From the IMG/VR virus record IMGVR_UViG_3300042433_000009, positions 1 through 30,999 of that record: a DNA stretch of 30,999 bases. One strand, written 5' to 3'. The DNA comes from a virus (lineage: Duplodnaviria > Caudoviricetes). Made by a program: the position numbers and the translations under genes. The notes beneath the pieces are model-generated. The model was not told the DNA's origin. It saw only the letters and a list, made by a program, of their open reading frames with translations, and did no database searches. Below are positions 1-30,999 of this stretch, one piece after another (within the stretch, counting starts at the first letter, position 1; every line of letters starts with the position of its first letter).

Positions 1-964
1 TAGCATCTGTAGTGACCTTTGTATAAGTTCCTGCTACACCTATTGATGCTAATGTAGCTGTACCTAGAACATTCGCAGAGCCATCAAATGGAGGGGATGT
101 ATATAGTACATCACCATTAGTGGATATAGTTCTCGCAGTTGCTAATGTAGCAGTAGAGCCTGCAGTTCCTGTAGTATTTTGATTGAGTATAGGGAAATCA
201 GCAGCTACAGCTATACTAGGTACACCTGTGCCTGTTGTGTTCTTTAATATCCCTGTAGTAAGATTAGATAGTAGAGTACCATTGATACCCTTAACAGTTA
301 AGGCTACATTCCCTGTAGCATCTCCTGTATGAGTTGCATTACTTACTAAGCCACTATATTGACTATTCGTAGCATTGTCACCTGTATTAGTGCCTGATAG
401 ATTCGCTACAGCTCCATTAGCTAGCATTGCATTAGAGATAGCTCCATTAGCAATAGCTGTTGCATTGCCTGCACTTGTGACAGGACCTGTAAGATTAGCA
501 TTAGTTGTAACTGTTGCAGCATTGCCTGTAGTACTTTGATTCAAAGTAGGTACATCAGATGCTACCATAGCTCTGAATGTTGGTACTCCTGCCGTTCCAT
601 TAGGTGCAGCTAGAATATGATTAGCAGTCTTTGAGGCATAAGGATTCTGAGTATCTCCATAACCTGAAGCAAGGCTGATATCAGGAGCACTAGTTCCTGT
701 AGCTACTACAGGTGCTGTTGCTGTAAGTGATGCTACACCTGGAGTCACTACTAAGTTACCACTGCCTAGAACAGAGCTACCATTAATGGTCTTGATGTTA
801 GTGCCACTAACTAAGGTGTCCTGCTTTGAAGCTAAGATGTTAGCACCTGTTACTGACTTTGTAATATAGCCACCTGCACCGTTACTCTCACTAATTTCTA
901 CTAAGTCAGTAGCTGCTATAGGTGTACCTTTTGCGGGTAACTGACTAATCTTTTTATCTGCCAT
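1..964 (-). CDS. Tail fibre, N-terminal part (truncated by window edge; allele of 28458-30146)
   Basis: Reads MADKKISQLPAKGTPIAATD..., colinear with the 562-aa ORF. Confidence 0.9.
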   Translation of the reverse strand, partial: MADKKISQLPAKGTPIAATDLVEISESNGAGGYITKSVTGANILASKQDTLVSGTNIKTINGSSVLGSGNLVVTPGVASLTATAPVVATGTSAPDISLASGYGDTQNPYASKTANHILAAPNGTAGVPTFRAMVASDVPTLNQSTTGNAATVTTNANLTGPVTSAGNATAIANGAISNAMLANGAVANLSGTNTGDNATNSQYSGLVSNATHTGDATGNVALTVKGINGTLLSNLTTGILKNTTGTGVPSIAVAADFPILNQNTTGTAGSTATLATARTISTNGDVLYTSPPFDGSANVLGTATLASIGVAGTYTKVTTDA

Positions 965-967
965 AAT

Positions 968-1318
968 TTATTGTATTACTCTGTTGTCGTTATCTTCTGT
1001 TATTCTTTGGTCACTAATCTCAGTTACTCTGTTGTCAGTTGCTGGAGGACCTCCCCCTGCAACCAATAGCCATGCCTCTATCCAATTAGCATTGATTGTG
1101 ACTGTACCTCCTAACTCTAAAACTATATTCATAAGGTGATCATCTGATGTCTCAGGATCTCCACCTACTACAGATAGTATATCTCCTATTAAGTTTTTAG
1201 AGTTAGATACATCTATACCATAATGATTAGCTATAGCAAATATGTAAGATTCATTCAATGGAGGATAAGTCCCTACTGAATATGCTGTAGCAATGTCTCT
1301 AAGTATATCATTACTCAT
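968..1318 (-). CDS. Hypothetical virion-associated protein (116 aa)
   Basis: Follows a late-promoter motif and precedes the tail fibre; intact in both copies. Confidence 0.75.
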   Translation of the reverse strand: MSNDILRDIATAYSVGTYPPLNESYIFAIANHYGIDVSNSKNLIGDILSVVGGDPETSDDHLMNIVLELGGTVTINANWIEAWLLVAGGGPPATDNRVTEISDQRITEDNDNRVIQ

Positions 1319-1350
1319 AACTATATTATATTAAGATAGGTTTTTGTTTA
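1319..1350 (-). promoter_or_regulatory. Putative phage late promoter TAAACA-N14-TATAATATAGTT abutting ATG
   Basis: Same motif before four different structural genes. Confidence 0.75.
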
Positions 1351-2499
1351 GAACGCATAGTAAGAGTCATCAGTGTAATACTCCTGTCTGATGTAAGTGG
1401 TGGCATATCGGATAGCATCCATAGCATCATCATACAGCTTCACAGGTTCATCCATGATCTGATCACCTATCTTCTTCCACTTATAGTTCTCATACTCTTT
1501 CATTATCTGCTTATCCTCCTGACAAAATACTCCAAAGGTCTTTATGTTATCTATGCCTTTCTTAACTACCTTGTTAGCATTATGCACATCATAACCTGCA
1601 GTATTCATCTCGGCTATTATCTCAGGTCTTGAGTAATCTGCCATGATTTCTATGTTCTTATCCACATTCAATGCATCCATCTTCTCTATCAGCTGAGTAG
1701 TGGTAAGGTAGCTCTCATAGATAATCTTCTCAATGAAGATATCATTGTCACAGTAGTAGACTCTGACTAGAGCTGTGGGGTGGTTGTATCCAAAGTCTAA
1801 GCCATAGACATACTTTACGAACTTAGTTGGTCTGTGAGCTATGAATGTCCAATTAGAATAGATGTTACTCTTAGAGATAGCTTTCTCCCCTAGAGCATAT
1901 ATCTGATACATTGCCTCATCAGTTCTCTTCAAGTCCTCTATCTGCTTCTTAATGCTATCAGGTAGGAATGGATTGTCCCTATAGGTTGACTTGATTAAGA
2001 TGCTCTCCTCAGTTGGTAGGTCATACAGCCAGGAGGATGACTCAGAGGGATTGTAGTCAAAGATTAGCTTATCCTCAGTTCTCATGTTCAGCTGAGTAAA
2101 GTCATCATAGAATAACTCATTAGCCTCATTACACCATGCCACATCTCTCTTCCTACCCCTAATCTTCTGCTCATCATCTACACTAAAGAACTCCACTATA
2201 GATCCATTAGGGAATGAGTAGATATGCTCTGACTTGTTATGATTACTTATCTCATAAATGTCCATGCTCTTCATGATCTCTAGAAAGTCTCTCATGACTG
2301 TAGCTCTCAGTGCAGGGAATGTCTTACGAATGATAGACACTACCTTATTCTTATTCTGATAGCAGTATACTATTAGCATCTGACAAAGGCTGTAGGTCTT
2401 AGATGACCTTGAGCCACCCTCATTGATAATGAATCTTAGTGCAGGATCAGTGAGAGCTGCATAGTTCTTTTGGAATATAACGGTACTATCTATCTCCAT
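1348..2499 (-). CDS. terL: Terminase large subunit, PBSX/Terminase_3 type (start probably M at 2499)
   Basis: Walker A EGGSRSSKT, Walker B-like AWCNEANE, coupling motif DYNP, nuclease GLDFG and DDAMDAIRY. Confidence 0.95.
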   Translation of the reverse strand: MEIDSTVIFQKNYAALTDPALRFIINEGGSRSSKTYSLCQMLIVYCYQNKNKVVSIIRKTFPALRATVMRDFLEIMKSMDIYEISNHNKSEHIYSFPNGSIVEFFSVDDEQKIRGRKRDVAWCNEANELFYDDFTQLNMRTEDKLIFDYNPSESSSWLYDLPTEESILIKSTYRDNPFLPDSIKKQIEDLKRTDEAMYQIYALGEKAISKSNIYSNWTFIAHRPTKFVKYVYGLDFGYNHPTALVRVYYCDNDIFIEKIIYESYLTTTQLIEKMDALNVDKNIEIMADYSRPEIIAEMNTAGYDVHNANKVVKKGIDNIKTFGVFCQEDKQIMKEYENYKWKKIGDQIMDEPVKLYDDAMDAIRYATTYIRQEYYTDDSYYAF

Positions 2500-2626
2500 T
2501 GGCATAAGCATAAGCATAGGCTAGCATCTCCATCTGCCTACTATTACTGATAATGGCTATCCTGTTTATCTTTATAGCTACCCCTTTCTTAGAATAGATG
2601 TAAGCCTCAACAGCTTGACACATCAT
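2486..2626 (-). CDS. Small hypothetical protein (46 aa, MMCQAVEAYIYSKKG...), not in ORF track
   Basis: Read manually; fills the terS-terL gap and starts 1 nt after the terS stop. Confidence 0.55.
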   Translation of the reverse strand: MMCQAVEAYIYSKKGVAIKINRIAIISNSRQMEMLAYAYAYANGDR

Positions 2627-2627
2627 C

Positions 2628-3053
2628 TCAATCCTTTGCACTAGTGATGATGTTCACCTTAATCTCAGAGATGTCCTTACCATTGGTAGTGATGTCCGAT
2701 TTCTCAGTTAGATTGTTTAGTCTCTGAGTGATGGATGGATTGTATTGACCAACCATGCCACCCTGTATCTGATCGTTTCTGATTTCTCTCTTTATATGTG
2801 AACAGACTGTCCCATAGTCAGAATATCTACCATCAGTATTATCTAAATAATGGTGAACATCTGAGTAGTTATTATAGCAGAATACTTGAAAGCCATCTAA
2901 TGTCAAAGGTACTCTTAAAGGCTCTGCCACCATCTCTGCAGTCTTTTGTGATAGCACCCATTTATATCTAGGATTAGCTAGAGTATAAGCTCTATACTCC
3001 TCAAATATCTCCATTAGCTTCTCAGGAGTCTCTATTAATTTTGTTCTACCCAT
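2628..3053 (-). CDS. terS: Terminase small subunit (GP3_package-like)
   Basis: MGRTKLIETPEKL start, PLTLDGF and GQYNPSITQRL motifs; lies upstream of terL. Confidence 0.85.
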   Translation of the reverse strand: MGRTKLIETPEKLMEIFEEYRAYTLANPRYKWVLSQKTAEMVAEPLRVPLTLDGFQVFCYNNYSDVHHYLDNTDGRYSDYGTVCSHIKREIRNDQIQGGMVGQYNPSITQRLNNLTEKSDITTNGKDISEIKVNIITSAKD

Positions 3054-3186
3054 TTCCTTGTCTATTGTATTGCTTAGTATAATTCTTACTTGATTTCAGC
3101 TTAGAGGTCTTACTCTTAGCATGAACACCTGGTCTCTTTACCTTAGGCTTTCTGCAGAATGATATGCTACTCTGCTTCTGTGCCAT
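3046..3186 (-). CDS. Small, highly basic protein (46 aa, MAQKQSSISFCRKPKVKRPGVHAKSKTSKLKSSKNYTKQYNRQGNG)
   Basis: Read manually; overlaps both neighbours and has no acidic residues. Confidence 0.65.
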   Translation of the reverse strand: MAQKQSSISFCRKPKVKRPGVHAKSKTSKLKSSKNYTKQYNRQGNG

Positions 3187-3394
3187 TATCAGTATCTTCT
3201 ACTACAGGCTGAGGCTCAGGTATTGGTCCTTTGACTGCTTTATACTTAATTACTTTAGGCTCAGATACTGTTGGCTCTTCAAACATATAGCCTAGACCTA
3301 TAGACTCACAAAAAGTGTAATTCTCAGTTGAGACATTTACATTATTACCTTTGTGAGATACTTTTACTCCAATAAATTCATCTTTAATTTTCAT
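3167..3394 (-). CDS. Hypothetical protein (75 aa)
   Basis: ORF coupled to the sigma-like gene. Confidence 0.65.
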   Translation of the reverse strand: MKIKDEFIGVKVSHKGNNVNVSTENYTFCESIGLGYMFEEPTVSEPKVIKYKAVKGPIPEPQPVVEDTDNGTEAE

Positions 3395-3911
3395 CTCTTA
3401 GTTGTTTTAAATCGTTTTTAATCTCTTGTATCCAATAATGAGCAGATGTAACAGGAATCTTAAAGTATTCTGCCATTGCTCTAGCTGTACTGTATCCTTT
3501 GTCAAAGTAACATTGGAACACTATCAGCTTAATTCTATCTGTAATCCTCCCTCTATATGTCTCAATCACTGCCATGTTGTTCTGATACTGCATATCATCT
3601 CTAATCTTATCCCACAAATCCGTATCATCATCCATCACTATAGGCATAGTACTATCTGTAGCTGTCACTCTCTCTTGCCTATTAGTTAGTGATGTAGACC
3701 ATAGGATCTGCATCTTAATAGTATTGAGTAAATATGCTTTGACCTTACCTGGATCAGTTACCTCTATATCTATATTACATAAATAAATAAAACTGTTATT
3801 TATTACAGCATCAGCTGAAATAGTAGATTTCATTCTTACTAGAAAATAGTTAGTGTATTTCCTTATCTCTTTGTAGTGAGCTGATATGTATTGGTCAAGT
3901 ATAGGTCTCAT
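3384..3911 (-). CDS. Phage-encoded ECF-type RNA polymerase sigma factor-like protein
   Basis: Region-2-like HYKEIRKY...ADAVINNSFIYL...KAYLLNTIK and region-4 HTH GYSTARAMAEYFKIPVTSAHYWIQEIKNDLK; 175 aa. Confidence 0.75.
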   Translation of the reverse strand: MRPILDQYISAHYKEIRKYTNYFLVRMKSTISADAVINNSFIYLCNIDIEVTDPGKVKAYLLNTIKMQILWSTSLTNRQERVTATDSTMPIVMDDDTDLWDKIRDDMQYQNNMAVIETYRGRITDRIKLIVFQCYFDKGYSTARAMAEYFKIPVTSAHYWIQEIKNDLKQLRDEN

Positions 3912-4095
3912 ACCATTGCTTGAAATCCTTTAGCCATATCTTCCTCCTCACACTACCACAAAAGCATTCTTTCTCATAACTAACTAGCCTATCTTTTATA
4001 GCCTTAAGTTTTATTAGATTAATCTTATAGGATTGCTCTTTCTCAGGTAGACTGAACACCTGTTGTATTATTACTTGCTCAGCTTCTGTAAACAT
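3895..4095 (-). CDS. Hypothetical protein with CFCG motif (start probably MFTEAE)
   Basis: ORF track, re-started at an internal ATG overlapping the upstream stop region. Confidence 0.6.
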   Translation of the reverse strand: MFTEAEQVIIQQVFSLPEKEQSYKINLIKLKAIKDRLVSYEKECFCGSVRRKIWLKDFKQWYETYT

Positions 4096-4322
4096 TCCTG
4101 TAATATAAACGACAATAGAGCCACAATAGTTGCCTGAACAAAAGACCAGGTGCATAATAATGTTAGCCAAAAAGATACGCATTTAATACAGGTAGCAGAG
4201 GAATGCAGATACATTGCTAGAATGCTAGGTTTGAATTTGCTATAGATTGAGTCAATCAGTAGCTGTAATGGCTCAAAGTTTACTAGAAACCATGATATTG
4301 CAATGTAGGTTAGTATGTTCAT
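4071..4322 (-). CDS. Small membrane protein with CxxCxSFW motif (DUF1360-like)
   Basis: Hydrophobic helices, CIKCVSFW; start MNILTY. Confidence 0.6.
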   Translation of the reverse strand: MNILTYIAISWFLVNFEPLQLLIDSIYSKFKPSILAMYLHSSATCIKCVSFWLTLLCTWSFVQATIVALLSFILQECLQKLSK

Positions 4323-4325
4323 ACG

Positions 4326-4333
4326 CAAAAATA
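4326..4333 (-). promoter_or_regulatory. Possible Bacteroidota -7 box TATTTTTG, 3 nt before ATG
   Basis: Matches TAnnTTTG; no clear -33 element. Confidence 0.4.
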
Positions 4334-4338
4334 ACAAA

Positions 4339-4356
4339 GGCAGCCATAAGACTGCC
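4339..4356 (-). terminator. Putative intrinsic terminator after the recombination operon
   Basis: GGCAGT-CTTATG-GCTGCC hairpin followed by TTTGTTATTTTT. Confidence 0.55.
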
Positions 4357-4362
4357 ATAAAG

Positions 4363-4566
4363 TTATTGATTATTTAGATAATTTTTCCACCATTTGAGGT
4401 AGAACTGCTCATTCACAGCCTTACCATTAGTGAATCTCCAAATGGAGCAGTAAGAGACTCCGATATCCTCAGCGTAATGGCTGAGCTTGTATCTATTGGT
4501 GAGCTTAGACTTGGTCTCTTTAATCATAAAGTCCTTTAAGCTCTGCCCTTTAGAAAGGGAGATCAT
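4363..4566 (-). CDS. Small XRE/Cro-like HTH protein (start uncertain)
   Basis: LSHYAEDIGVSYCSIWRFTNG helix-turn-helix pattern. Confidence 0.65.
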   Translation of the reverse strand: MISLSKGQSLKDFMIKETKSKLTNRYKLSHYAEDIGVSYCSIWRFTNGKAVNEQFYLKWWKNYLNNQ

Positions 4567-4879
4567 CTTCAGCATTATCAGGTACATGAGCAGGAGCTAC
4601 TGCAGCTGCAGTTAATAGATCTATCTTCCATAACTCTAATGAGTTGAAATGCTTATCCTGCCATTCTCTACCTCTCAGATTGAATGATGCCTCTACCTCT
4701 TCACCTACTTTGTAGCCATCTAGTAGAGCTGTTTTGTCTCCTGTAGCTTGCAAGCTGATGTATTGAGGATATTTGCCATCCTCTACTGTTATTACTACTT
4801 CTCTCTTAGAGAACTTCTCAGTCACTTGTACTGTCTCGCCTATCACTTTGATAAGTCCTTTTACTTTGTAATCATTCAT
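4550..4879 (-). CDS. DUF3127 family OB-fold ssDNA-binding-like protein
   Basis: FSKREVV, YPQYI, FNLRGREW, FNSLELWKI and acidic DDLPF tail. Confidence 0.85.
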   Translation of the reverse strand: MNDYKVKGLIKVIGETVQVTEKFSKREVVITVEDGKYPQYISLQATGDKTALLDGYKVGEEVEASFNLRGREWQDKHFNSLELWKIDLLTAAAVAPAHVPDNAEDDLPF

Positions 4880-4968
4880 ATTATTGTTGTTATTAATTTA
4901 TATACTCCGATAAGTGCAAATCCATAGACTACTATAGTTAGGATAATTGCCATTGTTTTTTCTTTCAT
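4876..4968 (-). CDS. Micro membrane peptide (30 aa, MKEKTMAIILTIVVYGFALIGVYKLITTII)
   Basis: Read manually; ATGA overlaps on both sides. Confidence 0.55.
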   Translation of the reverse strand: MKEKTMAIILTIVVYGFALIGVYKLITTII

Positions 4969-5135
4969 ACTACTTTATCAGGGAATGGATTAGAAACACC
5001 ATACTCTAGTATAGTTAGCTCAGTAGCATATTCCACAGCTTTCTTAGCTGCATATTTAGCACTGATGCCAGGATTGTTATGTATTAGTGCTTGCATGGCT
5101 GCAATCAAAGCAGCCTCATAGAATTGAACTCTCAT
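4965..5135 (-). CDS. Small hypothetical protein (56 aa, MRVQFYEAALIAAMQALI...)
   Basis: Read manually; tightly packed between neighbours. Confidence 0.6.
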   Translation of the reverse strand: MRVQFYEAALIAAMQALIHNNPGISAKYAAKKAVEYATELTILEYGVSNPFPDKVV

Positions 5136-5136
5136 G

Positions 5137-5757
5137 TTATTTATTATTTAATTGATTAATATACTTAACATAGTACTCAGTGCAGTGATGCAGTCTTACT
5201 TTTATCTCCTCCTCAAGCTCCAGGTCTCTAGTAAAGAGTAGAGTAGTGATTCTCTTCTCAGGAGCTATATGATCTACCTGATGCAGTGATAAGTTCTCCC
5301 ATTCATTAAGTAGAGATGGGTGAGTAGAGACCATGCAATAGCATAGAGTAGCATAGTTCTTATTATATAACATCATGTAAGCTCTTAACTGCCACTCATA
5401 ATCTTTATTCACACCCTCCTCTGAGGTAGCAGGGAAAGTCTCTAAGGACCATGATGTCTTAATGTCTATGATTTGGTCATCTGCTACGATATCAGCCTCT
5501 CCTGTGAGCCATTCGTTATTCAGTCTCTCAGTATTCTTAGAGTAGTTGCTGAACATTACCGAGTTGAATAGAGCAATAGAATCATTCTCCTGCAGATTAC
5601 CTTTATTAATGTACTTATTATTGAGTTCTACATTGTAACCGTAGAAATCCTGCTTAGCTACTGCTCTGATGTAGCTCTTAGTAGTTTCAGATAGCACCTC
5701 AGACTTAGTCCGAGATGCTGTCATTAATTTTCCTAGTGAAGATGGATGCCATTTCAT
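5137..5757 (-). CDS. YqaJ/lambda-exonuclease-like PD-(D/E)XK nuclease
   Basis: SSLGKLM, GNLQE, TGEADI, IIDIKT and YEWQLRAYM motifs; near the ERF gene. Confidence 0.85.
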   Translation of the reverse strand: MKWHPSSLGKLMTASRTKSEVLSETTKSYIRAVAKQDFYGYNVELNNKYINKGNLQENDSIALFNSVMFSNYSKNTERLNNEWLTGEADIVADDQIIDIKTSWSLETFPATSEEGVNKDYEWQLRAYMMLYNKNYATLCYCMVSTHPSLLNEWENLSLHQVDHIAPEKRITTLLFTRDLELEEEIKVRLHHCTEYYVKYINQLNNK

Positions 5758-6566
5758 TAGTACTTGAAGCTAATTTTGTTTCTACTTCTCCAATTATAGA
5801 TATCTTCAATAACAGTTCTATACTGTTCTGAATTAGCACAATCTACTAATGCAGATGGTTGTAATCTTAGCTTATGCATAAACTCATTAAAATCAAATTT
5901 ATCATTTGAAAGCAAAGAAATAAAAGATCTAACAAAAGTAGTTCTATCATATCCATTATAATAAGTACCTACCATTCGTATTTTATTAGCCCAATCTTGA
6001 GCTAACTCAAAATCTTTACCAATCCAAGTACCTTCTTCAAAAATATTTTTAGGATTTATTAATTTGCTTTGTGATGCTAAATAAACATCTCCAGGCATTA
6101 CTACATTAGAACATAAAGCTAAACAATTTGAAAAACTAAAATCAGTATTTTTTAATGTAAATTCTTTAAGTTTTACATAAGATTGTACTCCCATGTTTGC
6201 ATATCCCTCCATGTAATCGCTTTTACTCCAATTCTTTTGATTAAGATTTAAAGTATGAACTTCAGAAAGTGTATAACCTTTTACAATTATATAATAAACA
6301 AATGATTGAGCTTCTTGAGCAGCCATTAATCTATGCTGTCCATCAATTACTTCCATTTTTTCATTTACTAAAATTGGATTGCATTTCATTCCGTATTTAT
6401 TAATACTATAAACTAATCGTTTAATGTGTTGTAAATTTGGAACTCTGTTACCATCAATCTGTTTAAAAATTGATAAGTTACTTGTTTTGTAAACTTTGTT
6501 TACTTCATTTGTGTTTTGCACTTGGTTACTATTATTCGCCATTGGTGCTGTAGTCATGTTAAACAT
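5757..6566 (-). CDS. ParB/Srx-fold (DGQHR motif) protein
   Basis: NPILVNEKMEVIDGQHRLMAA and an N-terminal GNR motif. Confidence 0.75.
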   Translation of the reverse strand: MFNMTTAPMANNSNQVQNTNEVNKVYKTSNLSIFKQIDGNRVPNLQHIKRLVYSINKYGMKCNPILVNEKMEVIDGQHRLMAAQEAQSFVYYIIVKGYTLSEVHTLNLNQKNWSKSDYMEGYANMGVQSYVKLKEFTLKNTDFSFSNCLALCSNVVMPGDVYLASQSKLINPKNIFEEGTWIGKDFELAQDWANKIRMVGTYYNGYDRTTFVRSFISLLSNDKFDFNEFMHKLRLQPSALVDCANSEQYRTVIEDIYNWRSRNKISFKY

Positions 6567-6592
6567 ATATTTATTTATTTATTGGTTACTAA

Positions 6593-7132
6593 TTATAAAA
6601 GCATAAGTGCTTTATTCTGTAAATCTGTAAGCTCAAAGGTCTCTCTTAGCTTAGGGATAGTAAACTTACCATCTTGAATAGATACTAATGCCTCCTCAAA
6701 TCTCTCCTTAGATAGTCCAGGCTTAGCTGCCTTAACAGGTACACTAGCTAGATTAGCATCATCATCTACTGACTGTAGGCATAAGATACTGCTCAGAGTA
6801 TATCTTCGGTAGTAAGTGACTGCAGATCCTACTTGCTGAGGATTAAGTCCTGCAGGTAGCTCCATACATGACTCTATTGATGCATTAGAATCTATGCAAA
6901 TAATCTGAGTACATACTGAATTGCCTTGAATAGGCTGTAATAATAGTAGACCATTCTCTAATAAGATAGGCTCTACTGCTTCAGTAATGGCATTAATGTC
7001 AGAGTATGACTTTTTAAAGTGTGGATTGGTAGCATTCTTAGCTACTTTGCCGATTGACTGCTTAGCCTTGTGTAGCTTTTGGTGCAGAGTTAGTACAGGT
7101 GCTGGTACTACAGCTTTTGTTTTGGTTTCCAT
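6593..7132 (-). CDS. ERF-family single-strand annealing protein
   Basis: KNATNPHFKKSY, QQVGSAVTYYRRYTL and DDDAN motifs. Confidence 0.9.
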   Translation of the reverse strand: METKTKAVVPAPVLTLHQKLHKAKQSIGKVAKNATNPHFKKSYSDINAITEAVEPILLENGLLLLQPIQGNSVCTQIICIDSNASIESCMELPAGLNPQQVGSAVTYYRRYTLSSILCLQSVDDDANLASVPVKAAKPGLSKERFEEALVSIQDGKFTIPKLRETFELTDLQNKALMLL

Positions 7133-7156
7133 GTGTATAAATTTAAATTATTTCAA

Positions 7157-7186
7157 CAAAGATAATCAATTAATTCATATCTGCAA
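7157..7186 (-). promoter_or_regulatory. Bacteroidota housekeeping promoter TTGCA-N17-TATCTTTG
   Basis: -33 TTG / -7 TAnnTTTG, same boxes and spacing as 12140-12169. Confidence 0.75.
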
Positions 7187-7634
7187 TAAAATTATTATAA
7201 AATATCATAAATTCATCAAAATTTCTTGCAATAAAGTATGTACCTCCTGCAGCTTCTATGCTTTGCTGATACCTCTTCTGCACTTCTGACTGCCTATCCT
7301 TACCATATTTCACCTCAATCTTAACAGATCTACCTCTAATGGTGGCAGATATATCAGCTGAGCCTTTAGTGGAGGTGCTAGGAGTCCATGTGCCTTTCAG
7401 CTGTCTACTATTCTCACCTACCTGTATCTTCTTACCCTCTCTATATACACCCATTGTATTAATCCTTTCAGCTTGATAGCCTGATAAATTTATAAAGGCA
7501 GTAATACATTGAGTCAGTGCATTAGCTGAGTCATCTTTCCAATTAGATAGAGGAATGTAGGCATTGTTAGGATATTTAGCTGATAGGCTAGCTAGTTCTA
7601 GGGCTTTGAGAATTGCTTTGTTTTCTTTGTTCAT
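7170..7634 (-). CDS. VRR-NUC family nuclease / Holliday junction resolvase
   Basis: GSADI...IEVKYGKDRQSEVQ...AGGTYFIARNFDEF. Confidence 0.85.
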   Translation of the reverse strand: MNKENKAILKALELASLSAKYPNNAYIPLSNWKDDSANALTQCITAFINLSGYQAERINTMGVYREGKKIQVGENSRQLKGTWTPSTSTKGSADISATIRGRSVKIEVKYGKDRQSEVQKRYQQSIEAAGGTYFIARNFDEFMIFYNNFIADMN

Positions 7635-9970
7635 ATATTCATAGCTTTAATTGTTAATTCATCCCATATATCTATCTCTTTTACCTCCTGTACAAATGAC
7701 AATCTAGTACTGCCTCCATTCCTATTGGTAGAGCAGATATATCCTTTGTATTCGCAGTACTTTTTAAAGTTAATTGTGATGCTGTTCTGTGTTATGTAGT
7801 TCTTTTTATCAGGGAATGCATTGCAGAATGAATCGTATAACTGTTCTTTAACTGAGTAGTAAGTATCCTCTTTTAGATCCTCAAAGAAATAGTACATCTC
7901 ACTGCTAATCTCATCTAATATCTTTCTAAAGTTTAGATTAATAGTAGGCATCTCTATAAGACCTATATTAAGATATATTTGTATGCATTCCTGGCAGTAA
8001 TTGTCAAAGGCTGCCCATTGGTCATCATCCCAATCAACAAACAGCTCATGACCAAATAGATCTACAGGAGTAAACTTATCATTGAATGTCTTAGCCATCT
8101 CCACCTCATACTTTCTAGCATTGAAAGATGCACCATTGCCTGAGATAGTATAGTTGGTAGTGATAATAATCTTAGGGCTGTTAGTTACATCTAGTTTAAT
8201 AGAATCCTTACCTTTGTATTCAATAGTAATACCCTCAGTAATCACACTGAATAAGCTCTCAAAGTTGAATTTCTTTTTAACATCATCAAATACTAATATC
8301 TGACAATCAGTAGATACATTTTGATAGGGAAATTTATTTTGAAAGTCAAACAACTTACCATCTAAGCTCTGCACTTTCTTAAGATGCCCCATTGCATTCC
8401 AAAACAATCCCTTTCCACTTCTACCATTAGGCACATCAGAGATAGCCTCATCATTAAAGATGATAGCTTTGTTATTACTCCTATCCTTATAGCTGTGCAG
8501 GAGGTATCCGATTACAGTCTGAAATGCTTTGTACTTACTTTTATCTTTACCTGCTATATTCCATATAAAAGTTCTAAATTCTGAGCTGTGGTGATCTGTT
8601 TTCTTAAAGTCTCTATTGATGACCTGGTCTCTCCAAATAGATAAATCCATATCAACATAAGATAGCACCTCTTTTTTATCTTTAGATACCTTTACTATGC
8701 AATTAGTATAGAATAGATATGCACTATCTTTGTCATCTTTTAATAGACTTACATTCTTACTAGTCAATATCCCTAAAAATTCTCTCTTAAAAAACTTAAG
8801 ATTTCCACTCATCAAATTATAAACTCCCTCAGGCTTATCATTAGAGGTTATGTAATCTAATACAAAATCTTTTATATCTTTCTCATATACCTCATTTAAA
8901 AATATACCCTCTTTTTTAATCATTTGAAATGTGCCATTTTTCTCAGGGGAATGCTTAAAGAAATCATTGTTATCTAAGAATGTTTTGAACTTAAAGTTGT
9001 TGAGATTGTAAGCTCCATTCTGAGTAGTGGACCAAAAGTCATCATCTACCATCTTAAATTTCTTTTTCAATGCCTCTTTAGCAGCATTCCAATCTCCATT
9101 ATGCTTGACTAAAGTATAGATATTAAATGGTGAATAAGATTGCTTAGATTCAAATGGCTTTATAGCTCCTCCATCCTCACTAAATATATAGAACATATTA
9201 TTTTGAAAGCCAAAAGTAGCTGAAAATCCATCTTTTATATCTTTGTTAGGTCTAGTCCAATACTCTGAGCCATCCTTTCTCTTATTGCAGAACTGCCATC
9301 CTATGCCCTTAAGCAGCTCCTTAGCCTCTTCTCCATTCTCAAGGTTATATTTACCATCAGGAGTAGTATCTTTCCAGGTCTCTGCCCACTTTCTATCAGA
9401 TGTATCTTTGTGAGGTAGACTAATAGTATGATGCTGATTATAAGATGTAATTAAATCAAAGACATTATTAATATCATCATCAAAATAGCTTAGCTTTATG
9501 TACTCCTCACCACCGATATGACTATATCCACTAGATGGATAGCAGGCACAGTACTGACCATTGCCTCTCATCTCTACCATTGTAGCTCCTGTAGGATATT
9601 TAGCAAATACTCTACCATTAAACTTCTCTTTTGATCTAAAGTAAACATGATAGCCACCTCCTGCTGTAGTGTAACAGGATAGCATCCCATCTTTAATGAG
9701 CATCTTAATGGATGGCACATTAATAAAGTCATCAAATGTATCTTTGATAGGCTCACCATTATGGCAATCAAAGTCAATGCAGTAAAATTCACTAACTAAT
9801 CCACAGGCTATCCCTATTTTTTCAGCTTTTAAGAATCTACTATCTACATCTGTAATAGTTTCATATAAAAAATTATGACCTGCCTCAAGCATTGGAGCTT
9901 TGCTGTTCCAAAGTGGTAGAGGATTCAATCCCTCTGCTATTAATTCATGTGCTACATCTATTAGATTCAT
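7631..9970 (-). CDS. Bifunctional primase-polymerase (Prim-Pol) fused to an SF3-like helicase
   Basis: N-terminal GIACG, IDFD, TAGGGYHVYF, EMRGNG; C-terminal Walker A NGRSGKG, Walker B VFDD, motif C IIITTN. Confidence 0.88.
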   Translation of the reverse strand: MNLIDVAHELIAEGLNPLPLWNSKAPMLEAGHNFLYETITDVDSRFLKAEKIGIACGLVSEFYCIDFDCHNGEPIKDTFDDFINVPSIKMLIKDGMLSCYTTAGGGYHVYFRSKEKFNGRVFAKYPTGATMVEMRGNGQYCACYPSSGYSHIGGEEYIKLSYFDDDINNVFDLITSYNQHHTISLPHKDTSDRKWAETWKDTTPDGKYNLENGEEAKELLKGIGWQFCNKRKDGSEYWTRPNKDIKDGFSATFGFQNNMFYIFSEDGGAIKPFESKQSYSPFNIYTLVKHNGDWNAAKEALKKKFKMVDDDFWSTTQNGAYNLNNFKFKTFLDNNDFFKHSPEKNGTFQMIKKEGIFLNEVYEKDIKDFVLDYITSNDKPEGVYNLMSGNLKFFKREFLGILTSKNVSLLKDDKDSAYLFYTNCIVKVSKDKKEVLSYVDMDLSIWRDQVINRDFKKTDHHSSEFRTFIWNIAGKDKSKYKAFQTVIGYLLHSYKDRSNNKAIIFNDEAISDVPNGRSGKGLFWNAMGHLKKVQSLDGKLFDFQNKFPYQNVSTDCQILVFDDVKKKFNFESLFSVITEGITIEYKGKDSIKLDVTNSPKIIITTNYTISGNGASFNARKYEVEMAKTFNDKFTPVDLFGHELFVDWDDDQWAAFDNYCQECIQIYLNIGLIEMPTINLNFRKILDEISSEMYYFFEDLKEDTYYSVKEQLYDSFCNAFPDKKNYITQNSITINFKKYCEYKGYICSTNRNGGSTRLSFVQEVKEIDIWDELTIKAMNI

Positions 9971-9979
9971 AATTTATAT

Positions 9980-10067
9980 AAAAAAAGAGAGTCCCCCTAA
10001 GCGAACAGCCAAGTTGATAGGGGGATTTATACTCTCTAAGATTAAAGTCTTTGTCATTTGGCTGTTC
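9980..10067 (-). promoter_or_regulatory. Structured 5' leader of primase gene: terminator with competing upstream complement
   Basis: AGAGAGT/TCCCCCTA...TAGGGGGACTCTCT+U7 hairpin; loop TTGGCTGTTC is complementary to upstream GAACAGCCAA. Confidence 0.65.
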
Positions 10068-10076
10068 TAATTTTTA

Positions 10077-10108
10077 CAAATGTAATAATAATTATTAATA
10101 CTTTACAA
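10077..10108 (-). promoter_or_regulatory. Bacteroidota promoter TTGTA-N19-TACATTTG for the primase operon
   Basis: TAnnTTTG match immediately upstream of the structured leader. Confidence 0.6.
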
Positions 10109-10110
10109 AG

Positions 10111-10359
10111 TGTGCAATCTTTTTTTATCAACATACAACTTTGCACAAACTTTGCACACCCAAAAGTTAGCAGTACCAAGGCTTTGTGCAAAGTTGGTCT
10201 TTTTTTTTACTTTTTTTTTTCATCCTGGTCTTATAGTATATATAGGGTAGGGGCTTTTTCTCAAAACTTTGCACAAATCAATCTAAAATACTGATAATCA
10301 ATGTTATTTTATGTGCAATCTTTTGTGCAAAGTTGTAAGGACCATTTTAACATTGCACA
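10111..10359. repeat. Putative replication origin: 8 TTGCACA iterons (5 as AACTTTGCACA) in both orientations around T-tracts
   Basis: Core copies at 10111, 10141, 10152, 10185, 10269, 10312, 10324, 10353; non-coding, upstream of primase-helicase. Confidence 0.7.
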
Positions 10360-10380
10360 AAAAAAGCTCCGAAGAGCTTT
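10359..10380 (-). terminator. Intrinsic terminator with UUCG loop
   Basis: AAAGCTC-TTCG-GAGCTTT followed by further Ts on the minus strand, at the end of the early ORF run. Confidence 0.85.
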
Positions 10381-10786
10381 AAATTATTTCTGCTAGTTCT
10401 TTAGCTGTCATATATTCTTTGAATTTATTGACCTTATCATATTCCCAAGGCATCTGAATCCTCACATTTATGTAATTGAACTTCTCTAATGCTGATACTT
10501 TGTACTTATCCTCATAATCTAAATCATCTGCAGCTTGCACTAATGGCTGTATCTCGTGGAGATATACTTTATCATGCATTCTGGACCATCTCCTGTGCAT
10601 TCTGATACCATGAATAACAGTAGCATGATGTCTATTCATAAGCCTACCTATTTCACTAAGTGAGAGCTTACATTTGTTTAGCCTGTACATTACATAGTAT
10701 CTCTTATAGACATAGGCTCTATTCCTAGAGTTGGTAGCTAGTTTATACTTTATAATTTGTTCTTTTAAAAATTTTAGTTCTGTCAT
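10379..10786 (-). CDS. Protein with DnaA domain IV (Bac_DnaA_C)-like HTH
   Basis: SRNRAYVYKR...LSLSEIGRLMNRHHATVIHGIR resembles DnaA SLPEIG..RDHTTVLH. Confidence 0.75.
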   Translation of the reverse strand: MTELKFLKEQIIKYKLATNSRNRAYVYKRYYVMYRLNKCKLSLSEIGRLMNRHHATVIHGIRMHRRWSRMHDKVYLHEIQPLVQAADDLDYEDKYKVSALEKFNYINVRIQMPWEYDKVNKFKEYMTAKELAEII

Positions 10787-10974
10787 TTTATTAGTTTTAC
10801 TTTGTTAAACATATCTTTTTTTACTTCATATCCAAGTGCTTCATAAAGTTTTAGATAACGGTAAACTGTTCTCATACTTACATTTAGATATTTTGCTATT
10901 GTATTCATATTTCTTGATTTTTCTTGGAGATACTCCATAAGTTTTATACACCTGTACATTTTGTTTTGATTCAT
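10783..10974 (-). CDS. Stand-alone HTH_11 winged-helix protein
   Basis: IAKYLNVSMRTVYRYLKLYEALGYEV. Confidence 0.75.
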   Translation of the reverse strand: MNQNKMYRCIKLMEYLQEKSRNMNTIAKYLNVSMRTVYRYLKLYEALGYEVKKDMFNKVKLIK

Positions 10975-10978
10975 TTTT

Positions 10979-11173
10979 TTATTTATTTAATTTATATTCT
11001 TGTTTTAATCTCTCAAGGTATAGAACAAAGTCCATTGCCTCTTCTTGTGCGTGTTGTAACCATTCTAATGTGCTTAAATCATTTCTTTCAAGTGTAGTAT
11101 TATATTTTTTAATACCTGTCTCTGAACGTTTCTTAAAACTTTCTAAAACACTTAATACAATTTTATCATTCAT
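10979..11173 (-). CDS. Conserved phage protein, all-alpha NTP-pyrophosphatase-like
   Basis: GIKKYNTTL...WLQHAQEEAMDFVLYL pattern. Confidence 0.6.
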   Translation of the reverse strand: MNDKIVLSVLESFKKRSETGIKKYNTTLERNDLSTLEWLQHAQEEAMDFVLYLERLKQEYKLNK

Positions 11174-11322
11174 ACCTCTTCAATTAATAGAATTAAATCA
11201 TCATTCTTTTGTATAAGCTGCTTAACATGATTACGATCATATGCCTCTATAATTCTAGTAACTAACTTCACAGGACCATTCCAATAGTCAAAGGTCTTGA
11301 ACACTACTTTATATATCTTCAT
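11170..11322 (-). CDS. Small hypothetical protein (50 aa, MKIYKVVFKTFDYW...)
   Basis: Read manually; ATGA coupling to the downstream gene. Confidence 0.6.
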   Translation of the reverse strand: MKIYKVVFKTFDYWNGPVKLVTRIIEAYDRNHVKQLIQKNDDLILLIEEV

Positions 11323-11515
11323 TATCATTGTTTTTTATTGGCACATCTAAGCCATACATTAAATCAAACATCTTGAAATCTCTGACAGCATTCCTCTTAC
11401 TACCCTCATAATTTTGAAAGTACCACTCTCTAAATTGTAGGTATTTTTGGTGAGTGTAATCACCATTAGCTATTTCATCCTGGACCTTAATAGCTAGCTG
11501 TGTGAACTCAGTCAT
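11309..11515 (-). CDS. Hypothetical early protein (68 aa)
   Basis: ORF track; overlaps its neighbours. Confidence 0.65.
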   Translation of the reverse strand: MTEFTQLAIKVQDEIANGDYTHQKYLQFREWYFQNYEGSKRNAVRDFKMFDLMYGLDVPIKNNDNEDI

Positions 11516-11633
11516 TGGATTTATTGTTTATGATTTGTAAATACCTGAGGTAAAGAGGCAGATTAAATCCACCTCTTATCTCTTCTGCTGTTCTTCTGCT
11601 AGTCCAAAACTTTATAATTGCGTTGAATGTCAT
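11508..11633 (-). CDS. Small hypothetical protein (41 aa, MTFNAIIKFW...)
   Basis: Read manually; ATGA coupling. Confidence 0.5.
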   Translation of the reverse strand: MTFNAIIKFWTSRRTAEEIRGGFNLPLYLRYLQIINNKSND

Positions 11634-11821
11634 AGCTTAGATTTAAGTAGGTTAAGATTTGCATCACTTAAAGGAAACTGAGACATATCTCCATCATCAG
11701 TCTCTGTAGCATCATAAGTAAATGGCTCAATAGTGCCTGCTATGTATACATCACTATCATAGTCAGTAGTCCAATTAGAAATGTATTGATTGCCATTTTT
11801 GTATAGGTCTATAAAATTCAT
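11630..11821 (-). CDS. Hypothetical early protein (start MNFIDLY)
   Basis: ORF track, re-started at the ATGA overlap. Confidence 0.6.
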   Translation of the reverse strand: MNFIDLYKNGNQYISNWTTDYDSDVYIAGTIEPFTYDATETDDGDMSQFPLSDANLNLLKSKL

Positions 11822-11949
11822 AATATAAGTTCTAAAAAAGTGAATAAAAATAAGATTGATAGTATTACAGTTGTAACAATAAGCATAGCTATAGCACATG
11901 CTATCTGCTCAGCTCCTACAGGAGTAAAGTATTTAATTAGTTTTTTCAT
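11818..11949 (-). CDS. Small single-pass membrane protein (43 aa, MKKLIKYFTP...)
   Basis: Read manually; hydrophobic C-terminal helix. Confidence 0.55.
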   Translation of the reverse strand: MKKLIKYFTPVGAEQIACAIAMLIVTTVILSILFLFTFLELIL

Positions 11950-12106
11950 TGATTTTGTCTATTAGGTTAGTAATTGCATACCATTGAGCGTAAGCCCTTA
12001 TAGTAGCTTCATCTTTTCTACCAAAAGCATCTGCACTTTCTTTAGCCTGGTCATACAGTGATTCCCACTCAGCTAGAATGATTGTCATAATTTGTTCTTT
12101 GTCCAT
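11933..12106 (-). CDS. First early gene, hypothetical (start MDKEQIM)
   Basis: First ATG after the 12140-12169 promoter, with an A-rich leader. Confidence 0.6.
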   Translation of the reverse strand: MDKEQIMTIILAEWESLYDQAKESADAFGRKDEATIRAYAQWYAITNLIDKINEKTN

Positions 12107-12139
12107 GTGTAAAAGTTTTAATTGTTGATAACTATACGC

Positions 12140-12169
12140 CAAAGATAGTATAAAGTTTTATAACTGCAA
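12140..12169 (-). promoter_or_regulatory. Major early promoter TTGCA-N17-TATCTTTG
   Basis: Canonical Bacteroidota -33/-7 boxes heading the early ORF cluster. Confidence 0.8.
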
Positions 12170-12181
12170 TAAAAAAGTGTA

Positions 12182-12538
12182 ATTTATATTCATTCTAAAT
12201 AAGGATAGGTCGCAATTTGCGACTGCAACCGCAGAATATTATAATAAATCAGGGAAACTTACCACTTGGCGGAAATACCGACAGGTTAAAACCTTAAAAC
12301 CTTTACTATTATTAAGGTTATACCCTTAAAAAGTCCAATTTATTAATTAAAAAACGGGACAAATCTAAAGTGTTACTTTGGAATTACATTATAATTATAT
12401 AGTTAATCGGAATAAAACCGATAATGTAAAGCATATCTTACAAAAGTATTGTTATTTGTAAACTATATTTAGTGTTATCTATCTAACATATTAGCTATTA
12501 ATACCTATCTGTCACAATTCTAGCTAATATATGTGACA
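12182..12538. promoter_or_regulatory. Array of about 14 distinct, abutting or overlapping operator-like inverted repeats
   Basis: For example GTCGCAA-T-TTGCGAC, AGGTT-AA-AACCT, AACCTT-N10-AAGGTT, ATCGG-N7-CCGAT, TGTAA-N8-TTACA, TTACAAA-N10-TTTGTAA, TGTCACA-N15-TGTGACA. Confidence 0.75.
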
Positions 12539-12579
12539 AAAAAAAAGCAGCTGCGTGCTGGGGAGCTTACAACTGCTTT
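12538..12579 (-). terminator. Intrinsic terminator ending the late/lysis transcript
   Basis: AAAGCAGTTG...CAGCTGCTTT hairpin running into a T9 tract on the minus strand. Confidence 0.8.
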
Positions 12580-12604
12580 CTTTAACATGAAAACAAGTGC
12601 TAAG

Positions 12605-13369
12605 TTAATGCTTATATTTGAATTTCAAAAATTCTAAGTAACTTTTATTATTTATTTTAAAATGTTTTTTACAATCATTACATAACATCCAATGATGGAT
12701 AGTACCTCCTGCAGTCACTACCTGTTTATTATATCTTACATTATAGTTTGTACATTCAGGACAGCAGAACTTCTCATCTCCCTCCATTACAGCATAGTGA
12801 GTAGATGGAGTAGTGTAGGAATTAAGTTTATTGAATACAGCTTCTAGGACAGTGACATCCATTTTGCAATACTCTACCATCTTATCCATTGCTTTCTGAT
12901 CTTTCTTAAATACTATATCTTTCCACAGGTCTAATCCTCCTGTATCCATCTTTTGACCTACTCCTAAATACTTAGCTATATAGTCTAATTTATTAGAATT
13001 AAAATTAAAGTACTTTCTAGCCCATTTAAGAGTGTCAATAGTCTTAGGTGAGGGCATAACATCAATACCATGTAATAAAGCTCTTGTACGCAACCATTTG
13101 AGGTCAAATCTATCCCCATTATGAGCCACAATTTCATCAGCCTGAGCCATAACTTTAAGGAATGCTTTTATCATTGCCTTATCTGATTGCTTTTTATCCC
13201 AAGTTAGGAACTGTACATCACCATCTGACTCCCATTTGTAGCAGATGCAGATGATTGCTCTCTCATGGATGATATCACCTGGATTGATAGTTAGATTATA
13301 TCCTGACCGCCAAAATATACCAACATTGAATGATGTCTCAATGTCAAAAAACAGTCTTTTTCTTACCAT
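12605..13369 (-). CDS. RNase H-like (DEDD; RNase_H_2/YprB-like) 3'-5' exonuclease with C-terminal Zn ribbon
   Basis: FFDIET, AHNGDRFD, YCKMDV; CPEC...CNDC. Confidence 0.85.
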   Translation of the reverse strand: MVRKRLFFDIETSFNVGIFWRSGYNLTINPGDIIHERAIICICYKWESDGDVQFLTWDKKQSDKAMIKAFLKVMAQADEIVAHNGDRFDLKWLRTRALLHGIDVMPSPKTIDTLKWARKYFNFNSNKLDYIAKYLGVGQKMDTGGLDLWKDIVFKKDQKAMDKMVEYCKMDVTVLEAVFNKLNSYTTPSTHYAVMEGDEKFCCPECTNYNVRYNKQVVTAGGTIHHWMLCNDCKKHFKINNKSYLEFLKFKYKH

Positions 13370-13782
13370 AAATATTTCTCCCTAGCAAATTTAAAGAGAT
13401 ATGATAGCAGTAAGCCTACACCTACCCCTACAAATAACAGGTTAAGATTGCCTCTAGTTCTAGGTCTTGTGGCTTTAGCCTGTGCTTTCTCTACAATACG
13501 ATCTTTGTAGATAGTTTTTACTTTTAGTCTATATTCTATTCTTTTGTCTAGTCTAGTCTTAGGCACATAGACTGTGTTATACTTTATAATAGTATCCTTA
13601 GTAGTTATAAACTTCTCCCACACTATGCTATCATGAATGATAACAGGTATAGAATCTAAAGTTGTGATTCTGATAGTATCTCCTGTCTCTTCACAGGTAT
13701 ATCCTTTCTTAATAGCTTTATTAAGATGGTATTGTGCAGAGCAGCTGCTGAGTAGTAAGATTATAGCTAAGTATCTCATCAT
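13363..13782 (-). CDS. Lipoprotein, probable unimolecular spanin
   Basis: Lipobox LSSC at the N-terminus and a C-terminal TM helix; directly after the endolysin. Confidence 0.7.
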
Positions 13783-14243
13783 TCTTTTATTTCAAAGTGC
13801 ATCCAATCGTAGTTCTTCTCTCTACCCAAAGATATAAAGCCATGCTTGTAGAATATATCTATCATTGGCTTATAATCAGGTCTTGCAAATCTAGCAGTTT
13901 TCGATGATTCTTTAAGTAGATTTCTAGCAGGATCTAGATCAATGGCTATTCCCCATGAGTGCATGGATAGTGCTGTACCTCCCCTCATCTTTCTATAGTT
14001 GAAACAGCCACCAAATAAATCTATCCCTAACTCCTTAATCTTATCATATCCATAGGTAGCTAGAAGCTCATTGAATACAGCTGTAAAATTATCAGCTACT
14101 AACTTATGGCACATCATAGAATTGACTGAGCTGTCTAAGTCCCAAGCAATACGCATTGGATATGGTAACTTAATCTTCACTAAATATCCTGCACCTGTTA
14201 CATTAGCAGTACCATATTTAGATGTAAGTTCCCATCTAGTCAT
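13779..14243 (-). CDS. Endolysin, M15 family Zn peptidase
   Basis: FNYR...[12 protein letters not shown]...DWMHFE. Confidence 0.9.
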
Positions 14244-14701
14244 TTCAGTTTGTTTAGGTCCTCTTTAATATCCTTAGCTCTAGCAAATAATAACTTCATT
14301 GATTGCCATAGGTCTATGCCTTTGACTATCTTATAATTCTCATTAATAGACATCACCTCTATACTAGATAATACTAGTGCCACTACTTTAGTGAGCATAA
14401 ATGGTATACTAAAAAAAGTAAGTATGATATCATTTAGTATGAATCTATCTATTAAAAAGAACATAATCACAGTAACTTCATAGAGTGCTAACTTGCTAAT
14501 GATAGATGAGAGCTTTCTGCTAGTTATTTTATCCCCTAACTTCTTAGCTTTCCATATACCTGTGATAGTATCAATGACAATTAATATTCCTATCATCAGC
14601 AGTATCCCACTTATTGGTAAAAAGAATGCAAAGCATATAGATATAAGTGTCAAAAGTTGTGATTGAATTGATATTAGTAATAGTGATAGTTGTGCTTTCA
14701 T
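14240..14701 (-). CDS. Holin (Phage_holin_4_1-like)
   Basis: TM helices, [24 protein letters not shown]; precedes the endolysin. Confidence 0.85.
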
Positions 14702-14859
14702 TCCCTTCCCTCTATTTGTAATGCTAGAATAAAAGTAAGATAGCCTATTATACTACCTCCCATTAGCTTAAGATATATAGCAGGCTCAAATAGTAATGAT
14801 ATGCCTGTTAAGTATCCTAAACTGAATACTATTATAGATAAGACTCCTGAGTGCTTCAT
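14698..14859 (-). CDS. Small two-TM membrane protein (53 aa, MKHSGVLSII...)
   Basis: Read manually; ATGA overlaps on both sides; heads the lysis cassette. Confidence 0.6.
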   Translation of the reverse strand: MKHSGVLSIIVFSLGYLTGISLLFEPAIYLKLMGGSIIGYLTFILALQIEGRE

Positions 14860-15422
14860 AGTATTAGGATTGAATTATTGTAACCATTGTTACCTGAACC
14901 TCCACATAATCCTGTACATTCTAGCAAGCCATTAGATAGACATCCACATCCATCTATCATAGGTCTAAGGTCAGTATCTCTGTTAGTTGTACCTGTAAAT
15001 ATTGGATACAAAGCTCTGTTCTTAAGTAAATATCTAATCAATCTTTGCTCAAAAAATGCAGCCTTTTGTGCATAATGTTCCATACTGAATGCTATAGTAC
15101 CTCTATCTACAGATGAGCTGTTATCTCCGAATTGAGTCTGCAATCCTTTATTCTTTAGCTGTAATGATAGACCAAATACAGCATCCTCTGCTGCTCTCCA
15201 TGCTATAATAGGCTGTATGAATGTAACGAGAGTTTCTTCATCAGGATCTAATGTCTGATTATTGTACTTAGTAAGTAAGTCATTATAGAATGTAGTACCT
15301 AAGATAGGCATGATTCTTAGCTGAGCTTGAGTAGCTAAGTAAGGAGTAACATTGTTTACATCTACATTAGCTGTGATGGGTGTGTTATTCTTTAGATATG
15401 TTTCTGTTATAAAGTATAGCAT
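14856..15422 (-). CDS. Probable head-tail adaptor protein
   Basis: Follows the portal; AQ..IMPILG..FY and KNKGL pattern of Bacteroidota phage adaptors. Confidence 0.6.
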   Translation of the reverse strand: MLYFITETYLKNNTPITANVDVNNVTPYLATQAQLRIMPILGTTFYNDLLTKYNNQTLDPDEETLVTFIQPIIAWRAAEDAVFGLSLQLKNKGLQTQFGDNSSSVDRGTIAFSMEHYAQKAAFFEQRLIRYLLKNRALYPIFTGTTNRDTDLRPMIDGCGCLSNGLLECTGLCGGSGNNGYNNSILIL

Positions 15423-16708
15423 CAGATTGTTGGTGTTGGTGTATCATTCAATGGAGGCAAAGATGCTAAGGCTCTAATTTCATTCTTAGACATATTCTCA
15501 AGTACTTTAGCAGCTACTGCAGGATTCAATGTATTAAGTGCATCATTTGTCTTAGAGGTATCTCCCTCAAGCTCTACTATTGCCTCATTTATAATCTGAT
15601 AGTTATTGATAGTGAAATCTGCATCTATCTTAGCTATGAATAGTAGCTCATTAAAGATGTCAGCTACCATATCTCTCAATGGCATTACTACATTCTTCTC
15701 AAATATGATGTAAGCCTGCTTAATATCTGAGCCATTACCTAATGATCCTGTAGTACGGATTCCCATAAGTATAGGATCAATGGTGTGACTAAAGCAAATC
15801 TGCTCAGTGTTCAGCTGTGATGCCTCTTGAAATAGACCATCATTACCATTAGTTGGCAAAGCCTCTATCTTAGGTAATTGGTCTGCTGAGTTTGCAAAAA
15901 ATGCGACAGCTTTCCCACTGTTGGCCGCTCCTTTAAGCCTATCAATGGTATTCCTTATCATGTTTTTTTCCTCCTCAGACTGAGGCCTTTTAGGAAACAT
16001 CATAGCAAAGGATGGAAAGATTGAGTTTTGTATATTACTTTTAGCAAAGTAGCTAAGCTCCCCTGATAGGAATGCAAAGTTTAGAGCTGAGGTGTACTGA
16101 GGTAATGGATAGAAATCCTGCCCAATACATTCTACCTCATATACAAATAGTTGCTCATAGTCTCTACAGGTAGGAGTATATCTTCTTATCTCCTGTACTC
16201 CAATCCTACTAGACCAATCATCACAAATATAGTATCTCTTTCTATCTAAGTTTACTCTAAGTTTCTCAGGGGATAGATTGACTATCTTAGTTAGCTTCAT
16301 CTTATCATCAAAACATAGCTTAAAATATACTCTATTATGCAGAATTAGTTGCTGAGTTACTGCAGGTACTACCTTTTTTATGTTTAATTTTCTCTCAAGT
16401 GTGTATAGCTCTAGCTTATCTTGAGGAGTAAGTCTATCTGCCACTATATTAAATCCACCTCCTACAGCTGCATTCACTTTATACCCCACTATTGAGCCAT
16501 GTAATGGACTGCTATAGAATATCTGATTGAGTAGTTCTGGATACAGATTATCCTGCCCGAATGGGATGTATCCATTAGTCTGATTCCTACCATTAACATA
16601 GGGTAGAGTTAAATTAGCACCTCCTACTTTAAGGAATGGAGTAGAGAATGATTGATATCCCTCTACTATTTCATGCTTTACTGTTTTAAAAAAGTCTTTT
16701 AATGCCAT
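15422..16708 (-). CDS. Portal protein
   Basis: FGQDNLYP, SPLHGSI, YPLPQY, GAANSGK, ICFSH..DPILMG; 428 aa. Confidence 0.85.
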   Translation of the reverse strand: MALKDFFKTVKHEIVEGYQSFSTPFLKVGGANLTLPYVNGRNQTNGYIPFGQDNLYPELLNQIFYSSPLHGSIVGYKVNAAVGGGFNIVADRLTPQDKLELYTLERKLNIKKVVPAVTQQLILHNRVYFKLCFDDKMKLTKIVNLSPEKLRVNLDRKRYYICDDWSSRIGVQEIRRYTPTCRDYEQLFVYEVECIGQDFYPLPQYTSALNFAFLSGELSYFAKSNIQNSIFPSFAMMFPKRPQSEEEKNMIRNTIDRLKGAANSGKAVAFFANSADQLPKIEALPTNGNDGLFQEASQLNTEQICFSHTIDPILMGIRTTGSLGNGSDIKQAYIIFEKNVVMPLRDMVADIFNELLFIAKIDADFTINNYQIINEAIVELEGDTSKTNDALNTLNPAVAAKVLENMSKNEIRALASLPPLNDTPTPTI

Positions 16709-16710
16709 AA

Positions 16711-17052
16711 TTACTCATAAATTGATGATACTATTGGTCCTGATACTACCATCCTGCCCTCTTCAATCACTACTCCTGTAGAGTTAGCAATAGTTGGAGG
16801 TGTGGTACTTGACTCATAGATGCTATATGTATACTGTCCTTTAACTAACTCCAAATCTACAGGCTCATCTAGCTCAAACTGATTGAATCTTTCAGGATAA
16901 GCTGATAGATCAGCAGTGTAGAATGTAATAGGTGCAGACAGCTTGTCCATTTCATTCTGAAAGACAAACAAATAATAAGGATTCGGCAGTGTACTTACCT
17001 CTGTTAGGGTAAGGATTATCTGATTGACCTCATCTTTTTTAATGTATATCAT
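16711..17052 (-). CDS. Hypothetical virion protein (113 aa, beta-rich)
   Basis: After a late promoter, upstream of the portal. Confidence 0.65.
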   Translation of the reverse strand: MIYIKKDEVNQIILTLTEVSTLPNPYYLFVFQNEMDKLSAPITFYTADLSAYPERFNQFELDEPVDLELVKGQYTYSIYESSTTPPTIANSTGVVIEEGRMVVSGPIVSSIYE

Positions 17053-17054
17053 AT

Positions 17055-17086
17055 AACTATATTATACTAAGGTCAAAAAATGTTTA
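17055..17086 (-). promoter_or_regulatory. Putative late promoter TAAACA-N14-TATAATATAGTT-AT-ATG
   Basis: Conserved motif directly after a terminator. Confidence 0.75.
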
Positions 17087-17116
17087 AAAAAAAAGCTCTA
17101 CAATATGCAGAGCTTT
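17086..17116 (-). terminator. Intrinsic terminator after the major tail protein
   Basis: AAAGCTCT-N9-AGAGCTTT plus T-run. Confidence 0.8.
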
Positions 17117-17136
17117 AATTATTAGGGTGTTAAGTA

Positions 17137-17652
17137 TTATATAGCGGGAAATGCAGGTGATATTACATCAGCAGCCTCTATTTCATATGCCAAGTGGTCT
17201 GACTCCGCAAGGAGTGTAACGGAATATTTAGAACCATCAGCTCTCGCTGTACCTGATCCTTCACCTGTAGCAGTTAATTGTAGGTTTTCAAAGTACCAAT
17301 ACTTACCATTTGCATCTAAAACAACAGCAGCTAAATATTGCTGACCTGCTCCTAGTACATGGATAGCTTCTGACTTCTCTTTATCTCTACGATTGAACAT
17401 TAAAGTAATAGTCTGAGTAACAAATGTAGAGCCATTGATTAGGTCTACTGCAGTATCTTCTGTATAGTTACCTGTATTTCTATTGATTTCAAATGTAGCA
17501 AATGGAGTAGTTGTAATAGCAGTAATTATCCAAGCTCCTCCTGCTACTGTTGTAGCGGTAACTCCCTCCTGCTGATTAATCCATACCTTTCTAATACCTC
17601 CTGTATTATTATCACAGGTTTTTGCGATGTTTTGTAACGCTTCACAGCTCAT
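17137..17652 (-). CDS. Probable major tail (tube) protein
   Basis: MSC...C.NNTGGI start, NGSTFVTQTITL, DANGKYW, GTARADGSKY; co-transcribed with the capsid gene. Confidence 0.65.
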   Translation of the reverse strand: MSCEALQNIAKTCDNNTGGIRKVWINQQEGVTATTVAGGAWIITAITTTPFATFEINRNTGNYTEDTAVDLINGSTFVTQTITLMFNRRDKEKSEAIHVLGAGQQYLAAVVLDANGKYWYFENLQLTATGEGSGTARADGSKYSVTLLAESDHLAYEIEAADVISPAFPAI

Positions 17653-17669
17653 TGTATAAGTTTTAAGTA

Positions 17670-17689
17670 AAGGGAGCTTGCACTCCCTT
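17670..17689 (-). terminator. Hairpin between capsid and tail tube genes (weak terminator or stabiliser)
   Basis: AAGGGAG-N6-CTCCCTT with a poor U-tract. Confidence 0.45.
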
Positions 17690-17708
17690 AGATTTATAAA
17701 TTAGTTAA

Positions 17709-18650
17709 TTAAGATGCAGAGTTGTAGAATACAATCTCAGCTCCATTAACGTGCTTAAATCCTATCTTCATATTTGCACGAGTTCTGATAACAGGTGTTG
17801 CTACAGTATCAGCTAAGTTGATAGCTCGTAATGCTTTACCATCACCTTCAGCATCAAATGCATATAAGAAATTTTTGCGAGGTGAAGCAACAATAGTAGA
17901 CTTACTAAGCATTCCAGGACATAATACCATCTTTATTCCAAGATAAGAAAAGTCTAATGCTTGAGTCAAGTTAGCCTGTGTGTTAGCTGCAGCAACAGCA
18001 GAACGATAAGCAGTAGCTACAGGAGAAGATACATAGATTCTTAGCTCCTCTTGATTAGCAATTACAGCAGGAGGGATAGCAGCATAAACTGTAGCCAATG
18101 TAGCAAGTACATTTCCTGAATTAACAGCTGGAGGTGTAGCTCCACCTACTTCAATTACATTAGCAGCATCAGCTACTAATCCTTTTTTGTATCCATCACA
18201 TAAAGCTAGAGCAGGAGTACCTGATGCAGTATCACCTGACCAACGTAACTTCTCAATGTTCTCAGCAATAGTTAATGACATTTCATTCCAATAGTAATCC
18301 ATGAAAGATGCAACAGTGAAATCACCGTTAGATCCTTTAGTCATTTGTAATGATACGAAAGACTGCTCTAGGTCAAATTGACAAATTTCTGCCATAGCTG
18401 ATAATCCCTCTACATTTATTTCTACAGATGCAAGTGTATCAGTTGAAGAGTTCCATCCGCAATTTTCTGCCTGCAATACCTGTCCAAATACTACATTAGA
18501 AATTTTAGTCTTTACTTTGACTCCTGGTAGTGTACGGTAGTTGTCTGCTACTTCCTCATTCAAATAAGCTCGGCTATAGAATGCTTCGCTGTTAGCTTGT
18601 AATAATGCACTGTTAGCAATATCCAAGTCAAATCTTAATTTTTTGCTCAT
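17709..18650 (-). CDS. Major capsid protein
   Basis: 313 aa after the protease/scaffold; IAENIEKLRWSGD...CDG pattern typical of HK97-fold capsids. Confidence 0.8.
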   Translation of the reverse strand: MSKKLRFDLDIANSALLQANSEAFYSRAYLNEEVADNYRTLPGVKVKTKISNVVFGQVLQAENCGWNSSTDTLASVEINVEGLSAMAEICQFDLEQSFVSLQMTKGSNGDFTVASFMDYYWNEMSLTIAENIEKLRWSGDTASGTPALALCDGYKKGLVADAANVIEVGGATPPAVNSGNVLATLATVYAAIPPAVIANQEELRIYVSSPVATAYRSAVAAANTQANLTQALDFSYLGIKMVLCPGMLSKSTIVASPRKNFLYAFDAEGDGKALRAINLADTVATPVIRTRANMKIGFKHVNGAEIVFYNSAS

Positions 18651-18666
18651 TTTTTTTGTTTTTTAT

Positions 18667-19629
18667 TTAGTTATTATTGTTTAAAAATTTACTTACTATA
18701 CTGAATTTATCATGCTGTGATAACTTAGTAGCTTCTACTTCCACTACTTCCTCACCTTCAGACATTACTTCCTCCATATGATTTCTTAAATCAGCTATCA
18801 TTGCTATAATAGCATTGATTTGCTCATCAATTACAGGTTGAACTATAGCTAGTATAGCTTCAGCATCAGCAGCAGGATCAATAGCCATCTCTTCTGTGGC
18901 AGGTGTCTCCTCTATTACTTCTTCTTCTACTACTGTCTCTAGTGCAATCTCTTCTGTCATTGCTTCTTCTTCAACAACAGGTGCATCTTTAATCTCGATA
19001 ATCTCACCGTCTACTACGACATAGATTTTACCATCAATTAGATGTTCTCCATCAGGTAATTTATTCATACTATATTTATTATTTAATTGATTACTTAGTT
19101 TTAAGCCTAAGAATCCCTCAATAGAGAAACCTATCTGCTCATTCTTTACTAGCTCATTATAGTAATCTTTATCAGTTACCTGAGCTGTTACCATTAATGT
19201 GCCTTTAGGTACTTCAATACCATAGCTAGAGTAGGCTTTATCTTTCTTAGGATCTTCTACTATCCATGCCTCAAGTACATAAGCAGGCACTGTCTTATCA
19301 GTATCATGCTCTAGGTTAAATACATTACGATTAGATAGGTCTTGCATGAATTTAGAATGAATCTGCTCAATAGTCTCAGCTGTAAATTGTACATAGTACT
19401 CCTCATCATTCTCATCATTCCTATATATCTCCATAGGAATCATTGCAGGTGCTACCACTCTATACTTTAGGTCATCTGAGAAAAACAATTTTTTATGCTC
19501 ATCAAATGCCATCCCTTTAGTAACTATAGCAGGAGTAGAGGTGAAAGCTATTTGCTCAATCCCTAACTCTTCACCATCTGAATACTCAGGATCTATAGTA
19601 ATTTTATAGATTGGTATATCTTTTGTCAT
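18667..19629 (-). CDS. Prohead serine protease (XkdF-like) with acidic scaffold C-terminus
   Basis: PAMIP..IYR, NLEH, EAWIVED, GFSIEG; Glu-rich tail. Confidence 0.8.
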   Translation of the reverse strand: MTKDIPIYKITIDPEYSDGEELGIEQIAFTSTPAIVTKGMAFDEHKKLFFSDDLKYRVVAPAMIPMEIYRNDENDEEYYVQFTAETIEQIHSKFMQDLSNRNVFNLEHDTDKTVPAYVLEAWIVEDPKKDKAYSSYGIEVPKGTLMVTAQVTDKDYYNELVKNEQIGFSIEGFLGLKLSNQLNNKYSMNKLPDGEHLIDGKIYVVVDGEIIEIKDAPVVEEEAMTEEIALETVVEEEVIEETPATEEMAIDPAADAEAILAIVQPVIDEQINAIIAMIADLRNHMEEVMSEGEEVVEVEATKLSQHDKFSIVSKFLNNNN

Positions 19630-19660
19630 AACTATATTATATTTTTTTTATATTTGTTCA
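19630..19660 (-). promoter_or_regulatory. Putative late promoter TGAACA-N13-TATAATATAGTT-ATG
   Basis: Conserved motif; overlaps a divergent host-type -7 box. Confidence 0.75.
19649..19656 (+). promoter_or_regulatory. Bacteroidota -7 box TATATTTG for the plus-strand gene pair
   Basis: TAnnTTTG 16 nt before ATG 19673, with an A-rich leader. Confidence 0.6.
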
Positions 19661-19672
19661 AAAATTAAAACT

Positions 19673-20251
19673 ATGATAGAATTATTCGGCAAAGAAATCC
19701 CATCTAAGATGGATGAATTAACACTAGAGCAATTCCAAAAAATATCTGCTATCCATAACAGTGATGAGTATGATACTCTAGAAAAACATTGTAAAGTCTT
19801 TGAATACTTAGGTATAACTGAAGAGGAGATGGATATAGACTTTGAGCTGTTCTTAGAGAATGTTAAGTTGTTTAATAAAGATAACTATACTAAGAAAGAT
19901 CCTGTAGAAGAGATAGAGATAGATGGCTATACTTATAGAGCTGAGATGAAGCTCTCAGTAAAAGATTCTCGGATTGTTGAAAAGATAGTGAAGAAAGATA
20001 ATAAAGAATATATCTCTGAAATCATGGCTCTAATGTTCAAACGAACTGACCTATCCAATGCTGAGCATTATGATTCTGCACATCTAAAACACAAAGCTAA
20101 ACTATTTAGTAAGCTCAAAGCAGATATAGCTATCCCTTACCTTACCTTTGTAACCTACAAAATAACAAACCATGCAGAATCTCAAGTTACCAAAGCATTG
20201 GAATCAGATATCAGTGAGTCAGTTCCTGGAGCTGAGGAGTCTGAGCAGTGA
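19673..20251 (+). CDS. Hypothetical acidic protein, possible tail assembly chaperone (paralog 1)
   Basis: 192 aa; similar to the next ORF. Confidence 0.7.
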   Translation: MIELFGKEIPSKMDELTLEQFQKISAIHNSDEYDTLEKHCKVFEYLGITEEEMDIDFELFLENVKLFNKDNYTKKDPVEEIEIDGYTYRAEMKLSVKDSRIVEKIVKKDNKEYISEIMALMFKRTDLSNAEHYDSAHLKHKAKLFSKLKADIAIPYLTFVTYKITNHAESQVTKALESDISESVPGAEESEQ

Positions 20252-20900
20252 GGATGGAATGTTTAACTATCAGATTGATGTACTTTCTGCTTTAACAGAT
20301 AGCAATATCTCTGAATTTGAGGAGCTAGATATAGATGAGCTAAGTGAATTGACTAAGCAGATTAAATGGATACAGGCTGATCCATCTAGGAGGTATAAAA
20401 GTAAGCTAGATAAGTATGTACTTAAGCCATTCAGTAAGCTATCACTAGGTGAGTTCATAGACCTAGAGCATTACTTCTCTAATAACTACTTAGACCACTT
20501 CTGCCACATCTTAGCCTTGCTGTACAGAAGAACATCTAAGAACATCTATGGTGATGATATCATTGAGCCTTATGAGTATAGTCCTAGAGATAGATTAGAT
20601 TGGTACTTAGAGTATCCTATTACTGATGTTTATGGATTGATACCTGAGTATATTAAATTTAGGGAGAACTTTACTAATACCTATACTAATTTACTAGTAG
20701 ATGTAGTGACTGATGATGAGGTGCTAGAGGATGCTGATGAGATAAAAGAGCAGAAGAGAGAACAGCAAAAGCAGAAATTTGCTTGGGAGTCCACTATCAT
20801 GGCTCTATGCAATGATGACCTAAGCAAGTTTAATGATATCCTAGAGATGCCTGTAGTGTTAGTCTTTAATATCTTAGGAATGAAAAAAACTTTAGACTAG
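20172..20900 (+). CDS. Hypothetical acidic protein, possible tail assembly chaperone (paralog 2)
   Basis: 242 aa; LPKHWNQISVSQF, LSLGEFIDLE, ILALLYR. Confidence 0.7.
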   Translation: MQNLKLPKHWNQISVSQFLELRSLSSEDGMFNYQIDVLSALTDSNISEFEELDIDELSELTKQIKWIQADPSRRYKSKLDKYVLKPFSKLSLGEFIDLEHYFSNNYLDHFCHILALLYRRTSKNIYGDDIIEPYEYSPRDRLDWYLEYPITDVYGLIPEYIKFRENFTNTYTNLLVDVVTDDEVLEDADEIKEQKREQQKQKFAWESTIMALCNDDLSKFNDILEMPVVLVFNILGMKKTLD

Positions 20901-21301
20901 TAATCTAGCTCTCCATAAAACTCTCCGAATAAAGGCTCGAATGAGAATAGTATATCTCCTCCTCTTTCTAGTATGTTATCTATTTCTAAGATAGGATATT
21001 TAGTTAAAAGATATTCAGTATATCCTCCCCAAATCTCTGCATAGATTCCATCCTCATCTAATGCTGCATCAAATTGCCTAAGTAGATTATAAGCTCCTAT
21101 AGTTTGTGTACCATTATTTAGAAATCCAAAATAATAAGCTGCTACAATTTGTATCCTTAAATTAAAGCTATCACTAATCTCTGCATTGATTCGTACTGAA
21201 TCTACTAGAGTACCTGTGTCTACTAAGAAATTATTTCTAAGTACTCTTCTAAGTACTGTAGCCATCTTTCTACGCATTGGATATTTAATATTGTAAGGCA
21301 T
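20897..21301 (-). CDS. Probable neck / tail-completion protein (HK97 gp10-like)
   Basis: VDTGTLVDSV and YFGFLNNGT motifs. Confidence 0.55.
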   Translation of the reverse strand: MPYNIKYPMRRKMATVLRRVLRNNFLVDTGTLVDSVRINAEISDSFNLRIQIVAAYYFGFLNNGTQTIGAYNLLRQFDAALDEDGIYAEIWGGYTEYLLTKYPILEIDNILERGGDILFSFEPLFGEFYGELDY

Positions 21302-21333
21302 AACTATATTATATTAATTAAGCATTTTGTTTA
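21302..21333 (-). promoter_or_regulatory. Putative late promoter TAAACA-N14-TATAATATAGTT-ATG
   Basis: Conserved motif. Confidence 0.75.
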
Positions 21334-22050
21334 TATTGCTGTTATTTCTAAAGTCACTTCTCCATTAGGACAAAAAGTATTATAAACATGATAAGGCATC
21401 TCTAGTCTTACCCTGTTATCTCCATTGTAAAAGTATGTACCGTATTGAGTAAAGTCAGAGCCATTAGCATTAGCATTACACATAGCTACAAATGCCCCTA
21501 TTTCATCTTGTAATGTTCCTGTCTGAACATCCCACTGTACACCATTACAAAAGAAAGCTATACTATCTGACACAAAAAAATTAGGGTCTATCTCCTGACT
21601 ATAAGCTGTATATATTTTTTTAGGGATAGGACAGTTGGTCCATGATGGAATCACTACTGATAAATTCATCTGCCACCCTGCAGCATAATCTAGTAGATCA
21701 TTATTCAATGGTATGAATGTAGGCTGTCCATCTATATCAAAGTCATAGTCATCACTAAATGTAAACTCTAAGTATAGATCCTGGAGTATCTGCTGAGTAT
21801 CCGATAATATAGTTGTGATGTTAGCTCTATCCATCTGAATAATATCAAAGCAATACAGCTCTAAATTAAAGATAGATACATTCTCATAGGGAGTAACTCC
21901 TGTAGGTACTACATAGACTAGTGGATACTTCTCATCCTTAGTAGCAAAGTTTACCATTTGCTCTTTAAAGTCTGAGCCTACCTTTTTTACCTGTAGGTGA
22001 TTGTCATAGAATGCAATAATCTTATCTACTATGGATTGATAGCTTATCAT
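21331..22050 (-). CDS. Probable tail terminator protein with C-terminal extra domain
   Basis: YPLVYV, LSDTQQILQD, AGW, CPIP core next to the tape measure. Confidence 0.55.
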   Translation of the reverse strand: MISYQSIVDKIIAFYDNHLQVKKVGSDFKEQMVNFATKDEKYPLVYVVPTGVTPYENVSIFNLELYCFDIIQMDRANITTILSDTQQILQDLYLEFTFSDDYDFDIDGQPTFIPLNNDLLDYAAGWQMNLSVVIPSWTNCPIPKKIYTAYSQEIDPNFFVSDSIAFFCNGVQWDVQTGTLQDEIGAFVAMCNANANGSDFTQYGTYFYNGDNRVRLEMPYHVYNTFCPNGEVTLEITAI

Positions 22051-24098
22051 AATACTGAATTATTTTGTATGTTATTAATGTGATTCTGTGATGATGTTAT
22101 CTCAGTCTCAGATACTATAGCTGTTACTGTTATGTTATTAGAGCCACCTCCTGCATTCACTTGACTACCTGTGTTGGCTTGCCCAAATAGTTGAGGTCCT
22201 GCTGCTGGTGCTACTGCTGTTGTGGCTGCTCCTGCTCCTACATCAGGTGCATTAGGTGCTGATCCACCTCCTCCAAATTGAGTACTTGAAATAGTAGCAA
22301 TACTTGCTGCAGTTGCAGCTACTGATGCACCTATCCTTATTGCTGTTGCTACTCCTAAAGTAAAGTCAGGTACACTAGTAATAGCTAAAATAGATTGAGC
22401 TCCATTAATTACAGCCATTGCTAACTGCATTGCTTTCTGTTGTTTGAATTGTTGTCTCAATATCTTCTCCTCTTCCTTACTGCCTTTCTTAACATTCTTT
22501 AGCTTCTGCTCCATCCCTATAGATGCAAGGGAATTAATACCATTAAGTGCAGCAGTTGCTGTATCTAGTCCATCTTTTATAGAAGCTATTTCTTTCTGTC
22601 TTGATTCCTCAATAATTTTATCCTGCTTATCTTTTTCCTCTTTAAGTTTTGCAGTCTTTTTTTCCTGTGCATCTTTATCAATATCTAGAATTTCTTGAGC
22701 AAGCTCTTTCTCTAATCCTTTTACTATTTCAGCATTAGAACTAAACTGATTCATCTTAGCCTCTGCTGCTTGAGTAGCTTGTAACTTTTTAAATTCAGTA
22801 TCATTTAATAGTAATCTTTGACTCTCTAAAAATACTGCATCCTCATCAGCTATTCTCTTTAGATTATTTGCATCTGTAATAGCCTTAGCAGCATCTGCAT
22901 ATTTCTTATTAATAGCTGCCTCTTGTATCTTCTGACCATCTATTAATGCAGTAGTATCATTCTTATATTTAACAGCCTCATCTATTTTTTTCTTATAGGC
23001 AGCAGCCAAATCATCTAGCTCAATCTGCTGAGCAGTCTTTTTAGAATCAGATACTATCTTAGCAGCTGCAGCAATATCCGCTTCTGAGGCTTTATCTGCT
23101 GCTATTCTTTTATCTCTTGCTGCCTTAGCTTTATCACTAGCTTCTTTCTCTTTTTTATCAGCATCATCAGACTCTTTTTTATCAGCAGTATTTTTAGCTA
23201 CAATTTTATCACTATAGCCTTGCTTTATTATTTCATTTTCTTTAGCTACTTGCTTTTTTAAATCTTCTATTTTTTCTTTATCAGCTTTATCTCCTAATTT
23301 CTTCTGAGCATCTAGTGCATCCTTAGCAGATTGTTTTCTATTGTTAGCCTCTTTTATTTGTACATTGCTACGTTCTTCCTCTAGCTTAGTAGTATCTTCA
23401 CCTGCTGCCTTAAGTTCAGCAATCTCTCTACCTAAATCTGCTGTAACTCTAGCAGTTTTTTCCTCAGATGATTTCTTTATTTTTTCATTAGCTTCTAGAG
23501 TCTTAGCTGCATTATCTTCTGCTTCAAATGTTGTAAGATGTAACCAATCTGTAAGCTCTTTAAATCCTGCAATTAGAGCATTAATGGGAGCCATCATTGC
23601 TTTGATTACATCATCTAATTTACCAAATGATTTAAGTACTAAAGCTACTACAGCTATAATGGCTGCTACTGTAGCTACTATTAAAAATATAGGATTTACT
23701 AGAATAGTCATTCCTAATTTTATAAATGCACCTCCTAAATTTTTTAATGTAGTTATGAATCCTGTAAATTGTTTAGTAAGGTCTGCAGGAGTTAATGATC
23801 CTAATGATTGCTTTAAGTTAGCACTTTGTTTAGCAGCACCTGTAAAATCCATGTCCATTATGGCTTGACTCATTCCCTCAAAAGATGCCTTTGCTTGATC
23901 TAAATTACTCCCTTTTTTAAAATCATTGATTGCACTATTAACTTTATTTATCTGCTTTTGCACTTCCCCTGCCTTATCAGCTAGTGCAGCAAATGCTTCA
24001 GGATTGACAGCATCTGCCATCTGATTTTTTAAATCTTTTAGCTCTGCTTTTAACGCTGCTATTCCTGATAACTTAAGTGGTATTACTACTTCATTCAT
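22047..24098 (-). CDS. Tape measure protein
   Basis: 683 aa, Ala/Lys coiled coil with two hydrophobic segments (NPIFLIVATVAAIIAVV). Confidence 0.85.
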   Translation of the reverse strand: MNEVVIPLKLSGIAALKAELKDLKNQMADAVNPEAFAALADKAGEVQKQINKVNSAINDFKKGSNLDQAKASFEGMSQAIMDMDFTGAAKQSANLKQSLGSLTPADLTKQFTGFITTLKNLGGAFIKLGMTILVNPIFLIVATVAAIIAVVALVLKSFGKLDDVIKAMMAPINALIAGFKELTDWLHLTTFEAEDNAAKTLEANEKIKKSSEEKTARVTADLGREIAELKAAGEDTTKLEEERSNVQIKEANNRKQSAKDALDAQKKLGDKADKEKIEDLKKQVAKENEIIKQGYSDKIVAKNTADKKESDDADKKEKEASDKAKAARDKRIAADKASEADIAAAAKIVSDSKKTAQQIELDDLAAAYKKKIDEAVKYKNDTTALIDGQKIQEAAINKKYADAAKAITDANNLKRIADEDAVFLESQRLLLNDTEFKKLQATQAAEAKMNQFSSNAEIVKGLEKELAQEILDIDKDAQEKKTAKLKEEKDKQDKIIEESRQKEIASIKDGLDTATAALNGINSLASIGMEQKLKNVKKGSKEEEKILRQQFKQQKAMQLAMAVINGAQSILAITSVPDFTLGVATAIRIGASVAATAASIATISSTQFGGGGSAPNAPDVGAGAATTAVAPAAGPQLFGQANTGSQVNAGGGSNNITVTAIVSETEITSSQNHINNIQNNSVL

Positions 24099-26907
24099 AT
24101 ACTCTGATTTCTAGGGTGTTGTTAAGTAAGTGTGTATCGTGAAAAGCTGCAGTAGGGCTATGTAGGTTGGTAGTATTTATCTCAATAGTATTATTATCTC
24201 TTCTTCTTGCCATTACTATACTATTAGTCACTAATTGACTAAGCATTACATAGGTTTTATTTAAAGTGAATGCACCTGAGAATGTACCAAAATATATACC
24301 TACTGCTGACCTAGTCCAAATTATTGGTCCTATAGTATTCTCTAGCTCTATGACTGTAGGTGCTGCAGTACTACTCTGACTAATCAAAGCTATGTACTTA
24401 GTGTAGGTAGGCAGGATATCACTAACAGCTCTACCATTTAGAGTGCTAGTCACTGTAAGATTAGTAGTAGCTATGCCATCATTTTCTAGGCTTAGATTAT
24501 CTCCTACTATCATGGCTTTAAGTCCATCACCTACTACATTACCTGAGCCTAAGATTATAGAGTTACGATTGTTAGTAGTTACATTAGTCTTAGTATTATA
24601 CCCTTGCATTATACTTGCAATCTGCTCACCATTACCTGGTCCTACAGGAGTATCTGGTCCTACAGGAGTACCTGTTCCACCAAAGAATGGAGGTAGGTCT
24701 ATCTCAGTCTCTAAGCTTATTAGTTCTACTTTGGTAGGCACTAAGTCATTAGCGTTATAATCTATAATCTTATTAATACTCCACCAACTATTGTCAATCC
24801 TTATCTTATCATTCAGCTCCATTAATTGGATGTCTACCTCATTAAGTAGAAAGTATGCAGTCAATAGCTTACCGCCATTTATTTGTGCTACTGTTCTCCT
24901 CCAATAACTATTGTAAAGATTGTTATTAGTGTTCTGATTTACTTGATAGTAATAGTATTGACATTCTGCAAAGTTAATATCTGACACAGGATTAAATGGA
25001 TCAACTCCTCTAAAATGTGAGAGGTAGGGATAAGCTCCACCTGTAGATGTTTGTGTATCATACCCTGAATTAATTATAACCTCCTGAGCAACTTTCTGCC
25101 TATTGTCATATAAGATTCTTATATTAGTCTTAGGAGCTGCACCATTTAGTAATGGTAGGAATGCACCGAATGTTGTAGGCTGTACAGGAGTAGGTGAGAA
25201 GATAAGTTCTTTGACATCTATACCTTTCACATACTCATTCTCAAAGGTTACCTCCACTTGTCCATATATCTCATTAGTAACACCTGTATAGACTGTATTA
25301 GGTGAATCAGTATCTGCCTTGTATGTTAGTCTTAGCTTCTTATTATTAAGCTCAGGGATAAAGATTATAGACTGCTCCTTATCTTTCATCAGCTTATTAG
25401 TCCAATCTACAGCTTTGCCTGAATCATAATACTCATCTCTACTGATTAGGATTAGATTATTCTGATTATCAACATCAGCAGTAACATAAATATTATACAT
25501 CATAAAGATGCTCTTGATGAAATCTGATTGCTTAATCTTCTCAGGGATAAAGGTATTCATGGTAGTGATACCACTGTTCAATGGGATGTTATCAGATGGG
25601 CGGATAGTAAGTTTAATTGATGTAAAATCTACAATAATTTTAGGAGGTGACCATGAGCCTGATGCTGCCTGTCTATTCCAATAAGGATCACCTTGTCCAG
25701 GAGTACCTGAAAAAGTTCTTTGTGCATCAATTCCTACATAGACTATCTGTATATCTCCTACATCTATCCCTCCTGTACCATTAGTAGTAGCATTGAAAGT
25801 AAATACAGCATTTATATTTCCTAAATTTACTGTGCCAACAGTATAAGTTCCTGTTGCTATTTCTATTGGATTACCATTACATGGTACATTATATGTAGAT
25901 GATCCTACTCTTACCTGTAAAAAGGGAGTGTATTTAATTCCTGTTACAGTTCCACTTGTAGTAGATGTATTAATAGAACAGTTGTGAGTTACATTTAAAC
26001 TCATATTACCTTCTACTGTTGCCTCATATATATAAGATTCACCTGAGCCAATGCCTACCCATTGAGGAGTAGTGTACTCTCCTGTAGATGGATTAAATAA
26101 TGCTGCAGGATCTGATATTTCAGTCCATCCTGTTACATTATCTATACCATCAACCTGCACAGTATTTGCATTACTAGTAACAAATTGGGTTGGAGTTAAG
26201 TTAAAATTACTTATCTCTGCCACTACCTTATAATCATTCCAATCCACTATATTCTGATCACCATTGTATGGAATCAGTAGCTTATCAAAGTTCGCAGCTG
26301 CTAATCCATCCCAAGTATAACTATATCCTGCTGTAGCAAAGATTCTATCAAAGTAAGTCTTAGCATAGATAGCAGGCTTAAACCAATTTAGCTGATACTG
26401 ATTGTCTATATTAAATGGCATCACATACTTATACCCATCTGTTACTGAATAGTCAAAAGTACTAATAACTACATTAGCATCTACATAGTGGTCTAAGTCT
26501 GAGAAATCTAAGTCAGTCAAATACTTATTAGAGATGTCAGTAAAGAATGTACCTCTATCCTCTTTAATCAATACCTCATACTCCACCATCTGCTCATAGG
26601 CTGATGTGAGCTGTGACTTCTTAATGTTAATGAGTTGAAGAGTTGCGTTAGTCATAACAGGGATACCATCCTGAATAACATCACAGCTAGTGAGCGTATT
26701 AATATTAAAAGTGCCAGCTTGAATGTTTACATCATAGTAATGATTCAGTAGGTTATTGTTATTGTTATTGCCTACTAAAGTAATGGTCTTACTAAAGTTG
26801 CCTGTTCTCTTAGATATATCTCTAATATCCCCTATGCTAAAGTTAAGAGGGAATGATGTACCCTCTTTGACATCTAGGTAGCCTGTGCTAAGTTGTATCC
26901 TAACCAT
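24091..26907 (-). CDS. Tail tip / baseplate hub protein
   Basis: DIRDISKRTGNFSKTITL N-terminus, KQSDFIKSI..MYN, DWTNK; next to the tape measure. Confidence 0.7.
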   Translation of the reverse strand: MVRIQLSTGYLDVKEGTSFPLNFSIGDIRDISKRTGNFSKTITLVGNNNNNNLLNHYYDVNIQAGTFNINTLTSCDVIQDGIPVMTNATLQLINIKKSQLTSAYEQMVEYEVLIKEDRGTFFTDISNKYLTDLDFSDLDHYVDANVVISTFDYSVTDGYKYVMPFNIDNQYQLNWFKPAIYAKTYFDRIFATAGYSYTWDGLAAANFDKLLIPYNGDQNIVDWNDYKVVAEISNFNLTPTQFVTSNANTVQVDGIDNVTGWTEISDPAALFNPSTGEYTTPQWVGIGSGESYIYEATVEGNMSLNVTHNCSINTSTTSGTVTGIKYTPFLQVRVGSSTYNVPCNGNPIEIATGTYTVGTVNLGNINAVFTFNATTNGTGGIDVGDIQIVYVGIDAQRTFSGTPGQGDPYWNRQAASGSWSPPKIIVDFTSIKLTIRPSDNIPLNSGITTMNTFIPEKIKQSDFIKSIFMMYNIYVTADVDNQNNLILISRDEYYDSGKAVDWTNKLMKDKEQSIIFIPELNNKKLRLTYKADTDSPNTVYTGVTNEIYGQVEVTFENEYVKGIDVKELIFSPTPVQPTTFGAFLPLLNGAAPKTNIRILYDNRQKVAQEVIINSGYDTQTSTGGAYPYLSHFRGVDPFNPVSDINFAECQYYYYQVNQNTNNNLYNSYWRRTVAQINGGKLLTAYFLLNEVDIQLMELNDKIRIDNSWWSINKIIDYNANDLVPTKVELISLETEIDLPPFFGGTGTPVGPDTPVGPGNGEQIASIMQGYNTKTNVTTNNRNSIILGSGNVVGDGLKAMIVGDNLSLENDGIATTNLTVTSTLNGRAVSDILPTYTKYIALISQSSTAAPTVIELENTIGPIIWTRSAVGIYFGTFSGAFTLNKTYVMLSQLVTNSIVMARRRDNNTIEINTTNLHSPTAAFHDTHLLNNTLEIRVYE

Positions 26908-28294
26908 TGATAGGAGTATTAAGAGCTAGCTTAATAGTTACTGAGTGCTTAATTAGATTCTTATTTCGCTGTCTAAAGTTCTCAAAAGATGTAGCATCTA
27001 TAGTGCAAGCTCTATATTCAGTACCATTGTAGTAGAATACTTGAGGGGATGTTAGTAGCTCTTGAAATCTATCAGCATCGTATTGGTCCATCCAATTAGT
27101 ATTCAATTCTAAGGTATTAGATACATTAGTATTCAAAGTTCTGTTACCTATAGCAGTTGAACTATACAACCATTCGCCATCTACTACCTGACCATCAACG
27201 TGCTGATTATACATCTCTCTACTTATTTGCCCTTTCTCATAGGTCTTTAGTTGAAATGCAAAGGATTGCCATGATCCCATTCTATCTAAGTAGTAAAGAT
27301 AATCTTCATTGATAACACATCTATTGTCATATTTAAAGTAGTACCGAATTTCAGCAGAACCACCTTTTATTACTACATAAAAGTTTTGAGTAATAGGAGT
27401 TTCAAGTGGTACATCTGTAGTCACAATAAAGTTATATAATCCATCACTAGCGGATGCTACAATAGATGATGTTAATTGATAATCATCCCAATCAAAATAA
27501 GTAATATCATAAGTATCTATACTATATGTTCTAACCATTAAATAATATAATTGACCTGTGGCAATAGATGCTGCACTATCTTGAGTATTGCCAACCAATG
27601 ATGTCAAAGCATTACTAGGAGTAAGTGTAGTATTATACTCTGTAGATGGAAATAATCCTTGAGCATAGATACCTAAGCTATAAGCTCCATTGAATACCTC
27701 TAGCTCTGATAGAACCACATCATCTAAAAGTATTGTCTTTCTTAAATCTGCATAGGTAACAGTGCCATTGATAGTGGCATCAGTGACAGTATCCCATCTA
27801 GCATTGATAACAAATAGGTTAGTACTAGCAAAGATAACAGTATGCAATCCCTCTACTGTAGGATTAGCAGCAATACCTCCAAATGCCTGAGTAATACTAA
27901 TCTGATCACCTGCCACAAAACCATGAGCATTGTAATGTATTACTATATCTCCTCCTGTACTTTGTGAAAGTGAGTTAGTATATTGAATATTAGCAGTGTA
28001 CTCATAGCCAAATCTGATATCATATTGATACCATGATTCATTGACTTGCTCTACTGCAAAGTTCCATGTCACCAATGATTGCATCAGCCTAGAGATATCC
28101 TGCTCACCATACCCTGTGCCGAATACAGGTAGAGTCTTATACTGAGCTATCGGAGTAGCATTAGTTGCAGGATAGACCGTAAAGATGTATCTAAAGCCAG
28201 GCTCATTCTTATAAGCATTATCTATGATATACTTTATAGGATTGTAAGCAGGCATCATTACAGATGGCTGTGCTATGATTGTAGTAGCAGGCAT
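26900..28294 (-). CDS. Distal tail / baseplate protein
   Basis: PAYNPI, YLDRMGSWQSF, LNTNW, ELLTSPQV; contains an HGFVAGDQISI insertion. Confidence 0.6.
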   Translation of the reverse strand: MPATTIIAQPSVMMPAYNPIKYIIDNAYKNEPGFRYIFTVYPATNATPIAQYKTLPVFGTGYGEQDISRLMQSLVTWNFAVEQVNESWYQYDIRFGYEYTANIQYTNSLSQSTGGDIVIHYNAHGFVAGDQISITQAFGGIAANPTVEGLHTVIFASTNLFVINARWDTVTDATINGTVTYADLRKTILLDDVVLSELEVFNGAYSLGIYAQGLFPSTEYNTTLTPSNALTSLVGNTQDSAASIATGQLYYLMVRTYSIDTYDITYFDWDDYQLTSSIVASASDGLYNFIVTTDVPLETPITQNFYVVIKGGSAEIRYYFKYDNRCVINEDYLYYLDRMGSWQSFAFQLKTYEKGQISREMYNQHVDGQVVDGEWLYSSTAIGNRTLNTNVSNTLELNTNWMDQYDADRFQELLTSPQVFYYNGTEYRACTIDATSFENFRQRNKNLIKHSVTIKLALNTPING

Positions 28295-28447
28295 CTATTC
28301 TCCTCTTAAAGATTTCAACTCTTCATACAAGGCTAGGAGCTGAGTTTCTTTCTCTTGTATTAGTTCTTCTGTTGTTCTTTCAATAACATCTACAAGTTCT
28401 TCAATGTATAGCCCTTGTTCGTTGTAATATCCTATTAATTGTTTCAT
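28295..28447 (-). CDS. Small coiled-coil protein, possible fibre chaperone (50 aa, MKQLIGYYNEQG...)
   Basis: Read manually; fills the gap after the fibre gene. Confidence 0.6.
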   Translation of the reverse strand: MKQLIGYYNEQGLYIEELVDVIERTTEELIQEKETQLLALYEELKSLRGE

Positions 28448-28457
28448 CTTAATTTAT

Positions 28458-30146
28458 TTAAATTGTATGTATTCTTACTGCTCTTACATAAATGCTGCCA
28501 TTAGTTAATTTAGAAAAAGAACTTTGTGCAGAAGTTGAGTAATTCATACCATTAGCATTAGTAGAAGAAAACTCCGTACTACTCCAATAGAAAAGATTTG
28601 AAAAACCATTAGTACTACCTAAAATTTTATTCACAATAGGTGCTGAATTATAACACATATTTAACTCCCAAGTTGATGGTAAATACCAATCACTAAACCC
28701 ACCACCTGCAAAAAGTCTTGCAAGTCCTGCTGCATAAAGTGTAGTTGCAGGAAGAGCTGTTTGTGCTATAATTGCATTAGTATTTGTAAGACCATCAAAA
28801 TAACTTTGAGCAGTAGCACCTATTTGAGTAGTTTGAAATGCAGGTATTGTCCATTGAATACCTGTAGATAAATTAGTTAAACTTGCAACAAGAGCTTTAT
28901 TAACTCCACTTTGATTAAATACTGCTACTACTATTCCACCTCCAATTTGTGCTCCTATCTCTGTACCACCGCCACCACCACCTGAAGAATTAATAGTCTG
29001 ATTAGGGAAAGTCCCTGTAATAGTTACATTAGTTCCTGCAACCAAACTTGGAGTGGCTGTGCCTGTACCACCATTCGCTACTGCTACAATACCTGTAACG
29101 TTAGCTGCTGTGCCTGTTGTATTTTGATTAAGAGTAGGTACATCTCCTGCAGTTATATTAGCTCCTACTGTTACTCTACCCTTAGCATCTGTAGTGACCT
29201 TTGTATAAGTTCCTGCTACACCTATTGATGCTAATGTAGCTGTACCTAGAACATTCGCAGAGCCATCAAATGGAGGGGATGTATATAGTACATCACCATT
29301 AGTGGATATTGTTCTAGCTGTTGCTAATGTAGCAGTAGAGCCTGCTGTACCTGTAGTGTTTTGATTGAGTATAGGGAAATCAGCAGCTACAGCTATACTT
29401 GGTACACCTGTGCCTGTTGTGTTCTTTAATATCCCTGTATTAAGATTAGATAATAAAGTGCCATTGATACCCTTAACAGTTAAGGCTACATTCCCTGTAG
29501 CATCTCCTGTATGAGTTGCATTACTTACTAAGCCACTATATTGACTATTGGTAGCATTGTCACCTGTATTAGTACCTGATAGATTCGCTACAGCTCCATT
29601 AGCTAGCATTGCATTAGAGATAGCTCCATTAGCAATAGCTGTTGCATTGCCTATACTTGTGACAGGACCTGTAAGATTAGCATTAGTTGTAACAGTTGCA
29701 GCATTGCCTGTAGTACTTTGATTCAAAGTAGGTACATCAGTTGCTACCATAGCTCTGAATGTTGGTACTCCTGCCGTACCATTAGGTGCTGCAAGAATAT
29801 GATTAGCAGTCTTTGAGGCATAAGGATTCTGAGTATCTCCATAACCTGAAGCAAGGCTGATATCAGGAGCACTAGTTCCTGTAGCTACTACAGGTGCTGT
29901 TGCTGTGAGTGATGCTACACCTGGAGTCACTACTAAGTTACCACTGCCTAAAACAGAGCTACCATTGATAGTCTTGATGTTAGTACCACTTACTAAAGTA
30001 TCCTGCTTTGAAGCTAAGATGTTAGCACCTGTCACTGACTTTGTAACATAGCCACCTGCACCATTACTCTCACTAATTTCTACTAAGTCAGTAGCTGCTA
30101 TATCTGTTCCTTTTGCTGTTAATTGACTAATCTTTTTATCTGCCAT
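28458..30146 (-). CDS. Tail fibre / receptor-binding protein with C-terminal DUF1566 (Lcl C-type-lectin-like) domain
   Basis: Thr/Gly/Ala-rich, three D(V/F)P(T/I)LNQ(S/N)TTG repeats, GTYTKVTTDAKGRVT fibre repeat, DWYLPS..EL, YWSSTE, VRAVR. Confidence 0.85.
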   Translation of the reverse strand: MADKKISQLTAKGTDIAATDLVEISESNGAGGYVTKSVTGANILASKQDTLVSGTNIKTINGSSVLGSGNLVVTPGVASLTATAPVVATGTSAPDISLASGYGDTQNPYASKTANHILAAPNGTAGVPTFRAMVATDVPTLNQSTTGNAATVTTNANLTGPVTSIGNATAIANGAISNAMLANGAVANLSGTNTGDNATNSQYSGLVSNATHTGDATGNVALTVKGINGTLLSNLNTGILKNTTGTGVPSIAVAADFPILNQNTTGTAGSTATLATARTISTNGDVLYTSPPFDGSANVLGTATLASIGVAGTYTKVTTDAKGRVTVGANITAGDVPTLNQNTTGTAANVTGIVAVANGGTGTATPSLVAGTNVTITGTFPNQTINSSGGGGGGTEIGAQIGGGIVVAVFNQSGVNKALVASLTNLSTGIQWTIPAFQTTQIGATAQSYFDGLTNTNAIIAQTALPATTLYAAGLARLFAGGGFSDWYLPSTWELNMCYNSAPIVNKILGSTNGFSNLFYWSSTEFSSTNANGMNYSTSAQSSFSKLTNGSIYVRAVRIHTI

Positions 30147-30149
30147 AAT

Positions 30150-30500
30150 TTATTGTATTACTCTGTTGTCTAAGTCCTCTGTTACTCTTTGATCCCTAAT
30201 CTCAGTTACTCTGTTGTCAGTTGCTGGAGGACCTCCCCCTGCAACCAATAGCCATGCCTCTATCCAATTAGCATTGATTGTGACTGTACCTCCTAGCTCT
30301 AAGACTATATTCATAAGATGGTCATCTGATGTACCAGGATCTCCACCTACTACAGATAGTATATCTCCTACTAAGTTTTTAGAGTTAGCTATATCTATAC
30401 CATAATGATTAGCTATAGCAAATATGTAAGATTCATTCAATGGGGGATAAGTCCCTACTGAATATGCTGTAGCAATGTCTCTAAGTATATCATTACTCAT
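30150..30500 (-). CDS. Hypothetical virion-associated protein (allele of 968-1318)
   Basis: 109 of 116 residues identical by manual comparison. Confidence 0.75.
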   Translation of the reverse strand: MSNDILRDIATAYSVGTYPPLNESYIFAIANHYGIDIANSKNLVGDILSVVGGDPGTSDDHLMNIVLELGGTVTINANWIEAWLLVAGGGPPATDNRVTEIRDQRVTEDLDNRVIQ

Positions 30501-30532
30501 AACTATATTACATTAAGATAGCTTTTTGTTTA
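30501..30532 (-). promoter_or_regulatory. Late promoter allele TAAACA-N14-TGTAATATAGTT-ATG
   Basis: Copy of 1319-1350 with one change in the -10-like box. Confidence 0.7.
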
Positions 30533-30999
30533 GAACGCATAATAGGAGTCATCAGTATAATACTCCTGCCTGATGTAAGTGGTAGCATATCGGATAGCAT
30601 CCATAGCATCATCATACAGCTTCACAGGTTCATCCATGATCTGATCACCAATTTTCTTCCATTTATAGTTCTCATACTCTTTCATTATCTGCTTATCCTC
30701 CTGACAGAATACTCCAAAGGTCTTAATGTTATCTATGCCTTTCTTAACTACCTTGTTAGCATTATGCACATCATACCCTGCAGTATTCATCTCGGCAATT
30801 ATCTCAGGTCTTGAGTAATCTGCCATAATCTCTATGTGCTTATCTACATTCAAGGCATCCATCCTCTCTATTAGCTGAGTAGTGGTAAGGTAGCTCTCAT
30901 AGATAATCTTCTCAATGAAGATATCATTGTCACAGTAGTAGACTCTGACTAGAGCTGTGGGGTGGTTGTATCCAAAGTCTAAGCCATAGACATACTTTA
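30530..30999 (-). CDS. terL: Terminase large subunit, C-terminal part (truncated by window edge)
   Basis: Allele of 1348-1817. Confidence 0.9.
   Translation of the reverse strand, partial: KYVYGLDFGYNHPTALVRVYYCDNDIFIEKIIYESYLTTTQLIERMDALNVDKHIEIMADYSRPEIIAEMNTAGYDVHNANKVVKKGIDNIKTFGVFCQEDKQIMKEYENYKWKKIGDQIMDEPVKLYDDAMDAIRYATTYIRQEYYTDDSYYAF

Follow-up and report, generated by a model that had tools for sequence, protein, structure and literature searches.

The window examined here, a stretch of 30,999 nucleotides, represents a circular phage genome of 29,182 bp that occurs in lake and freshwater sequencing runs. Its best terminase matches are to Flavobacterium phages, at 33% identity, and together with the type of its early promoter they point to a host among the Bacteroidota. 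The interval at 12182-12538, referred to here as the array, is bounded on one side by a late terminator-like hairpin that follows the exonuclease gene and on the other by the promoter of the first early gene. The exonuclease gene (12605-13369, minus strand; phrog_403) forms the upstream anchor of the array and served to fetch relatives. The hairpin and the T run behind it (12538-12582, minus strand) were recognized from the fold and are retained in relatives, and they are absent from the output of a consensus terminator scan. The first early gene (11933-12106, minus strand), for which family searches gave no family, differs by swap among relatives; across 11500-12110 the first early genes are exchanged in this way, with the promoter and the Fur box beside them constant. 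The promoter itself (12140-12169, minus strand) has a -33 TTG, 19 nt and a -7 TATCTTTG, letters matched to what we take to be the consensus of the Bacteroidota -7/-33 type, and the same element stands downstream of the array in all 54 distinct arrays described below.

In the run that may be its source, the array interval lies on a single contig at a depth of 122 with 0 differences. RNA runs cover only small shares of the stretch, and one of them covers parts of it as contigs. The first-pass annotation had called the array the largest non-coding block of the genome, and so it is: the only longer minus-strand gap (19630-20269) and the gap at 20459-20896 contain plus-strand ORFs. Two such ORFs, within 19673-20900, break an otherwise minus-strand structural region.

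All 15 inverted repeats that had been reported for this block are present at their coordinates, and the counts of CG dinucleotides given with them (8 versus 5) are correct. The block had been held to be neither a CRISPR array nor a set of iterons, and this agrees with its direct repeat families, which are two-copy only, with no repeated unit at regular spacing. Two parses needed correction. The repeats TGTAA-N8-TTACA and TTACAAA-N10-TTTGTAA are not separate units, both falling within one predicted 58-bp operator at 12421-12478, and the pair formed by TGTTA-N6-TAACA and TATTA-N5-TAATA probably falls across a CTAA-N4-TTAG site (12483-12494). A comparison of palindrome density with shuffles, which the first-pass annotation had put forward as a check, gave an excess over chance that is modest and by itself no proof: against 1000 dinucleotide shuffles, the inverted repeats yielded p values of 0.02 to 0.76 across 16 arm/loop settings, and the GC-weighted palindrome count of 9, versus 3.3 in mononucleotide shuffles (p 0.004), was reached by 10 of 157 other windows of the phage genome. 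Density was thus rejected as proof of the units, and the case from the single sequence alone is weak. That the units are real follows instead from comparison, namely from their gain and loss as blocks in relatives and from their matches to host sites.

The plus strand of the interval folds better than shuffles (z -2.8), and the phage encodes small HTH proteins, features that would suit a structured RNA, a replication origin or a packaging site served by phage proteins. Against this, no Rfam family came near its threshold (the best hit reached 20 bits versus a threshold of 36, and the best E value, 0.12, belonged to a hit of 16 bits versus 100), the interval is reduced to only 31 nt in one relative, and its units match host operators. 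A role as origin is also unlikely since a better candidate exists beside the primase gene, where the second non-coding gap (9971-10378) holds 8 copies of TTGCACA, on either strand, that occur nowhere else in the phage genome; this gap is likely the replication origin. We regard an RNA, origin or packaging function of the array as very remote.

The exonuclease query returned 312 relatives, of which 80 were retained; 10 of these with too little downstream DNA and 1 without the anchor were left out, so that 70 intervals could be cut out, the window included. They comprise 54 distinct arrays, with lengths from 31 to 431 nt, which differ from one another by whole blocks, and the six units other than the Fur box occur in 25 presence patterns. 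The expectation that units would be gained and lost one by one, with arms better conserved than spacers, was borne out among these phage variants. Reshuffling, also expected, was not seen within the clade, where the order of units is fixed, and a different order appears in the more distant contig L726. Contigs of other lake runs show similar skips, for example from 12230 to 12264 and from 12246 to 12399. One of the 54 arrays carries none of the six units, which are therefore dispensable. Relatives also hold further AbiE operators that are missing from the window (that of L024 corresponds to L477 and that of L041 to L445/L446). Separately, L011, L023, L050, L074 and others have extra units beside the Fur box that are absent from the window; among these are variants with a CAAWTTG core and a AGGGTAATTTTT-type block, the latter with non-coding look-alikes in L279 and L443.

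Three of the units resemble operators of AbiE systems. In the available extracts of earlier work, AbiEi is described as binding inverted repeats in its promoter and repressing its own operon (PMC3985639, PMC7319586). The unit at 12510-12538 is the predicted operator of a subfamily termed here type A (DUF6088, about 200 aa), that at 12332-12361 of type B (AbiEi of 199-241 aa) and that at 12404-12424 of type C, a second AbiE subfamily with an AbiEi of 212 aa; each was assigned by a host pattern and a profile. The type A pattern found 8 sites in 6 of 101 genomes, versus 2 in the control, with five at 4 DUF6088 operons and three elsewhere. Four sites of type B were found in 101 genomes and 0 in the control; two precede DUF6088 and AbiEii genes, one a HipBA operon and one an unclassified gene pair. 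Type C occurs as tandem copies before an AbiEi/AbiEii pair, two of its four pattern hits lying elsewhere. Host sites that match units A, B and C sit directly upstream of abiEi-abiEii operons, and PADLOC labels the partners of these sites AbiEi and AbiEii (AbiEi for types B and C). The partners of the array's units as a whole further include HTH_3 plus HipA_C proteins and candidate defense proteins of PDC-S05/S23. The units are present in 11 (A), 30 (B) and 38 (C) of the 54 arrays. No AbiE system accompanies them: tblastn with three AbiEi proteins gave no hit in the phage genome, and only operators are found.

A search starting from the proteins confirmed this. From 60 AbiEii loci, 49 were parsed and 11 unparsable ones left out, and the array scored at least 20 against 7 of the 49 AbiE upstream regions and 1 of 48 downstream regions; 12 shuffled versions of it reached this score 0-1 times, and another gap of the phage once (p 0.002 and 0.04). 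The type A palindrome was found in 12 of the 49 upstream and 0 of the 48 downstream regions. The type B unit is the best match for AbiE loci L442, L483 and L485, and type C was matched by L447, L448 and L488, plus L481 and L486. Matches of L434 and L462 to 12412-12433 were dropped because they lie within coding sequence, and those of L464 and L469 to unit C resemble tRNA loop sequence; one tRNA-loop-like string stayed among the 9 training sites of profile C. A Bacteroidetes SOS box (GGA-N5-TCC or CTAA-N5-TTAG) was also considered and rejected for the window, where one dyad is missing from unit C and the spacer of the CTAA site is 4 nt long; by the extracts of PMC8565304, both dyads and the spacer should be intact. 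GGA-N5-TCC is intact in 7 of the 38 arrays with unit C, and SOS cross-binding may occur in some relatives.

The likeness to characterized AbiE promoters (PMC3985639, PMC7319586, in part) thus lies in inverted repeats just upstream of abiEi-abiEii, which three phage units match in their Bacteroidota versions, whereas the phage repeats stand without genes and place several specificities side by side. Binding is documented in the same extracts for the Streptococcus and Mycobacterium proteins and is putative for the subfamilies matched by the phage.

A match in L481 led to a family of operons encoding an XRE protein of 108 aa and a HipA_C kinase. The proteins of this family carry HTH_3 and HipA_C, the latter confirmed for the two downstream genes tested. 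The 58 bp at 12421-12478, which retain a -7 element, are the predicted operator and promoter of such an operon: they agree at 38-45 of 58 positions with the 58 nt directly before the start codon in each of the 19 relatives whose protein identity is 75% or higher, versus 25-42 of 58 in the other 51. In hosts the palindrome lies at the promoter of an XRE plus HipA kinase operon, as a putative binding site of HipB or HipBA, and the operator diverges along with its protein; the unit is present in 23 of 54 arrays. A first protein-first test of 70 HipA loci against the window array had shown no excess (11 versus 3-13 in shuffles), and the TTACAAA-N10 pattern had given 3 hits in 81 Flavobacteriaceae genomes, none at a toxin-antitoxin locus; the source was found later in another genome set. 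As far as the extracts of PMC8262856, PMC7029023 and PMC4150777 go, HipB2HipA2 binds promoter operators, and dimerization of HipA there is thought to limit its activity. The phage shares with these complexes a palindromic operator of the kind abutting XRE plus HipA kinase operons, of which it keeps the whole 58-bp site, and differs from them in that its copy is an orphan, with a sequence and length unlike those of the E. coli operator. The adjacent CTAA-N4-TTAG site (12483-12494) may tentatively be assigned to a HipB subfamily of 89-95 aa, having been seen before hipB-like genes in L532, L548 and L553. The extended motif occurs 6 times in 154 kb of HipA loci and 0 times in 552 kb of other host loci, which is suggestive only; the motif without its extension turns up 7 times in the phage genome, and only 4 of the 54 arrays contain it.

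Two further units have their counterparts within genes, both of them candidate defense genes. That at 12203-12229 (core 12209-12223) is an orphan copy of a palindrome found inside ORF6N genes, with an exact match over 15 nt. This 15-mer occurs in an estimated 9,400 stretches of the genome collection; of 120 genome hits sampled, 75 fall within ORF6N-homologous sequence, where the 15-mer is read in one or the other of two frames, and PF10543 (ORF6N) was found in 13 of 16 hand-picked ORFs. The flanks of the unit alone are not significant (0.11). The unit occurs in 39 of 54 arrays and can also be read as a terminator-like hairpin. The second, at 12263-12287 and in 25 of 54 arrays, is a 25-bp palindrome of RhuM type, the two halves of which fit different host RhuM variants; such a palindrome was found in all 18 parsed RhuM segments (from 31 loci). 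By sequence, both phage units belong with these intragenic palindromes, and we infer that ORF6N and RhuM proteins bind the palindromes in their own genes. The literature searched, with most subscription journals outside its scope, contained no description of them.

Palindromes of this kind extend beyond the two families. Flavobacteriales host loci (L323-L410) contain RhuM, Bro-N/DinD-like, YhcG (DUF1016_N), KilA-N and ORF6N genes with intragenic palindromes of 17-33 bp that lie within a hypervariable coding segment and change in both arms together, and these proteins may all be putative binders of their own genes. The YhcG, KilA-N and Bro-N palindromes were considered as sources, and none of them matched the window array; in 151 Flavobacteriales genomes, a pattern of Bro-N type taken from relatives gave 5 hits, versus 5 in the control, with no family link. 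The ORF6N 15-mer also occurs in frame within a conserved phage protein, presumably helicase-like, in the viral contigs L082, L101, L104, L107 and L129.

The assigned units cover 205 of the 357 nt of the array, and about 40% of it is without a host match. Repeats reported at 12252-12263, 12283-12329 and 12364-12382 fall outside the assigned set. The first of them belongs to a block (12230-12262) that is gained or lost as one unit in relatives and for which no host match was found. The second corresponds to a pair of AAGG-TATA-CCTT-like sites 32 nt apart (12288-12331), with half-site likeness to the operators of 69-aa HipBs only; their pattern was not enriched in 5 host genomes (5 versus 23 in the control). 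The third lies in a ATGTAATT-type block (12362-12403) that is direct or inverted in relatives and had no convincing host match in pattern searches of 5 genomes each.

The Fur box is of a different character. The site at 12182-12200, a predicted site of the host iron repressor, agrees at 16 of 19 positions with the Riemerella Fur consensus of PMC5609570 (available in part), a 19-bp consensus of Flavobacteriales; the same extracts mention the -7/-33 promoter type. It is the only site in the phage genome within 3 mismatches of that consensus, a Fur-like box is present in 71 of 71 downstream regions, and its distance from the -7 element is 53 nt in every one of the 54 arrays, which makes it the only unit at a fixed promoter distance. 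Five host genomes gave 29 strand-hits to Fur-like sites, versus 2 in the control, and the genes that follow them (12 scanned) include one for imelysin, three for cytochromes c and those for COX3 and NqrA. The phage site thus resembles the published Bacteroidota box in sequence and in its place upstream of a -33/-7 promoter (PMC5609570, in part); it differs in lying on a phage early promoter and in being putative. It is a separate element, fixed in position, and likely couples the early promoter to the iron status of the host. Fur-box-like 19-mers are also common in viral contigs at large, with an estimated 2,300 stretches (L649-L774), and 120 of 126 sampled were unrelated to this clade.

This arrangement bears on one of the two functions that the first-pass annotation had offered, that of a dashboard, in which host regulators bind the array and set the activity of the early promoter, so that the phage reads the defense and iron state of its host. 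The array does lie directly upstream of that promoter, and there is a precedent in the Spo0A sites that repress the early promoters of phi29, as reported in extracts of PMC2731898. However, each of the six other units occurs at 11 to 25 different distances from the promoter, with values between 82 and 487 nt over the 54 arrays; none of them extends over the core promoter, and the orphan operators of other phages, considered below, lie in unrelated contexts. Sensing by the array as a whole is unlikely in our judgment: a dashboard would fit only the Fur box, and a sponge, the other function offered, would fit the remaining units better.

The first-pass annotation had also proposed that the array gathers binding sites of host regulators, for example those of toxin-antitoxin systems and of metals, and the assignments above (operators of three AbiE subfamilies and of a HipBA-type operon, a Fur box, and the ORF6N and RhuM palindromes) bear this out. 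With each of six host-derived profiles, the best site of the 29-kb genome falls within the array, at 23.5 bits versus 2.8 outside for type A, 26.2 versus 12.8 for B, 24.1 versus 8.6 for C, 45.8 versus -27.1 for the HipB-type unit, 13.3 versus 11.8 for RhuM and 31.0 versus -8.9 for the sixth. The margins are wide for five; for RhuM (17 segments; shuffle p 0.003) the unit is first only narrowly. These results are partly circular: the phage units informed the patterns used to gather profiles A, B, C and F, and the choice of the HipB query followed a match. Conservation among phage variants is higher at positions informative in hosts (pooled rho 0.40; p per family 0.0001 to 0.10), a test that is likewise partly circular since its variants were selected by their profile scores. 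The phage copies are degenerate, and under each of the six profiles they fall below the median score of the host sites. Homologues of eight such host regulators were sought in the phage genome and none was found. The match of seven units to host sites, their gain and loss in blocks and the lack of the regulators in the phage are plain observations, and the assigned units are very probably host-type operators.

Operators of this kind might be captured promoter fragments, pieces of host operon promoters gained by recombination and then kept, whether as additional early promoters or simply as neutral relics. Free loss of units and degeneracy of their copies would be expected of relics, and both are seen; the -7 element faces the early genes in 12 of 19 variants of the HipB-type unit. 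In type A, however, the gene-facing host -7 element is retained in 0 of 8 variants, although the arms are kept; each unit is cut down to its palindrome, with neighbors set so close that they overlap; and the ORF6N and RhuM units derive from coding sequence and not from promoters. Promoter capture is further opposed by the recurrence of the same operators in dozens of unrelated viral clusters, and appears improbable.

This recurrence is considerable. More distant contigs carry arrays of the same kind, and two of these contigs (L697 and L726) gave no hit to the window in tblastx. In viral contigs, single operators far outnumber arrays. With its 22 specified bases, the type B pattern matches viral contigs exactly at 81 places; for type A the estimate is 390. 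Among the loci examined, 77 of 80 (type B) and 76 of 80 (type A) have no AbiE gene within 900 nt and no kinship to the clade, and these orphan loci (L791-L951) fall into 40 and 41 flank clusters, respectively. A second operator type lies nearby in few of them (7 and 2). The sites fall outside long ORFs in 69 of 80 cases for type B and 44 of 80 for type A, and in the examples viewed they adjoin tRNA-like or small genes. Orphan single operators in about 40 unrelated clusters per type fit a function that needs no fixed position.

Such independence of position would also fit a protein coat, in which bound host proteins mark or shield the phage DNA, or as a roadblock insulate the early region from late read-through, the identity of the binder mattering little. 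The place of the array, with the late terminator on one side and the early promoter on the other, would suit a roadblock, and the hairpin of the ORF6N unit would add to it. Sites for core proteins present in every host would, however, serve better than sites for accessory systems, and the latter are what is found here: AbiEii occurs in 35 of 131 and 74 of 201 genomes and RhuM in 18 of 121. We consider a coat or roadblock distinctly unlikely.

The array is best read as a modular collection of host-type operator palindromes, for the most part those of AbiE and HipBA toxin-antitoxin operons, together with the palindromes of ORF6N and RhuM genes. On balance we lean, with only slightly more than even confidence, toward the view that it acts as a DNA decoy against toxin-antitoxin defense. 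Host antitoxin repressors would bind the operator copies on the phage; as phage DNA replicates, these copies would come to outnumber the single chromosomal operator and titrate the repressor off it. Loss of the repressor would keep the operon transcribed, antitoxin first, such that synthesis of antitoxin is sustained, and the phage copies might also hold toxin-antitoxin complexes on DNA in an inhibited state. Each strain would retain those units that match the accessory defense genes of its hosts. A decoy is favored over promoter sensing because the regulators concerned are defense-linked and patchy in occurrence, and because their sites are not tied to one position and turn up again in unrelated phages. 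The direction of its effect is not obvious, since titration of a repressor would also raise transcription of the toxin. The degenerate copies, the negative first HipA test, the blocks without a host match, the array that lacks all six units and the -7 element kept in many HipB-type variants speak against a decoy. According to extracts of a recent preprint, AbiEi neutralizes its toxin by binding it, and AbiE gave E. coli no protection from 32 phages in the one study (bioRxiv 10.64898/2026.01.19.700257); this lack of protection also argues against a decoy.

A bolder version, which we hold to be doubtful, is that the operators are themselves a DNA antitoxin. AbiE, HipBA, RhuM and ORF6N proteins would be harmless while docked and released once the host chromosome is degraded or silenced, and Bacteroidota phages of dozens of lineages would carry replacement docking sites instead of a protein. 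The cassette of the clade would then be updatable and read out the accessory defense genes of its hosts.

Lytic phages with sites for host regulators are already known from the Spo0A boxes of the Bacillus phages phi29 and Nf (extracts of PMC2731898). The common feature is a lytic phage with sites for a regulator whose gene belongs to the host and is absent from the phage, and the Fur box would fit that sensing model; the Spo0A boxes serve one global regulator at fixed promoter and origin positions, whereas at least six accessory, defense-linked specificities in a variable cassette appear here. No natural DNA operator decoy against toxin-antitoxin systems was found in the literature covered, outside which most subscription journals lay. 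To our knowledge, the known phage counter-defenses are proteins or RNAs. RNA anti-CRISPRs are non-coding phage nucleic-acid mimics of a host defense sequence, and the pseudo-ToxI repeats of phage phiTE are reportedly a non-coding mimic copied from a host defense locus. Both share with the array the use of a non-coding phage copy of a host defense locus as a mimic; they act as RNA and repeat one unit, in contrast to the array, which would act as double-stranded DNA with many units.

If the sites bind host proteins, a phage can counter or tune toxin-antitoxin defense with plain double-stranded DNA, a means that would escape gene-centered searches for anti-defense factors. The array would name the host systems that exert selection on the phage, and its blocks without a host match are leads to further defense regulators. 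It also makes testable the part of AbiE and HipBA in phage defense in the Bacteroidota and the role of RhuM and ORF6N proteins with palindromes in their own genes.

Some smaller observations concern other replicons. A search of the plasmid collection gave hits at chance level only, and the cultured Muminvirus filifjonk has no such array. The cultured jumbo Tenacibaculum phage pT24 (LC168164.1) has up to 3 places in its record that match the type B unit, and carries a perfect intergenic type B AbiE operator (L789:1515-1542).
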